A stretch of DNA of 64,000 nt, taken from an uncultured bacterium. Lineage in GTDB: Bacteria; Patescibacteriota; Patescibacteriia; Magasanikbacterales; GWA2-37-8. The notes under the pieces were generated by a model that worked only from the letters and a program-made list of their open reading frames with translations, was not told the DNA's origin and ran no database searches. Positions 1 to 64,000 of the stretch are shown here, piece after piece. How positions within the stretch are numbered: position 1 is the first letter of the stretch; every line of letters begins with the position of its first letter. A program made the translations under genes and the position numbers. The stretch covers positions 3,275 through 67,274 of the forward strand of contig CALCZC010000025.1 in the NCBI GenBank assembly GCA_937903605.1, in the 5' to 3' direction.

Positions 1-10025: not shown

Positions 10026-10057
10026 AAAAACACTTCGTTTAAAAACGAAGTGTTTTT
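10026..10057 (+). terminator. Intrinsic terminator (bidirectional-type)
   Basis: AAAAACACTTCGTTT-AA-AAACGAAGTGTTTTT perfect inverted repeat after the stop at 10009. Confidence 0.8.
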
Positions 10058-10106
10058 AATTTTTAACTGTATTATTTTCAGTTTTAGAAATCTGTGACGA
10101 CTATGA

Positions 10107-10135
10107 TTGACAAAACTCTTAAATTAAGGTACTTT
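10107..10135 (+). promoter_or_regulatory. sigma70 promoter of cassette 1
   Basis: TTGACA-17 nt-TACTTT, then SD AAGGGAG before ATG 10186. Confidence 0.65.
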
Positions 10136-10185
10136 AGATAGTCGTTCGTTTACAATTTTATAGTCATTTTATAAGGGAGTTCGTC

Positions 10186-11718
10186 ATGAACACGTTTATC
10201 GCTCAGCAATCGTTGATCTGGATCCTCCTTTGTCTTTGCCTGATTCTTTTGGCGCTTCATTTCAAAAATGCGATCAAAAAGAAGAAAGAAAAACAAAGAC
10301 AGGATTTGGCTTTGGCAGAAGCCAAGAAAGAAGAAAAGCGTATGCTGGATTTACGAGAAGTATTACCCAAGCTTTTTACCGGCGCGCAACTAGATCATTT
10401 ACGGGCTAGACATTTCATTTTCAATGTCATGACGGCCGAAGAAAGAGACACAATGGCGCAGTGGTTTGAAACTCATGTGGAAATTTTCGGAAAATTTGAT
10501 TTTGAAACAGTCATTTCTGAGGAAAAAAGACCGCTGTTGAGCTTCGATGAATTTCAAGCTCTTTTTATGGTCGTTTTTAACGAAGGTTATTTTGATGCGA
10601 ACAAATTGCCTTTTGGTGGACAGTTGGAAATGTCTCAGAAGCTCAAATGGGCACAAATCCGTTTACGCTCTTCCATGCCGTCCAAAGAAGCAGAGGATGA
10701 AATGGACCGCTTAACCAAACAGGTGCGGTTTAGCCTGGAAGATCTCAACAGAGTGCGTAAATTGGCGGTCGCTGAGTTTGAAGCTCTGCAAAAAAAATCT
10801 CTGGAATTTGACCAGGTATTGGATAGATCGGAAAAAGCGGAAAAAGAGCGCTGGGAACTGTTTGTAGATACCAGGGAATTTTTGAAAGATTGGCCGGAAA
10901 TGAAAAAGGCCCTTTCCTTAGCTCGGTCTGAATACGAAGAACATCTCAAGGAATTGCTTGGTATCAAGAAAATGGGGATAGTTCAGATTCTCAAGGATAT
11001 TGCCGGTCACACCGAGGATCTGAACAAAATCAAAAAAGCCCTCGTTGACATGGAGAAGTGGCGTAAAGATAAGGAGAGTCTTCTGGAAAATAACCTGAGC
11101 AACCATCTGAACAAGATGTTTGAGCAGGCCAAAGACGATGCTGCTTTGCAACGTAAGCAGGCTCTGGATGAAATATCCAAAGTTGTGCATCAAGAGCTTG
11201 ATAAAATGGGTGAAGAAATTGCAGAACTACGTCAGAAGTTTGAAATGGTCCCTTCCGTGGTTGAAAAAAAGAAGGAAGAAGGACAATTCAACTGGTCTGC
11301 GACTATCTATGCTTTTTTTTCCATTTGCCTCATTGTTTTCATCTGGAGAGATCTTTCCAGAGAGAATGACCAATCGATGGTGGTTTTGGATAAGATCGCT
11401 CCGGTGGTGCAAGAAAATAATCTACTTTCCGATTCTGATCCGGAGGAATTTATTACAGTAGAGGAAAACGAGATACCGCCTTTTTATTCCGTTAACGAAG
11501 AAGAAGAAACTTCTTATGTTGAAGAAAAAGAATATTTGGAAAAAGAAACTAATTTTAATGAAGAGCCGAAATTGGTTCCAGTGCCGTTGATAGAAAAAAA
11601 GATAGCAAAAAAAGTTTTGGCTTTATGTCAGGACAAGAAATGCTGTCTTGATAGGTTCGGCAAGGACACTAAGACTTGGCCGCAGGCCATAGAGTGTATG
11701 CGATCAGTAAAAAAGTGA
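10186..11718 (+). CDS. Membrane-anchored coiled-coil protein (2 TM, acidic linker, Cys-containing C-terminus)
   Basis: TM at the N-terminus and near aa 370-388; long heptad region; C-terminal LCQDKKCC...EC; SD present. Confidence 0.8.
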   Translation: MNTFIAQQSLIWILLCLCLILLALHFKNAIKKKKEKQRQDLALAEAKKEEKRMLDLREVLPKLFTGAQLDHLRARHFIFNVMTAEERDTMAQWFETHVEIFGKFDFETVISEEKRPLLSFDEFQALFMVVFNEGYFDANKLPFGGQLEMSQKLKWAQIRLRSSMPSKEAEDEMDRLTKQVRFSLEDLNRVRKLAVAEFEALQKKSLEFDQVLDRSEKAEKERWELFVDTREFLKDWPEMKKALSLARSEYEEHLKELLGIKKMGIVQILKDIAGHTEDLNKIKKALVDMEKWRKDKESLLENNLSNHLNKMFEQAKDDAALQRKQALDEISKVVHQELDKMGEEIAELRQKFEMVPSVVEKKKEEGQFNWSATIYAFFSICLIVFIWRDLSRENDQSMVVLDKIAPVVQENNLLSDSDPEEFITVEENEIPPFYSVNEEEETSYVEEKEYLEKETNFNEEPKLVPVPLIEKKIAKKVLALCQDKKCCLDRFGKDTKTWPQAIECMRSVKK

Positions 11719-11733
11719 CTATATAAATTTTAC

Positions 11734-11762
11734 AAGGTCGGCCCATAAAGCCGACCTTTTTT
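11734..11762 (+). terminator. Intrinsic terminator
   Basis: AAGGTCGGC-CCATAAA-GCCGACCTT followed by a T run. Confidence 0.85.
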
Positions 11763-11880
11763 ATTTGAGTAACATTTGGATGATAAAAAGTATTATATAT
11801 GTATAATTTAAAAATATAGGATTAAATACTCAATATTTAACTAAATTTAGCCTTAAATTAGCCAAAAAGAGTAGGGGGTA

Positions 11881-11909
11881 TTGACAAAATTGTCTATTTG
11901 TGCTATAAT
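11881..11909 (+). promoter_or_regulatory. Perfect consensus sigma70 promoter
   Basis: TTGACA-17 nt-TATAAT with extended TG; near-duplicate at 19967. Confidence 0.85.
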
Positions 11910-12145
11910 ATGTCGTTACAATCAAAAAGGATTTTGATCCACTGTGGAAGAGGGTGATCAAAAGAACTATGAAAATAACTCCTTCCCGGGAGCGTTTTTT
12001 GTTCTTAAAATAAATTTTCTTTTTAACTGCACGGTTTAAAACATAAACCTTGTTAATAAGGAGAAAATTGTTCATTAAAATTAAAGATTTCGTTTATATA
12101 GGAAGTCCAGGATATTAACAACAGGAAAACACCAGGAGGTGTACG

Positions 12146-13129
12146 ATGAAGAAGATGATGCTTTTTGTCGCGATAGTTTTCGCGATGGTTACCGTGACTG
12201 CGCAGCAGAGCGTGTATCCCCTTAATCCCAGTTCCACAATCACGGTGCAGGAATGCATCGATCTGATGAACGCTGCCAAAACCGCCCAGACCAAAACCAC
12301 CGAAATGAAAAAGAAAGTGGAAGGGGTGGTCGCTGCTGTCAAAAAGGGTAACAAGACTCCGGAAGATGGGTCCAAAGAGATCTCCAAAGAGATCAAGGAG
12401 AACCCCGAAGTTCCTCTGGAAAGCAGAAAGGCGGCTAACGAAGTTGCCAGGAAAGTCCTTTATAAAAAGGATCTGACCGAAGCAATGGAAGCTTTCGAGA
12501 CCACTTTCAAGGCGGACCTCGCCAGATTGGAGGAGAAAATCTCCGGTCTTGAGGAAAGGATGGCAAAGCTTGAAGAAAGCGATGCTAAACAGAATGAACG
12601 CCTTGGCAATGTCGAGGAGGTGGTCGCAGATCATGAAAACCGGCTGGATAACCTGGAAGAGGGAATATTCTCCGGTTACTTCGGTGCAAAGTTTCTCACT
12701 TCTTCGGTGTTCGATACTGCCGGTGGTGGCGAACTGGGTATGACCGTGAAAATCGGCAAGCTCAATGGCCCGTTCAAAGCCGACTTCGGCGCAACCCTGT
12801 ATGGTTCGGAGATCAAAAATCTCATAGGAATCGAAGGCAGGGGCATAATCACCTGGATGAGCGACGATTTCAAATTCGTCAAGCTCGGCCTTGGTGGTAT
12901 GGGCGGTGGCATGTTTGATGTCAATAACGCCGGAAGAGTTTCCACTTCCTACGGCGGTGGGCAGTTCGAGATTTCGGCCGTTTACAAACGGTACGAGCTC
13001 TATGCCGATGTCAACCTCGGCGCAAGGGACATGCGCAAGATAAGCGGCCAGCACGAAACCAGTTTCTACTGGGGAGTGATAACTGGCGTCCGCATAAACT
13101 TCGGCGGTCCGTTCGAGACCGTCAAGTAA
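12146..13129 (+). CDS. Secreted coiled-coil protein with a C-terminal predicted outer-membrane-type beta-barrel
   Basis: SD AGGAGGT; Sec signal peptide; coiled coil (LARLEEKISGLEERMAKLEE); about 8 amphipathic Gly/aromatic strands ending FYWGVITGVRINF. Confidence 0.7.
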   Translation: MKKMMLFVAIVFAMVTVTAQQSVYPLNPSSTITVQECIDLMNAAKTAQTKTTEMKKKVEGVVAAVKKGNKTPEDGSKEISKEIKENPEVPLESRKAANEVARKVLYKKDLTEAMEAFETTFKADLARLEEKISGLEERMAKLEESDAKQNERLGNVEEVVADHENRLDNLEEGIFSGYFGAKFLTSSVFDTAGGGELGMTVKIGKLNGPFKADFGATLYGSEIKNLIGIEGRGIITWMSDDFKFVKLGLGGMGGGMFDVNNAGRVSTSYGGGQFEISAVYKRYELYADVNLGARDMRKISGQHETSFYWGVITGVRINFGGPFETVK

Positions 13130-13227
13130 AACGAATATCTTTAAAACGGGAGGGTGAGTTCTTCACCCTCCTATCCCAATCCTTGTCAATAACTTGTTTG
13201 TTGACAGAGTAATGGGAAACCATTAAC

Positions 13228-13243
13228 TGCTCTTTGAAAATTT
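13228..13243 (+). promoter_or_regulatory. boxA-like (Nus factor) element
   Basis: TGCTCTTTGAAAATTT matches 10/12 of E. coli rrn boxA TGCTCTTTAACA; lies in the 5' leader after two hairpins. Confidence 0.6.
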
Positions 13244-13322
13244 GCTGTAGAAAAAACCCTTTGAGAGGGTTTATATATAGAGGTTACAGGTAGTTTCATA
13301 ACAAACATCTTTGGAGGATGCC

Positions 13323-14174
13323 ATGAAGAACGTACTTTTTTTCTTTGCCGTCGTGTGTGCGATGGTTTTCACCGTTTCCTGCGCCAACTGCACTTACAAT
13401 GAGAAGCTCGGCGCGTGTATCGAAGACATGCCCGAAGAGACCGATGACGCCAAGACCGACATCGACGACGCCAAGACCGACGACGAAAAGTCGGACACCG
13501 ACACTGTCGAAGGTCCCAAACAGGGTGAAGAAGGCGGAAAATGCTTCGCCAACAAGTCCTGTATGGAAGGGCTGGAATGCATTAAGCTCAATGAAGACTA
13601 TATCTGCATCGTAGCAGAAGAAGTCGATGACGACCTCGCAAGCGACGACGAAGAGACCGACGACGAAACCAGCGATGATGACGCAGTCGATCCCGACCTT
13701 GGAAAAGAAGGTCATGGCTGTCTTCCGAACGGAACCTGCAACGAAGGTCTCGTATGTGACCAGGCTTCCGAGAACGAAACCGATGTCTGCGTAAAAGCGG
13801 TCGGCGTAGTCGGAGATAAGGACGGCTCGTGTAAGCCCGATCGGACTTGTAACACAACCTCACTGGTTTGTTACCGTGAAGACTTCGTCTGTCATAATAT
13901 GCCGACCGTCGGCACACGCACCGTTTGCTGGTCGCGTGAACTCAATACCTCACCGGTGCAGGATTCCTGCTCGAAAGAAGGGGGCATCGCTCCCGCGGTA
14001 TTTGAGTATGTCAGCGGGACAAAAACCCCGAACTGCGAAGGACTCGTGAATGTGGACCCGGAGTTCGAATGCGTGCGTATCAACGCAACGGTCGAAACCT
14101 TCCGTAATTCCACACCGGCCGAGCGAGATGACCTCGCCCTCACTTCGTCGTTCTACCTTCCGCCCATAAATTAA
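13323..14174 (+). CDS. Cys-rich/Asp-rich lipoprotein (paralogue A)
   Basis: SD TGGAGG; signal peptide ending TVS-C; three G.EG..C..N..C..GL.C modules separated by acidic linkers. Confidence 0.85.
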   Translation: MKNVLFFFAVVCAMVFTVSCANCTYNEKLGACIEDMPEETDDAKTDIDDAKTDDEKSDTDTVEGPKQGEEGGKCFANKSCMEGLECIKLNEDYICIVAEEVDDDLASDDEETDDETSDDDAVDPDLGKEGHGCLPNGTCNEGLVCDQASENETDVCVKAVGVVGDKDGSCKPDRTCNTTSLVCYREDFVCHNMPTVGTRTVCWSRELNTSPVQDSCSKEGGIAPAVFEYVSGTKTPNCEGLVNVDPEFECVRINATVETFRNSTPAERDDLALTSSFYLPPIN

Positions 14175-14220
14175 CGGCGGACCCCAAGTGCTTTTGGGGT
14201 GACTACAGCAACTTTTACTT

Positions 14221-14250
14221 GACAGCCGATGCACCGGCTGTCTTTTTTTT
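14221..14250 (+). terminator. Intrinsic terminator
   Basis: GACAGCCG-ATGCAC-CGGCTGTC followed by T8. Confidence 0.85.
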
Positions 14251-14282
14251 ATCAATTTTCCCCTCCTTTTGATAAGAGGAGG

Positions 14283-14302
14283 CCTGCCTGCCGGTAGGCA
14301 GG
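14283..14302. repeat. Short GC-rich palindrome (REP-like)
   Basis: CCTGCCTGCCGGTAGGCAGG, intergenic near-perfect palindrome. Confidence 0.55.
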
Positions 14303-14331
14303 ACTAGGGTGGAGTCAAGTGGAAAAAATAG

Positions 14332-14360
14332 TTGACAAATTATAAATTTTATGCTACATT
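14332..14360 (+). promoter_or_regulatory. sigma70 promoter
   Basis: TTGACA-17 nt-TACATT with extended TG. Confidence 0.75.
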
Positions 14361-14439
14361 TAGCTGTTAAAAGATTTTCCTTTTTCGGCGCTTTTAATGG
14401 GTTTTTTGTATTTATTTTGAAAGTGCAAAAAAGAGGGAA

Positions 14440-14455
14440 AGCTCTTTGAAAAATT
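14440..14455 (+). promoter_or_regulatory. boxA-like element
   Basis: AGCTCTTTGAAAAATT in the leader between promoter and SD. Confidence 0.6.
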
Positions 14456-14525
14456 AGCAACTTTAGATAGGGAGAACAGAATGAAAAACGGTTTTAACAA
14501 CAGCAACTGCACGGAGGTGCACGCA

Positions 14526-17500
14526 ATGAAGAACTACTTCGTTTTTTTCATCGCCGTAGCGATGATGCTCATGCTTGCTTGTGAAAGCAGCAAAGACGGT
14601 CGTGATGGTCGTGATGGTCGCGATGGTATCGCGGGCCAGGACGGCCAGGATGGTCAGGACGGGGAAGATGCTCCGGTTTCGCTTTCGCGCTCCGAAAAAG
14701 CGAGTGAAGAAGAAGCGCGTGAGAACTGTGGCGAGGACATCGTCAACGCCAATTGGATCTGTACCGGCGTGGACGAAAATGAAAATGGCTATCTCGACGA
14801 TTATGAATTCGCCGAATGCCATATTGAATGCGCGGGTGCGCCCGGTCACAGTGCATTGGTTGCAAAAACCGATACCACACAAACCGAGTGTCCCAACGGC
14901 GGATTTCATTTTCTTTCCGGTATTGACACCAACGACAATGGCGAGCTTGATGCCGAAGAAGTTTTGGTTGATGAGCTCGTTTGTAACGGCGTTGATGGTC
15001 AGGATGGTATCGGTGATGTAGTTCGTACCAGTACGGAACCCGCCGGCACCAACTGCCAAAACGGTGGTCAGAAAATCGAGCGTGGTCGCGATCTCAACCG
15101 CAACGGTCAGCTGGATGTGTCCGAGATTACCAGTACAAATTATGTATGCAATGGTATTGACGGTACGAACGGGCATGATGCGAGGACTCGCACCAGTATT
15201 ACCAATGATCCGACATTGTGTGCCAGCGGTTCCGGAGTTATTTTTGAATCCGGTACTGACAACAATGACAACGGAGTGCTCGATGATCCGGAGGTTTCCA
15301 CTACGGATGTTATCTGTGATGGTGCCAACGGTAAGACCACACGCATGATCGTGGCCACAGAACCCGCAGGAACAAACTGCGCAGTCGGCGGTTTTTCCGT
15401 CGTTTATGGCGTAGATGAAAATGACAATGGACTTCTCGATACTACCGAGCAGTCGCCCGCACAGTACATCTGTCATGGACAAGACGGTTACAGTGTCGTG
15501 ATGAGAGTCACGGCTGATATTGCTGTTTGTTCATGGAACGGATACAGGTTGCAGTTCGGTCAGGATCTTGATCGTAATGGTATCTTGGATACCGGCGAGG
15601 AAACATCCGACTTTTATATCTGCAACGGATCCGATGGTCTCATTTCCCGCATCAATATTTCCGACGAGCCCAATGGTGAAAACTGTGCGGCCAGCGGAAA
15701 AAGAATAGATACGGGGATGGACATCAATCGCAACGGCCTGCTTGACAGCACCGAGATTACCACGACCAACTATGTCTGCAACGGTGTGCAGGGTCCGCAG
15801 GGAGTTCGGGGATACAATTCGCTTTCGCGGATAACTCCGGATCTTGGCGGAACAGTCTGCACCTGGGGTGGATATTATTTGGAAGTCGGCACAGACATCA
15901 ATGAAGACTGGATCTTGGATCTGGATGAAGTTGGTCACAGTGCTTATGTCTGCAACGGTATAGATGGTAAGACCTGCAGTTCCATACTCAACGATGAACC
16001 CATCGGTACGAACTGTGCTTACGGCGGAAAAATCGTGTATTCCGGTTGTGACGATGATTACAACGGTGTGCTGGACCTCTACGAGGTCGTTCATACCGAC
16101 TACATCTGTAACGGCGCCACCGGTGCGATAGGTCCTGCCGGGTACAATGCCCTGACCAATATGCAAATAGCGGTCAGCGGTTGTCCCAATGGCGGATATG
16201 TTTTCACTGCCGGCACAGACGCCAATGATGATCAGATCCTTGATCTCACGGAAGTGACGGTCACGAATCTTATCTGTCATGGTGTCAATGGCCAGGATGG
16301 TTATACCTATCGTGTGCAGATGGTTGATGAACCCGTGAGTACAAATTGTGTTCAAGGTGGCAAGGCTATCAGTGGAGGTATAGACAGCAACCGTAATGGT
16401 GTGCTCGATCCTTCCGAAGCCGATGATCCGGTTTACATCTGTCATGGTGCAAACGGACTGCCCGGCGCCAATGGTCAAAACGGTCTAAGTATGGCTTTTG
16501 TCATCAGCGTGGCGAGCATTTCCGAATGCCCGGCCGGTGGTGAGAAGCTGGAGCTTGGATTGGATATTGATGCCAGTGGCGTGCTTGAGCTCGTTGAAGT
16601 TACTAGCACGGTTCTCATCTGCAATGGTCAGAACGGTCAGAACGGTAAAAATTCTTTGACCACTATGACCGTGGAGCCCATAGGTACAAACTGCGCCAAA
16701 GGCGGCCATCTCTTGTTGGTCGGTATTGACGACAATGAAAACGGTATTTTGGATTCCAGTGAAGCCGGGGTTCCGCAGTATGTCTGCCATGGTTTGGATG
16801 GCATCAATGGTGCCAACGGGACCAACGGCCACAATGCTTTGGCGATGGTTACCACATCCACTTTGGGATTCTGTCCCAATGGCGGATCCGAACTGCGGAC
16901 CGGAACTGATCTCAATGATGATGGGGTTTTGAATGCGGGCGAAGTTTCTTCGTTTGCGCTTATCTGTAACGGCCAGAACGGCGCCAATGGTGCCGACGGT
17001 TACAGCTCCAGAACTACGATGATCAGTGAGCCCGCAGGTGCCAATTGCCAGGCCGGAGGATTTTTTATTATCTCCGGTACTGATACCAACAACAACGGCG
17101 CGTTGGATGTTACGGAAATTGAATATTCCGGATACATCTGCAACGGCATAAATGGGAATCCCGGCAGTAATGCCGTAACCCGTGGCCGTCTCGCGCTCGT
17201 TTCTGAATGTCTTAATGGCGGAAGCATCGTGGAAACCGGTACGGATAGTAACAACAATGCTGTACTGGACGATGTGGAAGTCATGACGATAAGTTATCTC
17301 TGCAACGGTGATCCGGGAACAAATGGCCAGGATGGCATTTCCTATCGTGTTATCATCACCAATGAATCCGCTGGAATTAATTGTCAGGCCGGTGGAAAAA
17401 AATTGGAAGGTGGTTACGATACTAACAGGAATAATATCCTGGATCCAGGCGAAATCGTAATGACCGAGTATGTCTGCAACGGCATGGACGGTCAGGATGG

Positions 17501-18296
17501 TCAGGATGGTGTGAACGCACTGCTGCGTATGGAAGATGAACCCGCAGGGGTAAATTGCGAACGCGGTGGCAAAGCAATCCTTTCCGGTTACGATCTGGAT
17601 AGTGATAATTACCTGGATGACACCGAAGTGCTTGCACAGAGTTATCTCTGCAACGCCAAGATCGTTTACTCGGTTGGCGCAGAAAGCACCTATGGTACAT
17701 TCACGGCCTATACAGCCAGCACGGTTTCGTATTGCAAAATATATGGTACGACTCTTGAAGCCGTTGCTTACATTAGCGATGTGGGTAATGCGGCGGTAGT
17801 GGCTACGGATTGGGAAGCGGTGGAGTGTTTCAACACTTCCCATGTCCGGGTGAACATCATTTCTTGTTCCGGTAGCGGTTTTGCGCAGAGCAATGTCGGT
17901 GTGTGCACTTATGACGGATCCGTGTATGCGCGTGGCGGTTTGGGGCAGACTTGTAAGCCCAATCGTGCGTGTGATAGCGGTGTCTGCCGACTTCTGGACA
18001 CGACCTGCATTACCAAACCCTCTCCGGGAGCGGGCGAATACGCTTTTTATTGGGACGGCACTATGAACTCCGGCGGAACCACTTGCGAAAGCTATGGTGG
18101 TAACTACTACTCACCGGTGGTGGGTCAGTGGGATATTTCCGGAGTGCCCAACTGTAATGCCGATCTCGGTGATCCGGTTAGGGGACTCAAGTTCTACACC
18201 GGGTGCATCACGGATCAGAGTGATTTTGATACTCTTGATCCTGCCACTCGTCATTGCACCGGTCCGGCTTATGCCACGGTGCTGGCGCCCTGGTAA
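14526..18296 (+). CDS. Large repetitive lipoprotein: 18 Cys-bracketed DxNxNGxLD Ca-binding-type repeats with collagen-like linkers (paralogue B)
   Basis: SD CGGAGGT; lipobox MLA-C; repeats (EPxGxN)CxxGG...GxDxNxNGxLDxxE...xCNG; GxxGxx linkers; C-terminal domain shared with neighbouring genes. Confidence 0.9.
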   Translation: MKNYFVFFIAVAMMLMLACESSKDGRDGRDGRDGIAGQDGQDGQDGEDAPVSLSRSEKASEEEARENCGEDIVNANWICTGVDENENGYLDDYEFAECHIECAGAPGHSALVAKTDTTQTECPNGGFHFLSGIDTNDNGELDAEEVLVDELVCNGVDGQDGIGDVVRTSTEPAGTNCQNGGQKIERGRDLNRNGQLDVSEITSTNYVCNGIDGTNGHDARTRTSITNDPTLCASGSGVIFESGTDNNDNGVLDDPEVSTTDVICDGANGKTTRMIVATEPAGTNCAVGGFSVVYGVDENDNGLLDTTEQSPAQYICHGQDGYSVVMRVTADIAVCSWNGYRLQFGQDLDRNGILDTGEETSDFYICNGSDGLISRINISDEPNGENCAASGKRIDTGMDINRNGLLDSTEITTTNYVCNGVQGPQGVRGYNSLSRITPDLGGTVCTWGGYYLEVGTDINEDWILDLDEVGHSAYVCNGIDGKTCSSILNDEPIGTNCAYGGKIVYSGCDDDYNGVLDLYEVVHTDYICNGATGAIGPAGYNALTNMQIAVSGCPNGGYVFTAGTDANDDQILDLTEVTVTNLICHGVNGQDGYTYRVQMVDEPVSTNCVQGGKAISGGIDSNRNGVLDPSEADDPVYICHGANGLPGANGQNGLSMAFVISVASISECPAGGEKLELGLDIDASGVLELVEVTSTVLICNGQNGQNGKNSLTTMTVEPIGTNCAKGGHLLLVGIDDNENGILDSSEAGVPQYVCHGLDGINGANGTNGHNALAMVTTSTLGFCPNGGSELRTGTDLNDDGVLNAGEVSSFALICNGQNGANGADGYSSRTTMISEPAGANCQAGGFFIISGTDTNNNGALDVTEIEYSGYICNGINGNPGSNAVTRGRLALVSECLNGGSIVETGTDSNNNAVLDDVEVMTISYLCNGDPGTNGQDGISYRVIITNESAGINCQAGGKKLEGGYDTNRNNILDPGEIVMTEYVCNGMDGQDGQDGVNALLRMEDEPAGVNCERGGKAILSGYDLDSDNYLDDTEVLAQSYLCNAKIVYSVGAESTYGTFTAYTASTVSYCKIYGTTLEAVAYISDVGNAAVVATDWEAVECFNTSHVRVNIISCSGSGFAQSNVGVCTYDGSVYARGGLGQTCKPNRACDSGVCRLLDTTCITKPSPGAGEYAFYWDGTMNSGGTTCESYGGNYYSPVVGQWDISGVPNCNADLGDPVRGLKFYTGCITDQSDFDTLDPATRHCTGPAYATVLAPW

Positions 18297-18314
18297 GTTG
18301 CTTTAGTTCATTTC

Positions 18315-18342
18315 AGGCGGTCCTTCTAGGACCGCCTTTTTT
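18315..18342 (+). terminator. Intrinsic terminator
   Basis: AGGCGGTCC-TTCTA-GGACCGCCT followed by a T run. Confidence 0.9.
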
Positions 18343-18353
18343 ATTATAGGTAT

Positions 18354-18409
18354 TTGACATACATTGATGAGTGATATATAATGGTTTGTTAAAAGTTCTT
18401 TGATATTTT
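18354..18409 (+). promoter_or_regulatory. Consensus sigma70 promoter followed by a boxA-like element
   Basis: TTGACA(18354)-17 nt-TATAAT(18377); AGTTCTTTGATATTTT at 18394. Confidence 0.8.
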
Positions 18410-18447
18410 AGACAGATAATAAACCATAATTCATGATGGAGGTTGTC

Positions 18448-19854
18448 ATGAAAAGTGTAGTTTTGACCGCGGTTGCGATCTTTTTTGTTTCCATGTTTTT
18501 CATTTCCGGATGTGCCAACTGTAATTATTCCGAACAGTTGGGAGCGTGTCTTGAAGAGACACCGGATAATGGTGTTGACAAAGAAAATAATGACAATTTT
18601 GTTTCAGACAAAGAAATGACTGATGAAGAAGCCAACAATTTGCCAAAAATCGGTGAAGAAGGCGGAGGGTGTTATCCAAACGATACTTGTGACTCCGGTT
18701 TGAAGTGTATCAAGATCAATGAGAAGATGATGTGTATCAAATTGTCCGAAGAAAAAGATGCAGAGGTTGAAGTTCAGGATTTTGCTGTTGAAAACGAATT
18801 ACCTGATAATGATACTGCATCAAACACTGAGAATGATTCTTACTATCAAGATGACACTGAATCATCTGATTTTGAAAATGAGATACCGGATGTTGATCAT
18901 GTTATCAAATGTGATAAACCGGTTGTAGCCGTAGCCTTCAAAGGACCGCAAGGTTATTGTGGTGGCCAATTTCCTTTTGGCCGTTGGCATGACAATGCGG
19001 TTGTTAAAACCGGACAAGAAGTGACCATAGTAGTTGCCAACCCGTTGGGGACTATTCCGACAGGATACAATCTTGCCAATGAGCTCAAGATAATGGTAAA
19101 AATTTCCCAAGATACGGATTATCTCAACAGTAACTTATCTAATGGATTTTTTATTGGAAACAACGCGCTGACCATGGGTCTTACACCGGGTGGTGGTAAC
19201 AAAACGGAAATGAAATTGATTTTTGCAAAAAAATCATCTTCCATTATGGAGCCACAGAAAGTGATTGTCTCCATAGTTCAAACCACCGGTTATGACGGAT
19301 ATGTTGCCCTTGAGAAAGATAAGTTCGGCGGAGTCTATTGTAGCCCCCATGGAACCTGTCCCGTTTTTAGCGAAGTGATTTTGTGGGTAGTCGACTCTTC
19401 CGATTCCATTCAATGGGGTGAACTGAATCAGAGATGTTTGCCGGATAAAAGATGCTCGCGAAATTATTCCGACCAGTGTGTATCCGGTGACGATCAAGAA
19501 TACTTTTGTACCCAATATGGAAATACTTGTGTTTCCAAACCAAAATTGGAAGTGGATCAGGAATATCGCTATTGGGATGCTACCATAGATTGGTATACAG
19601 GTTCGAACTCCGTTTATAACGGTAAAACCACCTGTGAAAGCAAAAGTTCGAGCAATCGTTTTTGTTATCCACCCGATCCATGGACTTGGAATAACGATAG
19701 TGTTTTACCTGCCTGCCAATGCAGTGACAACTCCTTGTTTAAGCCGGCTGGTGCAATGGGATGCGTTGTTGATAAAGGAAGTCGGTGGGTAGATTGTAAA
19801 AGCGATATTTTTTGGAAATACAATTTTTACTCACCCTCCTATATCTGTCAGTAG
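18448..19854 (+). CDS. Cys-rich/Asp-rich lipoprotein (paralogue C)
   Basis: SD TGGAGGT; lipobox ISG-C; N-terminal CANCNYSEQLGAC shared with paralogue A; GEEGGGCYPNDTCDSGLKC module. Confidence 0.85.
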   Translation: MKSVVLTAVAIFFVSMFFISGCANCNYSEQLGACLEETPDNGVDKENNDNFVSDKEMTDEEANNLPKIGEEGGGCYPNDTCDSGLKCIKINEKMMCIKLSEEKDAEVEVQDFAVENELPDNDTASNTENDSYYQDDTESSDFENEIPDVDHVIKCDKPVVAVAFKGPQGYCGGQFPFGRWHDNAVVKTGQEVTIVVANPLGTIPTGYNLANELKIMVKISQDTDYLNSNLSNGFFIGNNALTMGLTPGGGNKTEMKLIFAKKSSSIMEPQKVIVSIVQTTGYDGYVALEKDKFGGVYCSPHGTCPVFSEVILWVVDSSDSIQWGELNQRCLPDKRCSRNYSDQCVSGDDQEYFCTQYGNTCVSKPKLEVDQEYRYWDATIDWYTGSNSVYNGKTTCESKSSSNRFCYPPDPWTWNNDSVLPACQCSDNSLFKPAGAMGCVVDKGSRWVDCKSDIFWKYNFYSPSYICQ

Positions 19855-19874
19855 TTGATAATATAGTTCTTTTT

Positions 19875-19902
19875 AGGTGGCTCTTCTAGAGCCACCTTTT
19901 TT
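19875..19902 (+). terminator. Intrinsic terminator
   Basis: AGGTGGCTC-TTCTA-GAGCCACCT followed by a T run. Confidence 0.9.
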
Positions 19903-19966
19903 ATTTAGTAAAAAATGGCTTAAATAAGCAAAATTTATTTTGGCTAAGATTAGCTAAGTTTACCCC

Positions 19967-19995
19967 TTGACAAAATCGTCAAAATGTGCTATAAT
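19967..19995 (+). promoter_or_regulatory. Perfect consensus sigma70 promoter
   Basis: TTGACA-17 nt-TATAAT with extended TG; paralogous to the promoter at 11881. Confidence 0.85.
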
Positions 19996-20201
19996 ATCAC
20001 GTTACAATCAAAAAGCGTTGGAGAGAGCGCGGAAGTAATAAAAGGCCAAATTCCGTATCTCTCTTTATCAAAAGAGAGTTTTGTTTTTCTAGCCCATTAT
20101 CCCATCAACTAGATTGATTGGATAAAGGAGAGAAAAAATAAAAATCAGGTTCCTTACAATATAGAGTTAGAGTCCAAAAAACCAATAAGTGGAGGAAAAC
20201 C

Positions 20202-21362
20202 ATGAAAAAGCTCATCACCACGGTTGTGGTCGCCTTCTTTTTCGTCGCCTGTGGCGGCAGCAATGTCAACAATGTCAATGACGAATTCGTCGGCAACGAC
20301 GAAAGCATCAATGATGAAATCACCGACAACGAGACTCCCGATGAGATCGTCAGCGATGACGAGATTAACTGGGATGAAGTCGGCCATGAAGGGGAGCCAT
20401 GCTTCCCGAACAATACTTGTCACGAAGGGCTTAAATGCCGTGACGGCAAGTGTGTGGACGACGGTGGCATGTCCGATACCGGTAAACTCAATCATGAGTG
20501 TTACCCGGACGGTTCATGCAGATCAGACGACATGATCTGTGAGGAAGGAATTTGCGTCGAGCGTAAAGCCGATGCGGATGAAACTCTCACGGATAATGAA
20601 GTCGCGGATGATGTTGTGACTGATGACGAAACTTCGGATGAAATCATTTCCGATGAGGAAGTGGTGGATGAAGAAGTGATGACTGACAACGACATCGTTG
20701 ACAATCCCGTGGTCGACAATGACACGGCCGAAGATCCTCTGACCGGGATTGAAGCGGGACATCCCTGCTACCCCAACAACACCTGCGATAGTATCAAAGG
20801 TCTTGTATGTCAGAACGGTCTCTGTCAGTATCCTGGCACCACGCCGGATGTTGATACTGCGACTCCGGACGAGGACGAAGTCCTTGTCGATGATGAGACA
20901 GTCACTGATTCCGACGTTGCTTCTGATGAAGAAGTGACAGACGATGATGTGCTTCTCACAGAAGAAGAACCGGTGGTTGATAATGATACCACTGAAGTTC
21001 CGGATCAGGACAATCTGCCGTCCGACATCGGAAACAAGGGGCAGAGTTGTTACCCCAACCACACCTGTAATGGTGTGCTGGTCTGTATCGTTGGCACTGA
21101 AATATGTGCTGATGAACCGATTGCTGTCCTCGGACAGTATGAGGGCAGATGTTGGGACTACAAGGATCCTCTTACAGGAAAAACCACCTGTGAAAAAGAG
21201 GGCTGGTACTGGTCTCCTGCTATCTGGGCCGAGACTTCGGACCAATTCCCGCTTTGTATCGGTAGCAGCACCAGACGTCCGTATCTTGCGGAATGTCAGT
21301 TGCAAACCAACAGCGGAGAGCCTCGTAGTTCGGTGTGGTATAAATATCCGACCACGCCGTAA
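20202..21362 (+). CDS. Cys-rich/Asp-rich lipoprotein (paralogue D)
   Basis: SD TGGAGG; lipobox FVA-C; four G..G..C(Y/F)P(N/D)..C...L.C modules separated by D/E/T/V-rich linkers. Confidence 0.85.
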   Translation: MKKLITTVVVAFFFVACGGSNVNNVNDEFVGNDESINDEITDNETPDEIVSDDEINWDEVGHEGEPCFPNNTCHEGLKCRDGKCVDDGGMSDTGKLNHECYPDGSCRSDDMICEEGICVERKADADETLTDNEVADDVVTDDETSDEIISDEEVVDEEVMTDNDIVDNPVVDNDTAEDPLTGIEAGHPCYPNNTCDSIKGLVCQNGLCQYPGTTPDVDTATPDEDEVLVDDETVTDSDVASDEEVTDDDVLLTEEEPVVDNDTTEVPDQDNLPSDIGNKGQSCYPNHTCNGVLVCIVGTEICADEPIAVLGQYEGRCWDYKDPLTGKTTCEKEGWYWSPAIWAETSDQFPLCIGSSTRRPYLAECQLQTNSGEPRSSVWYKYPTTP

Positions 21363-21479
21363 ATTCTAACTCTAGGATTTAACATAATGGACCGGGCACC
21401 TGACTTTACGTCAAGGCCCCGGTCCAATCTTTATATGAGATTGTCACATTCTCTCCTGATGACGATCTCAGATAATATC

Positions 21480-21512
21480 AAAAAACCTTTCACTTTTCGT
21501 GAGGGGTTTTTT
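21480..21512 (+). terminator. Intrinsic terminator
   Basis: AAAAACCTTTCAC-TTTTC-GTGAGGGGTTTTT hairpin (with G-U pairs) plus T run. Confidence 0.7.
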
Positions 21513-21641
21513 GTTTTATAAGAGGGGAAAGTGTGATATAATATATTTAAATAATAAATTCAAAATCTCAAATCCCAAATTATTTGGAACTTGTGATTTT
21601 TAATTTGTAATTTATTTTAAATATTAATATTTAAAATCTCT

Positions 21642-22964
21642 ATGTTTATTCGAAAAATTGTTTTTTTAACGGCAGTGTTTTTATTTATGCCGTTGGTTGT
21701 TTCTGCTGAAACAACTTCTACCACGTCAACGGTAGAAACTATTGTGTTCAAGGTTTTTAACGCTGATTGTGAAAATATCTCCGAAGGCCTTTTGGCCAAT
21801 AGTTGTTATGTCAAAAAAGCCGCTGATAATCTGGATTGTTCGTATTGTGAAAAAATAAATTGGTTTGGCGGGCGTGTTTCTTGCTGTGTCGGTGTGATAA
21901 ACAGTTTCACTCGAGAGGGATTGTGTGACAATTTGACCGAAACAAAATTGAAAGAAAAATGTTTATTACATTTGGCAGTCAAAACCAAAAACGGAGCTTT
22001 GTGTAAACAAATAAAAGATAAAAATGAAAATTTTGCTTGTCGAGCTGAGATAGCCAAGCAAGCTACTGATTTGAAGCAGTGCGATAAAATGAATAAAATA
22101 GAAAAAGATTATTGCCTTTTGAAATTTGCAGAAACGCAAAAGAATGAAAAAATTTGCGCCAAAATAGGTGAACGCGGAGTTAAAAGATTTTGTTACAATA
22201 AATTGGCGGTGTTAAAAAACAATGAAAAGCTTTGTCCTTTAACTGCTAATGCGGATAAATGTTATTTGGCAGTAGCGGAAAGTAAAAAAGATGGAGCGCT
22301 TTGCGCTAAAATCAAAGACGGGTCTTTGGTTGGGTATTGTTTGGACAGAGTGGCAATAGTTAAAAAAGATTATAATGCTTGCAATTTGATAAAAGGAAAT
22401 TATAAATTTGATTGTATTTTTGATGTTGGTAAAGCAAAAGGTAGCGCCATGTCTTGTGAAAAAATAACGGATAAAGAAAAAAATTATACATGTGTTACGC
22501 ATTTTGCGACAGAACGTGAAGATTTGAGTTATTGTAATTATCTGAAAGATAAAACTAAACTTACTGCATGTACCGACGAAGTAGCAAAAACCATAAATGC
22601 CAGAGTTCAAGACGCTCAACGGATATCCGATTTAAAATCTATGCAAACGGCTTTGGAACTTTATTTTATGGATAATAATGAATATCCAGAAGGAAAAGAT
22701 ATTGTTCTTGGTGGTTCAAATGGAGTTTGTTTGATAAATACCGGAATTGAAGGAGAAAATTGGACCTGTCCGGAAAATCCGACAGTTGTTTATTTTAATA
22801 GTATTCCCGCAGACCCTATTAACACTGGTATTTATACTTATACCTATACCAAAACCTCTGGAGTCTCACCTTGTTATCATATTATTGCCAGATTTGAAAC
22901 AAATTATGGCGAATATAAGGCCGGGCCGTTTTATGTAAGTTGTGAAGGTGGAATTTTTCAGTAA
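21642..22964 (+). CDS. Secreted Cys-repeat protein with a C-terminal pilin/GspG-like domain
   Basis: Signal peptide; tandem C..I......C...A repeats; DAQRISDLKSMQTALELYF...YP and IPADP motifs of pilin/pseudopilin globular domains. Confidence 0.75.
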   Translation: MFIRKIVFLTAVFLFMPLVVSAETTSTTSTVETIVFKVFNADCENISEGLLANSCYVKKAADNLDCSYCEKINWFGGRVSCCVGVINSFTREGLCDNLTETKLKEKCLLHLAVKTKNGALCKQIKDKNENFACRAEIAKQATDLKQCDKMNKIEKDYCLLKFAETQKNEKICAKIGERGVKRFCYNKLAVLKNNEKLCPLTANADKCYLAVAESKKDGALCAKIKDGSLVGYCLDRVAIVKKDYNACNLIKGNYKFDCIFDVGKAKGSAMSCEKITDKEKNYTCVTHFATEREDLSYCNYLKDKTKLTACTDEVAKTINARVQDAQRISDLKSMQTALELYFMDNNEYPEGKDIVLGGSNGVCLINTGIEGENWTCPENPTVVYFNSIPADPINTGIYTYTYTKTSGVSPCYHIIARFETNYGEYKAGPFYVSCEGGIFQ

Positions 22965-23054
22965 AATTTAAGTTATACCTTTGAAAACTCGGCTTCGTAA
23001 AAAGAGCCGAATTTTCTTGATTTTTAGCGAAAAATGTGCTATAATTTAGATAGT

Positions 23055-24521
23055 ATGACAAATCTTTGGGAAACATACAAAGAAGAGTTATGGTGGTCGG
23101 TTTTGGCTATATTTACGATGTCTGGCTATCTTTTATATTACTTGAATATAGGCCAAAATCTTTGGATTTATGCTTTTGCTGTTTTGGTGGTCGGATTGGC
23201 TATTTTGAAATTTCCTCAAATAGGATTATATGTTATATTTTTTTGTACTTTGATTTTTGAGCGACATTTTACTTTACAAACGTTGGTATTTAGAGAAATT
23301 GAATACAAATTATACCCACTTGATATTGTTATTCTTATCATAATTCTTTCAATTTTTCTGAAATTTTTTGCTCAACACGATAAAGAAGAAAATATAATCT
23401 TTAATAAATTTGATTATCCGATATTTCTCTTCGGTTTATCCGCTACTTTATCCTTTATTTATGCGATGTTGATAAGAGTTGATCCGGCAACAGCTTTCGG
23501 GGCTTATAAAAATTATTTTCTTTACGCTATCATTTATTTTATAGCTCTTGTTGTTTTAAAAACAAAAGAGGATTGGGAAAAAATGATGTTCTGGATAACT
23601 CTGGGAGCAGGTTTGATGTTTTATTTTCTGGGTTATGGATTGTTGACCGGACATGGATTATGGAGTGAATATACACCGCTTTCTACCGCTGGTGAAAGAT
23701 TGATAGCCGGGACGCACGCCTTTTATTTTATGATTTTTGGTTTTTGGTTGACAGCTCTTTATTTTTGGAAAAAAGAAGAAAAAAAATTATTTGGAAAAAA
23801 AGAAATATTGATAGCTATTTTTCTTATATTAGCAGCCCTGCTAGTTTCTCTGGTACGTCATTTATGGTTAGCGTTGATTTTGATTTTGCTGCTGTGGTTG
23901 ATCTTTTTACCTTCAAACAAAAAAAAGATTCTATACAATATATTTACCAGAACTATTTTGGTTGCTGTTACAGCATCAGTCGTTTTTATTTGGCTTTATG
24001 GTTTATTTTCCGGAGATTTTCCTTCTTTCATAAACAAATATATTTATGTTTTTAAGGAAAGAGCCAGTATAGTCAATGTGGTCAATTTACAAGACGAGAG
24101 CTTCCGTTGGCGTATTTCTGCTTGGGTGGCAGGATTATCTTTGTGGCAAACTTCGCCTGTCTGGGGAATTGGTTTAGGTCATCAAATAGTAGGATATGAC
24201 GAACTTTTCTTTTTTGATATTCCGCCGCGCGATCTCCATAATAATTATTTAGGTATTTTTATTCAGATGGGTATTCTGGGAATTTTAGCGGTAATTTATT
24301 GGTTTATTTATTTATTAAATAGTTTACAAAAAATCTGGTTGTCCGTAAGAGAAAAAGGGGATTTTAACACTCAATTATTTTTTATTTGGGGAAACACGGT
24401 GATATTGTTTATGATCGTATTTTTCATCTCTGTTTACTGGGACATAAATCTTTTTGTTATTTGGTGGTGGCTGTCTTTGGCGGCTATAAGATTTTTGGCA
24501 AAAGAAACCGAAAATATATGA
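23055..24521 (+). CDS. O-antigen ligase/Wzy-family membrane protein
   Basis: Many TMs; SFRWRISAW, PVWGIGLG and DLHNNYLGIFIQMGILG motifs. Confidence 0.85.
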   Translation: MTNLWETYKEELWWSVLAIFTMSGYLLYYLNIGQNLWIYAFAVLVVGLAILKFPQIGLYVIFFCTLIFERHFTLQTLVFREIEYKLYPLDIVILIIILSIFLKFFAQHDKEENIIFNKFDYPIFLFGLSATLSFIYAMLIRVDPATAFGAYKNYFLYAIIYFIALVVLKTKEDWEKMMFWITLGAGLMFYFLGYGLLTGHGLWSEYTPLSTAGERLIAGTHAFYFMIFGFWLTALYFWKKEEKKLFGKKEILIAIFLILAALLVSLVRHLWLALILILLLWLIFLPSNKKKILYNIFTRTILVAVTASVVFIWLYGLFSGDFPSFINKYIYVFKERASIVNVVNLQDESFRWRISAWVAGLSLWQTSPVWGIGLGHQIVGYDELFFFDIPPRDLHNNYLGIFIQMGILGILAVIYWFIYLLNSLQKIWLSVREKGDFNTQLFFIWGNTVILFMIVFFISVYWDINLFVIWWWLSLAAIRFLAKETENI

Positions 24522-25729
24522 AAATTTTACAGATAAATAAATTTTATTATCGCAAAGGCGGAGCAGACCAGCATTTTTTGGATTTGGTTTCTTTGTTGAA
24601 GGAGCAGGGGAATGAAGTTTCGGTTTTTTCCATGCGCGATAAAAATAATGAAAAAACTGAAGATGAAAAATATTTTGTTTCACATCGCGAGTTCGGTAAG
24701 TTCAATCTAAACGCCTATCTGAGACCTCTGAAAACAATTTATTCTTATGAGGCTAAAAGAAAAATTACCAAATTAATTAAAGATAAGAAACCAGAAATAG
24801 CACATTTGCATCTCATTTATCATCATCTTACCCCTTCCATTTTGCCGGTATTGAAAAAAAATAAAATTCCGGTAGTGGCTACCATTCACGATTGGAAATA
24901 TCTTTGCCCAAATTATTTATTATTTACACAAGACAAAGTTTGTGATCGTTGTAAGGGTGGAAAATATATAAATTGTTTTAAATATAGATGTCTGCACGGG
25001 AGTTTGCCACAAAGTTTTCTCGCTACGATGGAAGCCTATTTTCATCATGCAAAAAAATATTATGAAAATTACATAGATCTATACATAGCGCCAAGTGAAT
25101 TTGTTAGAAATAAATTCATTGAATTTGGTTATCCGGCGAAAAAAATTATTGTTCTACCTCATTTTTTACCAAATGAATTTTTGAAAATAAAAAAAGGAAA
25201 TACCCCAACATCTCTACCTTTGAGTTTTGCCTATGTTGGTAGATTATCTCCGGAAAAAGGTATTGTTCGTTTGGGTCAAATTTGGTTAGAACAAAACATT
25301 CCGTATCGTTTAGAAATTTTTGGTTCCGGTCCGGAAGAAGAAAAAATAAAAAAAATAGTGGAAAAAAGTCACGGGAAAATAGTTTGGCACGGTTTTATGC
25401 CACGAAAAGATATTTTCAAGAATTACGGACGTTTTTGCGCCACTATTTCTCCAAGTGTTTGTTACGAAACATTTGGATTGTCTGTTTTGGAATCTTTGAG
25501 TTTTGATGTTCCGGCTATAGTTAACAGCCTAGGTGGTTTACAAGAATTTACCCGAAAAACTCCGGCGGTCTTGGGTTTTGATATGGAGAAACCGGAAACT
25601 TTATTACCCACTCTTCAAAAATCTTTGGAACCAAAAATCCGAGAAGAGGCGATAAAATTTTGTTTGAATTATCCTACGATGAAAGATTATTATCAAAAAA
25701 TAACGGCTACATATCAAAGTTTGTTATGA
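24518..25729 (+). CDS. Glycosyltransferase family 4
   Basis: MKILQINKFYYRKGGAD, YVGRLSPEKG, ETFGLSVLES; ATGA overlap with the upstream gene. Confidence 0.9.
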   Translation: MKILQINKFYYRKGGADQHFLDLVSLLKEQGNEVSVFSMRDKNNEKTEDEKYFVSHREFGKFNLNAYLRPLKTIYSYEAKRKITKLIKDKKPEIAHLHLIYHHLTPSILPVLKKNKIPVVATIHDWKYLCPNYLLFTQDKVCDRCKGGKYINCFKYRCLHGSLPQSFLATMEAYFHHAKKYYENYIDLYIAPSEFVRNKFIEFGYPAKKIIVLPHFLPNEFLKIKKGNTPTSLPLSFAYVGRLSPEKGIVRLGQIWLEQNIPYRLEIFGSGPEEEKIKKIVEKSHGKIVWHGFMPRKDIFKNYGRFCATISPSVCYETFGLSVLESLSFDVPAIVNSLGGLQEFTRKTPAVLGFDMEKPETLLPTLQKSLEPKIREEAIKFCLNYPTMKDYYQKITATYQSLL

Positions 25730-27729
25730 AATTTTTGAAATTAAAATTTATAATTATATTTTTGATAAGCTTGTTTTTGTTTCCGCAGGAAATTTTTGCG
25801 GCTACGGATAAAAACCCTTCTTTAGCCAATTTTTATTTATATACCCCTATAAACGAGGTTGATGCCAGGGAGTTGGCGAAATGGGACATACTCGTGTTAC
25901 AAATGATTGCTCAAGAAAATAGTGCCGAACAATTGAAATTAATAAAAAAACTTAATCCCAAGATTATTATTTTAGCCTATATCGCTTCCGAAGAATTTCC
26001 GGTAAGTATGTATAAACAATGGGACAAACCAGGTGGTCTTTTCTATCGATTACTTTCGGGGATTACTGATGAGATGTGGTTAAGAGATAGTTCCGGTAAT
26101 CATGTTGCATTTTGGAAAGATAATTGGATGCTCAACGCAACTGACTACCCGACCAAAAATAAAAGATGGAATGAATATTTGGCTGAATTTGTAAACAAAG
26201 AAATTTTATCCACCGGTTTATGGGACGGTGTTTTTTATGATAATGTTTGGGAAAGTGTTGATTGGATAAATGATAAAATTGATGCGGATAATAATAAAAT
26301 TACCGATAAAGCCGATGTCTTAAATAAAAACTGGAGCAATGGTATGAAAAAACTTTTTGCTTTGACCAGGCAGAAGGCTAACAAAAAAATTTATATTATC
26401 GGTAATGGAGACAGAGGGTATTATGGAGACATAAACGGTATTTACTTTGAAAATTTTACCATAAGTCCTTATCTATCTTGGGAAGAAAAGATGAAATTGT
26501 ATCGTCGTTCTTCTTTGACACATGCTTTACCAACAACCCCGATAGTGGGTAATACCGCCCCCAAAGCCAACGGTCAGTTTGATTATAGAAATATGCGTTT
26601 TGGCTTAGGGAGTGCTCTGCTTGAAAATGGTTATTATGCACTTGACGGCGGAGATCAAACTCACCGTGAACGTTGGTGGTATGATGAATACGATTTGAAT
26701 TTGGGCAAACCGTTATCAGAAGCAGCTTCACTTACCGGTTTAAAGGATTATGCCAAAGATTTGTGGCGTCGTGATTTCGAAAATGGAATTGTTTTGGTAA
26801 ATCCAACCGCAAAAGCCATGGAAATTGATTTGGGTGGAGATTTTGAAAAAATATTTGGACGTCAAGATTCTTATGTGAATGACGGAAAAATAGTAAATAG
26901 AGTAAAAATAGGTGCGCGAGACAGTTTGATTTTATTAAAAACTTTTCAAACCCTGACGGATGCTTTTTTTGTTAACGGTGATTTTGTTAGATTTTATTCA
27001 AAAGAGGGGAATAAGGCTAGAAATGGTTTTTTTGCTTTTGACAGTAATTATCCTGGCGGGGCAAAAATATATTCCGGCGATCTTAATGGTAACGGAAAAA
27101 ATGAAAAAGTTATTGTGGATAAGAAAAAACTGGAGATTTTAAACAGCGACGGCGGTAGATGGTTTAATGATTTTCCTTTGGGTTTTGCGATAAAGAGCGA
27201 TTTACAAGTGGCGGTTGGTAAAATATATCCAGGAAAAGAAAAACAAATGTTGGTTACTAGTCAAACATCAAATAAAATTTCTTTCTTAAATTATCACGGA
27301 AAAACACTTAAAGAAAATTTTTATCCGTTAGGAAAAAAATATACAGGAGGATTTACCGGAGCCGTAGGTGATTTGGAAAATGACGGAGCTGGAGAATTTG
27401 TTTTTGGAACAAGTAAAGGTAAAATAGGAGAAGTTGTTGTTTTTGATCAGAATTTAAGTAGAATAAAATTACGTTTTTATCCATACGGAAATAAATATCT
27501 CAGCGGGGTTTATGTAGCGGTTGGTGATATTAACAAAGATGGTAAACAAGAAATTATAACATCGCCGATAGATAGTAACCGAGTGAATATCAAAGTATTT
27601 AGCAATAAAGGAAAGTTACTTCACGAATTTAAAGATCAAACAAGCTTCAATAATAAGACGGGAATTTATACCGAAACTATAGATGTGGATTATGATGGTT
27701 CGATGGAAATTATGGCGATAAGTTTATAA
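25726..27729 (+). CDS. Secreted putative glycoside hydrolase (TIM-barrel type) with C-terminal FG-GAP-like repeats
   Basis: Signal peptide; LAKWDILVL, WDGVFYDN, WWYDEYD..LG.P, WRRDFENGIVLVNPT; repeats VAVGDINKDGKQEIIT. Confidence 0.75.
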   Translation: MKFLKLKFIIIFLISLFLFPQEIFAATDKNPSLANFYLYTPINEVDARELAKWDILVLQMIAQENSAEQLKLIKKLNPKIIILAYIASEEFPVSMYKQWDKPGGLFYRLLSGITDEMWLRDSSGNHVAFWKDNWMLNATDYPTKNKRWNEYLAEFVNKEILSTGLWDGVFYDNVWESVDWINDKIDADNNKITDKADVLNKNWSNGMKKLFALTRQKANKKIYIIGNGDRGYYGDINGIYFENFTISPYLSWEEKMKLYRRSSLTHALPTTPIVGNTAPKANGQFDYRNMRFGLGSALLENGYYALDGGDQTHRERWWYDEYDLNLGKPLSEAASLTGLKDYAKDLWRRDFENGIVLVNPTAKAMEIDLGGDFEKIFGRQDSYVNDGKIVNRVKIGARDSLILLKTFQTLTDAFFVNGDFVRFYSKEGNKARNGFFAFDSNYPGGAKIYSGDLNGNGKNEKVIVDKKKLEILNSDGGRWFNDFPLGFAIKSDLQVAVGKIYPGKEKQMLVTSQTSNKISFLNYHGKTLKENFYPLGKKYTGGFTGAVGDLENDGAGEFVFGTSKGKIGEVVVFDQNLSRIKLRFYPYGNKYLSGVYVAVGDINKDGKQEIITSPIDSNRVNIKVFSNKGKLLHEFKDQTSFNNKTGIYTETIDVDYDGSMEIMAISL

Positions 27730-27764
27730 AAAATACCCTTGACTTGAAGTCAAGGGTATTTTTT
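27728..27764. terminator. Bidirectional intrinsic terminator
   Basis: AAAAAATACCCTTGACT-TGA-AGTCAAGGGTATTTTTT between convergent genes. Confidence 0.9.
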
Positions 27765-27777
27765 ATTTAATTTTTTA

Positions 27778-28692
27778 TTATTTTCCTGTAAAAATACAAA
27801 CAACCGCTCCGGAAAAAACAATTTCGTTTTTCAATTCTTGCATCAATCCGGCCAGAGAAAGCAAAGAGTTATAAGAAGGTTTTTCGTTAGGAAAATAAGA
27901 ATGATAAATTTTTTCTGCTTCCAAAAGTTCGCTGTTTTTGATAATTAAAACTTTTCCTTGATTGTTTTTTATTAATTCGTTTATTTGCGGTTTTCTTCGG
28001 GCGATTTTGTCAACTATGGCTTTGGCCAAAGACGGGTCAGAAGGTAATGAATTTTCAGCAAACGGGTGACAGGAGGTTGTTTGAATCGGATATATTTTTG
28101 GTTTAAGATTTTTTTTGTTAAATCCAAGATAAAGACCTTGGGCGGCAGTACCCGAACTGGTAGGTATAAAAATAGCTTCCAAATTCGGAATTTGCGAAAG
28201 CTCTTCACTGAGTTCCTCATAACCCAAAAGAGAGGTATCATCCGTGCTTTGTCTCAGGTTCTTACCTTTGCCGTTTTTTTCAAATAAAAAAGCACTTTGA
28301 CGAGGATTGAGAGTTTGCCGAATTTTAATCTCCGGACTTATCCCTTTAAATAAGTTTTTAATTTTTTGCAACAATGGTAGATGAGTTACTTGCAATAAAC
28401 GAGCAAGTTTTTCTTTATCTATTTTGTAACCGATATATATTTTTAAATACAATTTATTTTGGGGATTTTTTTCATTATATTCTTTGATAAACAAAGCAGC
28501 GCTCAATGCGGCATTTCCTGAAGAAGAAATAACAAAATTTTTCCAACCGTTTTTTGCATAAAATTCAATCATTTTAGGTATAGATCTACCCTTGTGCGAG
28601 CCATAAGGGTGCAGATCTTCACGTTTGAAATATAAAGCCGGTAAACCCAGTTGTTTGGCCAAATTTTCAGCATTTATTAATGGAGTTTTCAT
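27778..28692 (-). CDS. PLP-dependent fold-type II enzyme (threonine synthase/cysteine synthase superfamily)
   Basis: KTPL, LYFKREDLHPYGSHKGR (PLP lysine), SSSGNAALS, IPTSSGT, VCIFTG. Confidence 0.85.
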   Translation of the reverse strand: MKTPLINAENLAKQLGLPALYFKREDLHPYGSHKGRSIPKMIEFYAKNGWKNFVISSSGNAALSAALFIKEYNEKNPQNKLYLKIYIGYKIDKEKLARLLQVTHLPLLQKIKNLFKGISPEIKIRQTLNPRQSAFLFEKNGKGKNLRQSTDDTSLLGYEELSEELSQIPNLEAIFIPTSSGTAAQGLYLGFNKKNLKPKIYPIQTTSCHPFAENSLPSDPSLAKAIVDKIARRKPQINELIKNNQGKVLIIKNSELLEAEKIYHSYFPNEKPSYNSLLSLAGLMQELKNEIVFSGAVVCIFTGK

Positions 28693-28737
28693 ATATAATA
28701 TCCAATATTTAATATTTATTATTTAAACCTCGGTCTA

Positions 28738-28766
28738 TTGCATTTTTTCTTAAAATCAGTTATAAT
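28738..28766 (+). promoter_or_regulatory. sigma70 promoter for the LysW-like gene
   Basis: TTGCAT-17 nt-TATAAT. Confidence 0.65.
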
Positions 28767-28804
28767 GTGTCCAGTCTAAAAGATTTTAATTTATCAAAAT
28801 AAAT

Positions 28805-28969
28805 ATGTTATTAATTTGTCCAGAATGTAAAAATGAAGTTGATCTTTCCACTTATCCGAATTTGGATGTTGAACATATTGTAGAATGTGATGTTTGCGGT
28901 ATTACTTTGCAAGTAAAATCTATTGCTGAAGGAAAAATTGAAGCTGAAGTGGTGGATGAAGGAAAATAA
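28805..28969 (+). CDS. LysW-like zinc-ribbon small protein (54 aa; not in ORF track)
   Basis: Manual translation MLLICPECKNEVDLSTYPNLDVEHIVECDVCGITLQVKSIAEGKIEAEVVDEGK; CPEC...IVECxxCG..L.V pattern and size match LysW. Confidence 0.8.
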   Translation: MLLICPECKNEVDLSTYPNLDVEHIVECDVCGITLQVKSIAEGKIEAEVVDEGK

Positions 28970-29041
28970 AAGTCCGTAAAGTCTCTAAAGTCTGTAAAGT
29001 CCATAAAGTCAAAATTGACGACTTTAAGGACTTGATGGGCA

Positions 29042-30415
29042 TTATGAACTTTCGACTAATCGGTCAATCATTCCTCTAAATCCGTGACTACCCAAGAAAA
29101 CTATTGCGTCTCCCGTGATAGTTTTTTGTTTTAAATAGCTTATTAATTCCTCGTCGTTTTCCAAATAAACAGTATTTTGGTGAGTTTGCGCAATAACAGA
29201 AGTAAGTTGCGACCCGTCCATAACTTTATCTTCTTCTCCTTCTTTTATTTTTATTTTTGTCAAACGCGGGATAATAACCTCGTCGGCATCTTTAAACGCA
29301 TCTTTGTATAAAGGTATTGCTTCTGTTTGCCTATTGCCGGAATTTGGCTCAAATACGGCATATATATTACCCGGATATACTTGTTTGAGGGTTAAAAGAA
29401 TAGATTTGGCTTTAGTCGGAGAATGGGCAATATCATCGTACACAGTAGCGCCACGTGGAGTTGTTCCGCGTTTTTCCAATCGTCTTTTTATTCCCGTAAA
29501 TTTTGATAAAGCGGAAATTATTTTTTCTATCGGTACACCAAGCTCACATGCCATGGCAAAAGCGGCGCAAATATTTTCTGCCATATAAATACCGAGCATC
29601 GGCGAGTTTATTGGATAAGTAGTTTTATTATGATTTATTTCAAAATGTAACCCGCTTTGATCTTGAACAATATTTCCATAAACATAATCACAGGTATTAT
29701 CTATGCCATATGATTTATAAAAAGGAATTTTAAGGGGTTTATTTTTTATTTTTTCTGAAATTAAAATAAGTCCGCTTTGAGGAATGCTACCGATTAATTT
29801 ATTAAAAGCTTCAAAATAACTTTGTTCAGTCGGATAAACGTCCAGATGATCCCAGATCGCATCAGTCAAAAGCAGATGGGTCGGAGCATAAGAAAAGAAC
29901 TTGGCTCTGTCATCCCAACGCGCGGTTTTGTATTCATCTCCTTCTACCACACTTATAATACTGCCTTCCGGTTCATCGGCGCTTACCCCAAGAGAATCGG
30001 ATAATCCGCCAAACATGTAAGTCGGTTTGAAACCCGCGTCTTTTAGGATGAAAGATAGTAATGCGGTGGTGCTAGTTTTACCGTAAGTGCCGGCACATAC
30101 AACAGAAGTTTTTTTGATAAGGTTTTTTGCAATAAGTTCCGGATAAGAAACAAAAGGAATTTTTTCATTTTGTACTTTTTGCCATTCCGGATTTTCACTT
30201 CCTGCCACGTTACCAACTACCACTAAATCAGGCGTTCCCATTTTTTCAGGATGCCAACCGGGATAAAAATTTATTTTGTGATCTTCTAAGTGTGTAGAAA
30301 CAGGCGGATAAAACCCAACATCGCTCCCGGTGACTTTCCAACCTTTTTGTTTCCAGAGTATGGCGAGTGAACTCATCCCGACTCCGCAAATACCGATAAA
30401 GTGGATGTGTTGCAT
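29042..30415 (-). CDS. Mur ligase, Mpl/MurC-like
   Basis: HIHFIGICGVGMSSLA, GSD..FYPPVS (Mpl-like), GTYGKTST, EGDEY, GIKRRLE, DDIAHSP. Confidence 0.85.
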   Translation of the reverse strand: MQHIHFIGICGVGMSSLAILWKQKGWKVTGSDVGFYPPVSTHLEDHKINFYPGWHPEKMGTPDLVVVGNVAGSENPEWQKVQNEKIPFVSYPELIAKNLIKKTSVVCAGTYGKTSTTALLSFILKDAGFKPTYMFGGLSDSLGVSADEPEGSIISVVEGDEYKTARWDDRAKFFSYAPTHLLLTDAIWDHLDVYPTEQSYFEAFNKLIGSIPQSGLILISEKIKNKPLKIPFYKSYGIDNTCDYVYGNIVQDQSGLHFEINHNKTTYPINSPMLGIYMAENICAAFAMACELGVPIEKIISALSKFTGIKRRLEKRGTTPRGATVYDDIAHSPTKAKSILLTLKQVYPGNIYAVFEPNSGNRQTEAIPLYKDAFKDADEVIIPRLTKIKIKEGEEDKVMDGSQLTSVIAQTHQNTVYLENDEELISYLKQKTITGDAIVFLGSHGFRGMIDRLVESS

Positions 30416-30418
30416 ATA

Positions 30419-31162
30419 TTATATCTTGATTTTTTTATCATTTTTGGCCAAGAAAGTTTTTGGAAAAAACTTTCTTGCTGTTTTTAGAGCCAAACCAAAC
30501 TTATCTTTTGTTGCGTATTGACCCGCATCAAAATGGGTTAAAAAAAGTTTTTTAACTTTTGACGATATTGCAACTTTACTTGCTTGCTCGGGAGAAGTAT
30601 GTCCCCACCTAAAATCTTTATCATTTGGTAATAAACCACATTCATGAATAAGAATGTCTGCATTTTGTGCCAATTTTATCTCATTTAAACATGGGGCTGT
30701 ATCGCAACAATAAACAACAACCTTATTGTTATCTTTTATTTTTATACCCAGAGTTGGAACAATATGTTTTAGCGCAGTCACTTCAAAATTAAATGGCAAA
30801 ATATAATTTCCGGGTTTTACCACCTTATATTTGATTGGAAATTTATAATTTTTTAACGGGACGGTGAATGGTTTAGAAATTATTTTTGTAATATTATCTT
30901 TGCTTACCTTACTGCAAATAATAGTTAATCCCCGTTTCAATCTCAAACCAGACAAACCATGAAGGCCACAAATATGGTCTATATGTGTATGTGAAATAAA
31001 AAGATAAACAGGTTTGTTTTTTATGATATAGTTTTTAACTTTATATAATCCGAAACCGGCGTCTAAAATAATATATTCTTTGGACGTTTCAACGAGTGTG
31101 CAAATAGTGCTGCCGTTTTTATTATCAAACCAACCATTGGTTCCTAAAAATGTTATTTCCAT
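30419..31162 (-). CDS. Metallo-beta-lactamase-fold hydrolase, RNase Z/BN-like
   Basis: MEITFLGT, SHTHIDH, DT.PC, ADILIHE, GHTS, LTHF. Confidence 0.85.
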   Translation of the reverse strand: MEITFLGTNGWFDNKNGSTICTLVETSKEYIILDAGFGLYKVKNYIIKNKPVYLFISHTHIDHICGLHGLSGLRLKRGLTIICSKVSKDNITKIISKPFTVPLKNYKFPIKYKVVKPGNYILPFNFEVTALKHIVPTLGIKIKDNNKVVVYCCDTAPCLNEIKLAQNADILIHECGLLPNDKDFRWGHTSPEQASKVAISSKVKKLFLTHFDAGQYATKDKFGLALKTARKFFPKTFLAKNDKKIKI

Positions 31163-31163
31163 A

Positions 31164-31820
31164 TTATTTTTTTTGTAAAATTTCTTTTAATTTTTCAATA
31201 TTATTTTGCCAAATTTTTCCATCAAACCATTCAAATCCCGCAAATTGTGTTTTATAAATTGCTTTTTCATTTTGAGCGCTTCCTAAATAAATATATTTTA
31301 AACCTTGTTCTTTCGCCCACATAATTGCTTTGGTCATCATGCCAATACCTAGATTATTTAGATTATTTTCCAAATTATAAAAAGGATAGGCATAATGCAA
31401 AATATCCGTATTTTGATAGCAGATGCAATAACCGACTGGATCATTATTATATTTATATTCCAATAATAAATTAAAATTATTATCATCACTTGTCAGGAGC
31501 TCTTTGATTTTGTTGGCGGAAAAAGTTTTTTCACCGAATTTTTTGGTGTAAAAATCAACTCCGAGTTTGTGAATATGCCAATCATAATCGGGGTGGGGAA
31601 GTACCACAGTATTTAATTTTACATCTTCGGTTTTGCGTAAAACCCTTTTATTTTCACTACTCAATTCGAATTTATCTAGATTTACACGTACACTCCTGGT
31701 TTGTGTCATTATGCCTTTTCCCAGACGTGTAAAAACAAAACCTTGTTCATACATGGTGTTTATATTATTTTCGGAAAAATCAGAAATAGTTTTTTCTTCC
31801 CAAGACAAGTAGCCGTCCAT
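31164..31820 (-). CDS. GNAT-fold protein resembling aminoacyl-tRNA-protein transferase (ATE/Bpt)
   Basis: SVRVNLDKFELSSENKRVLRK and YPFY...LGIGMM..AI.WAKEQGLKYIYLG...YK match the ATE_N/ATE_C pattern. Confidence 0.7.
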   Translation of the reverse strand: MDGYLSWEEKTISDFSENNINTMYEQGFVFTRLGKGIMTQTRSVRVNLDKFELSSENKRVLRKTEDVKLNTVVLPHPDYDWHIHKLGVDFYTKKFGEKTFSANKIKELLTSDDNNFNLLLEYKYNNDPVGYCICYQNTDILHYAYPFYNLENNLNNLGIGMMTKAIMWAKEQGLKYIYLGSAQNEKAIYKTQFAGFEWFDGKIWQNNIEKLKEILQKK

Positions 31821-31899
31821 ATTTTTTTAACCTCAATGGATAATTGATAAATTGAAAATTAATTTAAAATTGCAAAATTTAAAATTAAAAATTTTCGTT

Positions 31900-33033
31900 T
31901 TAGTTCATCGACAGCCAAATGGCGATAAGTACAAAAAAGAAATGGATAAGCCAAAAACGCATTACAATTCTTTCTTCACTCCAACCTTTAAATTCAAAAT
32001 GGTGGTGTAGGGGAGACATTTTGAAAAGTCGACGACCCAAAAAACGGCGAAAGAAAACTTGTAAAATTACAGAGATTGCTTCAATATAAAAAATAAATCC
32101 TAAAACTGGTAAAAGAATAGTTTTGTTGATAGCCATGACGTTTATTGCCAAAAGCGCACCAAGACCCAAGGTACCGACATCACCCATTTGGAATCTCGCC
32201 GGTTTTACATTGAAATAAGTATAAGCTATCAAAGCGCCCATAACCGTGGCGTTAAGCAAAGTGAAAGCTGCTCTACCCTCTATCCAGGAGATGGCGGTCA
32301 AACCGGCAAAAGTTATCAAAAGCGAACCTCCGGCTAAACCGTCCAAACCATCAGCTATATTTACGGCATTCGCGGTAAACATAACCAAAAATATTACCAA
32401 AGGAATTATCCACCAAGATAGAGACACAAAGCCGTCAAAAGGGATCCAGAGAGTATGCCACTGTGGTCCTAATTTAAAATAAATCCACCAAGCAGTGATA
32501 GCGCCAGCTAAAAATTGTAGCAAAAGTTTTTCGTGAACCAGTACGCCTTTTCCTGGGTGAGATCCTAAAACAGAGGTACTGCGTTGAAAGATAGTCCAAG
32601 GTAAAGTTAAAATATACCACAAACGCACGTACCATTTTTTATGGACGCGAATAAGGGTTAAAGTCATCGGTAAGGTACGGTTACGTCTTTTTTTACCAAA
32701 AATATTTAATAGGTCGTCGGCCGCGCCCAAAAAAGCGGAAATTCCCATTACCCCGATAGGAACATAAGTATAACTTCGCTCCCAATTAAAAAGTAAAGTA
32801 ATAGCGGTTACTACGATTATTACGAGTAAACCACCCATTATCGGTGTGCCGACTTTGAATAATCTTTCACCGCCTTTCAAAGTAAAATCATATTCAGCGC
32901 TACGAGTTATTTTAAATTTCAAAAGTAGACGCACCAAAATCGGCGCCAAAATAAAAGCACCCATTGCCGCTAAGATTGCATAAAGCAAAGCTTGTTGTAG
33001 GAGATTGGGAGAAAAAGGAAGAAAAGACATCAT
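31900..33033 (-). CDS. mraY: Phospho-N-acetylmuramoyl-pentapeptide transferase MraY family
   Basis: GTPIMGG, GAADD, NAVNIADGLDGLA, FNVKPARFQMGDVG, FKMSPLHHHFE. Confidence 0.9.
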   Translation of the reverse strand: MMSFLPFSPNLLQQALLYAILAAMGAFILAPILVRLLLKFKITRSAEYDFTLKGGERLFKVGTPIMGGLLVIIVVTAITLLFNWERSYTYVPIGVMGISAFLGAADDLLNIFGKKRRNRTLPMTLTLIRVHKKWYVRLWYILTLPWTIFQRSTSVLGSHPGKGVLVHEKLLLQFLAGAITAWWIYFKLGPQWHTLWIPFDGFVSLSWWIIPLVIFLVMFTANAVNIADGLDGLAGGSLLITFAGLTAISWIEGRAAFTLLNATVMGALIAYTYFNVKPARFQMGDVGTLGLGALLAINVMAINKTILLPVLGFIFYIEAISVILQVFFRRFLGRRLFKMSPLHHHFEFKGWSEERIVMRFWLIHFFFVLIAIWLSMN

Positions 33034-33080
33034 AATTAGTATACAGTATTTAGTATTAAGTATTTAAAATTGGATAAGAC

Positions 33081-33887
33081 CTAGAATTTAATACGACGGA
33101 CTTCAAAAACTTTGGCGTTTTTGGCCTCAAGATATGTCTCATTATTTTCATTAATTGTACCAAATTCCACCCATTCTTGATTTAGTAACGGTTTATCAGG
33201 TTTGGTGATACGAATTTCTCCGCGGGCTACACCATGATCATATTGACCCTCCATACTCCAAGCACGAGCATGTACATACTTTATGGTTTGACCATTATTA
33301 TCAGTTATCAATATTATGTGGTTACGGTTTTTTTGCGGACCGGTTTCTATCATAATCATCAGATCGCCCGGGGCAATATCTTTTATCGCTTCTATTTTTT
33401 TTGTGTTTTTATCGGAAGCGTAATGTTTGACCGACATATTTTCTATTGGTCGCAACCAACTTATAAAATAGCGAACGGAATTTTTTATCGGGACAAAGAA
33501 AAATTTGTTGACAATATCTATTTTTCTAGTTTCTTTGAAATGTTCACGTAATACATGAGAAACAAAACCCGAGCAATCTATACCCAAACCATTATCAACT
33601 AAAAATTTTTTTATACATTTGGCTGGAGGGTTGATACTATCATAATCTGGCAAGTTGGTGATCAAGCACTTTCCTTCGCAGTCAAAAATACCATGATGAT
33701 ATTGAATAGAAATTATTTTGGCTTCCTCTACTATTTCTTGTGGTAACCCCTTACCGATAAGCGCGCGCAATTGTGCTCGCTGTTTGGAGCGAGAATTTAT
33801 AAAATAAGGACAACGTACTCCCGGCACTTCTAAAAACGGCAGGTTCAAATATTCTTCAATAAGTTGTTCAGCTTTGGGAGAAAGCAT
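33081..33887 (-). CDS. NlpC/P60-like (papain-fold) protein
   Basis: GIDCSGFV catalytic-Cys motif, PGDL, downstream HI and HA. Confidence 0.65.
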   Translation of the reverse strand: MLSPKAEQLIEEYLNLPFLEVPGVRCPYFINSRSKQRAQLRALIGKGLPQEIVEEAKIISIQYHHGIFDCEGKCLITNLPDYDSINPPAKCIKKFLVDNGLGIDCSGFVSHVLREHFKETRKIDIVNKFFFVPIKNSVRYFISWLRPIENMSVKHYASDKNTKKIEAIKDIAPGDLMIMIETGPQKNRNHIILITDNNGQTIKYVHARAWSMEGQYDHGVARGEIRITKPDKPLLNQEWVEFGTINENNETYLEAKNAKVFEVRRIKF

Positions 33888-33900
33888 ATTTTGACAATTT

Positions 33901-35133
33901 TCAATTTTTATTTTTTAAAAAAGTTAATATTGTTTTTCCTAAACTATTTAGTTGCTTCGGGTTTTTCATTATACCGTTTAAGCTTTGGATACGGAGTAAA
34001 TCAGCTCCTAGTTTTGTGTTTTTATATTTTATAAAATTAAAATATTTGTTTTTTTTCGGAGTTTTTATTTCAGCTGTTTTTTTAGTAACACGTTGAATAA
34101 TTTGCGCTCCTCTATCTATCTTTATCAATTGATATTTGTTTTTTATTTCTAATAAAGACCCAAGATGTGCTTCAAAAGTAGTAAGGCCTTCATTTAAACC
34201 ATTTTTTTGTTGTAATTGTGATTCAAAAGTTGTACTGGCCGGTTGTCGGGCGTTGATTTCTATCAGATATAATTTTCCAGTTTTTATCTCAAGTACTGTA
34301 TCAATACCATACAATCCTTTCCAACCAGCTTTGGCCATGCGGATTCCAACTTCACCGGCGATTTTTATATACTGATTGAATTGTTCTTCAGTTAAACCAA
34401 CATGAGGTGCTGCCCAATCATTACCTATGGTGGCAAAGGGATTGTCGGTAAAAGGTTTTAAACCGGTAATTTGAAAATTAATGTTTCCAAGCATTATTTT
34501 ATCGTTCCAAACACAATTGTTGTTAGTAAAAAAAGGCCCTTCTATATAGTCGCTAATTCTGATTTCACGATTAGGAAATATTTTTTTGATTTTATTCAAT
34601 TGTTTGACGGAAGTGATAAGAAAAGTGCCGCTTCCGGTATGAGCACGATTGTATTGTAAAATAAACTTTTTACCAGACCATTTTAAATTTTTTCCTAAAA
34701 CTATTTTTGTATTGGGTAAATATTTTTTTAGCGGCCCTAAAAAGTTTACCTGACTAATTTTTTCTTCAATTTGTGAAGCCAGAGAAGCTTTTGGGTTCAA
34801 GAGTTTCCACTTATTGTCGGAACAAATTTTTTCTATAACTTCGGTATTTTTAAAAACCACGATAAAATCTTTTTTGGTAATGATTTTTTTTACTTTCTGG
34901 TGGTTGAGCAATTCGTGAGTGTCAAGAGCTACTTTATTTTTTATTATTTTTATATTCGAATATTTTTTACTAATTTTAGCGGCGAGAGGGGATTGATTGG
35001 TAATAATAAAAAAATTCGGGATATTGGAATCCAAACCACCTATAGCTCTTTCTAAATCACGACAAACATAAAAAATACGGCCGGATTTTATCGCTTTTTT
35101 TACGGCTTTTTTATACTCAGTTGCAGAGTCCAT
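33901..35133 (-). CDS. ATP-grasp domain ligase
   Basis: IEEKI, HTGSGTF, YIEG, GLYGID, LYLIEINAR. Confidence 0.85.
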   Translation of the reverse strand: MDSATEYKKAVKKAIKSGRIFYVCRDLERAIGGLDSNIPNFFIITNQSPLAAKISKKYSNIKIIKNKVALDTHELLNHQKVKKIITKKDFIVVFKNTEVIEKICSDNKWKLLNPKASLASQIEEKISQVNFLGPLKKYLPNTKIVLGKNLKWSGKKFILQYNRAHTGSGTFLITSVKQLNKIKKIFPNREIRISDYIEGPFFTNNNCVWNDKIMLGNINFQITGLKPFTDNPFATIGNDWAAPHVGLTEEQFNQYIKIAGEVGIRMAKAGWKGLYGIDTVLEIKTGKLYLIEINARQPASTTFESQLQQKNGLNEGLTTFEAHLGSLLEIKNKYQLIKIDRGAQIIQRVTKKTAEIKTPKKNKYFNFIKYKNTKLGADLLRIQSLNGIMKNPKQLNSLGKTILTFLKNKN

Positions 35134-35185
35134 AGTTTTCTTTTATAATGAATATATTACGCTAAATTTGAAAAAAATTCAAGTT

Positions 35186-36127
35186 ATGAACGAATTATAT
35201 AAAAAATTGAAATATTTTGGCTCAGTTAAGGCAAATATGCCTTTATCTCGGTTTTCTACCTTCAAAATAGGCGGACCAGCCGAATTTTTGGTTGAAATTA
35301 AAGAAAATTCCAAGCTAATACAGTTATTAGACTTTTTAAATGAACAAGGTCTAGATTTTTTTGTTTTAGGCAGTGGCTCAAATGTTTTATTTCCGGACGA
35401 AGGTTTACATAAAATAGTTATAAAAATTAATACTTCAAACACCCAAGTAACGAAAAATATTATAGAAATTGATTCCGGGGTTTTGCTTTCTACCCTAGTT
35501 AATTTAGCGGTAAAAAATGGATTAAGTGGTTTAGAGTGGGCAGCAGGGATTCCTGGAACCGTAGGAGGAGCAATAAGGGGAAATGCCGGAGCAATGGGGG
35601 AAAGTATGGGACAATGTATACAAGAGGTGTCGGTTTGGCAAGATGGTCAGGTATCATTGTTTGGTAAAGAAGATTGTCGGTTTGCTTATCGAGAGAGTTT
35701 TTTCAAAAATAACCCGCAAACAGTCATTTTGAAAGCCAAAATAAAACTACCAAAAGGAGAAAAAGCAGAAATTTTAGAAAAAATTTCTCGAAATTTGTCA
35801 AATCGAAAGAAAAATTCTACTTTACCATCAGCGGGTAGTTTTTTTAAAAATATCCGTTTGGAAGATTGGCCGGGAAAAAAGGATAGTTTACCTGAATTAT
35901 TTAAATCTCGCGGGACTATTCCGGCTGGTTGGTTGATAGAAAATTGCGGTTTGAAGGGTTTTAAGATAGGTGATGCTGGAGTTTCGCAAGAACACGGAAA
36001 TTTTTTGGTAAATTTTGGATCAGCTACCGCCGATCAGGTTTTACAAGTGGTTGAAGAAATTCAAAAAAAGGTATATAATGAATATGGAGTGGGCTTGGAA
36101 CCCGAGGTCCAAATCGAGGTTTCCTGA
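35186..36127 (+). CDS. murB: UDP-N-acetylenolpyruvoylglucosamine reductase
   Basis: TFKIGGPA, LGSGSNVL, GIPGTVGGAIRGNAGA, PSAGSFFKN, HGNFLVN, LEPEV. Confidence 0.95.
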   Translation: MNELYKKLKYFGSVKANMPLSRFSTFKIGGPAEFLVEIKENSKLIQLLDFLNEQGLDFFVLGSGSNVLFPDEGLHKIVIKINTSNTQVTKNIIEIDSGVLLSTLVNLAVKNGLSGLEWAAGIPGTVGGAIRGNAGAMGESMGQCIQEVSVWQDGQVSLFGKEDCRFAYRESFFKNNPQTVILKAKIKLPKGEKAEILEKISRNLSNRKKNSTLPSAGSFFKNIRLEDWPGKKDSLPELFKSRGTIPAGWLIENCGLKGFKIGDAGVSQEHGNFLVNFGSATADQVLQVVEEIQKKVYNEYGVGLEPEVQIEVS

Positions 36128-36149
36128 ATAATTAAATAATTTTAAATAT

Positions 36150-36506
36150 ATGCAAGTCATCATCTCCGGTAAAGGTATAGACTTAACTGAAGCTATAAAA
36201 GATTATACGGAAAAAAAGATTTCTTCACTTGAGAAGTTTTACGACAATATTCTACGGGCCGAAGTAGTGGTAGGACTTGAAACCAGACATCATTTGAAAG
36301 GTAAAAATTTTGTTTGTGAATGTAAATTGATTGTTCCTGGAAATGATTTGTTTGCCACCAAAGAAGAAGCCAATTTATATAAAGCCATTGATAAAGTCCG
36401 TGATTACTTGGAAGGAGAATTAAAAAAACACAAAGTTAAGGAACGTGAAAAAGAAAAAAAATTAAAAAGAAAAGTTCGTGAAAGTAAAGAATATAAAGCA
36501 GAATAA
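36150..36506 (+). CDS. hpf: Ribosome hibernation factor HPF/RaiA
   Basis: ISGKGIDLTEAIKDY.EKKI..LEK...LYKAID. Confidence 0.9.
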   Translation: MQVIISGKGIDLTEAIKDYTEKKISSLEKFYDNILRAEVVVGLETRHHLKGKNFVCECKLIVPGNDLFATKEEANLYKAIDKVRDYLEGELKKHKVKEREKEKKLKRKVRESKEYKAE

Positions 36507-36512
36507 TAAATT

Positions 36513-38744
36513 ATGGTTTTAGTTTGGAAAAAGATAATTTTAAAAAAGATTGTGCCCGGTTTATATTCTATAGCCGGGCCTTTTATTATTGCTTATTGTT
36601 GGAATTGGTATCACTTAACCGGTCCGCAAAGGCAGGTGGAATTGTGGTGGTTGACCATGCTTTATACAGGATTGATTTTTTTTGTTTTCTTCTTTTTTAA
36701 AGGACTTTTTCGTTTTTTAACAGTTAAATTCAAATGGCATACTTTTTGGGTAGGCGAATTTGTTATTTATTTAGATGAATTGTTTTTTTTAGGCGCGCTT
36801 GCTTTTCCAGTTTTGTTTTCTAAAACCGAATTATTTAGCTTGTTTTATATTTTTTCAATCTTGGCTTTTATTTTTTTACGATTAGATAATATTTTAGGTA
36901 AACACAAGGAAGATTTGTCTTGGCAAAAAGTCAATAGAATGGTTTTTTTAATGGCGAGTTTTATTTTTACATTAACTGCCGTTTTTCAATTTATTGCATA
37001 TACCTACTATTTGTTTGATAGTAACGCCAAATATCACAATATTGTACTTTTTCGTTCTTTTTCTTTGACGATGTTTTGGTTGGGCGGTTTTTCTTTGGCC
37101 AGTTTATTTTATTTTTACTTGAAAAAAAAGAAACAACTATTTTTGTTTTTTTGGCTAGTTTTATTTACAGCGATTATTTTTTTGGATTTGGTTAATACCG
37201 GAATAGTAAGCAACTCCGGTCTTTATCTTAGTCCGGTAATTTTTGAACATTTTAGTTTTACGGGGTTGAAAATTTTTGCTTTTCCGATAATATCTTCCTT
37301 CGTCGTTTTTTTCTTGTTATTGTTTGTTTCGTCTTTAATTTTTAAGAAAGTGATAAAAGCGCACGAGCAAACCACCAAAAGACATTGGTTGTTTTATAAT
37401 TTTGCATTGCTTTCCATTGCTTTTGCGGCAATTTTTTCTATAAGCTCTTTTTGGAACACTCCGCAAATGATGACTTTCAAGAATTTTTTTGAATTTGATT
37501 CAAATGGAAAATCGGTGTTGTCTGAGGAAATTTTGAAAAAACTTGAAAATTTTGGTTTAAGTTATAAAACAAGCGATTTTTTTGTGATGCGCAAAGATCA
37601 ACCGAAAGAAGAAAAATTGGATTTGAAAATTAAAAAACCGAATATTGTTTTGATATATCTGGAATCTTTTTCCGCGCGTTTAACCGGGCCTTATAATGAA
37701 AAATATAAAGAGGTCACACCAAATCTAAATGATTTTGCACAGCATAAAAATACAACAATTTTTAAAAAAGTCTATAATGCTTCCACACCAACTATAACTG
37801 GATTGATTTCGTCACTCTGTTCTTTCTTGCCACCAACTGGTCATCAGGAAATAGAAAGAGAAAAAATGCTCAAAAGACAATATTTAACCTGTTTACCGGA
37901 AATTTTGAAAAACAACGGTTATCAAAATACTTCTTTTGTCACCGCGGTGAATAAAGAATTTGCCAATAAAAATACAATTTTAGAAAGTATGGGGATAGAT
38001 AAAATTTACGGTCAGGAAGAGTTACAAAAAAAGATAAAGGAAGCACCGAAATCTTGGGGCTATTCTGATCAACAGTTATTTCCTTTTATTTTTGAATTGA
38101 TGCAAGAAAAACAAGAGCCTTTTTTATTGGGATATTCTACGGTTGATACACATCCGCCTTTTAACTTGCCGCAGGATTTAGTGCCTTTTGGAGACGGAAG
38201 CGGTTGGGTTTTAAATACTTTTCACACTACTGACTTTGCTTTTGGTGATTTTTGGAAAAAATTTAAAAATAGTTCTTTTGCGGAAAATACTATTTTGATT
38301 TTGATGGCTGATCACGCTATTTTCCCAGCCGCTTTAGAAAAAAAGTATTTTCCCGATTTTGGTGGTCAAACCACTTTTTATGATGAACTGTTTTTTGGAA
38401 TTTATTTACCAGAAAATACTTTATCAAAAGAAATCGAAGTGTATGGTAGTGGCATTGATTTGGCGCCTACAGTTTTACATTTATTAGATTTATCCGCCCC
38501 CGAATCTTTTGAAGGTTATTCGTTACTTGGAAGTAGAAAAAAATACCCCAATTTGATAGGGATGCACGAGTTTGGGCTTTATTTAAATCAAGAGCTTACC
38601 GACAAAAGTCGACAAGAAAATTTTGCCATGCCAAATGATATAGATTGCGAAAAAATTTCTTCCAGCAACCTTCTAACTTTGTGTGAATTAAAAAAATATT
38701 ACGATTGGAAAAGACAAATGTTAATATCTGGTAGATTGTGGTAA
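36513..38744 (+). CDS. LTA synthase/sulfatase-family membrane protein
   Basis: N-terminal TMs; KPNIVLIYLESF, catalytic Thr region PTITG, DTHPPF, ADH. Confidence 0.85.
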   Translation: MVLVWKKIILKKIVPGLYSIAGPFIIAYCWNWYHLTGPQRQVELWWLTMLYTGLIFFVFFFFKGLFRFLTVKFKWHTFWVGEFVIYLDELFFLGALAFPVLFSKTELFSLFYIFSILAFIFLRLDNILGKHKEDLSWQKVNRMVFLMASFIFTLTAVFQFIAYTYYLFDSNAKYHNIVLFRSFSLTMFWLGGFSLASLFYFYLKKKKQLFLFFWLVLFTAIIFLDLVNTGIVSNSGLYLSPVIFEHFSFTGLKIFAFPIISSFVVFFLLLFVSSLIFKKVIKAHEQTTKRHWLFYNFALLSIAFAAIFSISSFWNTPQMMTFKNFFEFDSNGKSVLSEEILKKLENFGLSYKTSDFFVMRKDQPKEEKLDLKIKKPNIVLIYLESFSARLTGPYNEKYKEVTPNLNDFAQHKNTTIFKKVYNASTPTITGLISSLCSFLPPTGHQEIEREKMLKRQYLTCLPEILKNNGYQNTSFVTAVNKEFANKNTILESMGIDKIYGQEELQKKIKEAPKSWGYSDQQLFPFIFELMQEKQEPFLLGYSTVDTHPPFNLPQDLVPFGDGSGWVLNTFHTTDFAFGDFWKKFKNSSFAENTILILMADHAIFPAALEKKYFPDFGGQTTFYDELFFGIYLPENTLSKEIEVYGSGIDLAPTVLHLLDLSAPESFEGYSLLGSRKKYPNLIGMHEFGLYLNQELTDKSRQENFAMPNDIDCEKISSSNLLTLCELKKYYDWKRQMLISGRLW

Positions 38745-38793
38745 AGCTTCAAAAATATTATAATATTTTGTGTAGATAATTAATTTTAAGATT

Positions 38794-41040
38794 ATGCCTT
38801 ATCAATTACTAACCAAAGAAAATTTGAAAGATTTGATAAAATCTCAGCCAGATAGATTTTTTCATCAAAGCAACGGAGGTGGTTATTTGAATTTGAAAAA
38901 TTTGGATTTAGACGAAGTAGATAATATTGATTTTGGAAAATTGCAAAAATATGCGCAAATTATTCGCGCAATGATTTTTACTACTGTTTCTGCTTCACAA
39001 AACGGACATCCTGGAGGTAGTAGTTCCAAAGTTGAACAATGGTTGGCCTTAACTCTGACTGGCTTAGTGTCTTTTGATCCGCTAAATCCTAAAAACCCTT
39101 CCCGCGATAGAATAGTTTGGAGTGCCGGACATTGCACGCCTTTGTTGTATGCCGGACAAGCGCTTTACTACGAAGCTTTACGTCGAGAGGGGCGACAATT
39201 TTCTCAAGCAGTGATAAAAAATATTTTTCCCGAAGATTTGATACGTTTTCGTCGAATTGACGGACCAAGCGGGCACGCGGAAGGTGTTGTACCTTACAGT
39301 GATTTTTCTGCCGGACCTTCGGGTCATGGATTTTGCGCAGCCGGAGGTATGGCAATAGCGCATAAAAGTTGCGGTTTACCGACCAACGTATATGTATTTA
39401 TGGGGGATGCGGAAAGCGAAGAAGGGATGACATATGAAGCACGTAATGTTTTGTCATCTATTGGAGCGGACAATCTGGTGGTTAGTTTGGATTTTAATAA
39501 ATACGGGTTAGATGGCAAGATAAACGAAGTTATTTCTTCCGATTATCTTACTCACTGGCAAGGCCTAAATTGGAACGTTATTGAAGTTGATGGACATAAT
39601 CTCAAAGAGCTTTATTATGCCTATCGTTTGGCCAAAGAAAAAGTTTTTGCTAATAATTTACCAACTGTTGTTGTTACCCATACTGTAAAAGGAAAAGATT
39701 ATGGATCTCTGCAAGATAGTGAAAAATCTCATGGACAGGTTTTGAACGCAGAAGAATATGTGGCGGCTCTAAATAAATTGGGTTTTAAGATTTCAGGAGA
39801 AAAAGAAAATTCTTTTAAAGATCTGGAAGAAATTTTAGCTGTTTTGAAAGATGAAGATGAAAAATATATTGTGAAAAATTTGGATTTTGGCGCGCAAAAT
39901 ATTTTGTCGGAAAATAAAATATTACAAAAAATGAAAAAAGATTTGTCCGGTCGGTCGTTAATTTCTGCGATTCATCTGAAAAGACCGAAAAAATTACCGC
40001 CAGAGTTGGATTTTAAAGTCGGAGACAACATATCCACCCGTCAAGCTTTCGGTTTATGGCTCAAGTGGGTGATGGAAAATAGCGCCTTTGTTTATGCCGG
40101 AGCCGGGGATTTGGGACGTTCAATAATGACTACAGAAGCGGAAAAAGTTTATGGTTTGATAGACAAAGAAAATCCATTTGGTCGGGGAATAAAATTTGGA
40201 ATTGCAGAAAACAACATGGCGATGATGATGGCTGGTTTGAGTGCTGATATTTTACCCGGCGGTTTTCGACCGATTTCTGTTTTTGGGACATTTGGTTTGT
40301 TTTTAAATATGGCTAGTAACAGTATTCGCTTAGCAACTATAAATAACGCCACACACCCGGAATCTGCTGGATTTTTTATTGCTGTATCATCGCATGATGG
40401 TCCGGATACTGCGCAGGATGGACCGACTCATCAGGGATTGGATAACCTCAGTATTTTTAAAGCTATGCCCGGTATCAAAGTATATAAACCCAATAGTGCA
40501 CCGGAACTCGTGGAAATGTTATTTTCCGCTTTGGAAATTGGCGAGCCGATAGTGTTATCTTTAGCCAGACCTGTTTTCCCGATTACGGAAAATTCATTGC
40601 AGTGTTTGGGTCAAACAAACAACGGAGCTTATGTCTATTATCAAAGCAAAACAAGTAAAAAGAAAAAAGTTGTTTTGGTAGTTTCAGGAATGCAAATTTT
40701 ATTGAATTGCGAAAAAATAAAAGAGCAATTGGAAAAAGACAGTTATGGTGTAAAAATAGTAGCTGTCACTTCACCCGAACTTTTCAAAGAATTGTTGCAA
40801 AACAATCCGGAAAAATCTGCAGGAATTTTATCTGCGCAAGAAAGAGAAATCGCTATTACCATCAACAACGGTTATCCGGAATTTTTGAGCGATTTTATTG
40901 ATGGTTTTGATTTGAATAAACGTATGTTGGGTACAGGTGGCTATTTGAAATCCGGCACAGCGGAAGAAGTTTATGATTATGCCGGATTATCACCGGAAAA
41001 ACTTTATCAAAAGATAAAAAATATTTTGGCTAATGTTTAA
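38794..41040 (+). CDS. tkt: Transketolase
   Basis: GHPGGS, DRIVWSAGH, GDAESEEG TPP motif, GIAENNM, QDGPTHQ. Confidence 0.85.
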   Translation: MPYQLLTKENLKDLIKSQPDRFFHQSNGGGYLNLKNLDLDEVDNIDFGKLQKYAQIIRAMIFTTVSASQNGHPGGSSSKVEQWLALTLTGLVSFDPLNPKNPSRDRIVWSAGHCTPLLYAGQALYYEALRREGRQFSQAVIKNIFPEDLIRFRRIDGPSGHAEGVVPYSDFSAGPSGHGFCAAGGMAIAHKSCGLPTNVYVFMGDAESEEGMTYEARNVLSSIGADNLVVSLDFNKYGLDGKINEVISSDYLTHWQGLNWNVIEVDGHNLKELYYAYRLAKEKVFANNLPTVVVTHTVKGKDYGSLQDSEKSHGQVLNAEEYVAALNKLGFKISGEKENSFKDLEEILAVLKDEDEKYIVKNLDFGAQNILSENKILQKMKKDLSGRSLISAIHLKRPKKLPPELDFKVGDNISTRQAFGLWLKWVMENSAFVYAGAGDLGRSIMTTEAEKVYGLIDKENPFGRGIKFGIAENNMAMMMAGLSADILPGGFRPISVFGTFGLFLNMASNSIRLATINNATHPESAGFFIAVSSHDGPDTAQDGPTHQGLDNLSIFKAMPGIKVYKPNSAPELVEMLFSALEIGEPIVLSLARPVFPITENSLQCLGQTNNGAYVYYQSKTSKKKKVVLVVSGMQILLNCEKIKEQLEKDSYGVKIVAVTSPELFKELLQNNPEKSAGILSAQEREIAITINNGYPEFLSDFIDGFDLNKRMLGTGGYLKSGTAEEVYDYAGLSPEKLYQKIKNILANV

Positions 41041-41043
41041 TTT

Positions 41044-42084
41044 ATGTTCTTGGAAGAGATTTTAAAAAACGAACCAAAATATAAAATAGATCAAATTTGG
41101 CAGGGTAAATTTAACCCTGCTTTGAATTCGTTTGCGGAAATTACCACTTTGTCCAAAGATTTGCGAGAAAAAATCAAAGATTTTCCATGGCTTTCTGTAA
41201 AGCAGATTTTATTACAAAAAAGTAAATCTGATAATACACAAAAAGCTTTACTTGAATTATCCGACGGTCAAACTATAGAAACCGTATTGATGAGTAGAAT
41301 CAACAAACGAGAAACTCGCGAAGACGATTTTCGTAATACGATTTGTTTATCCACTCAAGTCGGTTGTGCGATGAATTGCGCTTTTTGCGCTACCGGCAAA
41401 ATGGGATTCAAACGCAATTTGACCGTGGATGAACTGGTAGATCAATATCGTTTTTGGCAAAAATATTTATTACAAAACGGCGGGGGAGAAGTGGATAATA
41501 TTGTCCTCATGGGACAAGGTGAACCACTACTAAATTATGAAAATGTCAAAGAAGCATTAAATTTATTTATCAAGTATGGGGAGATAGGGCAAAGCAAAAT
41601 CACCATGTCTACCTGCGGGATAATCCCGGGGATGAAAAAGATGATTGAAGACAAAGATTTTCCTCCGGTTCGTTTTGCGCTTTCATTGCACAGTGCTATT
41701 GATGATGTTAGAAAAAAATTGATGCCAAGCCACACGGATAATTTCTTTGAATTTTTGATAGATTGGTCCAAACAATATCATGCTAAATTCACTTCGCGCA
41801 CTCAGTTTATCGGTTTGGAATATGCTTTTCTTGCCGGCATAAACGATGATGATAAAAATCTCAAAGCTCTTATTAAGTTGGCAAGTAAACTTGGCCGAGT
41901 CAGAATTAATTTGATTCCGTACAACGACACCACGGGAATATTTGTTGGCTCTGATATGGAAATTTTAAAAAAATGGCAGAAGAAATTGATGGAAAGCGGG
42001 TTCACGGTAACTATCCGTTTGTCGCAAGGACAAGATATTGCGGCGGCTTGCGGACAATTGAGCAATAAAGCTAGAAAGCAGTAA
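41044..42084 (+). CDS. rlmN: 23S rRNA/tRNA methyltransferase RlmN (radical SAM)
   Basis: CLSTQVGCAMNCAFCATG, MGQGEPL, DIAAACGQL. Confidence 0.93.
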   Translation: MFLEEILKNEPKYKIDQIWQGKFNPALNSFAEITTLSKDLREKIKDFPWLSVKQILLQKSKSDNTQKALLELSDGQTIETVLMSRINKRETREDDFRNTICLSTQVGCAMNCAFCATGKMGFKRNLTVDELVDQYRFWQKYLLQNGGGEVDNIVLMGQGEPLLNYENVKEALNLFIKYGEIGQSKITMSTCGIIPGMKKMIEDKDFPPVRFALSLHSAIDDVRKKLMPSHTDNFFEFLIDWSKQYHAKFTSRTQFIGLEYAFLAGINDDDKNLKALIKLASKLGRVRINLIPYNDTTGIFVGSDMEILKKWQKKLMESGFTVTIRLSQGQDIAAACGQLSNKARKQ

Positions 42085-42100
42085 AACTGTAAAGTAAATT

Positions 42101-42130
42101 AAAAAAGCTCTCGCATTGGATAGCGAGAGC
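42101..42130 (-). terminator. Intrinsic terminator for the small minus-strand ORF
   Basis: GCTCTCGC-8 nt-GCGAGAGC with A6 on the left (U tract on the minus strand). Confidence 0.75.
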
Positions 42131-42138
42131 GTTATTGT

Positions 42139-42339
42139 CTAAACAGTGGAATTAACAGCTTTGACATCAAACGCGTGTATGGGCTTTTCAAAGCCTTCGA
42201 GTTTCAACATCAAAACATCGGTGTTGTGAGGACCTCCTCCACTAGGGGAAGTGAAGAAGTAATCTTTCACAACAACTTCTTTTCCTTCATAAAGAACTTT
42301 TTTGCCTTTTTCAATGAAGCTCGGTACGTGTCCGCTCAT
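42139..42339 (-). CDS. Small hypothetical protein (66 aa), SD-led stand-alone gene
   Basis: GGAGG-ATCCC-ATG at 42339; own promoter TTGACA(42402)-17 nt-TTAAAT and own terminator. Confidence 0.7.
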   Translation of the reverse strand: MSGHVPSFIEKGKKVLYEGKEVVVKDYFFTSPSGGGPHNTDVLMLKLEGFEKPIHAFDVKAVNSTV

Positions 42340-42448
42340 GGGATCCTCCGTCAAAAATGAATATAATGCTTTTATTTAAGCACCAAAAATCGTTTTTGTC
42401 AATCTTTTAATCTTTTTAATCTTTAAATCTTTGTAATCTTTAAATAAT

Positions 42449-42476
42449 AAAAAAGTTCGCTTTTGCGAACTTTTTT
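42449..42476 (-). terminator. Intrinsic terminator
   Basis: AAAAAAGTTCGC-TTTT-GCGAACTTTTTT at the end of the sugar transferase gene. Confidence 0.8.
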
Positions 42477-43854
42477 ATCTCCCCATCATCTTGAGCACTA
42501 CGGCCACGGTTTTGAGCATAATCATCAGATCCAGAGTCGGGGAGCGGTGTTTGATGTAGTATAAATCGTATTCTAGTTTTTTGAGATTTTCTTCAATATT
42601 GCCATAATAAGAATTTTGTAATTGTGCCCAGCCGGTAAGTCCGGGTTTGGTCAGATGGCGTAAACGATAATAAGGCATGGCATTTACAAGTTCAGCGACA
42701 AACTCTGGTCGTTCCGGTCGCGGACCGATGAATGACATTTCGTTTTTGAGAATATTGATAAACTGCGGGATTTCATCCAATCGAGTGGCGCGCATTATTT
42801 TCCCCAAAATAGTGATGCGGTCGTCTTTTTGTTGTGCAAATTGCGGACCATGAGTTTCAGCACTACCATCAGCGCTGAGCGCGCGCATAGTGCGATATTT
42901 ATACATTTTGAAAGGTTTGCCGAGCAATCCGGTTCTGGTTTGAGTGAAAAATATAGGCCCTTGTGATGTAATTTTGATGAGCAGAGCCAAAACAGGGAAG
43001 GTGATGATAAAAAATAGACCCATAAATAATCCGGCGATATAATCAAAAATTATTTTTACTCGATCGTAAACTTTTTTCTCTTGCTCGGGCAGATTGTTTA
43101 AAAACCAATTTTCCGAAAAAACAAAAGGCGGTAGTCTACCAAACATTTTTTCATAAATATCATTTAAACTAACAACGCTTTTGCCGGAAAAAAACTCGGC
43201 ATAAACTTCTCTGGCCAGATTTTCGTCGCCGGTAATTTGAGGCGATAAAATTATCAAATCGCAATTTACATTACTTTGTTTTAAGTTTTCAAAAGTTTTA
43301 AAAAGAGGATAAGAACGAAGATTTTCCGGTAAAATAATATTTTCATTTTTTTCCAAAAAACCGCAAAGCACAAAACCTCTTTCCGGTTCTCTAACAAAAA
43401 GATTTGCTAATTCCAGAGATTCGCAAGTGACACCAATAATTAAAACTCTGGTCTTCAAAATATTTTTAGCCAAATATCGCAAATGAAAATATCGCCACAA
43501 AACGGAAAAAAGAGCGTAAAAAATGGCGGTTAAAAATAAAATAGTTTTTGGACTACCTATTGGGCTTTGTTGAAAATAAAAATAAGCAAATCCCAGAAAC
43601 ATCCAGAGCATAGTGGAAATAATAGAGTTTTGGATCAATTCGCCAAAACTTTTCTTTTTGCTCACATCATACAGACTGGCGATATAAAAAATAACCACTG
43701 ACATTAAAAATAAGGGTAAAAAACTGTCCAAAAGTAAGTTAAATCGATGTAAAGGAAATTCTAGATAACGTATGGCTAAAGCAAAAAATAAGCTTAAATA
43801 AAGCCAAAAAAAGTCACCAAGTAAAATAATTAGTTGTTTAAAACGATAAAGCAT
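42475..43854 (-). CDS. Polyprenyl-phosphate sugar phosphotransferase (WcaJ/WbaP family)
   Basis: FKMYKYRTM, DDRIT, RLDEIPQFINILKNEMSFIGPRPERP, KPGLTGWAQ, DLYYI. Confidence 0.92.
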   Translation of the reverse strand: MLYRFKQLIILLGDFFWLYLSLFFALAIRYLEFPLHRFNLLLDSFLPLFLMSVVIFYIASLYDVSKKKSFGELIQNSIISTMLWMFLGFAYFYFQQSPIGSPKTILFLTAIFYALFSVLWRYFHLRYLAKNILKTRVLIIGVTCESLELANLFVREPERGFVLCGFLEKNENIILPENLRSYPLFKTFENLKQSNVNCDLIILSPQITGDENLAREVYAEFFSGKSVVSLNDIYEKMFGRLPPFVFSENWFLNNLPEQEKKVYDRVKIIFDYIAGLFMGLFFIITFPVLALLIKITSQGPIFFTQTRTGLLGKPFKMYKYRTMRALSADGSAETHGPQFAQQKDDRITILGKIMRATRLDEIPQFINILKNEMSFIGPRPERPEFVAELVNAMPYYRLRHLTKPGLTGWAQLQNSYYGNIEENLKKLEYDLYYIKHRSPTLDLMIMLKTVAVVLKMMGR

Positions 43855-43906
43855 AAAACCAGTTGTTTTCTCTTTATTTTTTTGTTATAATAAGGGGGTC
43901 AAAACT

Positions 43907-45880
43907 ATGTTTCAATTTTATCCCAATTTATCAAAAAAATCAATTGTGGCCATTTTTTTGGCTAGTTTTGTATTATTGCAACCAATAGCAGTTTTGGCTT
44001 TGGAACCAAATGATCTTTTTTATTCTCAGCAAGCAAAAATTTGGCAACAGATAAAAGCGCCACAAGCGTGGGACCTAACTACCGGAAATAAAAAAATAGT
44101 AGTTGCGGTTATAGATATTGGAGTTGACACTTGGCACCCGGATTTATATCAGAATATTTGGGCAAACCCTAACGAAATAGAAGGTAATGGCTTTGATGAC
44201 GATGGAAATGGCTATATTGATGATATCAACGGATGGAATTTTGTAGAAGAAAATAACGATCCCCGGGTGAGCGTAATGGAAAAAAATTTAGATAAAGATG
44301 CTATTTCGCATGGCACTATTGTTTCTGGAATAATTGGAGCGGTAGGTAATAATAGACAGGGTGCTGCCGGATTAAACTGGGATGTCAGTATTATGGCGTT
44401 ACGAGCTATCAATAATAACGGTGTGGGTTCATATAGTAACATAGCTCGGGCGATAAACTATGCCATAGATAATGGAGCAAACATCATTAATTTGAGTTTT
44501 GTAGGCAATGATCCGGACGAAGAATTCAAAAAAGTTTTGAAAAATGCCTATAGCAGAGGAATTTTTATTGTAAGTGCGGCTGGCAATTCTGGTCACATTA
44601 TTTATCAAGACGGAAAAGAAAAATTTAGTTATCCGGCTTGTTATGATGTGGGAGAAGAAAATTGGATCATGGGAGTTTCTTCGGTCGATAGTAAAGATGC
44701 TATGAGTTATTTTTCAGCCTATGGAAAATGTGTTGATATTTTGGCACCAGGAGAGGGTATATATAGTTTACAGAGATTTTCACCACAGTATGATTTTTTT
44801 GAAGAAGTCGGCGGACCTTGGCAAGGCACTTCTTTTTCCACCGCTTTTATTTCCGGTGCTGCTGCCTTGATTAAAAGTTTACATCCCGAATGGACTCCGG
44901 CCCAAATCAGAGACAATCTCATTCAAACCGCGGACGATTTATTTTTTGATATCAATGGTTCAGGTTCGCGTTTATACAAAAGATTAAATGTCGGCAGAGC
45001 CGTAGAAATAGCCAACCAATCAAAGGTGGGCTTGGATAATTTGGACGGATTTTATTTTTATCGTAATGGAAAAAACAATAACGCTGAAATTTTGAGATAT
45101 GATTTAGGCAAGAGAGAAACAACCTCCACGATTCGATTAGCAGGTAAAATAGTAGCGCTATCCTCTAAAGATATTGATAACGACGGGAGTAAAGAATCGA
45201 TTATTGTCCTACAACAAGGTAGTACTTTTTCGCTGAAAGCTTATACTCAAAAAGGAGTGTTGGTTAGAGATTTTGTATTAGCCAAAAATGTTAAAGACCA
45301 TGAAATTTACGGAGTTAAATTTGATTTGGATGGAAATAAACAAATAGATTTTGTGGTTGCTAAATATTATCCGGCTCAAAAAGTGACTAAGTTTGTCAAA
45401 TACAATTGGCACGGTAAATATTTAAATGAATTTGGATTGGTGGGTAAGGTGGTTGGTTGGGAAACGAACAATATGTTTTTATATGCAGCTACTCTGGTAA
45501 ACAGAAATTTATTTATTCGAGAAATAGACTGGGGTGGAAATATTATTTCAGAAATAAAATTTTCCAATATTTTTGGAGTCGATTCTTTTAAGGTTGGTCA
45601 TGTAGATAGCCTGAAAAGTGATCAAATTGTGTTTATAGCCCGTAAAAAAGAAGATACAGAATTGTATACGGTTGATTGGAATAGTTTGAGTTTTTATCGT
45701 AAAAAAATAGAAAATAAAATTCAAAAACAATATTTACTTTTGGGTAAATACCAAGATGATTTATTGCAAAATATATTTATATTTAATTTGAAAAAAGGGG
45801 AATACAACATTCAAAATTCTCAAGGAAAAATTTTAAAAACTTATACTTTGCCCGATATTATCGGCTCAGTTGAACAATAA
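43907..45880 (+). CDS. Secreted S8 subtilisin-like serine peptidase with C-terminal repeat domain
   Basis: VAVIDIG, HGTIVSG, AAGN, GTSFS triad motifs; signal peptide. Confidence 0.9.
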   Translation: MFQFYPNLSKKSIVAIFLASFVLLQPIAVLALEPNDLFYSQQAKIWQQIKAPQAWDLTTGNKKIVVAVIDIGVDTWHPDLYQNIWANPNEIEGNGFDDDGNGYIDDINGWNFVEENNDPRVSVMEKNLDKDAISHGTIVSGIIGAVGNNRQGAAGLNWDVSIMALRAINNNGVGSYSNIARAINYAIDNGANIINLSFVGNDPDEEFKKVLKNAYSRGIFIVSAAGNSGHIIYQDGKEKFSYPACYDVGEENWIMGVSSVDSKDAMSYFSAYGKCVDILAPGEGIYSLQRFSPQYDFFEEVGGPWQGTSFSTAFISGAAALIKSLHPEWTPAQIRDNLIQTADDLFFDINGSGSRLYKRLNVGRAVEIANQSKVGLDNLDGFYFYRNGKNNNAEILRYDLGKRETTSTIRLAGKIVALSSKDIDNDGSKESIIVLQQGSTFSLKAYTQKGVLVRDFVLAKNVKDHEIYGVKFDLDGNKQIDFVVAKYYPAQKVTKFVKYNWHGKYLNEFGLVGKVVGWETNNMFLYAATLVNRNLFIREIDWGGNIISEIKFSNIFGVDSFKVGHVDSLKSDQIVFIARKKEDTELYTVDWNSLSFYRKKIENKIQKQYLLLGKYQDDLLQNIFIFNLKKGEYNIQNSQGKILKTYTLPDIIGSVEQ

Positions 45881-45885
45881 AAAAT

Positions 45886-46908
45886 ATGGAAAATGTCATT
45901 TTTGAAAAGAAAAATATTTTAGTGACCGGCGGCGCCGGTTTCATCGGTTCGCATTTGTGTGAACGATTACTCAAAGAAGGTAATGTAATTTGTTTGGATG
46001 ATTTTAGTAATTCTGATCCGCAAAATATTAACCACCTTTTGCAATACCCGGATTTTGAATTTATCAACTGGGATATCAATAATCCGATAAATTTGGAAGA
46101 TTTTGATGAGCTCAATAAATTCAAAATAAAATTTCAAGGTATTCAAGAAATTTATCATTTGGCTTGTCCGACCAGTCCCAAAGATTTTGAAAAACTCAAA
46201 ATTCATTCTCTGCATGCCAATTCTACTGCCGTGATAAACACCTTGGAATTAGCGGTAAAATATAAAGCCAAATATGTCCTTGGCGGCAGTTCAGTGGTTT
46301 ATGGTGATGCCACTGATGAAAGAATCATGTTTAAAGAAAGTGATTTGGGTATAGTCAATCAATTATCTGCACGTGCTTGTTATGATGAAGGTAAACGCTT
46401 TGCAGAAACTTGTGTACAAACCTACCGTGATTTTTATGGTATAGATGCCAAAATTGCTAGAATTTTTACAGCATATGGACCCAAGATGCATTTATTTCAG
46501 GGTCTTTTAATTCCGGATTTTATAATTAATGCTTTGGATAATAAAGATGTAATTATTTTTGGCGATGAAAAACTATCAACTTCGCTTTGTTATGTTTCGG
46601 ACATAGTTACCGGAATATGCAATTTGATGTCTTCTGATCCGGAAGTAAAAGTTGTTAATTTGGGTTCGGAAGACATGTATACATTTACTCAGGTGGCGGA
46701 AATGATCATCAAAATGACCGGCTCAAAATCAAAGATAGTCTACGACAAACCTCTTTTATTTTTGACACGAAAAGGAGCTCCGGATTTAAAATATACCAAA
46801 AAAACCCTAGGTTGGATGCCATTGGTTAGACTAGAAGATGGTTTAGAAAAAACTATAGAATATGTGACAGCCAACAAGGAGGCTTTACTTTATAGTAATA
46901 ATAAATAA
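45886..46908 (+). CDS. NAD-dependent epimerase/dehydratase, UDP-glucuronate decarboxylase-like
   Basis: TGGAGFIGSHL, IYHLACPTSP, RACYDEGKRFAET. Confidence 0.9.
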   Translation: MENVIFEKKNILVTGGAGFIGSHLCERLLKEGNVICLDDFSNSDPQNINHLLQYPDFEFINWDINNPINLEDFDELNKFKIKFQGIQEIYHLACPTSPKDFEKLKIHSLHANSTAVINTLELAVKYKAKYVLGGSSVVYGDATDERIMFKESDLGIVNQLSARACYDEGKRFAETCVQTYRDFYGIDAKIARIFTAYGPKMHLFQGLLIPDFIINALDNKDVIIFGDEKLSTSLCYVSDIVTGICNLMSSDPEVKVVNLGSEDMYTFTQVAEMIIKMTGSKSKIVYDKPLLFLTRKGAPDLKYTKKTLGWMPLVRLEDGLEKTIEYVTANKEALLYSNNK

Positions 46909-46933
46909 GCCCATAAGCGGGTTATTAATAATT

Positions 46934-47596
46934 ATGACTTGGATAGTTGTTCCGGCCTTTAACGAAGAAAAAAATATTAAAAAAACAATTTTGGGTCTTT
47001 TGGAAAACGGCTATAGAAATATAGTTGTGATTGATGATGGTTCAATGGATAACACGGCTGGTTTAGCAAAAGAAACCGGGATAAAGGTGATCTCACATCT
47101 TATCAATCGCGGTCAAGGCGCGTCTTTGCAAACCGGTCATGAATATGTTTTGAAAGCCGGAGCCGAAATCATAGTTGATTTTGATGCAGACGGACAGTTT
47201 GATCCTATGGATATTTCTTCCGCAATTGAAAAACTGAAACAGGAAAACCTGGATGTGGTATTGGGCTCGCGTTTTTTGGATGATCGTTCACAAATGCCTT
47301 TTTCTAAAAAATATTTTATTTTACCGTTCGCTAGGTTTATTAATAGATTTTGTACCGGTATAAAATTAACGGATGTTCATAACGGTTTTCGCGTTTTTAC
47401 TCGTAAAGCCTTGGAAAAGATAGAGATTACTCAGGATAAGATGGCACATAATACGCAAATCGTATCACAAATCAAAAAAAATAAATTTTGTTTTGCCGAA
47501 GTGCCGGTAAAAGTTTCTTATACGAACTACGGTCAGAGATGGTATGGTGGTTTGGAAATAATCAAAGATTTAATTGTTAATTTTTTTATAAAATAA
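46934..47596 (+). CDS. Glycosyltransferase family 2 (DPM synthase-like)
   Basis: VPAFNEE, IDDGS.D, NRGQGA, DADGQ, TDVHNGFR. Confidence 0.9.
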   Translation: MTWIVVPAFNEEKNIKKTILGLLENGYRNIVVIDDGSMDNTAGLAKETGIKVISHLINRGQGASLQTGHEYVLKAGAEIIVDFDADGQFDPMDISSAIEKLKQENLDVVLGSRFLDDRSQMPFSKKYFILPFARFINRFCTGIKLTDVHNGFRVFTRKALEKIEITQDKMAHNTQIVSQIKKNKFCFAEVPVKVSYTNYGQRWYGGLEIIKDLIVNFFIK

Positions 47597-47600
47597 ATTT

Positions 47601-47936
47601 ATGATATTTGCGCAAATAATTTTATTTCTGATTTTTATTTTTTTGTTTTTCAAAACCGGTTTGAAGTGGAAGAAAAAGGAATTGTCTTTTGGTGAAACTT
47701 TTGGTTGGTCTTTAATCTGGTTTTTCGGACTTGTTTTGACTATCAAACCGGACACAGCTTCTTATTTTGCTAAAATATTAGGAATCGGCAGGGGAGTGGA
47801 TCTGGCTATTTATACGGCGCTTATCATTTTGTTTTATCTACATTTTACCCTAATAGTTCGTTTAGAAAAAACAAATCGTGAGATTACTCGTTTGACTAGG
47901 GAAAAAGCTTTGGAGGATAAAGAAAAAAAGGTATGA
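47601..47936 (+). CDS. DUF2304-like small membrane protein
   Basis: LGIGRGVDL motif; typical partner downstream of a GT2 gene. Confidence 0.8.
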   Translation: MIFAQIILFLIFIFLFFKTGLKWKKKELSFGETFGWSLIWFFGLVLTIKPDTASYFAKILGIGRGVDLAIYTALIILFYLHFTLIVRLEKTNREITRLTREKALEDKEKKV

Positions 47937-49048
47937 AGATAGCGCACATAGTTTCTACATTTTATCCGCATCTGGGTGGAATGGGCGAGGTTTGTCTTTT
48001 GGAAAGTGAAAATTTAAAAAAGCAAAAAATTGATGTTGAAGTTTTCACTTTATTTTACAATAATACCAGTTATCAGGACGAAGTTTTTTCGTTTAAGATC
48101 CATCGTTTGAAGCCTGTTTTTAAATTTGGCGATGCCGGATTTTTGTACGGATTGAAAGAAAAACTAAAAGATTTTGATATTGTTCATTTGCATTTTCCCT
48201 TTTATGGTGCGGAAAGGGATATAATAAAAGCCAAAAAAGAGTTTGGTTTTAAACTGGTTCTGACTTATCATATGGATGCTCAGGTTAAGGGTATCAAAAA
48301 AATAATGAAAAATATTTTTGATTTTTTTTATGGTAAAAAATTATTTGATTTGGCAGATAAAGTTATGTATGTGGATGAAGAACGCTGGCACAGCTTCAAG
48401 TTTTATAATGAAATTATAAAATTGAAATCAGTTTATTTACCAAATGCCGTAGATACCGATATCTTCAAAATAAAAAAAGTTGATTTTTCCGAAGTTGGTT
48501 TGGAAAAATATAATCAAAATAAAATCATTTTGTTTGTTGGAAATTTATTACCGGTAAAAAATTTGGAAATATTGATAAAAGCCATGTTAGGAGTAGATAA
48601 AAAGACCGTTTTGTTGATAGTCGGCGGAGGATATAAAGAGCTGAAATACAAAAAAATGGTAAAAGAATTAGGTTTACAAGATAGAGTTGTTTTTTATGGT
48701 CCGGTGAGAAATAAAGAAAAATTGGCAAAAATTTATAATTTATCAACAGTGGTGTGTGTACCGAGTTTTTATGAATCTTTTTCTTTATCAGCAGTAGAAG
48801 CATTGGCTTGTGGCATACCTGTTATTGGTAATAATATACCCGGTATTAGAGGAAGAATTGCTAATGGGGTTGACGGAATTTTAATAACGGAAAATAATCA
48901 GTATGTTTGGCAAGACGCCATCAATAGTGTAGTTGATTATTCACAGGAGCAAAGAGAACTGATTGCAGATAAATCTGTTAAAAAAATAAATTTAAATTAT
49001 AATGTTCAGAAACATCTAGAAAAATTATTGGAAATTTATAATGGTTAA
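47933..49048 (+). CDS. Glycosyltransferase family 4
   Basis: FYPHLGGM, ILFVGNL..VKN, ESFSLSAVEALACG.PV. Confidence 0.9.
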   Translation: MKIAHIVSTFYPHLGGMGEVCLLESENLKKQKIDVEVFTLFYNNTSYQDEVFSFKIHRLKPVFKFGDAGFLYGLKEKLKDFDIVHLHFPFYGAERDIIKAKKEFGFKLVLTYHMDAQVKGIKKIMKNIFDFFYGKKLFDLADKVMYVDEERWHSFKFYNEIIKLKSVYLPNAVDTDIFKIKKVDFSEVGLEKYNQNKIILFVGNLLPVKNLEILIKAMLGVDKKTVLLIVGGGYKELKYKKMVKELGLQDRVVFYGPVRNKEKLAKIYNLSTVVCVPSFYESFSLSAVEALACGIPVIGNNIPGIRGRIANGVDGILITENNQYVWQDAINSVVDYSQEQRELIADKSVKKINLNYNVQKHLEKLLEIYNG

Positions 49049-49874
49049 AATTATGCAATTTGATTACGAAAAAAATTTATGGGGCAAAGAAGAAGCGACT
49101 CTATCGCTTTTTTCCCCGACTTATTTTCGTCTCAAAAAAGCACTTCAAATCTTGAAAAAAACTCAGCCTGGAGAAAATATTTTAGATTTTGGTTGCGGAG
49201 TCGGGCGTTTTATACGTGCATTACGTAATCGTCGCCCGGACTTACATGCATATGGCTGCGATATCAGTGTCTCGGCAATTTCTTTGGCTTCACGTGTCAA
49301 TGATAATGTAAATTATGTAGTCAATAAAGCGGAGGAAAAACTTCCTTATAAGAATGAATTTTTTGCTAACATTTTTATTTTTGACGTTTTGGAACATGTG
49401 GCGGATGTCGGAGATATATTGAAAGAATTAAGCCGGGTACTCAAAAAAGACGGAACATTATTTTTACAAGTTCCTTGCGAAAAAGATTGGTTATCACTTT
49501 GGTTTTGGCTTGATAAAATGGGTTTAAAAAAAGAAATTACCAAAAGATTTGCCGGACACGTTAATTTTTTTTCACGTAAAGAGCTAAAAGATATTTTACA
49601 AGAAGCCGGTTTTGAAATAGATAAAAAATATTATTGTGATCATTGCTTGGGACAAAAAGCGGGGATACTGGCTTTTTATTTGACAGCTGTGCAAGCCAAG
49701 AAAAAGAATTTACCTGTTTATAACAATGAAACTTGCATGAGCGAACTCAAAGAAAGTCGGGGAATGGGATGGTCTTTTTTGGGCAAAGTAGCTAATTTTT
49801 TAATAAATTGCGAAGCTTTGTTGTTGCAAAAAACCCCCTCAGCCAATGTTTTTTACATATTGAAAAAGAAATAA
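49041..49874 (+). CDS. Class I SAM-dependent methyltransferase
   Basis: ILDFGCGVG, DVLEHV, RVLKKDG. Confidence 0.88.
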   Translation: MVKIMQFDYEKNLWGKEEATLSLFSPTYFRLKKALQILKKTQPGENILDFGCGVGRFIRALRNRRPDLHAYGCDISVSAISLASRVNDNVNYVVNKAEEKLPYKNEFFANIFIFDVLEHVADVGDILKELSRVLKKDGTLFLQVPCEKDWLSLWFWLDKMGLKKEITKRFAGHVNFFSRKELKDILQEAGFEIDKKYYCDHCLGQKAGILAFYLTAVQAKKKNLPVYNNETCMSELKESRGMGWSFLGKVANFLINCEALLLQKTPSANVFYILKKK

Positions 49875-49877
49875 GCT

Positions 49878-50522
49878 ATGATCAAAGTTTTACACATTGT
49901 TCCATCAGCTTTCGATTATTTTGAAAAAATAAGAAAAGAAGCTTTTTTATTGGTTGATAGTTTGAACGAACTGGGGTTTGATAATTATGTTTTTACTTTG
50001 CAGTATCAAGCGGTAAACAAAAGATTGGAAAAAAAAGTTCAAGGAGAAACCAGGGGAAAAATGGGTTTTGAAAAAATTTATAACATTGTGGAAATAAAAG
50101 AAAAAATGGATGAAGCCGACATTATCCATTTACACGTACCTTTTTTGGGGATGGGTAAAAAAATATTGGAATATAAAAAAAACAACCCTCAAAAAAAATT
50201 TATTGTCACTTTGCATCCGGGCTTGCCATATGTTGATTTTTTTACTATAATTATTTGGCTGTATAATAGTTGGTATTTAAGCAGGGTTTTTGCAATAGCT
50301 GATTTTGTGGTGGTAGAAAATGAGGATATTTTCAAAAAGGCCGGGGGATTCAATAAACTAAGGGATGGAAAAAAGTTGGTTTTAATAAACGATTTTATTA
50401 ATTTTATCAAGGAGAATAATCCGACAATTACGGAAAAGCTTGGTGAATTGAAAAAAGATGATTCATCAACCTATAGTGCTTTGGCCTATGGTGAACTTTA
50501 CCGTCTTTTGCGCGGAGAATAA
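49878..50522 (+). CDS. GT4-like N-terminal domain-only protein
   Basis: KVLHIVP, ADIIHLHVPF resemble the N-lobe of the GT4 at 47933; no EX7E C-lobe. Confidence 0.6.
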   Translation: MIKVLHIVPSAFDYFEKIRKEAFLLVDSLNELGFDNYVFTLQYQAVNKRLEKKVQGETRGKMGFEKIYNIVEIKEKMDEADIIHLHVPFLGMGKKILEYKKNNPQKKFIVTLHPGLPYVDFFTIIIWLYNSWYLSRVFAIADFVVVENEDIFKKAGGFNKLRDGKKLVLINDFINFIKENNPTITEKLGELKKDDSSTYSALAYGELYRLLRGE

Positions 50523-50548
50523 TCTAATAATTTAATTTATATATTTCT

Positions 50549-51370
50549 ATGGAAAACAAGAAAAATTTTTTTGAAGCACTAACCCCAAAGACCGCGGCGA
50601 TTGTCGGTGTTTTGGCCGGAATCGGTTTGTTAAGCTTTTTGGCTTGTTTAATTTTCATTTTTATTTTTGTTCAAGGTAAAATGGATTTAAACACAAAACC
50701 TTCAAAAAATACTGTTACTACTCAAACTCCAGATATTCAAACTCCGGAAGTGGCAAAAGCTGAAAAGCCGGTGGTTGATTTATTTATTATGTCTTATTGT
50801 CCGTACGGATTACAGATGCAAAAAGCCGTCTTGCCTGTAATGGAATTGTTTAAAGATAAAATTGATTTTAATATTCGTTTTGTCTCATATATCATGCATG
50901 ATAAAATAGAGATAGATGAAAATAATTTGCAATATTGTTTACAAAACGAACAAGATGATAAATTGGTGGAATATTTAAAATGTTTTACTGTTAGCGGAGA
51001 TTCCAAAAGTTGTTTGAAAACAGCCAAAGTTAATGAAAGTAAGCTAAATAGTTGTATTAGTGCTACGGATAAAAAATTCGGTACTACCGCCGCCTATAAT
51101 GATAAAGCATCTTGGCTTTCTGGTCGCTACCCGCTTTATTCGGTTGATCAAGAATTAAATGATTTATACGGAGTGCAAGGTTCGCCAACCATGGTTATTA
51201 ATGGAGCCCAAGCCCAAGTTTCTAGAAGTCCTGAAGCTGTCAAACTCGCTATTTGCGCCGCTTTTAACAATCAACCAAAAGAATGTGAAGAAACCTTGAG
51301 TACTCTTTCTGCTTCACCGAGTTTTGGCGCTGGAACCGGAACTGACACAGCGGTTGAGTGTGGAACATAA
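50549..51370 (+). CDS. Membrane-anchored thioredoxin-fold (DsbA/GILT-like) protein
   Basis: N-terminal TM; LFIMSYCPYG, GVQGSPTMVING. Confidence 0.75.
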   Translation: MENKKNFFEALTPKTAAIVGVLAGIGLLSFLACLIFIFIFVQGKMDLNTKPSKNTVTTQTPDIQTPEVAKAEKPVVDLFIMSYCPYGLQMQKAVLPVMELFKDKIDFNIRFVSYIMHDKIEIDENNLQYCLQNEQDDKLVEYLKCFTVSGDSKSCLKTAKVNESKLNSCISATDKKFGTTAAYNDKASWLSGRYPLYSVDQELNDLYGVQGSPTMVINGAQAQVSRSPEAVKLAICAAFNNQPKECEETLSTLSASPSFGAGTGTDTAVECGT

Positions 51371-51445
51371 AAGCCAGAAAGCAGAAAAGCTGTAAAGCAC
51401 AATTTAATTTTAAATATTAAATTTTAAATATTAAATAAAAATTGT

Positions 51446-51757
51446 ATGGGAAATTTTAAAAAAGGTTTGTTCTTGGGTGGATTGCTCGGTGCGGGATTGA
51501 TGTGGCTCAATGTCACACCCAAAGGCAGAGAAATGCGCGCTAAGCTCATGGCTTATGCCGAACCGATGTATAACGAGCTCAAGGAAAACATCAAGACACT
51601 AGAAGGTCCAACTAAAGAAATGTACGAAGCTCTTGTGGAACGGGCTACCGAAGAATTGGCGGCTAAAAAAGAAATGGCTATGGAGATGAAAATGATGTTG
51701 GTAAAAGAGCTTAAGAAAAGATGGAGTAAGTTGGAGAAAGAATTGAAAAAGAAATAA
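51446..51757 (+). CDS. YtxH-like protein
   Basis: F.KGLFLGGLLGAG...TPKGREMR followed by a helical tail. Confidence 0.75.
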   Translation: MGNFKKGLFLGGLLGAGLMWLNVTPKGREMRAKLMAYAEPMYNELKENIKTLEGPTKEMYEALVERATEELAAKKEMAMEMKMMLVKELKKRWSKLEKELKKK

Positions 51758-51760
51758 AAT

Positions 51761-51789
51761 AAAAAAAGCGGCTAGTCGCCGCTTTTTTT
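51761..51789. terminator. Bidirectional terminator overlapping the recJ stop
   Basis: AAAAAAAGCGGC-TAGTC-GCCGCTTTTTTT between convergent genes. Confidence 0.8.
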
Positions 51790-53553
51790 AATATCTTCTA
51801 TAGTCAATTGTAATTCCCGGTTTCCATTCCACTGGTTCACGCCGATGCGGAAGACCATATCTATTTTATCTCCGGGTTTTAAGACTTCTTTCCAATTGAG
51901 TGGATGTTTATTGCAATCACCTAGTCCAAAGCCGATAGTTTTTTTGATGAGATGTGAATTGTGTTTGACCATCAAGCGAAGATGTTTGCCATCATTGCCA
52001 ACCGGCACGACAGATGAAACAGTTAAATTGCGTGCTAGATATTTTGGCTCTTCGTTGCCCACACCAAACGGTTCAAATTTTTGTAATAAATCATAGAGGT
52101 TCCAATTTACTTCATCCAAATCAACTTCCGCATCAATAGTGATTTGTGGAACGAGTTCTACATTTTTTAATTTAGCTTCCGCATATTTAAAAAATCTTTC
52201 TTTAAATTCAGTCAAAGCTTTTTTATCTTTCAAAGTAAAACCGCAAGCTTGAGGATGTCCGCCGAATTTTTCAAACAAGTCAGCGTTGTCTTGTAGAGAT
52301 TTGATAAGGTTAAATTCGGGAATGCTACGGCCAGAACCGGTGATTTCTTCGTCTGTAATTCCCATGACCAAAGCCGGTTTATAAAATTGTTCACGAACTT
52401 TACCGGACACTAAACCCAAAATTCCGGTCGGCCAGTTTTCTTTAGCAATGATTAGTATGTGTTTATCTTCTTGTTTTTCTTCTTTTACTTGCTTGAGAGC
52501 CTCGTTGACTATTTTTTCTGTGAGCTTTTGACGATCAATATTATTTTTGTTGAGCTGAAGAGCCAGGGTGTCAGCTTCAATTTCATCGGTTGTCGAAAGC
52601 AGGGCAAATGCGCTATTGGCATGATCCATGCGTCCGGCAGCATTGAGGCGGGGGACTATCTGGTAGGAAATATTTTCTGAACTTAATCCTGAAATATTTT
52701 TTAATTTATCATTGTCATCCAAAAGTCCGGCGTATTTGAAAAGTTTTTTCAAGCCAAAATTTTTTGTTTTGTTTAAGACAGTCAAACCATAGCGAGTGAG
52801 AGTACGACTTTCGCCCAAAAGCGGAACCATATCGCCAATACTCGCAATAGCCACCAAGTCAAGCATCCATTTTTCATATGCTTCATGAGTCTGACCGTCA
52901 GGTAAAAGTTCATTGGTTTTTTTATGTTCTTTGAGCAATCCTTGTGCCAATTTAAAAGCCACAGCCGCGCCACAAAGGCCTTTATCAGGATATGGCTCGT
53001 TTGGCATCAAATGATGGATAATAGCGTCAGCCGGAGGAATATTTTCCGGGACTACATGGTGGTCGGTAATAACCACCTGCATGTTATAATTTTTTACCAA
53101 CTCTATTTCTTTGAAATTACTTACTCCGCAATCACAGGTGATAATCAAATCAATTTTTTGTTCTTTAAAATATTCTACGGTATTTTCGTTTAGCCCGTAA
53201 CCATCAATTTCACGGTGAGGGATAAAGACATTGATGTTTTTTCCGCCGAGTTTTTTTAAAGTATTTATGAGAATCGTGGCAGCGCAAACTCCATCTGCAT
53301 CATAATCTCCATGAACAACGATGTTTTTATTTTGCGCGATAGCGTTTAGGATAATTTTGACCGCTTTGGCCATTTGTGAAAATAAAAAAGGATCATGGAT
53401 ATCCATCCCATAATCAGGGTTCAAAAATTCATCAATTAGTTTTTGGTCGCGTAAATTTCTATTCCAAAGCAAAGTACTGACAATGCCGGGAAGCTCCGGA
53501 TGAGAAGATAGAAATTCTGCTGGCGCCGAAGGTAAAACTACCCACTTTTTCAT
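51772..53553 (-). CDS. recJ: ssDNA exonuclease RecJ
   Basis: GDYDADG, DGYGLN, ITCDCG, ITDHH, PRLNAAGR, GSGRS, FGGH, EPFGVGN. Confidence 0.96.
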   Translation of the reverse strand: MKKWVVLPSAPAEFLSSHPELPGIVSTLLWNRNLRDQKLIDEFLNPDYGMDIHDPFLFSQMAKAVKIILNAIAQNKNIVVHGDYDADGVCAATILINTLKKLGGKNINVFIPHREIDGYGLNENTVEYFKEQKIDLIITCDCGVSNFKEIELVKNYNMQVVITDHHVVPENIPPADAIIHHLMPNEPYPDKGLCGAAVAFKLAQGLLKEHKKTNELLPDGQTHEAYEKWMLDLVAIASIGDMVPLLGESRTLTRYGLTVLNKTKNFGLKKLFKYAGLLDDNDKLKNISGLSSENISYQIVPRLNAAGRMDHANSAFALLSTTDEIEADTLALQLNKNNIDRQKLTEKIVNEALKQVKEEKQEDKHILIIAKENWPTGILGLVSGKVREQFYKPALVMGITDEEITGSGRSIPEFNLIKSLQDNADLFEKFGGHPQACGFTLKDKKALTEFKERFFKYAEAKLKNVELVPQITIDAEVDLDEVNWNLYDLLQKFEPFGVGNEEPKYLARNLTVSSVVPVGNDGKHLRLMVKHNSHLIKKTIGFGLGDCNKHPLNWKEVLKPGDKIDMVFRIGVNQWNGNRELQLTIEDIKKSGD

Positions 53554-53560
53554 AATAATT

Positions 53561-53656
53561 TTAATAGAATATTGGCGCAATAGTAAAAAGCAACATGGCC
53601 AAAATTCCCAAGAGGGAAATGATTATCCAAATTGATTTTGCTGTTTTGTGTTTCAT
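53561..53656 (-). CDS. 31-aa single-TM small protein (not in ORF track)
   Basis: MKHKTAKSIWIIISLLGILAMLLFTIAPIFY*; stop 7 nt before the recJ ATG. Confidence 0.65.
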   Translation of the reverse strand: MKHKTAKSIWIIISLLGILAMLLFTIAPIFY

Positions 53657-53769
53657 ATAAATAAAATTACAAGATTTAAAGATTACAAGATTGCAAGATT
53701 TAATTTAAAATTGATAATTTAAAATTAATTAAAAATTGCAAAATTAAAAATTAAAAATTTTTGAAAAGC

Positions 53770-55578
53770 TTATCTTTTTAAAACTTCCAGGTATGTCTCT
53801 GTTGGTATATCCACCTTCCCGTGCGCAACCATACGCTTCTTACCTTTTTTTTGTTTTTGTAAAAGTTTTAATTTTCTGGTGTAATCACCGCCACTCATAG
53901 TTTCAATAACATCTTTACGTAGAGCTGACAGTCTTTCCGAAGCGATCACTTTTCCGCCAACTGCGGCCTGTATTTTTACTTCAAAATGTTGACGGGGTAA
54001 AGATTCTTTGAGAGATTCGGTGATTTTTTTACCTACTTTATAAGCATCTTCTTTCCAAACCAGAGTTGATAAAGATTCTACTGGATCTTCAGCAATAAGA
54101 ATATCCAATTTTATTACTTCTGTCTCTTCATAATCCAAATATTCATAATTCATAGAGGCATATCCGGAAGTAACCGTCTTCAGTTTATCATAAAAATCGG
54201 TGATAAGAGATGCCAGTGGAACTTCATAATGAAGCATGGCTCGTTGGTCAACTCCGGTACTCAAATATTCGGTAGTAATATATCTACCTTTACGTTCTGA
54301 AATTAGACCCATTACATTACCAACGTAATCTTTTGGGGTGATTATATCTAGTTTCATCCAAGGCTCAGAAATAGATTTTAGATGACTGGGGTCAGGCATT
54401 TCTTGAGGAGAATGAATGGTAAGTTCTTGACCGTTATTTTTGATAATTTTATAAGCAACACTTGGAACGGTAATAATAATTTCAATTTCATATTCACGTT
54501 TCAAACGTTCTTGAAAAATATCCAAATGAAGCATTCCTAAGAATCCGCAACGAAAACCAAAACCGAGAGCTTGAGAATGCTCCGGTTCGAAAAACAAAGC
54601 GGAATCGCTAAGCTTTAATTTTTCTATGGCATCACGCAGAGATTGATATTCATCACCTTCTTTAGGAAAAATCCCGGCAAAGACCATAGGCTTAACCTCT
54701 TTGTAACCGGGCAGAGGCGATAGATTTTTGTTTTTTTCAATTATTTCTTTGGTAGTAATAGTATCACCGACTCTACAATCACGAACTTCCTTCAACCCCG
54801 TGACGACATAACCGATTTCACCATTTCCGATTTTTTCATTACTTATAAATTTGGGTGTGTAGTAACCCACGTCCAGAGTATCGGCCGGAGTTTGGGTACC
54901 CATCAAATAAATTTTGTCACCTTTTTTTATTTCTCCATCTACCATCCGAACCGAAGCCACTACTCCTTTGTATTCATTATAAGTAGAATCAAAAATCATG
55001 GCTCGAGGAGGCAGTTCAGAAGTGTCATTTGGTGGCGGTACTTTTTCTATAATTCTTTTTAAAATTTCTTCTACACCGACACCGGTTTTTCCGGAAGCTA
55101 GGATAATATCATTTTCAGCACAGCCTATCAAATGTATTATTTCCGCTTTAGTTTTTTCGATATTAGCCATGGGCATATCTATTTTATTTATCACCGGAAT
55201 AATGGTTAGATTTTGTTCCAATGATAAATAGAGATTGCCAATGGTTTGCGCTTGAACTCCTTGAGTTGCGTCCACCAATAAAATAGCGCCTTCTACTGCG
55301 GCCAATGAACGGGAAACTTCATAAGTGAAATCTACATGTCCCGGAGTATCGATAAGATTGAGAATATAATCTTGATTTTCAAAACGATATTTCATCCTCA
55401 CAGGAGTAAGTTTGATAGTTATTCCGCGTTCGCGTTCAAGTTCCATGGAATCCAGGAGTTGAGCCTTCATCTCTCTTTTTTGTACCGTATGAGTAAATTC
55501 CAAAAAACGATCTGCCAGCGTGCTTTTGCCGTGATCAATATGAGCGATAATACAAAAATTACGAATGTTTTTTTTCAT
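53770..55578 (-). CDS. lepA: Elongation factor 4
   Basis: IRNFCIIAHIDHGKSTLADR, DTPGHVDF, GFRCGFLGMLH, KQKKGKKRM. Confidence 0.98.
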   Translation of the reverse strand: MKKNIRNFCIIAHIDHGKSTLADRFLEFTHTVQKREMKAQLLDSMELERERGITIKLTPVRMKYRFENQDYILNLIDTPGHVDFTYEVSRSLAAVEGAILLVDATQGVQAQTIGNLYLSLEQNLTIIPVINKIDMPMANIEKTKAEIIHLIGCAENDIILASGKTGVGVEEILKRIIEKVPPPNDTSELPPRAMIFDSTYNEYKGVVASVRMVDGEIKKGDKIYLMGTQTPADTLDVGYYTPKFISNEKIGNGEIGYVVTGLKEVRDCRVGDTITTKEIIEKNKNLSPLPGYKEVKPMVFAGIFPKEGDEYQSLRDAIEKLKLSDSALFFEPEHSQALGFGFRCGFLGMLHLDIFQERLKREYEIEIIITVPSVAYKIIKNNGQELTIHSPQEMPDPSHLKSISEPWMKLDIITPKDYVGNVMGLISERKGRYITTEYLSTGVDQRAMLHYEVPLASLITDFYDKLKTVTSGYASMNYEYLDYEETEVIKLDILIAEDPVESLSTLVWKEDAYKVGKKITESLKESLPRQHFEVKIQAAVGGKVIASERLSALRKDVIETMSGGDYTRKLKLLQKQKKGKKRMVAHGKVDIPTETYLEVLKR

Positions 55579-55580
55579 AA

Positions 55581-57212
55581 CTATTCATTGGGTTTGATGA
55601 TTTCTTCATTGGGTAAATTACGGATTTTGAGCCACTGTCTCTTGAGAGTGGAGAAAAGATAGAAAAGTTCCGGTAGTCTTAGAAGATAGCACATAAATAG
55701 GTAAGAAATCAAGCCGATGGTAGAACAAAGAATTGTTTGCAAAAAGACACCGTAAAATTTAGTTTGGTCAAAAATATTTTCGAAAATACCGATGAAATAA
55801 TAAATAATAGTGTAAGTTAAAAAACTGGAGCCGACAATTTTTAATAAAAAGATAAATAACCCGGATAAACCGAATTTTTTTAGTCGTAAACGTAAAAAAA
55901 TAAATAATAATAACATGTTTAGAGTTGCGCCTGTTGAGGCGGCTATTGCCAAACCATAAACACCTAATCTTCTCATGAGGAAAATAGCAACGCCGATAGT
56001 AATGATTTCGGCAAAAATTCCAATCAGAAAAGGTGTTTTGGTATTAGCTAGCGAATAAAAAGTGCGAGCTAAAAGAGGAATGAGACTTTGAGCTAACATA
56101 CCAAGAGAAAAATAGGCCAAAGTTTGTGCGGTCAAGATGGTGGCGTGCCAATCAAAAGAACCGCTACCCAAGATCAAACGAACAATTTGTAGATTTAAAG
56201 TTAAAAATATTATTAAAAGGGGAGTGATCAAAAAAATGATTTGTTTGGCAGTAGCCAGATATTGTTTGGTAAAAGATTCAAGATTATTTTCAGCGGCCAG
56301 TTTTGATAAAACCGGAAAAACTGCCAAGGCAAAGGGTATACCAATAAGTCCTATGGGCACAGCCTGTAAATTGTTGGCCAAAGTATAAACAGCGAGACTA
56401 CCGGAAGGTAAAAAAGAAGCCAAAAAAGTTATGATTAATAAATCGATTTGGGATATTGCCAGCCCGGCAGTACGCGGTAACATCAATTTGCCTATCAATA
56501 AAGTATCCTTGTCTTTAAAATTTAATATTTTTTTAAAGCGAAAACCGGCTTGATAAGCTCCATAAAATTGAATGAGCATGTGAACAAAGGCACCAAATAC
56601 TACACCGAGAGCCAGGCCGGAAATACCGAAAATTTTGGTTAAATAAGCTGCGCCAAAAATAATTCCTAAATTATAAAATAAAGGTGCGACAGAAAAAAGA
56701 AAAAATCTTCTCAAGGATTGTAATATACCGCCAAAAACCATAGATAAACCAAACAACAAAGGCGATAAAAACATTATCCGCATCAATGTGATGGTCAACT
56801 CTTTGTTTTCAGGAGAAAATCCAGGTGCAATAAAGGGAACTAAAAAAGAAGTAAAAATTACTCCGACAAAACCAAGTGCTAGCATCAATAAAGTTATAAT
56901 ACTGATTACATTATTGGCTAATTCCCAGGCTTGATTTTTATCTGTTTCGTTTTGATAAAATAATTTGGTAAAAACAGGTATAAACCCGGCAGAAAGAGCT
57001 CCAACCACCAGCAAATTGTAAATCAGATCAGGGATTTTAAAAGCCGCGTAATAAGCATCTAAAACAGGGCCGGCTCCAAAATAATATGCCAGGACACGAT
57101 CTCGAAATAACCCGATGATACGAGAAAGTAAGGTGGCGCCAGATATTACCAAAGCCGAACCGGCAATGGTCTTAAATTCAGTATTTAAATTAAGAATGGT
57201 TTTTTTAATCAT
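55581..57212 (-). CDS. murJ: Lipid II flippase MurJ (MviN)
   Basis: LSRIIGLFRD...FGAG...DAYYAAFKIPD, GALSAGFIPVF, RTFYSL.NTKTP. Confidence 0.94.
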   Translation of the reverse strand: MIKKTILNLNTEFKTIAGSALVISGATLLSRIIGLFRDRVLAYYFGAGPVLDAYYAAFKIPDLIYNLLVVGALSAGFIPVFTKLFYQNETDKNQAWELANNVISIITLLMLALGFVGVIFTSFLVPFIAPGFSPENKELTITLMRIMFLSPLLFGLSMVFGGILQSLRRFFLFSVAPLFYNLGIIFGAAYLTKIFGISGLALGVVFGAFVHMLIQFYGAYQAGFRFKKILNFKDKDTLLIGKLMLPRTAGLAISQIDLLIITFLASFLPSGSLAVYTLANNLQAVPIGLIGIPFALAVFPVLSKLAAENNLESFTKQYLATAKQIIFLITPLLIIFLTLNLQIVRLILGSGSFDWHATILTAQTLAYFSLGMLAQSLIPLLARTFYSLANTKTPFLIGIFAEIITIGVAIFLMRRLGVYGLAIAASTGATLNMLLLFIFLRLRLKKFGLSGLFIFLLKIVGSSFLTYTIIYYFIGIFENIFDQTKFYGVFLQTILCSTIGLISYLFMCYLLRLPELFYLFSTLKRQWLKIRNLPNEEIIKPNE

Positions 57213-57217
57213 GTTTT

Positions 57218-57889
57218 TTATTTCTCCAAGGACGGCATATTTAGCATCAAAAAGGCGTAAGAAGTTTTATTTTTTTCATCAGTTGTGTTTTCCGTATAGA
57301 TAGTGCCTGTATAACCATCAGAACGGGAAAAATCAATTTTTCTATAATTTGTTCCTTCACCGGTGGCGTCTATGATAAAACCGCTACGCTGTAGTTCGTT
57401 TCGATAATAATTGATAAAAGTATTATAGCCGTTATCTACGTCTTTCCATTCGATTTTAAAATTATCTTTTTTATCCGTAATCGGAGTTATAAGAGTTTGA
57501 AAAAAGGTTTTAAAATTCACTTTTTCTTTTGTTTGGACAGAGGTTTCGTCGTTTCCAGATAAAAATGGAATCATCACTATTTTGGGAAGTAGAGCGGCCA
57601 ATTCTACACGACGACTTTTGTATTTACCGGAAATAAAAGTCATTTTATCTATTTTTTCTTTGTGATAAAGAGGTATTTCATCAAGAGGAAAATTTTGTGG
57701 AATGACAGTAACTGTTTTTGGCCCGATGCCGATATAAAATTTTATACCTATCAATAAGCCTAAAAGTATTAAAAAAATAAAACCACAGCTGAAAAAACAG
57801 GACTTCTTTAGGCCAGAAGATCCTTTGTTAAGCTCGATAATAGGTGGTTCTACGATTTTTACATCTTGAATTAGGTCTTTTCGTCGCAT
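57218..57889 (-). CDS. Single-TM membrane-anchored hypothetical protein
   Basis: 223 aa; TM near the N-terminus; in operon with murJ-lepA. Confidence 0.7.
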   Translation of the reverse strand: MRRKDLIQDVKIVEPPIIELNKGSSGLKKSCFFSCGFIFLILLGLLIGIKFYIGIGPKTVTVIPQNFPLDEIPLYHKEKIDKMTFISGKYKSRRVELAALLPKIVMIPFLSGNDETSVQTKEKVNFKTFFQTLITPITDKKDNFKIEWKDVDNGYNTFINYYRNELQRSGFIIDATGEGTNYRKIDFSRSDGYTGTIYTENTTDEKNKTSYAFLMLNMPSLEK

Positions 57890-58097
57890 ATTTAGCTTTA
57901 AATTGTTATCAACAGTTTACCAAATAATTCAGGTTTTGTATAGTTTTTAAATATGATACAATAAGTTCGTAAAGTTTATAAAGTTTGTAAAGTTAAATAG
58001 GATACGAAATACGAAAATATACGAAATTACGAAATGAAGAATTGAAAATTATAAATTAATTAAAAATTGTAAAATTAAAAATTAAAAATTTTTGGTT

Positions 58098-59474
58098 ATG
58101 AAAGTTTCTTTTCACGGCGCAGCGGGGGAGGTTACCGGTTCTTGCACCATGCTTGAAACCCAGGGACAAAAAATTTTGATAGACTGCGGTCTTTTCCAGG
58201 GTAGTGATTTTGCAGATGGTAAAAATTTTGAAGATTTTTCTTTTGATCCCAAAGAGATCAGCGCGGTGATTTTAACTCACACCCACCTTGATCATATCGG
58301 CCGATTACCCAAACTGATTAAAAACGGTTTTACCGGCCTTATTTATGCTACTCCGCCAACTGCGGATTTAGTTGGTTTAGTTTTAGAAGATGCTTATGAA
58401 ATCATGGAATATAACCACAAAAAGTTTGGTGCACCGCTTTTGTACGCTTTGGAGGATGTAAATGCCGTGACTGCTAGGATGAAAACATATCACTACGAAA
58501 ACAGTTTTAACCTGGGACGAGGTGGATTGTTTAATAAAAATAAGATCATCGTCACTTTCCATGAAGCTGGACATATTTTTGGTTCAGCGTTTGTAGAAAT
58601 AAAATCAGAAGGCAAAAAGCTGATTTTTTCCGGCGATATTGGTAATGTAAGTGTGCCGATTTTGAAAGATACGGCAGATTTGCCCGAGGATGTTGACTTT
58701 TTACTTTGTGAATCTACTTACGGCAATAGGTTACACCCAGCCGGTTTGGATAGAAAAATCGTTATTGAAAATAAGATTAAAGAAGCGATGAGTCGGGGCG
58801 GCACGCTTATGATCCCGGCTTTTTCCATTGAACGTACCCAAGAATTGCTTTATATTTTGAACAAACTGATTGACGTACAAAATAAATTTAAAAATATTCC
58901 TATATTTTTGGATAGTCCTTTGGCTATTCGCGCTACCAGAGTTTTTGAACATTATACGCAATATTATGACGAAGAGGCGGCTAAATATCTGAAAGCTGAT
59001 GAAAATATTTTTCATTTTTCCAACCTAACTATTTGTGAAAGTCGGGAAGATTCCAAAAAAATCAATGCCGTGCCCGGGAGTAAAATTATTATCGCCGGCG
59101 CCGGGATGATGAATGGTGGTCGTATTTTGCATCACGCGTTGCGTTATTTGACCGATGAACGCAGTACATTGATGTTTGTAGGTTTTCAGGCGCCGGGAAC
59201 TTTGGGTAGAAAAATTTTGATGGGCGAATCACCGGTTAAAATATTGGGCGAGAGATTACCGGTAAAGTGTAGATTGGACCATATTGATGTGTTGTCGGCT
59301 CACGCTGATCAAAAAAGACTTATTCATTGGATAGGGAGCGCTCGCACTTGGCCGAAAAAAATATTTTTAAATCACGGTGAGACCGAAGTAACCACCGCTT
59401 TTGCGCAGAAAATAAATGATGAATTTGGTATAGAGCCGGTTTTGGCCGCTCCATATACGGAGTATGAAATATAG
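58098..59474 (+). CDS. MBL-fold beta-CASP ribonuclease (YSH1/Cft2-like)
   Basis: GAAGEVTGS, THTHLDHIG, AGHIFGS, ESTYG, GMMNGGRILHH, SAHAD, HGE. Confidence 0.92.
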   Translation: MKVSFHGAAGEVTGSCTMLETQGQKILIDCGLFQGSDFADGKNFEDFSFDPKEISAVILTHTHLDHIGRLPKLIKNGFTGLIYATPPTADLVGLVLEDAYEIMEYNHKKFGAPLLYALEDVNAVTARMKTYHYENSFNLGRGGLFNKNKIIVTFHEAGHIFGSAFVEIKSEGKKLIFSGDIGNVSVPILKDTADLPEDVDFLLCESTYGNRLHPAGLDRKIVIENKIKEAMSRGGTLMIPAFSIERTQELLYILNKLIDVQNKFKNIPIFLDSPLAIRATRVFEHYTQYYDEEAAKYLKADENIFHFSNLTICESREDSKKINAVPGSKIIIAGAGMMNGGRILHHALRYLTDERSTLMFVGFQAPGTLGRKILMGESPVKILGERLPVKCRLDHIDVLSAHADQKRLIHWIGSARTWPKKIFLNHGETEVTTAFAQKINDEFGIEPVLAAPYTEYEI

Positions 59475-59551
59475 TAAGTAAATTAGTAATAAATACTTAG
59501 CTTTAGTAGGGAATCACGCTGAGCGTGACTAATCCGACGCTGAGCGTCGGG

Positions 59552-59604
59552 TTGACAAAATAGGGAACTTTTGCTTAAATCAAGGTAGAAGTTCTTTTTA
59601 TTTT
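59552..59604 (+). promoter_or_regulatory. sigma70 promoter plus weak boxA-like element for the ankyrin gene
   Basis: TTGACA-17 nt-TTAAAT with extended TG; AGTTCTTTTTA at 59590; SD AAGGAGGT. Confidence 0.65.
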
Positions 59605-59626
59605 ACTTCTTTAGAAGGAGGTTATT

Positions 59627-60256
59627 ATGGCTTTAACAAAGCATGTAGTCGATTTTGTTCTGAAACATCTGGAACAAAGAAATTATTTGGTAAAATTTCT
59701 GTCTCCGCTTATCAAGGACTCAGTCATTTTGCCGGAAGAAGAAAACGATGACGGGACTAGCTTCTTTGCAGCTTTTGTATCAATCGGAAATCTCGTTTTT
59801 TTGACAGAAGCCTATTCCAAGCTCAATCCTGTTAAGCGCAAAGACGTGCTTAACAAAGTGGACAGAACCGGAGCGTCAGTGCTCGACAGGGCCTATCTCT
59901 TGTCGGTTGATGAAGCCGATCGGGAGAAAATCATCCAGTTTCTGCAAAGCCAGGGTGCGGAAATTATCGGGTACAAAGCTCTGAACCATTTTATCGAAAG
60001 AGGAAATCTCGCAATAGTGGAAACACTCTGTCGACATTGTACGGACTTTTCTGCTTGTAATAAGTCGGGCAAAACCCTTTTGATGTTGGCGGCAAAAACC
60101 GGACAGATGGAAATCGTTCGTTATTTGGTGGAAGAGTTAGCTGTTAATCCGAGAGAAAAGAACAAAGAAGGAGAGACAGCTGTTGATTTTGCTCAAACTA
60201 TGGAACACAAGGAAGTATACGAATATCTGAAGAAGAAAATTTCAGATACCCTCTGA
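59627..60256 (+). CDS. Ankyrin repeat protein
   Basis: GKTLLMLAAKTGQMEIVRYLVE, NKEGETAVDFA, GNLAIVETL. Confidence 0.88.
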   Translation: MALTKHVVDFVLKHLEQRNYLVKFLSPLIKDSVILPEEENDDGTSFFAAFVSIGNLVFLTEAYSKLNPVKRKDVLNKVDRTGASVLDRAYLLSVDEADREKIIQFLQSQGAEIIGYKALNHFIERGNLAIVETLCRHCTDFSACNKSGKTLLMLAAKTGQMEIVRYLVEELAVNPREKNKEGETAVDFAQTMEHKEVYEYLKKKISDTL

Positions 60257-60263
60257 AAGGGTC

Positions 60264-60291
60264 AAGGATCGCCATCAAGCGGTCCTTTTTT
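60264..60291 (+). terminator. Intrinsic terminator
   Basis: AAGGATCGC-CATCAA-GCGGTCCTT followed by a T run. Confidence 0.75.
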
Positions 60292-60374
60292 ATTTTTTAA
60301 TATTTAATAATTTTAAATATTAAATCTTATAGGTATATTTAAGTCGGTAAATAAGTTTAAGTGGGGGGAATAAG

Positions 60375-60383
60375 TTATCCACA
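60375..60383 (+). promoter_or_regulatory. DnaA box
   Basis: Perfect TTATCCACA in the intergenic region upstream of mraZ. Confidence 0.5.
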
Positions 60384-60454
60384 AGCAGTTGTTTATCTTA
60401 ATTTTTTTATCTAAAATTAGCCAAAATATAGGCTGATTTTTTGTTTCCAATCAT

Positions 60455-60505
60455 TTGACGTTATTTTTAAAGTGGTGTAAAATGGAAACAAGTGGGGAAA
60501 AGTGG
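60455..60505 (+). promoter_or_regulatory. mraZ promoter with MraZ-binding repeats
   Basis: TTGACG-17 nt-TAAAAT overlapped by AGTGG/AATGG/AGTGG/AGTGG at exact 10-bp spacing (60471, 60481, 60491, 60501). Confidence 0.8.
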
Positions 60506-60548
60506 AAAATTGAAAAAACATGCTTGTCTTTTTCAATAACATTTTTTT

Positions 60549-60980
60549 ATGTTTATCGGTGAATATTCTCATAATTTAGATGATAAGTTTCGCTTGGCCA
60601 TTCCGGTCAAATTTCGACGCGAACTTGAGGAGGGGGCGGTTATTACCAAAGGTTTGGATAACTGTTTGTTTTTGTATACCAAAAACGAATGGAACAAACT
60701 GGCGGAAAAATTGGCAACATTACCATTTTCTCAAGCCAATAGCCGCGCGTTCGCTCGACATATGTTATCCGGAGCTGTTGAAGCGGAAATAGATAAACAA
60801 GGTCGTGTTGTTATCCCTGAATACTTGAGAAGTTTCGCCGGCTTGAAAAAAAGTTTGATTATTGCCGGCTTATATAGTCGAGTGGAAATCTGGGATGCAG
60901 AGTCTTGGAATGTTTATAAAACCAAAACTGAAAAAGATAGTAATGAGATTGCTGAAAACATCAGCGATCTAGGAGTTTAA
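60549..60980 (+). CDS. mraZ: Division/cell-wall cluster regulator MraZ
   Basis: MFIGEYSHNLDDKFRLAIP, GLDNCL, IDKQGRVVIP, RVEIW. Confidence 0.97.
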   Translation: MFIGEYSHNLDDKFRLAIPVKFRRELEEGAVITKGLDNCLFLYTKNEWNKLAEKLATLPFSQANSRAFARHMLSGAVEAEIDKQGRVVIPEYLRSFAGLKKSLIIAGLYSRVEIWDAESWNVYKTKTEKDSNEIAENISDLGV

Positions 60981-60981
60981 T

Positions 60982-61905
60982 ATGAGACATATTCCTGTTC
61001 TTTTAAATGAAGTGCTTGAAGGTTTGAACTTAAAAAAAGGTGCCAAAGTTATTGACTGTACATTGGGTGATGGTGGGCACAGCGAAGCTATCATGGAGGT
61101 TATCGGTCCGCGTGGAAAATTGCTCGGACTTGATGCTGATCCGGAATCATTACTTCGTGCCAAAAGATTTTTGTATCGCTTTGAAGATCAAATAGTTTTT
61201 ATCAGAGAAAATTTCGCCAACTTGAAAAAAACGGCGACAGAAAATGATTTTTTGCAAGTTGATGGAATTTTGTTTGATCTGGGTTGGAGTAGTCCGCAGT
61301 TTGCGGAGCGCAGTCGCGGTTTTAGTTTTGAAAAAGATGAACCGCTCAATATGCGCTATGACAATAAATGCAAGGTCTTTGGTCAAGATAATTGTATAGA
61401 TGCTGCTCATATTATCAATAACTATAGTCTAGAAGATTTGATTTGGATTTTTAAAAATTACGGAGAAGAAGATCTCAGTATAGAAATAGCCAAAGCCATA
61501 GTAGAAGAAAGAAAAAAAAGACAGATCAAAACCACCGGAGATTTGACAGAAGTGATTTTGCAAGTTTATCGACAAAAATTACGTACGGAAAAAGAAATAC
61601 CTTGGGTAGGCGGCCTTCATCCGGCCACCAAAATATTTCAAGCTTTACGTATTGCTGCAAACAATGAATTGGAGATTTTGAAAAATGTATTACCGGAAGC
61701 TTTTGAAATATTAAATAAAGGCGGTAGGTTGGCGGTTATCAGCTTTCATTCGCTAGAAGATAGAATAGTCAAACAGTTTTATCAAAGTCTGCCTTATGCT
61801 ACAGCAAAAATTATTACCAAAAAACCCGTTGTTGCCAGCGAGGAAGAGATAAAAAATAATCCTCGAGCGCGCAGTGCTAAATTGCGGGTTATTGAAAAAA
61901 TATGA
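60982..61905 (+). CDS. rsmH: 16S rRNA m4C1402 methyltransferase RsmH
   Basis: HIPVLLNE, DCTLGDGGHS, ISFHSLEDRIVK, NPRARSAKLR. Confidence 0.97.
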   Translation: MRHIPVLLNEVLEGLNLKKGAKVIDCTLGDGGHSEAIMEVIGPRGKLLGLDADPESLLRAKRFLYRFEDQIVFIRENFANLKKTATENDFLQVDGILFDLGWSSPQFAERSRGFSFEKDEPLNMRYDNKCKVFGQDNCIDAAHIINNYSLEDLIWIFKNYGEEDLSIEIAKAIVEERKKRQIKTTGDLTEVILQVYRQKLRTEKEIPWVGGLHPATKIFQALRIAANNELEILKNVLPEAFEILNKGGRLAVISFHSLEDRIVKQFYQSLPYATAKIITKKPVVASEEEIKNNPRARSAKLRVIEKI

Positions 61906-62285
61906 TTAGATATATTATAAATTTAAAAAATAGAATTAATTATTTTTTTAGCGAAGTTCATGAATCAACCATGTTTTTTTTGCGAATGCCAGGCTGGTTA
62001 TTTGGAACACGTTGCCGTTGGTGTTTGGTCGGGGTGAATATTTTTTTGATAATCGCTTTTGTTTTACAGATAGCCGCCGCTTCCGGTACCGGTTATGAAT
62101 TAAAAAGGTTAGAAATAGCAATTAACGACATTAATAAAGAACAACAAAAACTAGATGCCGAAATTGCTGTTGTTAGTTCACTGGCCACTTTGAAAGGTAA
62201 GGTCGATAGTCTAGTCATGGTAAATGCTCCACGTCTAAAACATGTAGATATTCCGGCAACTATCGTGGCTATAAATCCGCGCTAA
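61902..62285 (+). CDS. FtsL-like cell division protein (start uncertain)
   Basis: Position after rsmH; TM followed by GYEL..LE coiled coil. Confidence 0.6.
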   Translation: MIRYIINLKNRINYFFSEVHESTMFFLRMPGWLFGTRCRWCLVGVNIFLIIAFVLQIAAASGTGYELKRLEIAINDINKEQQKLDAEIAVVSSLATLKGKVDSLVMVNAPRLKHVDIPATIVAINPR

Positions 62286-62302
62286 TTCTTCTTTTTTAAC
62301 CG

Positions 62303-62329
62303 ATCGCCAAATATGTTTGGCGATTTTTT
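62303..62329 (+). terminator. Intrinsic terminator
   Basis: ATCGCCAAA-TATG-TTTGGCGAT followed by a T run. Confidence 0.8.
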
Positions 62330-62387
62330 GTTTTTTGTGGTAAAATATAAGTTGATAGAATATTTACATTTAGCTATTTTTTAAGAT

Positions 62388-62741
62388 ATGTTTCTTTTGG
62401 TTTTACCCAGATTATTGACCGAAGCTTTTTTGGATTTATTATATTTTCCACTCTGGTGGTACACGGGCGGGGCTTATAGAGCCGGAGCCTGGTGTTTTGA
62501 TTTAGCGCTTTCCGGTAACGATCATTTTGCTCCCGGTTTATGGTTGAAAAATATTTTTGTGCCAATGTATGGACAATATGATTTTGAAGGCAGGCTCATC
62601 AGTTTTTTTATGCGCTTGTTTCAGTTTATTGTCAGATCCTTGGCTCTGTTTATATGGTCGATCATTTGTCTGTGTTTATTTTTATGTTGGTTGGCTTTAC
62701 CGATTATAACGATATACGGTTTTTGGGGGATTAAAAATTAA
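62388..62741 (+). CDS. Small membrane protein
   Basis: YFPLWWY..G...WLKNIFVPMYGQYD..GRLISFFMR; stop 3 nt before the next ATG. Confidence 0.75.
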   Translation: MFLLVLPRLLTEAFLDLLYFPLWWYTGGAYRAGAWCFDLALSGNDHFAPGLWLKNIFVPMYGQYDFEGRLISFFMRLFQFIVRSLALFIWSIICLCLFLCWLALPIITIYGFWGIKN

Positions 62742-62744
62742 TTT

Positions 62745-64000
62745 ATGGATTTTAAAAAAATAAAATCTTTACCGCTTTTATATTGCGAAGATTGCAAACA
62801 AACCGGCGTCAAAAATAAACGTCGTTGTTCTCACTGTAGAGGAACCAGTGTTGTTTTTAAACCACGTCACAAATTGCTTTATTGGAAATTTCCGCTTACT
62901 TATTATCATCTGGCTTTGTTGCAAGCTCGTTTATGGTGGAATCGCGGTCGACGTATTTTTTTGATTTTGTTATTTTTGAATTTTTGGATTTGGGCCGGAC
63001 TTTCTATATATAAACAAGGATTTTTTACGAGTTTGTTACGTGGTCCGGATTATTTTAATCTTTTTTTATCGCAACTATCTTCTCTGCAAAAAACACTTTT
63101 CTGGGCCGGGTTTTTAACATTACTTTATCTGTGGTCGCGGATTATCCGAGAAAGAAAACACTACAAGGAAGTGGAAAAACATGATTATCGCGACGAAGAA
63201 AACATCATACCAGAAGACGCTTTTTTTACTTGGGAAGAACTTTTGAAAACATCCCGCCGACAACGTTTGAATATTGAAAAATCTTTTACTGATGAAGCCG
63301 TGTGGTCAATAGTCAAAACATTCAAAGAAGCTCGCGAACTCGGTCATAGTGAAGTTACGCCGTTACATCTTTTTTATACACTTCTTTCATCCAATCGCAT
63401 CGCCAACGTTTTTATCCGTCTAGGCTATCCAACGGATTTTTTGCGTAAAAAAGTTGAAAGTGAATTGTTGTTCAAAAACAATAATACAGGAATTTTTCCA
63501 TTACCCGATAGAGATTTCTTTCAAATTTTATTTTTGGCCTATGAAGAGGCTTACAACAATCATCAAGAATATGTCAGTGTAGTAGAACTTCTTTTTGGTG
63601 CCATATTTTTTACCCCGAGAATTCAGGAATTTTTATTTGATCTTGGTCTAGAAGCACCAAAAGTAAAAAATGTTATTATGTGGGCGCGTATTCGAGAAAG
63701 ACTTTATCGTCAATATGTGAGTTACGCTCGAGTCGGCGCCACTAAATCAAAACACGGTTTAGACAGAGCAATGACCGCGATAGCGACACCATACTTAAAT
63801 AATTTTAGCGAGGATATGACGATGATGGCTCGTTATAACCATTACGACCCTTGCTTAGCGCGAGATAAAGAAATAGAAAATATGTTTCGAGTTGTTGAGG
63901 GTGGTGTAGGAAATATGATTTTAGTCGGTGAAAATGGAACTGGTAAAATGAGTATTTTGGAAGGAGTAGCCCAAAAGATGTCGGGAGACGATGTGCCAAA
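62745..64000 (+). CDS. ClpA/B/C-family AAA+ ATPase with N-terminal Zn-finger and TM segments (runs off the window; not in ORF track)
   Basis: Manual translation: CEDC...CSHCRG, hydrophobic helices, Clp-N-like ELGHSEVTPLHLFYTLL, DPCLARDKEI, Walker A ILVGENGTGKMS. Confidence 0.85.
   Translation, partial: MDFKKIKSLPLLYCEDCKQTGVKNKRRCSHCRGTSVVFKPRHKLLYWKFPLTYYHLALLQARLWWNRGRRIFLILLFLNFWIWAGLSIYKQGFFTSLLRGPDYFNLFLSQLSSLQKTLFWAGFLTLLYLWSRIIRERKHYKEVEKHDYRDEENIIPEDAFFTWEELLKTSRRQRLNIEKSFTDEAVWSIVKTFKEARELGHSEVTPLHLFYTLLSSNRIANVFIRLGYPTDFLRKKVESELLFKNNNTGIFPLPDRDFFQILFLAYEEAYNNHQEYVSVVELLFGAIFFTPRIQEFLFDLGLEAPKVKNVIMWARIRERLYRQYVSYARVGATKSKHGLDRAMTAIATPYLNNFSEDMTMMARYNHYDPCLARDKEIENMFRVVEGGVGNMILVGENGTGKMSILEGVAQKMSGDDVP

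Follow-up and report, generated by a model that had tools for sequence, protein, structure and literature searches.

A cluster of Shine-Dalgarno-led gene cassettes in a patescibacterial genome, tentatively read as host-directed

Introduction

Whose ribosomes read a gene that carries a translation signal rare among the core genes of its own genome? Six consecutive Shine-Dalgarno (SD)-led genes in an uncultured member of the Magasanikbacterales (G000) raise this question. They lie in a 64-kb stretch of DNA (contig CALCZC010000025.1), hereafter the window, which is the whole of the sequence on which the original prediction was based. That prediction suggested that the genes may be cassettes read by the RNA polymerase and ribosomes of a host. 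Our analysis leans, at somewhat less than even confidence, towards the ribosome half of this proposal and finds the polymerase half weaker, as the promoters look native and AT-rich. Cargo whose partners are missing from the family supports a host destination.

Results

The array lies on the forward strand and is anchored on its left by a giant SD-less gene (4841..10009, +; 1722 aa, no Pfam family). All six ORFs start where the original prediction placed them, with GGAG(G) 4-6 nt 5′ of every ATG. Cassette 1 (10107..11762) consists of a promoter (10107-10135), a boxA-like element at 10144, a GGGAG SD, the CDS (10186-11718) and a terminator (11735-11762). Cassette 2 (11881..13172) has a promoter at 11881-11909, a boxA-like element at 12070, a AGGAGGTG SD and a CDS at 12146-13129, and closes with a hairpin (13148-13172; -18.3 kcal/mol) that has no U tract. 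In cassette 3 (13201..14250), TTGACA at 13201 is followed by a weak, non-consensus -10, a boxA-like element at 13229, a GGAGG SD, the CDS (13323-14174) and a terminator (14221-14250). Cassette 4 (14332..18342) carries a promoter at 14332-14360, a boxA-like element at 14441, a GGAGGTG SD, a CDS at 14526-18296 and a terminator at 18315-18342; an upstream in-frame ATG at 14481 is likewise preceded by GGGAG. Cassette 5 (18354..19902) comprises a promoter (18354-18382), a boxA-like element at 18395, a GGAGGT SD, the CDS (18448-19854) and a terminator (19875-19902). Cassette 6 (19930..21512) begins with a promoter block (about 19930-20010; -35/-10 at 19967-19995) that is found repeatedly across the family, followed by a boxA-like element at 20149, a GGAGG SD, a CDS at 20202-21362 and a terminator at 21479-21512.

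Thus, the five predicted TTGACA-17-TAnnnT promoters (at 10107, 11881, 14332, 18354 and 19967) and the GC hairpin with U tract after five of the six genes were confirmed, and the boxA-like element, predicted for most of the genes, is a 13-mer found in all six. The same grammar recurs, as proposed, in two single cassettes: one on the reverse strand (42095..42402; TTGACA-17-TTAAAT, GGAGG SD, a 66-aa ORF at 42339-42139, terminator) and one on the forward strand (59552..60291; TTGACA-17-TTAAAT, AAGGAGGT SD, CDS 59627-60256, terminator 60265-60291). The claim that all six genes are GC-richer than their flanks held for four (0.51-0.54), but 10186 and 18448 reach just 0.41, with GC3 of 0.44 and 0.38 compared to 0.31 for shared genes. 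No integrase is encoded within the 64-kb window, as had been noted. Only small shares of the region were present in RNA runs.

SDs divide this genome into two classes, in keeping with the prediction that they are rare in core genes. In a census of our own gene calls (836 genes on the 7 main contigs, leaving aside 25 others that include one mitochondrial and one phage-like contig), an SD preceded 9/501 genes shared with a confamilial genome versus 81/300 lineage-specific genes. Counts in a relative, G024, were 5/488 shared and 70/353 unique genes. About 80 genes make up this SD-led class, which we read as host-directed at somewhat less than even confidence, and none of its other clusters is as large as the array. 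The split is not phylum-wide, since SDs precede 27/138 core genes of the GC-rich CPR genome G147 (400 of 810 kb covered); a test of direction in G147 was uninformative for the same reason. No account of such a two-class layout was found in the open-access literature.

Foreign promoters were considered and rejected, since promoters of the same type precede core genes and rRNA loci: strict promoters were present at 26/289 shared genes having room for one, and TTGACA-17-TAnnnT at 13/14 rRNA loci of relatives. Terminators follow 122/297 shared genes. The cassette promoters look native and AT-rich. The boxA-like motif behaves differently. With a matrix trained on other genomes, 23/74 SD-led leaders scored at least 9, compared to 15/303 shared leaders (P 4e-9); shuffled leaders gave 1.7 and 12.3, respectively. 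The motif is enriched on the sense strand, mostly 15-30 nt 5′ of the start codon, and NusB is encoded by the lineage. Its consensus matches known boxA sequences, hence the name boxA-like; rRNA leaders of 13 relatives scored at most 8.0 and hold only ACAAT-type remnants. Rho was found in 0/61 family genomes. In the published account of E. coli suhB, a boxA close to the SD represses translation (PMC5725501).

Codon usage also separates the classes. The G024 array uses AAG at 96% and TTC at 88%, whereas its ribosomal-protein-like genes use them at 29% and 18%. A high-expression codon bias of the symbiont was rejected, since ribosomal-protein-like genes, tuf and fusA follow core usage. Cassette codon usage differs from one genus to another: at one locus, GC3 spans 0.38-0.62 for the G000 cassettes and 0.74-0.90 for those of G024, while leaders remain AT-rich. 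What divides the classes is SD, boxA-like motif and codon usage, and the type of promoter and terminator is not foreign.

We compared the array with that of relatives. It occupies the matching site in G002, G003 and G024, a site shared across genera, and its flanks are chromosomal core genes that are syntenic among relatives. In G002 and G003 it is preceded by a homolog of the giant gene; G024 has a weak match (E 4e-5) at the same position. This synteny, together with the close relatives L099/L100, largely refutes mis-assembly, which the original prediction had named as a possible artifact. In all three relatives the proteins are diverged or replaced, while SD, boxA-like motif and promoter are retained. 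Array proteins of G002 and G003 are 22-62% identical to those of G000 or unmatched, yet an SD leads 12/13 array ORFs (the exception being the second part of a split gene), and the boxA-like motif and a strict promoter each occur in 11/12; in the flanks, the motif occurs in 0/44 genes and an SD is called in 2/44.

The SD-led class is old and under purifying selection, at a fixed chromosomal site with turnover of cargo. Cassette orthologs show core-like dS (0.39-1.33), dN/dS of 0.13-0.20 and GC3 unchanged along both lineages. Orthologs of 10186 are 62% (G002; dN/dS 0.20) and 22% (G003) identical, both with an SD. Alleles of 20202 are 60-94% identical (dN/dS 0.13-0.16), and their SDs vary in letters but are present in all. 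The SD has thus been kept although synonymous sites have undergone about one substitution each and its own sequence has changed. A three-taxon count gave 49 GC-to-AT and 35 AT-to-GC changes, which rejects a 74% share (P 0.002), with a core control that was itself biased (211 versus 407). A non-stationary fit put GC3 at 0.15-0.62 (95% interval), so that decay towards core GC3 is not rejected, and slow amelioration is compatible with the data.

Anti-SD status was read from relatives, as the G000 assembly lacks its own 16S. Among the 16S 3′ ends read, the anti-SD was intact in 20/20 at the order level, including same-genus G002, and in 42/43 at the phylum level. The symbiont ribosome reads some SDs, because a few core genes carry them: an extended GGTG-type SD precedes rpsU, HU and two pilin-type genes (the major pilin and one that is pilin-like), and nusG has TAAGGAG. 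The rpsU SD of G000 (-14.0 kcal/mol) ranks 11 of 836, and the ten genes that pair more strongly include two core pilin-type genes. Of 15 rpsU loci in relatives, the 7 that were parsed by pattern have the extended SD, and the other 8 were not parsed. SD types split between the classes significantly in G024 (P 3e-5), with no such split in G000 (P 1). In G135, whose 16S gene has no CCTCC, SDs precede 9/116 unique versus 4/205 shared genes (GC3 0.50 versus 0.39), and three strong SD-led genes sit on the 16S contig itself. Masking of the anti-SD by an unprocessed 16S tail was unsupported: a hairpin is predicted in 20/20 precursors, yet YbeY is encoded in 5/5 genomes. TGA read-through in rpoB was seen in 0 of 101 sampled genomes, so this sample offered no recoded genome for comparison.

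The system resembles that of the Bacteroidia, in which an SD-blind ribosome is coupled to rpsU autoregulation; the features in common, from the accounts in PMC9976891 and PMC7797042, are SD-less core genes, an intact anti-SD and an extended SD at rpsU. Unlike in those bacteria, rpsU here is neither the strongest nor the only SD gene.

The cargo is of the types originally described: lipoproteins, a barrel protein and an ankyrin-repeat protein (59627). Four array products are lipoproteins, of which 13323 and 20202 are acidic and Cys-rich, 18448 is Cys-rich, and 14526 has 17 DUF7151 repeats (DUF7151 occurs in 4/100 family genomes). 13323, 18448 and 20202 are mutual paralogs (30-44% identity over best segments). 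10186 belongs to no family and is of a membrane-anchored type, with an N-terminal hydrophobic stretch and a coiled coil.

For 12146, a signal peptide and a long coiled coil are followed by a predicted 8-stranded outer-membrane-type barrel. The AF2 model (mean pLDDT 64, built from six sequences) has eight strands spanning 175-319, with pLDDT 46-72 in that stretch. Residues 172-320 of this predicted model match NspA (Z 13.1, rmsd 2.9, 137 aligned), and it also matches OprF and OmpW (Foldseek OmpW E 2e-5). Thus, 12146 would share its fold, and shares an N-terminal signal peptide, with NspA, OmpW and the OmpA/OprF N-domain; unlike them, it has a long N-terminal coiled coil, identity of only 7-17% and a family without BamA. 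Its homologs are mosaics of two leader types and two barrel types. A terminal Phe is present in P0008-P0010 and the G002 and G003 copies, while P0006, P0007 and G000, the latter with a short tail, run past the last Phe. ESM Atlas matches for 12146 and 20202 were all below 0.9 and serve as leads only. A coiled-coil protein of G024 (L058:6276), whose barrel is suggested from sequence alone, has no sequence similarity to 12146.

We examined whether the partners that this cargo requires are encoded. BamA was found in 0/100 family genomes (control, 7/14). Stand-alone SD-led sigma-54 activators without an input domain number five, in five genomes; these were 5 of 8 matches, the others being two copies in G024, dropped because they sit inside a GC-rich mobile element, and one in G084, dropped because it lies on a 1.3-kb contig and has no SD. 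Sigma-54 itself was found in 1/100 genomes, on a 1.5-kb contig, and that genome encodes none of the five activators. Some cargo therefore requires partners missing from the family, and a barrel without BamA and activators without sigma-54 support a host destination. The original prediction had also called for a check of nusB, lgt and lspA: all are present in the lineage (lgt in 59/61), and the symbiont can thus produce lipoproteins itself. VirB4-like and TraD/VirD4-like ATPases are encoded in 5/5 genomes, with weak TraD matches (E about 1e-7). Relaxases are described as rare within the phylum (PMC12102498).

Discussion

A model that we hold at slightly under an even chance, built from sequence comparison, is that the genes are host-directed, with the symbiont transcribing them and host ribosomes translating them. 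From native promoters of the sigma-70 type, symbiont RNA polymerase would make short monocistronic transcripts, and the boxA-like site would recruit symbiont NusB/S10, holding the message untranslated at home until, where the two cells are attached, it reaches the ribosomes and other translation factors of a diderm host. Delivery might use the relaxase-less type IV secretion system; in a variant, host ribosomes would enter a shared cytoplasm. Host Sec, Lgt/Lol and BAM would then put the lipoproteins and barrel into the host envelope, while PyrE/F, thymidine kinase, NDK, ThyX, H+-PPase and the input-less sigma-54 activators would retune host metabolism, like phage auxiliary genes. The proposal is weaker where it has host RNA polymerase read the DNA, because the anti-SD is kept, lgt, lspA and nusB are present, a few core genes carry SDs and the promoters look native and AT-rich. 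Our literature searches gave no precedent for mRNA delivery from bacterium to bacterium.

An alternative is expression of an old accessory set of effector and surface genes in the symbiont's own cell, an explanation that is doubtful but has a real chance of being right. The symbiont ribosome, with its anti-SD, would read the SD, perhaps only when attached or under a shortage of bS21, as in Flavobacterium, and with its promoter, boxA and terminator each gene would be expressed strongly and independently of its neighbors. The intact anti-SD, the SDs of rpsU, pilin, HU and nusG, the home-encoded lgt, lspA and nusB and the native promoters all agree with this, as does the report that F. johnsoniae ribosomes without bS21 translate strong-SD reporters better (PMC9976891). 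Lipoproteins would coat the symbiont, and the barrel and activators could reach the host as proteins; the relaxase-less patescibacterial type IV system has been proposed to export protein (PMC10633639, PMC12102498). This explanation does not account for genus-variable codon usage unlike that of ribosomal-protein, tuf and fusA genes, or for SD-led cassettes in anti-SD-less G135, and a signal-peptide barrel made at home would have no BamA.

The cassettes also recall phage morons, described as individual genes of deviant GC content, each having a promoter and a terminator of its own, that are placed between conserved genes (PMC3594210). The array genes likewise sit between conserved genes with promoters at 5/6, terminators at 5/6 and deviant GC (weakly so for 10186 and 18448). 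Unlike morons, they lie on a cellular chromosome in about 80 copies, are GC-richer, hold one site across genera, have a translation signal that core genes lack and, for 12146 and 20202, gave no phage relatives. Uptake one by one from hosts or neighbors by natural competence, with donor SDs inherited and still ameliorating, is unlikely. The cargo does resemble diderm families, and among the matches listed for 14526 the nearest ones with a name belong to Myxococcota; Patescibacteria are described as having many transferred genes (PMC12455944), GC3 decay is not rejected, and plain transfer from GC-rich donors occurs, since G024 carries a 55-kb GC-rich mobile element with GC3 similar to the cassettes. 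However, a near-identical donor, raised in the original prediction as a sign of recent transfer, did not appear: identity to 14526 was at most 43% among the 120 best of 196 matches (8000 candidates scored in a word-based search), and word-based searches, which miss distant relatives, gave no donor for either 12146 or 20202. The cassettes have native rather than donor-like leaders and promoters, and the SD outlasts about one substitution per synonymous site. Least probable is that the cassettes travel on a phage or some other vehicle, which the host would express while the chromosome serves as a store, or are mis-assembled. Mosaic alleles and foreign contigs in the bin are in its favor, but viral contigs held no relatives of 12146 or 20202, phage matches to 14526 were tail fibers at just 29%, the window has no integrase and synteny is conserved.

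Agrobacterium T-DNA holds genes in another organism's expression grammar, and their products retune the host. The cassettes share with T-DNA signals foreign to the carrier's core genes (SD, boxA-like motif, codons), though not promoters, and type IV secretion ATPases; unlike T-DNA, the host is presumably bacterial, promoters are carrier-like, genes are scattered and delivery is a proposal only. Phage host-takeover modules and auxiliary metabolic genes, such as those described for SPO1, similarly cluster small lineage-specific genes with strong signals, and direct regulators and enzymes of nucleotide metabolism at the host, as proposed here; unlike them, the cassettes are carried by a cell that has ribosomes itself, and envelope lipoproteins and a barrel are part of the cargo.

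Whichever ribosome reads it, the SD-led class allows candidate host-directed genes to be listed and counted genome by genome. The finding bears on how Patescibacteria exploit hosts and on what their type IV system, described as essential and relaxase-less (PMC10633639, PMC12102498), carries. It is possible, though we would not bet on it, that many Patescibacteria carry a second gene set addressed to a bacterial host and translated on its ribosomes. The mRNA (or DNA) of this set would cross the contact site, and its products would remodel host envelope and metabolism in the manner of a phage, although the carriers are still cells. If host ribosomes do read the class, message transfer between bacteria would be a way of life, and the genome of an uncultured symbiont would by itself reveal the host, through the SDs, codon usage and protein families of the set.

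Results

Genome-wide counts were made on the seven main contigs of the studied genome, G000 (1.13 Mb in 32 contigs; the window is C25:3275-67274), which hold 836 genes by our own gene caller. The other 25 contigs were excluded, two of them foreign: C16, a 116-kb phage-like contig rich in Shine-Dalgarno (SD) sequences (87 of 132 genes), and C10, a 36-kb mitochondrial contig that supplies the only SSU rRNA match in the bin, the bacterium's own 16S being missing. When genes were sorted by tblastn against G024, a complete genome from another genus of the family, SDs preceded 9 of 501 shared genes and 3 of 35 weakly matching ones, versus 81 of 300 unique genes; in G024, the counts were 5/488 shared and 70/353 unique. 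The split between core and SD-led genes that had been predicted from the window holds genome-wide. SD-led unique genes also more often had strict promoters (39/74 versus 26/289 shared genes), terminators (52/65 versus 122/297) and a higher GC3 (0.40 versus 0.31), and the cassettes differ in codon usage from tuf, fusA and ribosomal-protein-like genes. Leaders of G024 and the same-genus relatives G002 and G003 were used to train a boxA matrix, which matched 23/74 SD-led and 15/303 shared G000 leaders, with matches confined to the sense strand; at a weaker threshold, 17/35 sites lay 15-27 nt upstream of the start codon. Most SD-led genes are solitary (44 singles, 11 pairs, 3 triples and one run of six, the window array). 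Exceptions among core genes are nusG, with a TAAGGAG SD in both G000 (C7:131870) and G024, and nusB in G024 (G024 loci L046:13254 and L034:3746).

Base-by-base inspection confirmed that all six consecutive array genes (10186, 12146, 13323, 14526, 18448 and 20202) are SD-led and that five have consensus promoters and five terminators. The boxA-like motif, claimed for most, was found at all six, while the claimed GC-richness held for four genes, the other two being merely mildly GC-rich. The single cassettes 42339 and 59627 are built in the same way. Immediately upstream of the array there is always a gene for a giant protein (window 4841-10009) that evolves fast, has hydrophobic stretches of Gly and Ala and belongs to no family; it could be a component of an apparatus for delivery or contact. 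For 12146, an AF2 model built from six sequences (pLDDT 64) shows, besides a long coiled coil, eight strands that match NspA, OprF, OmpW and OmpA (Z 12-13).

Thirteen of 14 relatives have the consensus promoter of the cassettes in front of rRNA genes as well, the promoter block at window 19930-20000 recurs in many family genomes, and cassette leaders remain rich in AT even when the coding sequence has a GC of 0.60. Judged by sequence, the cassette promoters are of native type. Since they are native, transcription would take place in the symbiont, and not, as originally proposed, by host RNA polymerase. The blocks at 19930-20010 and 11830-11930, of a kind that recurs across the family, carry TAGCC/GGCTA repeats upstream of the -35 and CGTTACAATCAAAAAG downstream of the -10; similar upstream repeats precede mraZ and rRNA genes.

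Of about 90 SD-led G000 proteins, 63 were scanned against Pfam and 11 matched a family. Matches include NDK, ThyX, H+-PPase, CDP-alcohol phosphatidyltransferase, a lone receiver domain, M16 peptidase, helicase, ankyrin, IS200 transposase and integrase-repeat, with weaker matches to TPR and nucleotidyltransferase; those in G024 (59 of 70 scanned) include PyrE, PyrF, Mu Gam and Stig1. Sigma-54 activators occur in 7/100 genomes, and sigma-54 in 1/100, a fragmented genome other than the activator carriers. After three hits were dropped (G024, mobile element; G084, a further family genome, tiny contig), five activators were kept. All are SD-led and start at the AAA domain, four are full-length with lid and HTH, and four adjoin genes of core-like composition. 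Stand-alone activators with no input domain, in genomes without sigma-54, are at L121, L122, L124, L125 and L126; two adjoin rplA.

Discussion

Two weaker readings are slow amelioration of transferred genes and a mobile vehicle or artefact; we consider the former unlikely and the latter highly improbable. G002 and G003 carry 7 and 6 ORFs immediately 3′ of the same giant gene (the G002 DUF7151 gene is split in two), with an SD at 12/13 and a boxA-like motif at 11/12; their proteins are 22-62% identical to those of G000 or unmatched. At the same site, G024 has seven SD-led genes of GC3 0.74-0.90; they encode lipoproteins rich in Cys as well as two proteins that have a signal peptide and a barrel-like end. 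Orthologous cassette genes show core-like dS, dN/dS of 0.13-0.20 and no shift of GC3 in either lineage (e.g., 0.56 and 0.54 at dS 0.94; core GC3 is 0.20-0.34). Among 20202 alleles, the SD varies in sequence and is present in all. The two halves of 12146 are shuffled among species: the barrel is 89% identical between G002 and G003 but 21-26% to G000, and the N-terminal half 56% between G000 and G002. Near-identical donors, which would indicate plain recent transfer, were sought for 20202, 12146 and 14526 and not found: 20202 and 12146 each had five homologues (60-95% identity), 12146 had four clear relatives among 1.84 billion representatives, and 14526, among the best 120 of 196 matches, had two close alleles (95% and 77%), then at most 43%, with the nearest named relatives in Myxococcota. 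Phage morons resemble the cassettes in layout but are phage elements (PMC3594210). In a close relative, an extra SD-led lipoprotein cassette (L099:4085-5146) is flanked by the 21642 and 23034 orthologues, indicating single-cassette gain or loss. G024 also contains ~55 kb of 60-66% GC DNA (L039:8500 to L042:5600), partly repeated in L033, that encodes recombinases and a coupling protein along with a type I restriction system; it is either mis-assembled or an element that integrated from a GC-rich organism.

A close rival, which we regard as a serious possibility, is that the cassettes are expressed in the symbiont's own cell and delivered as protein. The 16S 3′ end, which the original prediction singled out, retains the anti-SD in 20/20 order-level and 42/43 phylum-level ends read (7 were not readable), all from relatives, in agreement with loss in part of Parcubacteria only (PMC9297842). 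Extended GAGGTGA/GGGGGTGA SDs precede rpsU, the major pilin, a second pilin-like gene and HU (C25:340686-340925, minus strand, C26:30302 and C28:8205 in G000; L044:3429 and L055:16214 in G024). The extended SD of rpsU was seen in G000 and in the 7 loci parsed of 15; together with the GGGGGTGA site at pilin-type genes and HU, it indicates that the symbiont's own ribosome probably reads some SDs. Bacteroidia rpsU likewise has an extended SD (PMC9976891). A Bacteroidia-like bS21 autoregulation with a small regulon is possible in Patescibacteria. Against this rival, unique genes that are SD-led and have a raised GC3 also occur in the CPR genome G135 (360 of ~500 kb read), although CCTCC is absent from its 16S gene; among them is a thymidine kinase on the 16S contig. 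In all 20 precursors read (L002-L024), the sequence after the anti-SD is predicted to fold back on CCUCC. Among phylum-level 16S genes, apparent insertions near the 3′ end occur in L160-L163, L165, L168 and L173 (directly seen in L160 and L161), one with an ORF start.

Small genomes without BamA or Rho are expected for Patescibacteria, and relatives of G000 (0.5-2.2 Mb) fit this pattern, with rho in 0/61 genomes. The original prediction had raised the presence of lgt, lspA, nusB and bamA: the first three are present (lgt in 59/61 genomes), as is ybeY, and bamA was found in 0/100 family genomes. RNA runs covered small shares of the region only. VirB4-like and TraD-like ATPases are present; a T4SS is essential in Saccharibacteria, and those of the phylum mostly lack a relaxase (PMC10633639 and PMC12102498). 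In E. coli suhB, boxA adjoining the SD represses translation (PMC5725501), which suggests a possible role for the boxA-like motif in a cell without Rho: lying next to the SD, it may act as a translational repressor.

We found no description of the two-class layout in the open-access literature searched, including passages of PMC10582724, PMC12641178, PMC12455944, PMC13293708 and PMC13059738 and the abstract of PMC10746230.

T-DNA is the nearest working analogy. We tentatively favour a model in which host ribosomes translate the SD-led class from transcripts that would be made in the symbiont. There is good support for the class itself being genuine, old and under selection, and for part of it being aimed at a diderm host.

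Follow-up and report, generated by a model that had tools for sequence, protein, structure and literature searches.

A predicted outer-membrane-type barrel and its unusual message in a patescibacterium without detectable outer-membrane machinery

How does a bacterium that seems to possess a single membrane come to encode a protein that is predicted to belong in an outer membrane, and for whom is that protein made? The question is raised by a gene at positions 12146..13129 of the forward strand in a window of 64,000 nucleotides, the whole stretch of DNA analyzed here, which belongs to an uncultured patescibacterium. This locus joins a protein needing a membrane that the cell seems to lack with a message built unlike the cell's own. 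It bears on the ways in which Patescibacteria draw on their hosts and on the cargo of their relaxase-less type IV system. When a cell that has no BAM encodes a barrel of outer-membrane type, the protein must end up in someone's membrane. A sequence-only reading of the locus had proposed the outer membrane of a diderm host as a possible destination, where the protein might act, for example, as a docking receptor or a tether.

The genome under study (G000) is 1.13 Mb long and 99.8% complete; among named relatives, Ca. Magasanikbacteria (L009) is the closest. The literature describes Patescibacteria as monoderm (PMC11665869, PMC8871954). The earlier proposal presupposed a genome devoid of its own outer-membrane biogenesis machinery, and the searches agree with it: BamA/Omp85 found no match in this genome or in any of the 61 genomes of the family, and LptD, LpxC, LolA and TamB found none in this genome, while the control searches matched in diderms. 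The accompanying statement that such barrels need BamA is too strong, since OmpA and similar small barrels fold into lipid in vitro without it. The genome encodes Lgt, LspA, SecA, SecY and NusB, rpsJ (S10) was found by motif, and the tRNA set includes Gln-CUG, Lys-CUU and Glu-CUC. Of a type IV system, the genome has a VirB4-like ATPase and 15 matches to T4SS pilins, and an array of about eleven T4SS-pilin-like genes lies on contig C28 (6899-14597); most patescibacterial T4SS clusters are reported to be without relaxase (PMC12102498). Two contigs of the bin stand apart. C10 (L013) has 36 kb at 27.5% GC, carries five tRNAs and a divergent SSU rRNA, and resembles a mitochondrial contaminant, so its SSU was rejected as the 16S of this organism; C16 (116 kb) carries many Shine-Dalgarno (SD)-led genes of phage-like look.

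The gene encodes 327 amino acids, with a GC of 0.51 and a GC3 of 0.62 against a genome mean GC3 of 0.31, and all eight peptides quoted in the sequence-only reading are present in this reading frame. A longer antisense frame (12053-13054, reverse strand) was rejected as a shadow because homologues and the SD site support the forward frame. A Sec-type signal peptide, predicted by eye, occupies residues 1-19 (12146..12202) and is composed of MKK, a hydrophobic stretch and V-T-A19; with the cleavage site read by eye, A19 is invariant in 10 type-A homologues. It is followed by a predicted three-helix bundle and a long coiled-coil helix (residues 34-172; 12245..12661), a region common to type-B alleles, and the best heptad phase of the long helix (111-172) has 13 of 18 a/d positions hydrophobic. 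The predicted eight-stranded barrel of outer-membrane type spans residues 175-319 (12668..13102). Signal peptide, helical stalk and eight strands, as seen in the first reading, are thus confirmed as a prediction. This allele ends in RINF-GGPFETVK, that is Phe319 plus an eight-residue tail, and a terminal Phe is found in 11 of 15 homologous sequences. A 10-bp hairpin without a clear U-run lies 3' of the stop codon (13148..13172). The coding region of the barrel folds more strongly as RNA than synonymous shuffles do, and some of the GC bias may therefore stem from RNA structure.

AlphaFold2, run on the 10-row type-A alignment, places helices at residues 34-105, one long helix at 111-172 and eight strands at 175-319, with a mean pLDDT of 72, barrel blocks at 68-83 and a pTM of 0.43. 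A search of 48,161 solved chains with this model returned NspA (1p4t) as the top match (Z 15.8, rmsd 2.7, 139 aligned residues), followed by Legionella porin III (15.6), OprF (15.1), the Thermus protein 3dzm (15.1), OmpA (14.5) and OmpW (14.4). The best barrels that are not membrane proteins were two designed ones (12.9 and 11.9), Cap15 (11.2) and agroavidin (9.1). Foldseek gave OmpW as its best match (E 2.3e-6). One face of the strands carries no charged and 34 hydrophobic residues out of 42, the opposite face is charged at 12 of 36 positions, and the split is present in all 10 type-A rows, a post hoc observation inasmuch as the faces were assigned by eye. At the sequence level this protein has no match to an outer-membrane protein family in Pfam or among PDB sequences; in Pfam at E 0.1, none of the 15 family members matched such a family among the 25 families listed out of 26. 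In the ESM Atlas it falls near OMP_b-brl clusters at 0.88, which is a lead only. The protein is therefore a predicted eight-stranded membrane-type barrel, closest in the model to NspA, OprF and OmpA. A soluble beta-sandwich, named beforehand as the outcome that would contradict the first reading, did not emerge from the model, the structure searches or the face polarity.

How does this prediction compare with barrels already known? NspA (1p4t), the N-terminal domain of OprF/OmpA (4rlc, 3nb3) and OmpW (2f1t) resemble it in the predicted eight-stranded fold (Z 14-16), and small outer-membrane barrels are also alike in having a signal peptide and a polar inside with a non-polar outside. For the C-terminal aromatic beta-signal the picture is mixed: most alleles end in Phe, and in this one the eight-residue tail follows Phe319. 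It differs from them in its 9-15% identity, in the lack of a Pfam match, in the helical stalk of 150 residues before the barrel and in the genome without a BamA match. Trimeric autotransporter adhesins (type Vc) combine a signal peptide, a coiled-coil stalk and a C-terminal membrane anchor, with four strands per chain and the stalk directed outward; in contrast, eight strands per chain are predicted here and no YadA_anchor match was found. The OmpM/SlpA tethers of diderm Terrabacteria likewise have an N-terminal periplasmic stalk and a C-terminal outer-membrane barrel, but OmpM is described as a trimeric porin with an SLH domain, whereas the present protein has no SLH match and a small barrel predicted to have eight strands (PMC10628300).

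Homologues are few. Five close proteins were found, and a search of 1.84 billion representatives returned 11 matches, several of which are coiled-coil noise, and identified no donor or non-CPR relative of the barrel. Full-length matches occur in three of the six genomes of the genus, the other three, all fragmented, having none; among 401 genomes of the class, only G000 and G003 gave a strong match. Five weak partial matches outside the genus in those 401 genomes (E 5e-5 to 1e-3) and one in the genus search were taken as chance, and viral contigs gave one weak coiled-coil match.

The gene opens a run of five genes for secreted proteins (12146-21362), and it is found at the same site in two sister species, G002 and G003, and in the metagenome contig L011. 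This synteny rules out mis-assembly or contamination, so the gene is native. In G002 and G003 the same stalk is joined to a second, non-alignable barrel type (type B): the profiles of types A and B align over residues 1-174 only, and the type-B barrel is also modelled as eight strands, with an NspA match at Z 15.9. From allele to allele, signal peptide, stalk and barrel occur in shuffled combinations, and both of the unrelated barrel sequences mostly end in Phe; exchange of the barrel domain would be in keeping with selection acting on the exposed portion. Across the three species the alleles are 27-49% identical, and the reading frames are intact in all full-length alleles. Between the G000 and G002 alleles 51 of 97 comparable synonymous sites differ (core 0.34), and both hold a GC3 near 0.6. 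The difference to L011 is 0.17, 0.27 and 0.11 for island genes against 0.34-0.35 for flanking core genes, which argues that the island recombines between populations; persistence of the codon bias may accordingly reflect repeated import. There is a GC step at the island, where the spacers are AT-rich (0.30-0.41) while the coding parts have 0.41-0.54 GC. Just before the island, window positions 4841-10009 encode a 1722-residue protein with native codon use and no Pfam match, whose same-site relatives share about 250 residues.

The message has a leader of 235 nt. It starts from a perfect sigma-70-type promoter (11881..11909; 12/12, extended -10), and near-identical promoters precede other genes of the class described below. 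Two conserved hairpins follow, with two-sided changes in 10 of 39 pairs (n=4): the first (11932..11963) is conserved with compensatory changes in four loci, two of whose rows are nearly identical, and the second (12014..12068) lies directly 5' of a boxA-like element, in what would be a boxB-like position. Between them is a short terminator-like hairpin with a T-run (11979..12002), a possible attenuator. The boxA-like element (12070..12080) has one mismatch to the published consensus GYTCTTTAANA. The SD site is enclosed in a 5-bp hairpin (12129..12142), with an 8-nt match at 12134-12141. Each of the three barrel genes has its SD inside a hairpin, an effect that is weak across the class (z below -1.65 in 15 of 66). 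Such a hairpin fits a folded regulatory leader, and a purely regulatory reading would predict both the hairpin and the strong folding of the coding RNA. Rfam gave no match across 10000-22000. The region 11910-12100, with its conserved purine-rich loop and internal terminator-like site, may be an attenuator or a small RNA.

The neighbouring genes are built in the same manner. Upstream, a gene encoding 510 residues without a Pfam match (10186..11718, forward strand, as are all the following) has promoter, boxA and SD and is syntenic in G002 and G003. Downstream come a Cys- and Asp-rich lipobox protein (13323..14174; boxA and SD, GC3 0.62), a protein with 17 DUF7151 repeats and a lipoprotein-like N-terminus (14526..18296; promoter, boxA and SD, GC3 0.52), and two further lipobox proteins (18448..19854, with promoter, relaxed boxA and SD, GC3 0.38; 20202..21362, with promoter, boxA and SD, GC3 0.54). 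The same promoter-boxA block precedes scattered genes on other contigs. The barrel gene belongs to a class of about 30-60 genes that have their own promoter, an rRNA-type boxA, a strong SD and foreign codons.

The class was delimited on open reading frames of at least 100 codons called by our own script. The G000 counts rest on 771 genes in 939 kb, from 8 of its 32 contigs; small contigs were set aside, as were C10, which resembles a mitochondrion, and C16, which resembles a phage, and the relatives were scanned in part (G002, 834 kb; G003, 434 kb; G024 and G053, 400 kb each). Counts of boxA use the published consensus (10.1101/091223) with at most one mismatch; a pattern that we had derived ourselves by inspecting these leaders amounts to a circular test inside the genus, so the published-consensus figures are preferred. 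On this basis boxA precedes 23 of 76 SD genes and 13 of 657 non-SD genes in G000 (1 of 76 on the reverse strand), 13 of 54 against 4 of 578 in G002 and 15 of 41 against 9 of 307 in G003, with start codons picked for the highest SD score, a choice that inflates the SD counts. With the same consensus the enrichment is not significant in G024 (2/38 vs 3/285) or G053 (1/19 vs 2/318). Among 215 promoter-bearing genes boxA is found in 22 of 45 SD genes and in 2 of 156 non-SD genes, and none of the nine housekeeping genes found by motif has an SD in either G000 or G002.

The codon use of the class is equally distinct. In five island genes CAG accounts for 0.74 of Gln codons, against 0.00 in seven ribosomal-operon genes, and TTA stands at 0.02 against 0.30; in the three genomes, the barrel gene is the fourth-worst fit to core codon use among 771 genes, the fourth-worst among 665 and the worst among 374. 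Class genes are lineage-restricted, as 2 of 34 match parts of distant genomes against 391 of 737 others, and the other 346 lineage-restricted genes have an ordinary GC3 (0.308). The lipobox proteins form two sets, nine with SD and a GC3 of 0.38-0.62 and eight without SD and a GC3 of 0.24-0.34. A looser list holds 63 candidates, of which 52 were scanned against Pfam (five had been scanned earlier, two were judged mis-called and four had no locus): 15 of the 52 had matches, including ThyX, NDK, PurA, H+-PPase and ankyrin repeats, and 37 had none. The class thus includes cytoplasmic enzymes without signal peptides, namely ThyX, NDK and PurA. In G000 and G002 the gene furthest from native codon use encodes a 152-residue orphan without a Pfam match (L126:777-1232; C25:72777-73235 of G000), with a GC3 of 0.86 here and of 0.70-0.81 in G002 and G003, where it is 75-78% conserved. 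Three paralogous SD-led lipoproteins (L120:17011-19829 and L121:1600-2121; GC3 0.40-0.45) stand about 2.3 kb apart with long spacers.

The 11-nt boxA consensus is the one reported for the leader of E. coli suhB and for Nus-factor autoregulation, within about 130 nt of the start codon; the same source gives 0-7 boxA mRNA sites per gammaproteobacterial genome, against dozens of genes here (10.1101/091223). Unlike those of E. coli, the boxA genes described here are lineage-restricted and coupled to an SD and foreign codons, in a genome without a Rho match; since Rho found no match in G000, boxA is not needed against a Rho of its own. In G024, nusB has a boxA directly before its SD (C1 23722-24183), matching the known Nus autoregulation, and there is none at nusB of G000 or G003.

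Which ribosome reads these SD sites? The only SSU match in G000 looks mitochondrial and its own 16S was not assembled, so the congener G002 was used; it has a canonical anti-SD. Together with the tRNAs of G000 for the island codons, this makes self-expression possible. About half of the Parcubacteria are reported to be without an anti-SD (PMC9297842), and such lineages allow a test of the reader. The strict pattern boxA-gap-GGAG-gap-ATG was found in 50 of 151 genomes of the phylum (107 matches, among them three double counts of one site); with a scrambled boxA as control, 14 of 151 genomes gave 14 matches. In G587, 13 strict sites lie at C1 24847-38700 and 519539-525971, six of them within 14 kb, which makes this genome well suited to a study of the class. 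The 3' end of the 16S was examined in 50 of 108 genomes with a match and was readable in 42: the anti-SD is absent in G604, G580 and G616, and one genome has a variant. A looser pattern has one match across these four anti-SD-variant genomes, in G616.

In G604 (340 of about 600 kb covered, 318 genes), the only 16S match is without CCUCC. Among its 48 highest-GC3 genes an SD at proper spacing precedes 14, against 3 and 4 at control offsets, and among the other 270 genes 11, against 7 and 14, which is chance level. BoxA precedes 4 of 25 SD genes against 10 of 293 (p 0.017), and four such genes are on the same contig as the anti-SD-less 16S. In anti-SD-less G580, of which 135 of about 600 kb were covered, no such class was found. 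The pattern in G604 supports a foreign reader of the SD genes, on one genome of the two examined.

The gene is also covered by RNA. Contigs of 95-100% identity cover it in four of four RNA runs from four studies. The contigs speak to presence only, DNA carry-over is possible, and the runs were picked using 10000-19900. In those four runs, genes 10186-11718 and 21642-24521 have almost no RNA cover. The rpsL-fusA-tuf-S10 control region is dominated by other organisms at 85% likeness, so no ranking of expression is claimed; in run X13, tuf-like pieces at 92-96% are similar in depth to the barrel.

Start signals and codon use of the barrel gene differ sharply from those of housekeeping genes, and it is therefore likely that a host is to read the gene and install its product. 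In the reading that we put forward, at a little under an even chance, the message is made for host ribosomes, and the Sec and BAM systems of the host would place the barrel in its outer membrane, leaving the stalk in the periplasm. The sequence would begin with what is observed here, an RNA-covered gene in a signal-marked class distinct from housekeeping genes. In E. coli, boxA in the 5' UTR of suhB represses translation, even if moved away from the SD (10.1101/091223); by analogy, boxA-bound NusB/S10 may keep the message off the parasite's own ribosomes. RNA (or DNA) would then enter the host, with the relaxase-less type IV system as a candidate conduit, and the host would translate the protein and insert the barrel. 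As a guess, barrel and neighbouring lipoproteins might mark or reinforce the attachment site or exclude competitors, as Lom and Bor of phage lambda might suggest.

The outer membrane of a putative host, as first proposed, thus stays the most likely destination, given the predicted fold and the machinery not found in the cell itself; the main evidence, which the earlier proposal did not contain, comes from codon use and from the signals for expression, both in the gene and throughout its class. The role assigned to the stalk fares differently. An eight-stranded barrel has its two termini on the periplasmic side, so that the stalk would be directed inward, leaving just the short loops to face the parasite: an outward tether is contradicted, and a docking receptor would have to work by these short loops, not by the stalk. 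More broadly, Patescibacteria may keep a second gene set, marked by boxA leader, SD and codons like those of the host, and its messages would pass into the host cell to be translated there in a phage-like manner, a generalisation to which we give somewhat less than an even chance. The set would span envelope proteins that the host alone could install (barrel and lipoproteins) and the nucleotide enzymes ThyX, NDK and PurA.

Alternatively, the parasite itself might translate the gene as part of an attachment-stage regulon switched by boxA and SD, export the protein by its own Sec and hand it to the periplasm and BAM of the host at a contact site or in vesicles. The destination would be the one first proposed, and the anti-SD of the congener, the full tRNA set, SecA/SecY and NusB agree with self-made protein. 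We know of no chaperone route across two envelopes. Moreover, such a hand-over leaves unexplained a codon use opposite to that of the cell's own highly expressed genes, the SD genes of the anti-SD-less G604 and the presence in the class of cytoplasmic enzymes without signal peptides, and we consider it unlikely, even though a different patescibacterium, living on a diderm host, reportedly shows tight contact and vesicles (10.1101/2024.03.08.584096). The barrel could also reside in the parasite's own envelope, as an unrecognised outer layer or by BAM-independent insertion in the single membrane, the stalk then serving as a spacer. In its favour, the genome encodes Lgt and LspA, Pfam models could miss divergent insertases, and the architecture recalls OmpM-type tethers (PMC10628300). 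Nevertheless, a home in the own envelope is quite unlikely given that BamA, TamB, LptD, LpxC and LolA have no match, that a family found only in this genus among 401 class genomes is too narrow for a core envelope part, that the other lipobox proteins of the cell (without SD, GC3 0.24-0.34) do not resemble the class lipoproteins and that Patescibacteria are described as monoderm (PMC11665869).

The signals could instead be those of a donor, the island being imported diderm DNA of little use that is refreshed by gene flow. The GC step, the mosaic alleles with their low divergence to L011 and the patchy presence in three of six genus genomes point in this direction, but the promoter-boxA block in the AT-rich spacers recurs before genes dispersed over other contigs, the site is the same in three species though the alleles are only 27-49% identical, frames are intact in all full-length alleles, RNA covers the gene, and the 1.84 billion representatives, with 11 matches, yielded no donor homologue; idle imported DNA is thus distinctly improbable. 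Highly improbable is a C-terminal domain that needs no membrane and forms, at the end of a secreted stalk, a soluble barrel or one of S-layer type. It would account for the lack of a sequence-level match to an outer-membrane protein family, for the middling confidence of the model (pTM 0.43) and for an allele without terminal Phe, yet the non-polar outer and charged inner faces recur in 10 of 10 rows, membrane barrels top both structure searches with natural soluble barrels at least 4 Z units lower, and both unrelated barrel types mostly end in Phe.

A precedent for expression of a parasite's envelope proteins by its host is offered by phage lambda, whose Lom (an eight-stranded barrel) and Bor lipoprotein sit in the host envelope and which uses boxA-containing nut sites. 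The proposed case would work likewise, with a parasite-encoded barrel and lipoproteins read by host ribosomes; it differs in that the parasite is a cell with its own ribosomes, that there is no Ail/Lom family match and that host expression is deduced. In the open-access literature we found no account of outer-membrane barrels, mRNA boxA sites or host-translated genes in Patescibacteria, and no description of a cellular bacterial parasite programming its host with its own messages, which is what would follow if the host makes and installs the barrel. If so, the barrel would directly indicate that the host is diderm, and the boxA-SD-codon signature would list host-directed genes and help to predict hosts from sequence, the codon use of the set pointing to host identity. 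Were one of the rival readings to hold, the locus would still imply BAM-independent barrel biogenesis or hand-over of protein between cells.

Searches for the host gave ESM Atlas leads under 0.9 only for the DUF7151 protein, one weak record by tblastn against plasmids and, for homologues of one class lipoprotein, close matches that carry no organism label. The runs containing this DNA come from sludge and wastewater. In G053, where the core GC3 is 0.42, two lipoprotein-like genes led by boxA and SD (C1 215042-217693 and 395947-397179) have a GC3 of 0.76 and 0.91, and these would fit a high-GC host.

Follow-up and report, generated by a model that had tools for sequence, protein, structure and literature searches.

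The Nus factors are known from phage lambda, from rRNA, from a small number of autoregulated genes, and from CRISPR arrays, which are non-coding and have to be shielded from Rho. Leaders of such arrays are described as carrying boxA (PMC13753749), and in Escherichia coli suhB, according to 10.1101/091223, a boxA just 5' of the Shine-Dalgarno sequence (SD) uncouples by repressing translation, repression of this type ending in Rho termination. The same source describes a survey of 940 gammaproteobacterial genomes with 0 to 7 perfect sites per genome, mostly autoregulatory, and lists rpsJ sites as a known class of boxA site. The helix of pre-16S rRNA is given as 25 to 40 bp (PMC10250234). In Bacteroidota, SD-blind ribosomes are reported to retain the anti-SD (PMC7797042, PMC13000453). 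A literature search, with subscription journals mostly outside it, returned no paper on boxA or on an SD-plus-boxA gene class in Patescibacteria.

Here, we analyzed a stretch of 64,000 nucleotides (the window) from an uncultured patescibacterium together with the genome to which it belongs. About 70 stand-alone genes of this small, host-dependent bacterium begin with a boxA-like RNA signal, with the core G-T-W-C-N-T-T located 3' of the promoter, in the order promoter, box, SD, single open reading frame (ORF), terminator. The class resembles the rrn boxA/Nus system in its core letters, in the presence of the Nus genes (NusA, NusB, NusE, and NusG are encoded, with nusB adjoining the gene for RNase III), and in the segment after the box, which is complementary to the opposite end of the transcript. 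It differs in that the box heads protein-coding, SD-led genes in about 70 copies, in that the helix is found in a subset only, is shorter, and mostly excludes the box, and in that neither Rho nor SuhB was found. As in suhB, predicted rpsJ, and lambda nutL/N sites, the box lies at most ∼50 nt from the start codon and 5' of the SD; unlike suhB, a whole accessory gene class is boxed, in a lineage without detected Rho. CRISPR leaders likewise employ boxA outside rRNA operons, but for non-coding arrays instead of protein-coding genes. Most genes lack an SD and relatives keep the anti-SD, as in Bacteroidota, whereas a large SD-plus-boxA accessory class sets the genome apart from Bacteroidota as described in PMC7797042 and PMC13000453.

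Gene classes were set by promoter and SD, independently of the motif; gene and promoter calls came from custom scripts and include start errors, and class counts exclude a mitochondrion-like contig (C10) and an SD-rich, phage-like contig (C16). De novo searching revealed G..C.TT within 35 nt past the -10 box in 54/82 SD-led versus 9/103 SD-less promoters, the best among many patterns, with p uncorrected. Without masking, a Gibbs search recovered the SD. With a leave-one-out matrix (threshold, >8 bits), 48 of the 82 SD-led but only 2 of the 103 SD-less promoters carried a match (p=1e-19), compared with 1% of shuffles and 1/82 on the antisense strand, and each of the two SD-less matches had an SD further downstream. 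In the other 34 SD-led promoters, no match within the first 45 nt exceeded 8 bits; in some of them the box lies further downstream. Counted across intergenic DNA regardless of position, enrichment was mild (sense versus antisense, 90 versus 56 sites above 8 bits and 34 versus 13 above 12 bits), in contrast to the strong enrichment in SD-led leaders. The motif signal is its location within SD-led leaders, not mere intergenic abundance.

The site is strand specific and located in the 5' leader, 3' of the promoter, as judged from predicted transcript starts. In 40/48 cases the box starts 6 to 14 nt past the -10 element, which puts it at the very start of the predicted RNA, whereas in rrn leaders it lies farther from the transcript start. 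Spacing from box to ATG is 23 to 43 nt in 43/48, inside the range in which boxA is described as repressing suhB translation (10.1101/091223). Long leaders place the box 78 to 160 nt from the promoter, with their hairpins 5' of it. An intrinsic terminator ends 56/69 class genes. Their products, of median length 165 aa, are mostly orphans (no Pfam family in 51/64), and third-position GC is 0.40 in the class versus 0.31.

All seven boxA-type strings listed by the initial annotation lie where it had placed them, on the + strand, each 5' of an SD and an ORF. Its ranking had to be turned around: the sites it called weaker (10143, 12.7 bits; 20148, 12.2 bits; 12069, 11.6 bits; 59590, 9.8 bits) score highest against the genome's own consensus, followed by 18394 (9.7 bits), and the lowest matrix fit belongs to the two textbook GCTCTTTGAAAA sites (6.0 and 5.3 bits).

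The likeness to boxA that it had proposed is supported. The conserved letters correspond to boxA G2, C5, U7, and U8; the matrix seed fixed these positions, which a prior unseeded search had found first. NusB/E contacts are described at G2, C5, and U8 (PMC3177189, the source of the numbering). Position 6 is variable in class boxes and in the rrn boxes of relatives, and S128 of NusB, the Aquifex contact for this position, is replaced by Gly in 30/30 NusB proteins; of the other pocket residues, F122 is retained and E81 is changed to D. A Bacillus subtilis variant, AUGAUCUUUGAAA, is reported to be bound by NusB (PMC13753749). The genome's sole small-subunit rRNA match lies on contig C10 and its own rrn is unassembled; relatives supplied the rrn leader and anti-SD instead. 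There, the pattern occurs in 8/13 rrn leaders of the order (antisense, 0/13; shuffles, 6 to 10%), where the box stands at the start of the leader-trailer helix of 16S (strong in 5/7). In this genome rpsJ/nusE is preceded by a perfect box; a search for PF00459, the family of the E. coli complex component SuhB, gave no match.

Applied unchanged to relatives, the matrix matched 13/30 SD-led versus 0/42 SD-less promoters in G002, 6/18 versus 0/14 in G003, 5/10 versus 1/13 in G162, and 4/16 versus 1/14 in G029. SD-led genes of the GC-rich relatives G024 (1/13 boxed) and G026 (0/9) had no clear box.

Within the window, six cassettes form an island on the + strand. Cassette 1 has a sigma70-type promoter (TTGACA-17-TACTTT, 10107 to 10135), a boxA-like site (10144 to 10155) in the form of the rrn box of two relatives, an SD (10175 to 10179), an ORF of 510 aa (10186 to 11718) with an N-terminal hydrophobic segment and no Pfam family, and a terminator hairpin (11734 to 11758). 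In cassette 2, the promoter (TTGACA-17-TATAAT, 11881 to 11909) is followed by a structured leader of ∼230 nt, the box (12070 to 12081), an SD (12134 to 12139), an ORF of 327 aa (12146 to 13129) with a signal-like N terminus, a helical/coiled-coil region, and a predicted barrel, and a hairpin without U tract (13148 to 13172). Cassette 3 (box, 13229 to 13240; SD, 13313 to 13317; terminator, 14221 to 14242) encodes a Cys-rich, acidic putative lipoprotein of 283 aa (13323 to 14174) with only 4 homologs; since its own promoter is weak (3.6 bits), its box is possibly a second, internal box of the transcript from 11881. Cassette 4 (promoter, 14332 to 14360; box, 14441 to 14452; SD, 14513 to 14517; alternative start, 14481; terminator, 18315 to 18337) encodes a putative lipoprotein of 1256 aa with 17 DUF7151 repeats (14526 to 18296). 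Cys-rich putative lipoproteins are also encoded by cassette 5 (promoter, 18354 to 18382; box, 18395 to 18406; SD, 18438 to 18442; 468-aa ORF, 18448 to 19854; terminator, 19875 to 19897) and by cassette 6, in which a structured leader of ∼200 nt follows the promoter (19967 to 19995; box, 20149 to 20160; SD, 20191 to 20195; 386-aa ORF, 20202 to 21362; hairpin, 21388 to 21426). A separate class member on the same strand (59552 to 60287) comprises a promoter (59552 to 59580), box (59591 to 59602), SD (59616 to 59621), ankyrin-repeat ORF (59627 to 60256), and terminator (60264 to 60287). An Rfam search of the window returned tmRNA as the sole match. Contigs from RNA libraries (4 runs from 3 studies, found via the island itself and carrying no strand, ends, or level) partially cover the island genes, with cassette 2 present in all four; they are silent on mechanism.

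In the island, the leader just 3' of each box is complementary to the stop-codon region of its own gene over 8 to 16 bp, below the 25 to 40 bp of pre-rRNA. This complementarity is new here. The leader arms pair as follows: cassette 1, 10159 to 10170 with 11712 to 11723, across the stop codon; cassette 2, 12081 to 12095 with 13129 to 13144 (15 bp, one bulge); cassette 3, 13237 to 13250 with 14203 to 14216; cassette 4, 14456 to 14463 with 18295 to 18302 (8 bp, weak); cassette 5, 18411 to 18418 with 19842 to 19849 (8 bp, weak); and cassette 6, 20162 to 20173 with 21363 to 21374 (12 bp). For all six genes the cognate trailer ranked 0 to 5 of 71, and the pairing formed in whole-mRNA folding in 5/5 tested; in an ungapped test, 3/6 window cassettes passed. 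In G002, G003, and G261, end pairing reached p<=0.05 in 9/11 cassettes with different letters, beginning 10 to 17 nt past the box G (one G002 cassette, whose 3' end reads N, was left out). For cassette 2, the letters of the arms are replaced in G002 and G003 while complementarity is retained. Genome-wide, end pairing is weak and not general to the class: 9/69 class genes versus 5/77 controls in the strictest test, and 14/69 versus 3.5 expected in a looser one. None was detected in the ankyrin-repeat member, there was no link to secreted proteins (11/44 versus 15/66), and purA leaders gave no signal (n=6, p=0.70).

On balance, we lean toward reading the motif as the tag of a second class of stand-alone, SD-led genes, in which a boxA would load NusB-NusE and delay translation. 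The box would then be a true boxA, with the leader kept tethered to RNA polymerase by a Nus complex of the rRNA type and the resulting loop likely blocking ribosome access to the growing message. In the island cassettes, the tethered leader would pair with the stop-codon region; the completed mRNA, its two ends paired, would be released first and translated afterwards. Nus binding, looping, and delayed translation are modeled on E. coli precedent. Island mRNAs are thus pictured as likely made like rRNA precursors and would be translated only once finished, with the host cell as a possible site. By default, we take the cell's own ribosome as the reader of the message, because relatives keep the anti-SD.

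Several other explanations were weighed against this. The box might be bound by another factor, or serve as a passive 5'-end stability or translation-enhancer element for the cell's own ribosomes, its likeness to boxA being incidental. The motif is short, degenerate, and usually at the extreme 5' end, and SuhB was not found, all of which fit such a role; we regard it as improbable given that the same core occurs at the helix start in rrn leaders and before rpsJ, that the single loose position matches the altered NusB residue, and that long leaders place the box far from the promoter. The initial annotation had favored processive antitermination, which would keep untranslated stretches from being cut short and protect them from Rho. 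Such antitermination is what boxA classically provides (PMC13753749), and one cassette of 3.8 kb and the possible read-through from cassette 2 into cassette 3 would suit it. Of the genes it called for, nusB is present, but a search of this genome, 99.8% complete, detected no Rho, and 1/151 genomes of the order had a match; protection from Rho is therefore not the function of the box. Antitermination in general also appears quite improbable to us, as the median product is short, most class genes are closed by an intrinsic terminator, which has to work, and the hairpins of long leaders lie upstream of the box. That the genes are foreign and the motif a donor-leader relic or AT-rich noise would agree with their orphan products and deviating third-position GC, yet is largely refuted already and very improbable: orthologous leaders retain the box at matching positions while loose positions and flanks vary, unrelated genes carry the common box, and none of the 11 SD-led promoters on the phage-like contig has it.

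A further alternative, which we consider rather unlikely, is that the messages of the class are meant for the host. The box would keep the parasite's mostly SD-independent ribosomes off, the closed mRNA would be exported, with a relaxase-less type IV secretion system as candidate route, and host ribosomes would use the SD. Native genes indeed use another start signal (strong SD in 89/872; T preceding the start in 602/721 native versus 10/69 class genes), and class codon use is unlike theirs, although the G162 class has no GC excess. A VirB4-like ATPase is encoded, and type IV systems of the candidate phyla radiation are described as mostly lacking a relaxase (10.1101/2025.01.22.634366). The cassette 2 product is predicted to fold, after a signal peptide, into an 8-stranded OmpW/OmpA-like outer-membrane barrel; all 13 Foldseek matches of the model at E<=0.001 were outer-membrane barrels, 3/5 homologs end in Y-x-F, and BamA was found in 0/151 genomes, so the barrel hints at use in the host. 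Against this, confidence in the model is moderate (mean pLDDT 63.6), and the window's copy has a C-terminal extension and no terminal aromatic residue. A separate prediction for the barrel region of G002 stayed below a pLDDT of 50. Searches turned up no named relative of either the barrel or cassette 3 that could point to a donor or host. A divergent SD-led purA lineage, separate from the operonic one, often lacks a purB-type lyase (none in G000, G003, G024, and G165, whereas 25/26 genomes in the operonic clade have one), but G002 and G007 carry such a lyase, itself box- and SD-led.

The anti-SD speaks against host address as well. Relatives retain CCUCCU in 23/23 rows (21 distinct), and of 41 16S 3' ends read across the phylum (9 more were unreadable), 39 were canonical, 1 was a variant, and 1 was without it. 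The sole genome found without anti-SD, G149, has no such class in 232 kb (strong SD in 6/222 genes; boxed promoters, 0/2). Two arguments for reading by host ribosomes did not survive: Lgt (41/41) and LspA (38/41) are present, so the cell can mature lipoproteins itself, and the receiver protein has a PAS-domain kinase-like partner. Delivery of proteins instead of RNA is possible, and we know of no bacterial mRNA exported into another bacterium. Translation later, as the initial annotation had suggested, is thus plausible, while for translation elsewhere the barrel in a lineage with no detected BamA is a single good hint, set against several contrary results. The fullest form, a second transcription track in which boxA mRNAs would be finished ribosome-free, closed, exported, and translated via a host-type SD as bacterial mRNA effectors, is unlikely; if true, outer-membrane, surface, and metabolic proteins would remodel the host.

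Host interactions of Patescibacteria are described as largely unknown (PMC11665869). If real, a genome-wide class of boxA mRNAs without Rho would represent a new Nus role, governing when, and perhaps where, messages are translated. The box provides a simple sequence rule to find accessory, possibly host-directed genes of Patescibacteria, and as a tag it makes the question of parasite-to-host delivery testable.

The genome around the window measures 1.13 Mb, with a GC content of 36%. After exclusion of contigs C10 and C16, 872 called genes remained, and a strong SD preceded 89 of them; T stood directly 5' of the start codon in 602 of 721 native genes. C10 is a mitochondrion-like contig binned with this genome (locus L002) and carries the sole SSU hit, a divergent SSU rRNA; a cox2-like gene on it was recognized by eye. 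C16 (116 kb), in which 86/147 genes were SD-led and the box was absent, appears to be phage DNA or contamination. The six boxA-like cassettes of the window form an island at about 10107-21426, whose first gene has a 63% identical ortholog at locus L228 (Candidatus Magasanikbacteria bacterium). Immediately 5' of this island lies an ORF of 1,722 aa with no Pfam family (4841-10009). The window also encodes a tmRNA with smpB (473-1466), and a tRNA-Ile with anticodon UAU is located on contig C7 (136730-136803).

All seven boxA-like strings listed in the initial annotation (10143, 12069, 13228, 14440, 18394, 20148 and 59590) were present at these positions. With classes set by promoter and SD alone, 185 promoters comprised 82 SD-led and 103 SD-less ones. 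An unseeded pattern search yielded G..C.TT, found in 54/82 SD-led versus 9/103 SD-less leaders. The proposed enrichment in SD-led leaders was borne out by a leave-one-out matrix (48/82 versus 2/103; 1% in shuffles and 1/82 on the antisense strand). Relative to the -10 element, the box started 6 to 14 nt downstream in 40 of these 48 cases; relative to the ATG, it started 23 to 43 nt upstream in 43. Where leaders are long, as in 4/6 island cassettes, it was situated farther from the promoter. Long structured leaders 5' of the box occur at 11910-12066, 14361-14438 and 19996-20145, and their purine-rich/pyrimidine-rich stems resemble stems of rrn leaders in relatives. An SD-led orphan of 66 aa (42139-42339, minus strand) has a promoter and no box. 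A promoter-independent count put the class at 69 genes plus two GCTCTTTGAAAA sites. Unaltered, the matrix also worked in four other genomes (G002, G003, G029 and G162); it failed in the GC-rich genomes G024 and G026 and on C16.

Class genes were short (median, 165 aa), and 56/69 ended in a hairpin terminator. No Pfam family was assigned to 51 of 64 scanned proteins (60 from class genes plus 4 related). Named products include PurA, NDK, H+-pyrophosphatase, a ThyX-like protein, a receiver domain, a helicase, an M16 peptidase, and ankyrin and DUF7151 proteins. In a quick tree of purA (C26:17576-18871 and loci L198-L248), divergent SD-led stand-alone copies formed a long-branch lineage separate from the SD-less operonic clade. 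A purB-type lyase was often absent alongside this lineage; in genomes G002 and G007, a purB-like lyase is likewise led by promoter, box and SD.

The fixed letters of the motif match G2, C5, U7 and U8 of boxA, whose reported protein contacts are G2, C5, U8 and position 6 (PMC3177189). Position 6 was loose both in class boxes and in rrn boxes of relatives, and S128 of Aquifex NusB, which reads it, was Gly in 30/30 NusB proteins of the order. Comparison with rrn leaders, initially suggested for this genome's own, was run on relatives and recovered the box pattern in 8/13, located where strand pairing with the 16S trailer begins. A perfect boxA lies 19 nt 5' of the SD-less rpsJ start (C28:39676-39695; L108); it likely reflects NusE autoregulation, and boxA before rpsJ is known from other genera (10.1101/091223). 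NusA, NusB, NusE and NusG are encoded, and SuhB was not found in a search of the genome. The nusB gene, whose product has an acidic C-terminal tail of ~50 aa, directly precedes that for RNase III (L001:1483-2870). Of the nusB and rho genes that the initial annotation named for checking, nusB was present and rho was not found; across the order, Rho was detected in 1/151 genomes. The proposed protection from Rho was therefore not sustained, and the box cannot be classified as a Rho antiterminator. In every test available here the element behaves as boxA, with Nus binding putative from sequence.

In E. coli, boxA 5' of the SD is reported to repress translation even after a 100-nt insertion; this requires a complete Nus complex on the polymerase, and Rho termination comes next (10.1101/091223). 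Because boxA represses translation there and Rho was not found here, the same repression would yield full-length, ribosome-free mRNA, and we infer by analogy that the box may bring about uncoupling rather than protect against it. The ends of such an mRNA could then pair, with the SD outside the helix. From Nus binding onward, we lean slightly toward this mechanism.

Immediately 3' of the box, island leaders are complementary to the stop-codon region of their own gene, as first spotted by eye. Among 71 trailers, the cognate one ranked 2, 0, 4, 0, 5 and 3 for the six genes, and whole-mRNA folding formed the helix in all five cassettes tested. Class mean pairing was -10.7 versus -9.3 kcal/mol (p = 3e-4), with no signal in SD-less controls (n = 84; p = 0.22). 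Since the idea arose from the window, relatives provide the fair test: when 868 trailers served as background, 9/11 cassettes of G002, G003 and G261 reached p ≤ 0.05, and their arms differed in sequence and started 10 to 17 nt after the box G. The G003 island had box and predicted leader-trailer duplex in 6/6 cassettes, and between relatives the cassette 2 arms were replaced jointly with the C-terminal coding region. An ungapped test was passed by only 3/6 window cassettes, and a strict test run genome-wide was passed by 9/69 class genes and 5/77 controls. Pairing was commoner with long leaders (12/33 versus 10/61) and also in long genes. The island geometry is consistent with the pre-rRNA model described in PMC10250234, in which NusB on boxA keeps the leader segment beyond the box at the exit channel until the trailer has appeared. 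The stretch separating cassette 2 from cassette 3 (13148-13206) contains a hairpin that lacks a U tract, plus another inverted repeat; by analogy to rrn operons, a two-gene, two-box transcript may be processed there.

Where these mRNAs are translated bears on an alternative, namely, export of class mRNA and translation in a host. The cassette 2 product (12146-13129, plus strand) combines a helical/coiled-coil part with a predicted OmpW-like barrel; in G002 and G003, its syntenic counterparts share the N-terminal part, and their C-terminal part is a different, all-beta one with Phe at its end. That barrel, C-terminal and 8-stranded, had outer-membrane proteins as 13/13 best structural matches, and BamA was found in 0/151 genomes of the order; together with the separate purA lineage, often lacking its lyase, and a VirB4-like ATPase, this would suit a host destination. 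However, Lgt and LspA are both present, and delivery of proteins rather than RNA is conceivable. Relatives also retain the anti-SD, reported in only 48% of Parcubacteria (PMC9297842); it is missing from the 16S 3' end at L092 (G149) and is a CCGCCU variant at L071 (G152), and G149, the sole anti-SD-less genome sampled, showed no class genes in 232 kb of sequence. We consider mRNA export unlikely.

Our literature search retrieved no paper on this SD-plus-boxA class; a gammaproteobacterial survey reports 0 to 7 perfect boxA sites per genome (10.1101/091223). The class is real. Our analysis contributes out-of-sample statistics, the match between the NusB Gly and position 6, end pairing throughout a six-gene island with replaced arms, and, within the class, a predicted barrel of the outer-membrane type along with a purA lineage of its own.

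Follow-up and report, generated by a model that had tools for sequence, protein, structure and literature searches.

What might a protein of the LysW fold carry when its last residue is lysine? An excerpt of the account in PMC10433800 describes LysW as ending in EDWGE, with a terminal glutamate, and sets out the chemistry of LysX. The stretch of DNA analysed here, 64,000 nucleotides long and called the window throughout, holds among peptidoglycan genes a small open reading frame (ORF) with two CxxC pairs, 12 aspartates and glutamates to 4 lysines and arginines, and the C-terminus EVVDEGK (Table 1). An earlier note, made from the sequence alone, had read it as a LysW-like acidic zinc ribbon of 54 residues and had proposed that its terminal lysine might reverse the chemistry of the known carriers. 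We asked what this protein is, which genes accompany it, and what they might make together.

A LysW-fold protein with a conserved terminal lysine

The reading as a LysW-like protein is borne out by the ORF itself, by a match of 28.9 bits to Pfam Zn_ribbon_LysW (PF21344; cut-off 27), and by a codon-position signal among 63 equal-length orthologues, whose differences number 915, 553 and 1642 at the three codon positions, the third dominating; judged from its sequence, the ORF is real and coding. Against the full-length TIGR01206 lysW model it stays below the cut-off (25 bits, cut-off 53.2). Four cysteines (C5, C8, C28 and C31) are invariant, the best PDB matches to the family profile are the LysW structures 5K2M and 3WWL, and the gene is single-copy in the source genome (G000; 1.13 Mb, 99.8% complete). 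Named relatives come mostly from Patescibacteria, Magasanikbacteria included. In many cases the public MAG record bears the title 'uncultured Gammaproteobacteria' (L003, L004, L006 and others); these have Magasanikbacteria-type synteny and are probably mislabelled. A search for longer or fused forms of the carrier gave one case only, likely an artefact. Three LysW-like tandem two-domain proteins (P0135, P0173 and P0190) are likewise Lys-terminated.

The earlier note had allowed that the terminal lysine might not be conserved. Of 92 close homologues 91 retain it, 85 with the ending DEGK, in a set that may be biased toward words shared among matches; at 80 genome loci, located by N-terminal and CxxC patterns only, 79 carriers end in DEGK and the remaining one was missed by the pattern used. 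A wider profile search returned 70 short zinc-ribbon matches with a comparable tail, 63 of them Lys-ending. Because alignment A2 was built from chosen Lys-ending rows, the invariance of the lysine there is not evidence. The best independent case, at the level of sequence, is G217, whose carrier occupies the same gene slot, has lost all four cysteines and still ends in LLVEK. Tails vary across the family (DEGK, EEEK, LVEK, YVQK, NLGK) while the final lysine is constant. The phylum also contains canonical LysW ending in EDWG[EQ], which in G047 adjoins a true LysX. Between mutS and murD, G212 (L147:8505-8759) and G146 (L098) encode LysW-like proteins with acidic or aromatic tails (KDDFF, LEDEV), without the PLP and ATP-grasp genes described below and in genomes without the racemase family; these are perhaps another carrier variant.

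The earlier note had also given the gene a promoter of its own, and what stands of this is a -10-like box at a conserved position. Of 80 upstream regions, 47 contain a TA[TC]A[AC]T box, against a mean of 24.6 and a maximum of 40 after shuffling, and most of these boxes lie 30-49 nt ahead of the carrier ATG; since they are both enriched and positioned, a -10 element is likely. A sigma-70 consensus scan called no plus-strand site at its threshold, and the promoter as a whole is putative. One RNA run with a small share yielded only short contigs and was uninformative on expression. Between the convergent carrier and Mpl-like genes, window positions 28977-29030 hold four units of the 9-nt TAAAGTCNN, after which come GACTTTA copies in inverted orientation. 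There are three such TAAAGTCNN/GACTTTA arrays in the genome and similar text in L004 and L126; the array in the window is possibly a small dispersed repeat or a terminator.

Table 1. Features of the carrier locus, in window coordinates
Feature	Position	Strand	Remarks
Fold-type II PLP enzyme (core module), proposed epimerase	27778..28692	-	K34 Schiff-base Lys; SSSGN; RQSTDD loop
Promoter-like site: TTGCAT, 17 nt, TATAAT	28738..28766	+	Divergent gap common to carrier and PLP gene
LysW-fold zinc-ribbon carrier, 54 aa	28805..28969	+	ATG to TAA; terminal Lys54 (codon 28964-28966)
Mpl/MurC-like ligase	29042..30415	-	The genome's only MurC-like ligase; below both cut-offs; Mpl-type EPN[ST]GN and GSHG motifs
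RNase Z-like MBL hydrolase	30419..31162	-	Local insertion, outside the system
Ate1/Bpt-like aminoacyl-tRNA transferase (ATE_C), proposed adder of residue 1 to tethered Glu	31164..31820	-	
MraY	31900..33033	-	182.5 bits; TIGR00445 cut-off 192
Divergent NlpC/P60 cysteine peptidase, proposed release enzyme	33081..33887	-	C105, H190, H206
ATP-grasp ligase (core module), proposed loader of Glu on Lys54	33901..35133	-	Not LysX/RimK
MurB	35168..36127	+	Divergent from the cluster

A three-gene module among cell-wall genes

The core module consists of the carrier, a fold-II PLP enzyme and an ATP-grasp ligase. The earlier note had suggested a look at the neighbours of LysW homologues. The PLP gene lies beside the carrier, head to head, in 80 of 80 close loci; on the carrier's other side these loci hold the Mpl-like ligase (77), the ATE-like gene (66), MraY (62), NlpC (48) and the ATP-grasp (46), counts that are limited by 8-kb flanks and contig ends. 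Among 251 sampled Patescibacteria genomes, 42 match the carrier profile (29 of them with a Lys-ending protein and 5 with a different tail, the other 8 weakly and in part), 28 hold the PLP gene at 180 bits or more, with 3 further contig-end fragments and a next best score of 148, and 27 hold the ATP-grasp at 300 bits or more; all three sets of scores are partly circular, since many profile rows were drawn from these same genomes. The module is present in 31 of the 251, in 12 families and mostly among dcw genes, with a Lys-ending carrier in 30; in the other, G047, the contig ends at the carrier slot. In distant classes the three genes lie between mraY, murD, ftsW, murG and ftsA/Z. The PLP gene found no match on plasmids. 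The Atlas supplied generic names only. Neither the module nor a system built on such a carrier is described in the literature searched, a scope outside which subscription journals and supplements fell, and this conserved module is apparently undescribed there.

The MBL hydrolase encoded within the cluster, which the earlier note had put forward as a releasing enzyme, is rejected in that role, there being no homologue of it in the 80 related loci. In G073 a single open frame of 680 aa or more (L179:7117-9156) spans the PLP enzyme and the ATP-grasp, a possible fusion; within the ATP-grasp match one stop was flagged by the genome search. Elsewhere in the window, positions 14481-18296 encode a 1271-aa secreted lipoprotein-like protein that contains numerous Cys- and Gly-rich repeats along with acidic motifs resembling calcium-binding ones, standing among other Cys-rich lipoprotein ORFs (13311-21362).

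The PLP enzyme and the ATP-grasp ligase

The PLP enzyme has its fold and Schiff-base lysine, and by alignment an SSGN motif and a Ser-Asp loop, in common with fold-II serine/aspartate racemases (5YBW) and threonine synthases; it differs from each in sequence, at about 20% identity, and in that its substrate is predicted to be protein-bound. Residue S58, which we take to correspond to Ser84 of hSR, the re-face serine, is invariant in all 27 alignment rows. The SSGN is that of the Asp racemase 5YBW, threonine synthases having STGN, although a serine at this site is also present in cysteine synthases, and the RQSTDD loop aligns to the triple-serine loop SSSDD of 5YBW. SSGNA thus stands in place of the synthase STGNT, and the arginine of the synthase motif NSVNPYR, presumably the phosphate-binding Arg160, aligns to alanine. 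For serine racemase, Ser84 and the triple-serine loop are described in an excerpt of PMC6424897. In sequence comparison threonine synthase (121 bits) outscores Asp racemase (85) as a match to the enzyme, which falls below all cut-offs. A fold search with its predicted structure (pLDDT 92.9) gave Z-scores of 30.6 to 28.8 at about 20% identity, a range within which synthases, dehydratases and racemases were not separated.

The ATP-grasp ligase of the cluster compares poorly with true LysX (hhalign probability 10.8) and weakly matches BesA, the L-propargylglycine-L-glutamate ligase 8YI6 (22 bits), an enzyme of gamma-glutamyl chemistry. Related ATP-grasps of a second clade (130-290 bits, about 490 aa; L141-L146, L151, L152) lie in another context, with no carrier seen; they adjoin an ATPgrasp_ST ligase and are accompanied by glycosyltransferases and by genes for MATCAP or N-formylglutamate amidohydrolase.

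Module genomes and the missing glutamate racemase

The racemase family PF01177 matches 1 of the 31 module genomes and 100 of the 220 others (101 of 251 in total; without the unpublished G153, 99 of 219). The lone match belongs to the aspartate-racemase subfamily, scoring 43.9 on the MurI model against a cut-off of 146.65, and no glutamate racemase (MurI) was found in the 31. We give no p-value, since related genomes cannot count as independent and the module may have arisen few times. A natural control is G141, which comes from a family with four module genomes, lacks the module, and has a true MurI and an ordinary, intact MurD at the same dcw locus. The racemase family is also absent from 13 of 34 MurD-bearing non-module genomes, in a hand-picked set of 42, so other routes exist. 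We are confident, well short of certainty, that the module is tied to stem position 2 of peptidoglycan.

In the source genome the Mur ligases number three only, namely the Mpl-like enzyme of the cluster, MurE and MurF, and searches of its sequence found no MurD, Ddl, Alr, racemase or RimK (PF08443). The combination of MurF with no Ddl or Alr found recurs in G190 and G088. Other roles for the module, and another source of D-Glu, were considered. As a replacement for Ddl the module is rejected, the two not being complementary: 11 of the 31 module genomes have Ddl over its cut-off, though G000 is without it. As a diamino-acid or lysine donor for position 3 it is disfavoured, MurE being kept in 29 of 31 with ordinary scores. 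A D-amino acid aminotransferase is a poor candidate for the source of D-Glu, with class IV PF01063 in only 3 of 31.

Two types of module genome

Module genomes fall into type A (15 genomes) and type B (14, the source genome included), with G025 and G047 fitting neither; G025 has the module and lacks MurD, the ATE-like gene and the type B NlpC. Type A genomes mostly have a canonical MurC (13 of 15) together with a divergent MurD. In E. coli MurD, according to an excerpt of PMC9780078, D-Glu is held at its alpha-carboxylate by Thr321 and Lys348 and at its gamma-carboxylate by Ser415 and Phe422. In an alignment that covered 14 of the 15 type A genomes, and from which three further controls dropped out at ORF picking, the alpha-carboxylate site is intact (Lys348 in 14 of 14, Thr or Ser at 321 in 14 of 14), while Ser415 of the gamma-carboxylate site is found in 0 of 14 type A enzymes and in 18 of 18 controls, the sister clade included; the canonical motif that follows Ser415 is likewise absent from type A MurD. 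The 14 sequences form one clade in a quick tree (SH-aLRT 91) and so count as about one event.

Type B genomes lack MurD and any MurC over the cut-off in 14 of 14. All 14 have the NlpC, which is in 0 of 60 other genomes searched, and 13 have the ATE-like gene; in G088 and G151 the Mpl-like ligase is fused to NlpC. Searches of PDB sequences with the ATE-like and NlpC proteins gave nothing informative. The enzyme called a GNAT in the earlier note is better identified as an Ate1/Bpt-like aminoacyl-tRNA transferase, and action on Lys54 itself, as once proposed, seems less likely than action on the cargo. Excerpted accounts describe Ate1/Bpt enzymes as acylating, from tRNA, an alpha-amine next to an acidic group (PMC9351520), YkfC-type NlpC/P60 enzymes as cutting gamma-D-Glu-diamino acid bonds (PMC2954226), and L-Ala-D-Glu as accepted by Mpl weakly and at a low rate (PMC3060825).

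Co-occurrence supports the suggestion that NlpC is the release enzyme, both in type B and in five type A loci, where MurD adjoins an NlpC/P60 gene unlike that of type B, one of these genes giving a dipeptidyl-peptidase SH3 match. In family f26 (6 genomes) there is no clear NlpC, only matches of 20-25 bits in 4, which leaves release there unexplained by the pathway proposed below. The MurE of this family (L182-L190) has the motif THEDSW, other Patescibacteria having TNEDPY, and might take over the release step. G056, a complete genome (100%), has an Mpl-like and ATE-like pair in its dcw cluster (L173:9109-11465), and no carrier, PLP enzyme, ATP-grasp, NlpC, MurD or MurI was found in it; the Mpl-like/ATE-like arm can thus exist without the carrier.

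A proposed route to D-glutamate and its alternatives

The PLP enzyme needs a free alpha-amine, so the cargo must hang by a carboxyl, and the terminal lysine offers the amine. The reversed chemistry of the earlier note, with the carboxyl of the substrate joined to the Lys epsilon-amine, is accordingly the version that we favour on the strength of sequence, the lysine being conserved even in a Cys-less carrier and the PLP gene linked at 80 of 80 loci. In the pathway that we propose, the ATP-grasp would first attach L-Glu, through the gamma-carboxyl, to the Lys54 epsilon-amine; the PLP enzyme would then epimerise the free alpha-carbon of the tethered Glu to D. In type B, a small residue carried by tRNA, L-Ala or another, would next be placed on the free alpha-amine by the Ate1/Bpt-like enzyme. 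Cleavage of the gamma-D-Glu/Lys bond by NlpC/P60 would free the dipeptide, which the Mpl-like ligase would attach to UDP-MurNAc, with MurI, MurC and MurD all replaced. In type A, coupling of UDP-MurNAc-L-Ala to the tethered D-Glu would fall to the remodelled MurD, and release to NlpC. In both, MurE and MurF would then proceed as usual. A gamma-tethered Glu would present to the type A MurD a free alpha-amine and alpha-carboxylate, its blocked gamma end matching the lost site; it would resemble the acidic N-terminus acylated by Ate1/Bpt; and the L-Ala-gamma-D-Glu-Lys link would resemble the bond targeted by YkfC-type NlpC/P60 enzymes, but through the epsilon-amine.

Gene content, synteny and motifs are what we observe; from these we infer every reaction and the identity of every amino acid, the latter guessed from the pathway slot. 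That the protein acts as a carboxyl-side carrier, with the stem peptide's D-Glu being made on it, seems to us evenly balanced between right and wrong. The fuller claim is that Patescibacteria possess a LysW-derived carrier of inverted polarity and a threonine-synthase-derived, carrier-dependent Glu epimerase, that in type B a transferase of the N-degron type builds L-Ala-D-Glu, and that MurI, MurC and MurD are replaced together; we advance it tentatively, as falling a little short of an even chance.

The same slot could be served by other chemistry, position 2 being not D-Glu but D-Asp, aminoadipate or the product of a PLP beta- or gamma-replacement with the Lys54 amine. PLP replacement chemistry with Glu is known from SbnA, the PLP enzyme is nearest to threonine synthases, and the loss of the MurD gamma site is as compatible with another side chain as with a tethered one. 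Such chemistry nevertheless appears unlikely, given that the presumed phosphate arginine of the synthases is an alanine here, that MurE is ordinary by score, and that a secondary-amine link would not be cleavable by an NlpC peptidase, which yet co-occurs. Quite improbable in our judgement is a salvage pathway, in which NlpC and Mpl would recycle host L-Ala-D-Glu while the carrier trapped or stored the salvaged D-Glu or had a separate job: it would leave unexplained the PLP enzyme, the tRNA-dependent transferase and a MurD remodelling in type A that is limited to module genomes. It would account for the loss of MurI, MurC and MurD with enzymes, Mpl and the YkfC type, that are known from recycling, and it gains from the Mpl-like and ATE-like genes of G056, which stand without the module, and from the absence of MurI in many non-module genomes.

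The order of steps is not deducible from sequence, and the PLP enzyme might instead racemise free Glu, with the carrier shuttling D-Glu; or the attachment might be at the alpha-carboxyl of Lys54, with LysX/RimK polarity, in keeping with LysX-type ligases, which activate the carboxyl of the carrier (excerpt of PMC10433800). To these versions we give little credence: tails vary widely while the lysine stays, the ATP-grasp is not LysX-like by hhalign, and the carrier's closest neighbour is the PLP gene. A degenerate LysW relic, or a zinc-binding accessory without covalent cargo, is very improbable; some homologues are indeed labelled LysW in databases, but the lysine is retained where the cysteines are lost (G217), co-occurrence with two enzymes is strict, and LysX, LysY and LysJ were not found in the module genomes searched for them.

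Significance and comparison with known systems

If the favoured pathway of epimerisation on the carrier is correct, it would constitute a further peptidoglycan route to D-Glu, a near-universal wall building block, and we know of no earlier D-Glu route that uses a protein carrier. It would mean that the chemistry of a known carrier family has been inverted and that an Ate1/Bpt-type transferase has gained a biosynthetic role, and it would explain how about one in eight of the sampled Patescibacteria (31 of 251) build walls with 'missing' mur genes. Even should the chemistry differ, the tie between the carrier module and stem position 2, which we regard as highly probable, appears undescribed in the literature searched.

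The nearest architectural relatives are LysW/ArgW with LysX/ArgX of Thermus, Sulfolobus, Thermococcus and haloarchaea, which likewise pair a small acidic CxxC-CxxC zinc ribbon and its C-terminal tail with an ATP-grasp partner, and which have, as here, a glycine before the last residue. The present carrier differs in ending in Lys and not Glu, without EDWGE, in having a ligase that is not of the RimK/LysX kind, in standing among peptidoglycan genes, and in its predicted opposite polarity; LysY/ArgC (PF01118) and LysJ/ArgD (PF00202) were found in 0 of 5 module genomes searched. Despite its AmCP-like architecture the carrier is, on these sequence features, not a member of LysW/AmCP, since terminal residue, ligase and downstream enzymes all fail to agree.

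An excerpt of PMC8788868 names MurI, D-amino acid aminotransferase and MurD2/MurL as routes to D-Glu. The nearest functional parallel is MurD2/MurL (Xanthomonas, Micromonospora), which according to the same excerpt likewise bypasses MurI, epimerises a Glu that is already bound and involves an altered MurD, but, unlike this module, uses no carrier; no unassigned conserved gene adjoins a Mur ligase in the loci seen here. Recycling by Mpl and YkfC/DPP VI likewise combines a peptide ligase acting onto UDP-MurNAc with a gamma-D-Glu-specific NlpC/P60 peptidase, but the present system differs in having no MurC-like ligase besides the Mpl-like enzyme, in lacking MurD, and in being accompanied by an Ate1-like transferase and the carrier module.
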